Part shown: one piece after another, positions 1-64,000 of the stretch
Layout of the letters: every line of letters begins with the position of its first letter
How positions within the stretch are numbered: position 1 is the stretch's first letter
DNA from: an uncultured Acidobacteriota bacterium
GTDB taxonomy: Bacteria; Acidobacteriota; Thermoanaerobaculia; Multivoradales; UBA5704
Direction: 5' to 3'
NCBI GenBank assembly: GCA_963770895.1
Contig: CAVYRF010000002.1
Location: 4,064,001-4,128,000, forward strand
DNA: 64,000 nt
Made by a program: the position numbers and the translations under genes
Notes under the pieces: generated by a model
Databases searched by the model: none
What the model saw: the letters and a program-made list of their open reading frames with translations, nothing else
Told to the model about the DNA's origin: nothing

Positions 1-1
1 C

Positions 2-35110
<35,109 letters not shown>

Positions 35111-37366
35111 CGCGGCGGCGCCGCCCGCTGCCGCCGGCGTGCCGCCGGACGGCGCCGCCTATGTGATCTACACCTCGGGCTCGACCGGCAGGCCCAAGGG
35201 GGTCGTGGTCAGCCATCGGGCGGCCTGCAGCCACATGGCGTGGATGTCGCGCGCCCTGGCCTGGAGCCGGCACGACCGGACGTTGCAGCGCACGTCGCCC
35301 AGCTTCGACGCCTCGGTGTGGGAGATCTGGATGCCGCTGCTGGCCGGGGGGCAGCTGGTGCTGCTGCCGCCGGGCGCCCAGGGCGACCCGTCGCTGCTGC
35401 TCGACGCCGTGGCCGCGCAGCAGGTCACGGTGCTGCAGATGGTGCCGTCGCTGCTGGGAGCTCTGCTGGAAGATCCGGCCGCCGTCGCCGCTGCGGCCGG
35501 GCTGCGCTGCCTGTGCTGCGGCGCCGAGGCGCTGCCCGCGGACCTGGTGCGGCGCTTCCACCGCTTCCTGGGCCGGCCGCACGGCGTCGCGCTGCACAAC
35601 CTGTACGGGCCCACCGAGGCGGCGATCGACGCCACCTGGTGGCCCTGCGGCGCCCAGTCTGGCGACTTGCGCGCCCGCACCCTGCCCATCGGCCGGCCGA
35701 TCGACGGCGCCGAAGCGGTGATCCTGGACGCCGGCGGCCGCCTGGTGCCTGCCGGCGTCGCCGGCGAGCTGCACCTGGGCGGCGCCTCGCTCGCGCGCGG
35801 CTACCTGGACCGCCCCGACCTGACCGCCGCGCGCTTCGTGCCGCACCCGTACGCCGCGCTGCCGGGCAGCCGCCTCTATCGCACCGGCGACCTGGGCCGC
35901 ATGCGGGCCGACGGGGTGATCGAATTCCTCGGCCGCACCGACAGCCAGGTCAAGCTGCGCGGCTTCCGCATCGAGCTGGGCGAGATCGAGGCGGCGTTGG
36001 TCGACCACCCCGGCATCGCCAGCGTCGCCGTCGTGCTGCGCGACGATCCGCCGGGCGGGCCGCGCCTGGTCGCCTACGTCGTGGCCGATACGGCGCTGGC
36101 GCCGGAGCCGCCGCCCACCGATGGCGAGCTGGCCGCCCACCTGCGCCAGCGGCTGCCCGAGCCGATGGTGCCGGCGGCGTTCGTGGCGCTGCCCGAGCTG
36201 CCGCTGACGCCCAACGGCAAGGTCGATCGCGGCCGCCTGCCGCGGCCGGCGGCGGGCGGTGCGGCGGCCGGCCAGACGGCGCCGCGCGATCACGTCGAGC
36301 TGCAGCTGGCAAAGATCTGGGGCGACCTGCTGGGCGTGGGGCCGATCGGACCGGCGGACAGCTTCTTTGCCCTGGGCGGCCACTCGCTGCTGGCCGTGCG
36401 CCTGATGAACCGCGTCGCCGCGGTCTTTGGCCAGCGCCTGCCGGTGTCGGCGCTGTTCGAGAGCCCGACGCTCGCGGCCCTGGCGGCGCGCCTGCGCCGC
36501 GGCGCCGCCGGGCCGCAGCGCCGCGACGCCCTGGTGCACCTGGCCGGCGACGGCACCGGCACGCCGCTCTTCGTGGTCCACCCGGTGGGCGGCAACGTCC
36601 TGTGCTACTGGCAGCTGGCCCACGCCGCGGGCGCCGACGCCCCGGTCTACGGGCTGCAGCTGCCCGACCTGGCGGCGCTGCCGGCGGGCGACGGGCTGGC
36701 GCCGGCCGTGGGCACCGTCGAGGCGCTGGCGGCGCACTACATCGCCGCCCTTTCCGCCATCCAGCCGCGCGGCCCCTACCGCCTGGCCGGCTGGTCGCTG
36801 GGCGGCGTCATCGCCTTCGAGATGGCGCGCCAGCTGGAGCATGCCGGCCAGCCGGTCGCCCTGCTGGCGCTGCTCGACAGCTATGCGCCGGCCGCGGCAC
36901 CCGGCGCCCGCCGGCCCACCGGCGCCGCCCTGGTGCGCCAGTTTGCCGCCGACCTCTGCGGCCTGCTGGGGCTGCCCGCCACCGCGCCGCCGTTCGACCT
37001 GCCCGCCGGCGAGGCCGCCGCCCTGCGCGCCCTGGACCGCTACGGCCGCGAGCAGGGCATCCTACCCGCCGACCTCGACAGCGCCTCGCTGCGGGAGATG
37101 TTCGCGCTCTTCAAGACCGGCGCCGCGGCGTTCGCCACCTACCGTCCCGCCCCCTACCACGGCGGCCCGGTCCTGCTGTTCACCGCCGAAGACACCGGCG
37201 CCGCCGCCGCCGACCCCACCCGCGGCTGGCAGGCGCTCGCACCGGCCGGCCTGGACGTGAGGCCGCTCGCCGGCAACCACTACGCCATGGTCAGGCAGCC
37301 CGCCATCGCCGCCATCGCCGCCGCCCTGCGCGCGCCGGCCATCCCGCGCATCACGCCGCCGGCCTG

Positions 37367-37393
37367 AGCGCCGCGCTCCAGGTCAGCGGCGCT
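37367..37393 (+). terminator. Possible GC hairpin immediately after the NRPS-1 stop (weak terminator candidate)
   Basis: AGCGCCGC (37367-37374) pairs with GCGGCGCT (37386-37393) around an 11-nt loop. There is no U-tract. Confidence 0.25.
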
Positions 37394-37432
37394 TGGAAGT
37401 CATCAGGCCGACCCGATAAGAGCCAACCCCGC

Positions 37433-37450
37433 TAGAATGAGCGTAGGAGG
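37433..37450 (+). promoter_or_regulatory. Putative -10 box (TAGAAT) and ribosome-binding site (AGGAGG) of the toxin-antitoxin operon
   Basis: TAGAAT at 37433-37438. AGGAGG at 37445-37450, 8 nt before GTG 37459. No convincing -35 box. Confidence 0.45.
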
Positions 37451-37458
37451 ATGCAACC

Positions 37459-37701
37459 GTGGTGCAGAACTCCCTCACTATCGACGAGCTCTACGAGCAA
37501 CAGGTCCGTACGCGTTCGCTGCGGGATCGTTTGCGGCTGGCGCAGCGCATCCTCGCCGAAGCCGCAGACGCCGCTCCAGCGAGCGATGAGCGTCAGCGCA
37601 GTCTGCTCGAACTGGAAGGATTGGGTGCTGAGCATTGGGGCTCGGCAGACGCGCAGGAGTACGTGGAGCGCCTGCGGCAAGAGTGGGACGGCGGCCATTG
37701 A
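37459..37701 (+). CDS. Putative antitoxin (80 aa) of a VapBC-like type II TA pair
   Basis: Strong RBS and small charged protein. The C-terminal SLLELEGLGAEHW..DAQEYVERLRQEW segment resembles small proteins found upstream of PIN toxins. Its TGA overlaps the toxin TTG start (TTGA). Confidence 0.75.
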   Translation: MVQNSLTIDELYEQQVRTRSLRDRLRLAQRILAEAADAAPASDERQRSLLELEGLGAEHWGSADAQEYVERLRQEWDGGH

Positions 37702-38138
37702 ACCTTGAGGCCTTTTCGGCGGTCACCAAGCTTGGCCTCGATACTGCGCCCCTGATCTATCTGGTCGAACGGCATCCAACCTTCGGCCCCCTCGTGCGCA
37801 CCCTCGTCGAGCGAGCAGAGGGCGGTGGCATCGAGTTCATCTCCTCAACGTTGACCCTCACCGAGGTGCTGAGCCTGCCGCTCGAACGGAACGACGAGGC
37901 CACGGTCAGCGCCTATCGCTCGATACTTCTCCATAGCCCCTATCTGCACCTGCGGCCCATCGACCTCGAATCCGCCGAGCGGGCGGCCCGTCTCCGAGCG
38001 ACTCATCGCTTGAAGACTCCCGACGCGCTCCAGGTTGCGGTGGCCAGCCAAGCCGGCTGTGAAGCCTTCCTGACCAACGACCGCTCCCTGCGCCGGGTGA
38101 CCGAGATCAAGGTCCTGGTGCTTGCAGATCTGATCTAG
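37698..38138 (+). CDS. vapC: PIN-domain VapC-family toxin (ribonuclease), about 146 aa
   Basis: LGLDTAPLIY, TLTEVL, LKTPDALQVA and FLTNDRSL carry the conserved PIN acidic residues. Start placed at TTG 37698, coupled to the antitoxin stop. Confidence 0.88.
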   Translation: MNLEAFSAVTKLGLDTAPLIYLVERHPTFGPLVRTLVERAEGGGIEFISSTLTLTEVLSLPLERNDEATVSAYRSILLHSPYLHLRPIDLESAERAARLRATHRLKTPDALQVAVASQAGCEAFLTNDRSLRRVTEIKVLVLADLI

Positions 38139-39305
38139 TGTAGTGCGCCCTAATTAGGAATCCTTATATGCGGTTCGTACGTATCGTCCTGTGGGAGGAT
38201 TGGGACGATGCGGATCGCACCGTTGGTTCTGGTTTCGCCGGAGGAAAGGCGGCAGTTGGAGGCCTATGCCCGAGGCCGCAGCACGCCGACGCGTCTGGTG
38301 CAGCGCGCGAAGATCGTCTTGCTGGCCGCCGAGGGCAAGGAGAATCGGGAAATTGCCGAAAGTCTTGGCATCATGCGGCATACCGTCGGACGTTGGCGGA
38401 GCCGCTTTTGCCAGTTCGGCCTGAGCGGGATCGAGAAAGACGCGCATCGAAGTGGGCGCCTGCCGAGCCTGTCCCAGGGCTTGCTACGGAAGATCGTGCG
38501 CAAGACAACGCAAGAGACGCCGCAGGACGGCACTCATTGGAGCACGCGGAGCATGGCCGAGGCGGTCGGGGTCAGCGCCTCGACGGTGCGCCGGGTCTGG
38601 CAGCGGCACGGCCTCAAGCCTCATCGGGTGCGGACCTTCAAGCTGAGCAACGATCGACGCTTTGTCGAGAAAATGGAAGATGTCATCGCGCTCTATCTCA
38701 ACCCGCCAGAGCACGCCCTCGTCTTGTGTGCCGATGAGAAGAGCCAGATCCAGGCTCTTGATCGGACTCAACCCGGCCTGCCGATGAAGAAGGGCCGCTG
38801 CGGCACGATGACGCACGACTACAAGCGCAATGGCACCACGACGTTATTCGCGGCCTTGAGTACGCTGGACGGTAAAGTCATCGGTAGCTGCATGCCGAGG
38901 CACCGCCACCAGGAGTGGTTGAAGTTCCTCAAACAAATCGATCGGGAGACACCCGCAGCCAAGCAAATCCACCTGATCGCCGACAACTATGGCACCCACA
39001 AGCACGCGGTCGTTCTACGCTGGATCGCTCGGCATCCGCGATTTCACCTTCATTTCACTCCGACCAGTGCCTCCTGGCTCAACATGGTCGAACGCTTCTT
39101 CCGACACCTGACCGAGAAGCAAATTTCCCGTGGAGTGTTCCGCAGTGTCGACCAGCTCGAATCCGCGATTCTGGGGGCGATCGAGCGGCACAACTCTGAT
39201 CCTAAACCCTACATCTGGACGGCTAAGGCTGCTGACATCCTCGAAAAGGTCAAGAGAGCACGTCTCAGACTGAATAAGGTCCCATCTGTGTGACGCACTA
39301 CACTA
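38136..39305 (+). mobile_element. Complete IS630-family insertion sequence (38138-39303, 1166 bp) with duplicated TA target
   Basis: Left end reads cTA|GTGTAGTGCGCCC..CCTTAT and right end reads ATAAGG..TGACGCACTACAC|TAg. The terminal 10 bp are a perfect inverted repeat within an imperfect IR of about 30 bp. TA at 38136-37 and 39304-05 sits in a CTAG target, typical of IS630. Confidence 0.92.
38208..39293 (+). CDS. IS630-family DDE transposase (361 aa), apparently intact
   Basis: N-terminal HTH region (THWSTRSMA), plus [45 protein letters not shown] and [16 protein letters not shown]. Confidence 0.96.
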
Positions 39306-39370
39306 GAAGAATCGTTTCGGCCTGCCGCCGGACCCCTGGCCGCTGTCGCTGAAAACGGCTGGCCGGCGGT

Positions 39371-41647
39371 TCAGGCGGGGGTGAGGCCGGATTGGGGGTC
39401 GCGGCGGGCGCGGCTGTCGGTGCGGTAGAGGCGGGCGCCGGGGTGCGGGCTCCAGGGATCAGGGAGGAAGCGCTCGGCGGTGAGGTCGGCGCGGCCCAGG
39501 TAGCCGCGGGCGACGCCGGCGCCGCCGACGAAGAGCTGGCCGACCTCGCCGGCGGCGACGGGCTGCAGGCTGCCGTCCAGGAGGTGGAGCTGGGCGTCGG
39601 CGGGGGCCAGGGCGGCGGCGGCCTGGGGGTCGCCGGCCAGGTGGCGGGCCAGCGCCGGGGCGCAGTGCAGGTGGGTGGTGGCGCGGCCGGCGAGCGCGGC
39701 TTGCAGGCTGGGGTGGGCGGCGGCGGGAGCATGGGCTGCGGTGGGCGGCGCGGGCGTAGTGCGGCGGCGCAGTTGGTCCAGGTTGCCCAGGGCGGCCAGC
39801 ACGTCGTCGGTCGGGGCGCCGAAGTCGATCAGGCAGGCGACCTCATCCACCTCCATGCGGCGCAGGCGTTCCAGGGTGCGGGCGCAGCTGTCGGGTGTGC
39901 CGATCAGGCCCGAGCCCTCGGCGACGTAGCGGTCGTAGGCGCGGCCGACCAGCAGGTCCAGTTGGGCGCCGGCCAGATCCTTGGGATCGCTGTCCAGGCC
40001 GACGCTGGCGGCCAGCGAGCGCAGCAGGCCGAAGGAGGTCTTGAGGTAGGCGCTGAGCGGTTCGCGCACCACGCGGTGCACTTCGTCCAGGGTGGCGCCG
40101 ACGTAGGTGTGGAGCATCACCGTCACGGTGCCGATGCCGGGGTGGCCGGCCTGGCGCCAAGCCTGGCGATAGACGCGGATCTTGCTTGCCACTTCGTCGG
40201 CTTCCTGGCCCAGCATGTGGGTCAGGACGCCGGCGCCGACCTCGCCGGCCAGGCGGAAGGTTTCGGGGTTGCCGGCGGCGGTGACCCAGACCGGCAGCTC
40301 GGGTTGCACCGGCCGCGGGAAGATGCGCACCGGCACCTGGTTGCCGGCGCCGCCGGGCAGGCTCAGGGCTTCGCCGCGCCACAGGCGGCGGACGGTTTCG
40401 ATGCCGCGCGTCATCACCTCCTGGCGGTCGGCGTAGGCGGCGGGATTGAGCACGAAGTCGTTGGCGTGCCAGCCCGAGGCGAACGACACGCCGACGCGGC
40501 CGCCCGACAGGTTGTCGACCAGCGACCACTCTTCGGCGACCAGCAGCGGGTTGTGCAGCGGCAGGACGACGCTGCCGGCGCGGATGAGCAGGCGCTCGGT
40601 CGACGCGGCGATGGCGGCGCTCATCACCGCCGGGCTGGGGTAGAGGCCGCCGAACTCGTGGAAGTGGCGCTCCGGCGTCCAGATGGCGTGGAAGCCATTG
40701 CGGTCGCCAAAGCGCGCCCCTTCGAGCACCAGGCGATAGTGGTCGGCGGTCTTGCCCGCGGTGTAGTTGCCAAAATAGAACAGGCTGAAGGCCAGCGGGC
40801 GGTCGGCGGGGCTGGCGGCGGCCGTGGCGGCAGCGGCGGTGGCCGTGGGGGAAGCGACGGTGGCGGCTCGTGCGCCCGGCGCATCGTGGGTCGTCGCGAC
40901 GGCCCGCGTGGCTGCGGGCTGGTCGCCGTCGAGCCGCAGCGGGCCTTCCCGCAACAGCGTCCACAGCATCTCGACGGGCTCCAGGTCGGGCGCGGATGGA
41001 CCTGTCGGCGCGCCGGCCATGCTTGCTTCGCCGGCGTCGCTGGCCGGGTTGGCGGCGCCGTGGTCGTCCGGGCGTCCGTCGCCGGCGGCCAGCAGGCCGG
41101 CGAGGGTGCTGTGGCTGACCATTATGCCGTGAGGGAGACCGGTTGCGCCGGAGCGGTAGAGCACCCAGGCAAGGCTGTCGCCGGTGACGGCCGGCGGGGG
41201 AGGCGCCGTCGGCGATGATGGCGAGGGGCTGGGCGCGCCGGCGGCGGCTGGCTCTGGATCGCCCAGCCACACGACCGGCACGCGGTGCGGCGGCAGGCGG
41301 CGTGCCAGCGACCGATGGAGGAGGATGGCCTTGGGACGGGCGGCGCCCAGGATCTGCGCCAGGCGTCCCGGCGGCTGGGTGGCATCCAGGCAGGCGCAGG
41401 CGCCGCCCGCTTTCAGCACGGCCAGGAGCGCCACCGGCAGATCCGGCGAGCGCGGTACCAGCACGGCGACGATCGCTTCGGCGCCCACGCCCAGCTGGCG
41501 CAGGCGGGCCGCCAGGTCGCCGGCATTGGCGTCCAGCTCCGCCCAGGTGAGCGAGCGGTCAGAGCCGGTGACGGCGACGTCGCCGGGCGCCGCCGCGACG
41601 CGGGCGGCCAGCAGGCTGACAAGGGTGCGATCGGGCTGTTCGCTCAT
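39371..41647 (-). CDS. Luciferase-like flavin monooxygenase (natural-product LLM, MupA/Atu3671-like) embedded in a degenerate A-domain shell; no C or T domain
   Basis: LLM core (about 40790-39765): [65 protein letters not shown] and [11 protein letters not shown]. Flanking A remnants: [38 protein letters not shown] and LYRTDS. Start taken as ATG 41647 (MSEQPD); ATG 41698 is an alternative. Confidence 0.9.
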
Positions 41648-41885
41648 CGGGCGTAGGGACTTGCGATCGGCGGCTGCGACGCCGGCAGACGATACCATGC
41701 CGGGCCCCCGGCTTGGACAGGTAAAGCCCTGCTTGCCAAGCATTTGGCGCGCTTCAGGGGAGGCCTGCCGGGAGCTTCCCAAGATCTGTCGCCCATCTAA
41801 GGAACGAAGTTGGTAAAGTGCTGGCGCCGGTGCCCGCCACCTCCGGCAGTCGTGCAACTGCGATCTCGCAGGAAGGAGATCCTCG
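41648..41885. promoter_or_regulatory. Divergent intergenic region between the LLM gene and NRPS-2, including the NRPS-2 RBS
   Basis: Lower-GC stretch between oppositely oriented starts. GGAAGGAG at 41871-41878 lies 7 nt before GTG 41886. No promoter boxes were identified with confidence. Confidence 0.55.

Positions 41886-64000
<22,115 letters not shown>

Follow-up and report, generated by a model that had tools for sequence, protein, structure and literature searches.

Both adenylation (A) domains that are interrupted by a monooxygenase and free-standing luciferase-like monooxygenases (LLMs) that act as hydroxylases are already known. In the synthetases for myxothiazol and melithiazol, MtaG and MelG (C-A-MOx-A-T-TE), the monooxygenase is part of an A domain, and the chemistry proposed for proteins of this type is alpha-hydroxylation of a carrier-bound residue (PMC11411415, PMC9396620). 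MupA, from the mupirocin pathway, is free-standing: it is described as a dimeric, trans-acting, FMNH2-dependent enzyme that alpha-hydroxylates an ACP-bound thioester, and its gene cluster contains no reductase (PMC10952193). The Ox domain of PuwE, from the puwainaphycin PKS/NRPS hybrid, is proposed to be the source of the 2-hydroxy group on an ACP-bound acyl chain (PMC4219810).

Here we analyze a free-standing LLM that has long kept a dead, hinge-truncated A core (across members down to 55% identity) and that links the two kinds of system. We observed the architecture of the protein, its dead motifs, its intact LLM domain, the clade it belongs to, the pattern of selection, and the synteny of the gene. 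A literature search that reached few subscription journals found no paper on a stand-alone LLM with a dead A shell.

The gene and its ends

In the window (the whole stretch of DNA that we analyzed, 64,000 nucleotides), the minus-strand frame of the gene is open over 39371..41857. From the ATG, it encodes a stand-alone protein of 758 amino acids that begins with MSEQPDR, not a C-A-T(-TE) module in cis. The same protein is found in a public collection (P0003) with 775 amino acids and a start 17 codons further upstream, so the true start is one of the two positions in Table 1. GC3 in the gene's frame is 0.84–0.97, which is consistent with a real gene, although at 75% G+C open frames are weak evidence (antisense frames of thousands of codons are present here). 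The host of the gene is a soil acidobacterium.

The 3' end of the gene is not an assembly slip, because the metagenome protein P0004, which is 83% identical, ends alike (its final 18 residues are identical to those of the window protein), and because a soil-metagenome contig matches positions 39278-39428 with no differences. The contigs of four soil runs, when mapped on 34000-42300, are short pieces that agree over the same interval. A frameshift that masks a8-a10 downstream is ruled out: there is no A-domain sequence in the three minus-strand frames below the stop. We also ruled out truncation by the neighboring IS630-family element. This element is recent, as the genome contains four full, identical copies of it; it does not touch the gene (Table 1); and relatives at 55–65% identity share the truncation.

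Table 1. Features of the stand-alone LLM gene and its surroundings, with positions in the window.
Feature	Position	Strand	Remarks
IS630-family element	38134..39307	+	63 bp beyond the LLM gene's stop; 14-nt perfect terminal repeats
Stand-alone A(N)-LLM-A(C) gene, 758 aa	39371..41647	-	ATG at 41647; alternative start 41698
Shell a6-a7 piece, aa 683-745, a7 = YRTDS	39413..39601	-	stop codon 39371-39373
TTHLHCAP, A-core segment after the insertion point, aa 657-664	39656..39679	-	translation, alignment
Luciferase-like FMN monooxygenase, TIGR04020, aa 287-627	39767..40789	-	profile, structure comparison
Eroded a4 (16 residues quoted), aa 219-235	40943..40993	-	translation, alignment
Degenerate a3 P-loop (16 residues quoted), aa 159-178	41114..41173	-	translation, alignment
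Shell a1-a2 subdomain, aa 1-110	41318..41647	-	folded in model; moderate purifying selection
Divergent intergenic region, stand-alone LLM gene / NRPS-2	41648..41885	.	
N-terminal ACP-type carrier (LGLDSL) of NRPS-2, aa 66-115	42081..42230	+	candidate substrate carrier

An intact LLM domain within a dead adenylation core

The LLM domain interrupts an NRPS adenylation core between motifs a4 and a5. It begins with FSLFYFG and matches the whole of TIGR04020, the model for the MupA/Atu3671 family of FMN-dependent LLMs (model positions 1-341 of 341; 496.6 bits, against a cut-off of 244.45), and PF00296 matches aa 299-601. The predicted structure has the TIM-barrel fold of the solved family member, with pLDDT mostly above 90 in the LLM. 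Its comparison with 6KET (PuwE Ox) gave 50% identity, an E-value of 9e-117, a target-normalized TM score of 0.93, and an rmsd of 2.4 over 346 columns. A sequence-only reading of this DNA had described the LLM motifs as intact, and this holds up: among 78 stand-alone and in-cis sequences, 61 of the 65 invariant columns fall within the LLM, and the window protein keeps all 61, including WTPERHFH.

The non-LLM portion, which that reading put at roughly 400 amino acids, comes to 417 of the 758. As it had also seen, the LLM was inserted after an eroded a4 and before TTHLHCAP; in our alignment, this is the same placement as in the intact in-cis relatives. The flanks of the LLM are a ten-residue segment of the a4 zone and TTHLHCAP, and a 14-residue remnant of a4 can be read from aa 222 of the translation. 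PF00501 matches the protein in two partial stretches (the best is aa 15-188, profile positions 3-193 of 384). TIGR01733 scores 173.5 bits, under its cut-off of 317.4, and the C-terminal A piece (aa 685-748) matches EntF 781-842. A profile search of the window protein gave no match to PF13193, PF00668, or PF00550.

We agree that this A domain has lost its catalytic function: it has a degenerate P-loop, a deletion of a5, a spoiled a7, and no a8-a10. The 11-residue core of the P-loop does not read as the a3 motif of an A domain. When aligned with intact in-cis modules, the protein lacks the a5 zone (NMYGPTE and about 40 amino acids) and has nothing beyond a7. A 15-residue a6 remains at aa 703, and a7 (aa 741) reads YRTDS, 13 codons before the stop. 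The C-terminal subdomain, with the a8 hinge and the a10 lysine, is missing, and so is the T domain. Labeling the A domain as glycine-type fits its lineage: at the specificity positions, its in-cis relatives have D-I-L-Q..M-V-W, which is in keeping with the code for glycine. The window protein's own code has eroded to D-L-V-H, and the remaining positions are deleted. The shell is confidently modelled in the predicted structure, but this confidence may derive from working A domains in the alignment.

The truncated form is conserved in relatives

We found 34 further protein clusters that are 55–83% identical and match only PF00296 and PF00501. These come from Thermoanaerobaculia MAGs and from soil metagenomes. 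(The counts leave out P0043, a clade-like fragment of 481 amino acids that is 77% identical and covers 47% of the query.) Six more genomes of the genus have a copy that is 60–69% identical, in open frames of at most 1139 amino acids. Motif a8 is present in none of the 35 clade members, and the C-terminal piece of the shell has been lost in 10 of them. The a3 region is present in 31 members, none of which has kept the P-loop (the other four are fragments cut at the N-terminus); the loop is least eroded in the window protein and P0004, which read YRSGA(T/N)GLPHG. The N-terminal shell is present in every one of the 31 members whose N-terminus is complete.

In a tree of LLM domains, the stand-alone proteins (31/31) are monophyletic with a support of 1.0, and they are nested among in-cis A(MOx) modules, as expected if the stand-alone form descends from such modules. 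In-cis relatives are very common: there are 5261 longer proteins at E ≤ 1e-50. A close fused relative was not found among these 5261, the best being at most 51% identical. If close relatives carried a full A-MOx-T, then the window copy could be seen as a decaying pseudogene; instead, the close relatives share the truncated form. Judging from these sequences, the window protein is not a lone decaying copy, and the truncated form is conserved across related bacteria.

Selection differs across the protein

We estimated dN/dS (omega) by NG86 for five pairs, with bootstrap; the pairs have branches in common, and at a GC3 of about 0.95 this method is crude. Omega for the LLM is 0.10–0.26 (0.24–0.26 on the pairs that include the window protein). 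For a1-a2 it is 0.37–0.61 and below 1 in all five pairs, and for a6-a7 it is 0.30 and 0.47 in two pairs. For aa 111-284, the a3-a4 zone, omega is 0.50–0.94, and the interval spans 1 in four of the five pairs. In a working in-cis pair, which is our single control, the A parts (0.27 and 0.16) and the LLM (0.22) are equally constrained.

The residues that are conserved have also changed. The clade has lost 22 shell positions that are conserved in cis, mostly in a3 and a4. Another 15 shell positions have become conserved within the clade, most of them in the a1-a2 part (T8 to P105, A107); the clade-only positions include PPGRLAQ and the invariant R117-L118-P119-P120. Within the LLM, there are 33 clade-specific conserved positions, which suggests that the substrate may differ from that of the in-cis relatives.

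Whether the shell is dispensable and unconserved thus has a split answer. The C-terminal piece is lost in some members and the a3-a4 zone is nearly neutral, but a1-a2 and a6-a7 are under purifying selection. In sequence terms, the A shell is dead and partly vestigial, under a mosaic of selection.

The neighboring synthetases

The LLM gene is divergent from NRPS-2, which starts with an ACP-type carrier and a C domain. A head-to-head NRPS that starts with ACP-C is found in four (G000, G004, G003, and G001) of the five genomes with enough flanking sequence. The ACPs of these four NRPSs are orthologous: they are 45–49% identical and share RSLxAxGLDSL, which is followed by C. What the four synthetases share is the ACP start, as their first A domains are different. 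In G003 and G001, genes for an MFS protein, a Lys/Orn N-monooxygenase, and MacB stand between the LLM gene and the NRPS. In G008, there is no NRPS in the roughly 4 kb of contig upstream of the LLM gene.

In NRPS-2 itself, the A domain of module 2 is reduced to an a6-a7 remnant (45% over 62 amino acids in pairwise BLAST, E = 1e-9), and the module-2 linker had no match in Pfam even at E ≤ 1. This decay suggests that the cluster in the window genome may not be fully functional. An A-less C-T module is ruled out as a general partner of the shell: G000 alone has one, whereas the NRPS of G003 lacks it, as do the portions read of the G004 and G001 NRPSs.

A further idea, that an A(MOx)-T loading module once split into the LLM gene and the NRPS-2 carrier, is unsupported: the carrier is ACP-type (LGLDSL). 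The T domains downstream of in-cis A(MOx) are no closer to it than other T domains are, and its best matches lie in NRPS-1 and NRPS-2, with E-values of at least 4e-4.

On the other side of the LLM gene, NRPS-1 is a separate line that continues past an apparent frameshift into A-T-TE. This rules out a split module formed by the C end of NRPS-1 and the T start of NRPS-2 and served by the LLM protein. The T domains of NRPS-1 had been put forward as possible targets of the oxygenase. They are unlikely ones: NRPS-1 has its own TE, a PIN gene and the IS element separate it from the LLM gene, and there is no NRPS on that side in any of the four related genomes whose contigs extend there (G001, G003, G004, and G008).

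Possible function of the protein

Our preferred reading, which we consider somewhat probable, is that the window protein is a trans-acting, FMNH2-dependent oxygenase derived from an A(MOx) module, and probably an alpha-hydroxylase of a carrier-bound thioester; its activity, its substrate, and the role of the shell are what we infer. The stand-alone form would have had a single origin, from an in-cis glycine-type A(MOx) module in an ancestor within the Thermoanaerobaculia. This event would have removed the A subdomain with a8-a10 and the carrier domain, with a loss of adenylation chemistry. A reductase encoded elsewhere would supply reduced FMN; the enzyme would form the flavin hydroperoxide and then, most likely, hydroxylate a carrier-bound thioester at its alpha carbon. 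That carrier domain would be part of the divergently transcribed NRPS, with the enzyme acting in trans. The acyl group on the N-terminal ACP of this NRPS is the candidate substrate best supported by synteny, the gene neighborhood being what points to it. The a1-a2 part, and a6-a7 where it is kept, would be constrained probably for folding or solubility and possibly for contact with the synthetase, while the former ATP and substrate site would drift neutrally and the C-terminal piece would be lost lineage by lineage.

A bolder possibility, which the sequence-only reading had raised and which we offer tentatively, is an exaptation of the dead A core for docking: a1-a2 (with a6-a7 where present) would act as an adaptor that binds a surface of the NRPS and delivers the LLM to its carrier. 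Its partner could be the C domain that usually packs on an A core, or the ACP-C start. The purifying selection on a1-a2 in every pair (and on a6-a7 in both), the 15 clade-only shell positions, and the universal presence of the N-terminal shell in complete members all speak for this idea. Also, the same genome encodes stand-alone LLM-only paralogs of 389–398 amino acids, so the LLM fold needs no shell, and in module 2 of NRPS-2 the C domain lacks a functional A domain to pair with. On the other hand, such A-less modules were not seen in the other NRPSs as far as these were read, and over a quarter of the clade (10/35) does without the C-terminal piece. Retention of the N-terminal part may merely preserve the start codon and the frame upstream of the LLM, and the constraint may serve folding alone. 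The more specific form of this proposal, in which a pseudo-enzyme was retained because its a1-a2 face still fits the surface of the synthetase that A cores usually hold, is slightly more speculative again.

That the LLM acts instead on a free small molecule or in another pathway (precursor supply or post-release tailoring), and is linked to NRPS-2 only by position, seems unlikely to us. The flank of G008, the differing first A domains of the neighboring NRPSs, and the 33 clade-specific changes in the LLM, which suggest a new substrate, would fit such a role, but the divergent ACP-C synthetase in four of five genomes would not, and carrier-bound thioesters are the substrates of the family members with a characterized or proposed activity. 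Less probable still is that the gene, LLM included, is an inert relic of a decaying cluster in the window genome. There is damage nearby (the frameshift in NRPS-1, the loss of A from module 2 of NRPS-2, and the adjoining IS element and PIN gene), and long open frames arise by chance at this G+C content. Yet the LLM has remained under purifying selection on the pairs that include the window protein, it retains every one of its invariant columns, and the 83% identical relative has the same ends. We give hardly any credence to the idea that the A core still adenylates, via a separately encoded A subdomain or by a non-canonical mechanism: the window protein and P0004 do have the least eroded P-loop of the clade, but no member with the a3 region has kept that motif, a3 and a4 positions that are conserved in working modules are lost, the later motifs are deleted, spoiled, or absent, and TIGR01733 falls under its cut-off.

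Comparison with known systems

The erosion within the clade (a5 kept, a5 deleted, or the C-terminal piece gone) is a natural series that can indicate which parts of the A core an inserted enzyme needs, and it offers natural boundaries for excising LLM domains from A domains in engineering. The clade is also a ready test of dead NRPS domains as docking modules for tailoring in trans. For annotation, it is a warning that "AMP-binding plus luciferase" proteins of 600–840 amino acids from Acidobacteriota are not loading enzymes.

In MtaG and MelG, an LLM of the same family interrupts an A domain of the glycine type at the site where the window LLM lies, between a4 and a5. Unlike them, the window protein lacks C, T, and TE, its A halves are dead and cut after a7, and it stands alone on the strand opposite to the synthetase's. 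MupA is free-standing as well, and its family is TIGR04020, like that of the window LLM; in both cases, the gene cluster contains no flavin reductase. MupA, CalD, and OocM, the trans-acting LLM alpha-hydroxylases of trans-AT PKS pathways, consist of an LLM alone, whereas the window protein carries the 417 amino acids of a former A domain. In our tree, which was built without MupA itself, the window LLM descends from the A-inserted branch and not from the PKS-associated one. PuwE Ox has the nearest solved structure; unlike the LLM described here, it acts in cis, with PKS and NRPS modules on either side, and lies outside any A domain.

In glycopeptide synthetases, the X domain, a C-type domain without catalytic activity, recruits trans-acting P450 oxygenases. 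It is a dead NRPS domain that is kept for a structural or recruitment role toward a trans-acting oxygenase, as may be the case here. The X domain sits on the synthetase, whereas the dead A domain here is carried by the oxygenase and has a putative role in recruitment. If the shell is an adaptor, then a tailoring enzyme would plug into the assembly line at the site of an A domain: an in-cis tailoring domain would have become a trans-acting enzyme that keeps its old address label, a mirror image of the glycopeptide X domain.

A luciferase-like monooxygenase within a truncated adenylation domain

The G+C content of the window is ~75%, so long open frames arise by chance on both strands, and we therefore chose reading frames by their third-position G+C content (GC3). 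Two long antisense frames that face the NRPS genes are by-products of the 75% G+C and are not genes. In the frame of the gene for the stand-alone luciferase-like monooxygenase (LLM), GC3 is 0.84–0.97. We refer to the non-LLM remains of an adenylation (A) domain in this protein as the shell, and to its gene as the shell gene. Counted from the ATG at 41647, the product has 758 amino acids; the public protein collection holds the same protein as a 775-residue record (P0003) that starts 17 codons earlier.

A family scan found a complete LLM of the MupA/Atu3671 family (TIGR04020) at residues 287–627 (496.6 bits, cut-off 244.45, model positions 1–341 of 341). The AMP-binding matches were partial, with one stretch at residues 15–188 and a short piece at about 685–748, and the amino-acid adenylation model (TIGR01733) scored under its cut-off (173.5 vs. 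317.4). We also compared the core motifs (a1–a10) with those of intact in-cis modules from related genomes, in which the monooxygenase interrupts an A domain within an NRPS module. Motifs a1 and a2 are recognizable, the P-loop (a3) is degenerate, and a4 is eroded, with the LLM coming next. Beyond the LLM lies TTHLHCAP; the a5 zone, NMYGPTE with ~40 flanking residues, is absent, a6 is intact (GAGVARGYL), and a7 reads YRTDS, with the protein ending 13 residues further on. There is no a8–a10 and no carrier (T) domain. The sequence-only reading had described a stand-alone LLM wrapped in a dead A domain with a mutated P-loop, no a5, and no a8–a10 or T; the family scans and the motif comparison show this description to be correct on all points.

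In an AlphaFold model of the protein (pLDDT 80.6, pTM 0.58), the fold is confident for residues 4–130, 146–190, 219–242, the LLM, and 683–758, and residues 131–145, 191–218, 243–276, and 637–670 are disordered. The model's confidence in the shell may derive from the working A domains that the alignment contains.

Features and their coordinates, in the window unless another sequence is named
Feature	Position	Strand	Remark
NRPS-1, listed ORF	2..35110		out of frame at its end, up to 35110
NRPS-1 frame change	34625–34640		approximate; C-A linker, DLELMSG / ERHQALLEW
NRPS-1, true end	34692..37367	+	frame encoding A-T-TE
Antisense frame	2..24406	-	8135 codons
PIN-domain gene with small upstream ORF	37461–38138	+	PIN-domain gene at 37635–38138
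IS630-family element	38134–39307		inverted repeats at 38134–38147 and 39294–39307
IS630-family transposase	38208–39293		DDE_3
Match to soil-metagenome contig	39278–39428		no differences
Shell gene	39371..41647	-	
NRPS-2	41886 on		
A remnant, NRPS-2 module 2	48170–48360	+	aa ~2097–2156
Antisense frame	48387..58430	-	3347 codons
FkbM-type methyltransferase (PF05050)	58719–59279	+	in NRPS-2 module 5
Region downstream of NRPS-2 (L020)	G000:C2:4128001–4148000		
MFS, Lys/Orn N-monooxygenase, and MacB genes, G003	L014, 1826–8794		between truncated A(MOx) gene and NRPS
Same genes, G001	L017		

A clade of truncated proteins

We searched 5.8 billion proteins within a length band of 416–1327 aa and found 1575 matches at E ≤ 1e-30 among 8000 scored candidates. 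The best 35 matches, which include the window's own record, are 55–100% identical, have 512–836 aa, and contain PF00296 and PF00501 only; all named sources are MAGs of Thermoanaerobaculia or Acidobacteria. Beginning at rank 36, identity is 50% or less and C, T, and AMP-binding_C domains are present (the exception is a fragment, P0043).

An alignment of all 35 proteins, the window's included, gave the following counts. The N-terminal part of the shell is retained in all 31 proteins with a complete N-terminus, and none of the 31 with an a3 region has an intact P-loop (the other four are N-terminally cut fragments). No member has a8 (0/35). Motif a6 is retained in 25/35, and 24/35 have an a7-like motif near the C-terminal end; in all 24, the protein stops ~10–15 residues beyond it. 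A degenerate a5, such as SLYGRTETTGWS, is retained in 13/35. In 12/35, including the window protein, the a5 zone is deleted and a6–a7 are retained, and in 10/35 (P0024–P0030 and P0034–P0036) the entire C-terminal piece is gone.

In a maximum-likelihood tree of the LLM part, with 31 stand-alone and 47 in-cis sequences, all 31 stand-alone sequences form one clade (support 1.0). The clade has a long stem and sits within a set of modules whose motifs are intact. The truncation lies after a7, at the hinge that precedes the A sub-domain, and was already present in the ancestor of the clade.

We also surveyed 41 genomes of the same order. Six other genomes of the window's genus (G001, G003, G004, G006, G007, and G008) have a copy at 60–69% identity, and the open frames that hold it do not exceed 1139 aa (2/6 copies are interrupted by the end of a contig). 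No copy was found in G002, G005, or G009, all of which are incomplete MAGs. Among the matches listed in other genera at E ~1e-100 or better, some are in-cis copies in frames of ~1,100–9,300 aa and the remaining ones are frames of ~370–670 aa that match the LLM part only.

Is the truncation real?

It had been suggested that if close relatives carried a full, active A-MOx-T, this copy would be a decaying pseudogene. A search of proteins of 1328–3790 aa gave 5261 relatives at E ≤ 1e-50, with identity of 51% or less throughout. The close relatives are truncated and the longer proteins are this distant, so no close relative with a full module was found. Truncation by the neighboring insertion sequence is ruled out: the element ends 63 bp past the stop codon. 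No A-domain sequence is present below the stop in any frame. An assembly artifact at the 3' end is also ruled out, as a metagenome protein that is 83% identical (P0004) shares the last 18 residues and a soil-metagenome contig matches 39278–39428 with no differences.

The stretch downstream of the shell gene has lower G+C and holds the PIN-domain gene and the insertion sequence. The latter has perfect 14-nt inverted repeats, is present in the genome as four identical full copies and one partial copy, and appears to have been recently active. The PIN-domain (VapC-like) gene and the small ORF, between the end of NRPS-1 and the element, are probably a toxin-antitoxin pair.

Selection on the LLM and the shell

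We estimated dN/dS (omega) by the Nei-Gojobori method with a codon bootstrap. Across five ortholog pairs with DNA, which have branches in common and a GC3 (~0.95) at which dS is hard to estimate, omega is 0.10–0.26 for the LLM (interval under 1) and 0.37–0.61 for a1–a2 (residues 1–110; interval excluding 1 in 5/5 pairs). For a6–a7 (residues 683–745), omega is 0.30 and 0.47 in the two pairs that have it, and both intervals exclude 1. For residues 111–284 (linker, dead a3, a4, and pre-LLM linker), omega is 0.50–0.94, with 1 inside the interval in 4/5 pairs. In a single control pair, a working in-cis A(MOx) from G008 and G003, omega is 0.27 for the N-terminal part of the A domain, 0.22 for the LLM, and 0.16 for the C-terminal core, so a live A domain is constrained at least as much as its inserted LLM. 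In the stand-alone clade, dN of the shell is several-fold that of the LLM.

Column statistics are in line with this pattern. Twenty-two shell positions that are conserved in the 47 in-cis sequences are gone in the clade (mainly in a3 and a4, and the a2 lysine), 23 structural positions are common to both groups, and 15 are conserved in the clade only, including PPGRLAQ and an invariant RLPP at 117–120. The LLM shows 33 positions conserved in the clade alone, plus one inserted residue, a hint of a changed substrate.

Neighboring synthetases

NRPS-1, beyond the 3' end of the shell gene, ends in its own A-T-TE, so it is a self-terminating line. Its frame change may be genuine, making the gene split or a pseudogene, or may come from an indel in the assembly. 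No NRPS lies past the 3' end of the shell gene in any of the four relatives with flanking sequence there (G001, G003, G004, and G008).

The shell gene and NRPS-2 are transcribed divergently, 238 bp apart. From Pfam windows and motifs, NRPS-2 begins as ACP(LGLDSL)-C-A-T-T-C-[A remnant]-T-C-A-T and continues as C-A-T-C-A(FkbM methyltransferase)-T-C-A-T-TE. The A domain of module 2 has shrunk to ~60 residues; the remnant has no Pfam match and aligns with a6–a7 of an intact A domain at 45% identity across 62 aa (pairwise E 1e-9). This C-[remnant]-T module lacks the means to load itself, and the preceding module 1 has a tandem T-T. The methyltransferase sits late within the module 5 A domain. In several in-cis relatives (loci L011, L012, L018, and L019), the A domain is interrupted twice, by the LLM between a4 and a5 and by an FkbM-like methyltransferase after a8, and PF00296 and PF05050 occur together in many of the long (1328–3790 aa) matches.

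Just outside the window, downstream of the NRPS-2 TE, are genes for a cupin protein with an anticodon-binding-like tail, a DAO-type FAD oxidase, a MetRS-like class I synthetase paralogue, a flavin-dependent enzyme of the tryptophan-halogenase family, and a MacB permease, and no flavin reductase. The MetRS-like copy may serve in self-resistance or in tailoring.

G004 has the same head-to-head arrangement as the window. In G003 and G001, genes for an MFS transporter, a Lys/Orn N-monooxygenase, and a MacB permease intervene, which suggests that the product of the partner cluster contains a hydroxamate. In G008, there is no NRPS in the ~4 kb of contig on the partner side. In the window's genome (G000), G001, G003, and G004, the partner NRPS starts with an orthologous ACP-type carrier (45–49% identical), followed by C. 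The first A domains are unlike: the code is DVWH-like in G000, which fits Ser; DILQ..M.IW in G003 and G001, which fits Gly; and different again in G004. Since these domains differ, the ACP-C start is the element common to the partner NRPSs.

Comparison with known monooxygenases

Among solved structures, the PuwE Ox domain is nearest (6KET; 50% identity, E 9e-117, TM 0.93). This domain is proposed to add a 2-hydroxy group to an ACP-bound acyl chain (PMC4219810). MupA, the namesake of the TIGR04020 family to which our LLM belongs, has been shown in vitro to act in trans as a dimer that depends on FMNH2 and alpha-hydroxylates an ACP-bound beta-keto thioester; its reductase supply comes from outside the cluster (PMC10952193). 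For the in-cis domains of MtaG and MelG, the accepted proposal is alpha-hydroxylation of carrier-bound glycine (PMC11411415, PMC9396620).

Given these precedents, we take the shell protein to be a putative trans-acting oxygenase, which would act on a carrier-bound thioester of an NRPS-2-type line. Alpha-hydroxylation would be the most probable reaction, and among candidate targets the acyl-ACP starter has the best support. What the enzyme does, what it acts on, and whether the shell has a role are all inferences.

In the literature that we searched, largely from outside the subscription journals, we found no description of the hybrid form. Its interest is moderate, and would be greater should the shell turn out to act as a docking adaptor. 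The separate elements are known, as LLM-interrupted A domains and as free-standing LLM hydroxylases. What is new is the stable hybrid: a free-standing LLM that has kept a dead, hinge-truncated A core while radiating into at least 35 sequence clusters, which are eroded to graded degrees and under mosaic constraint.
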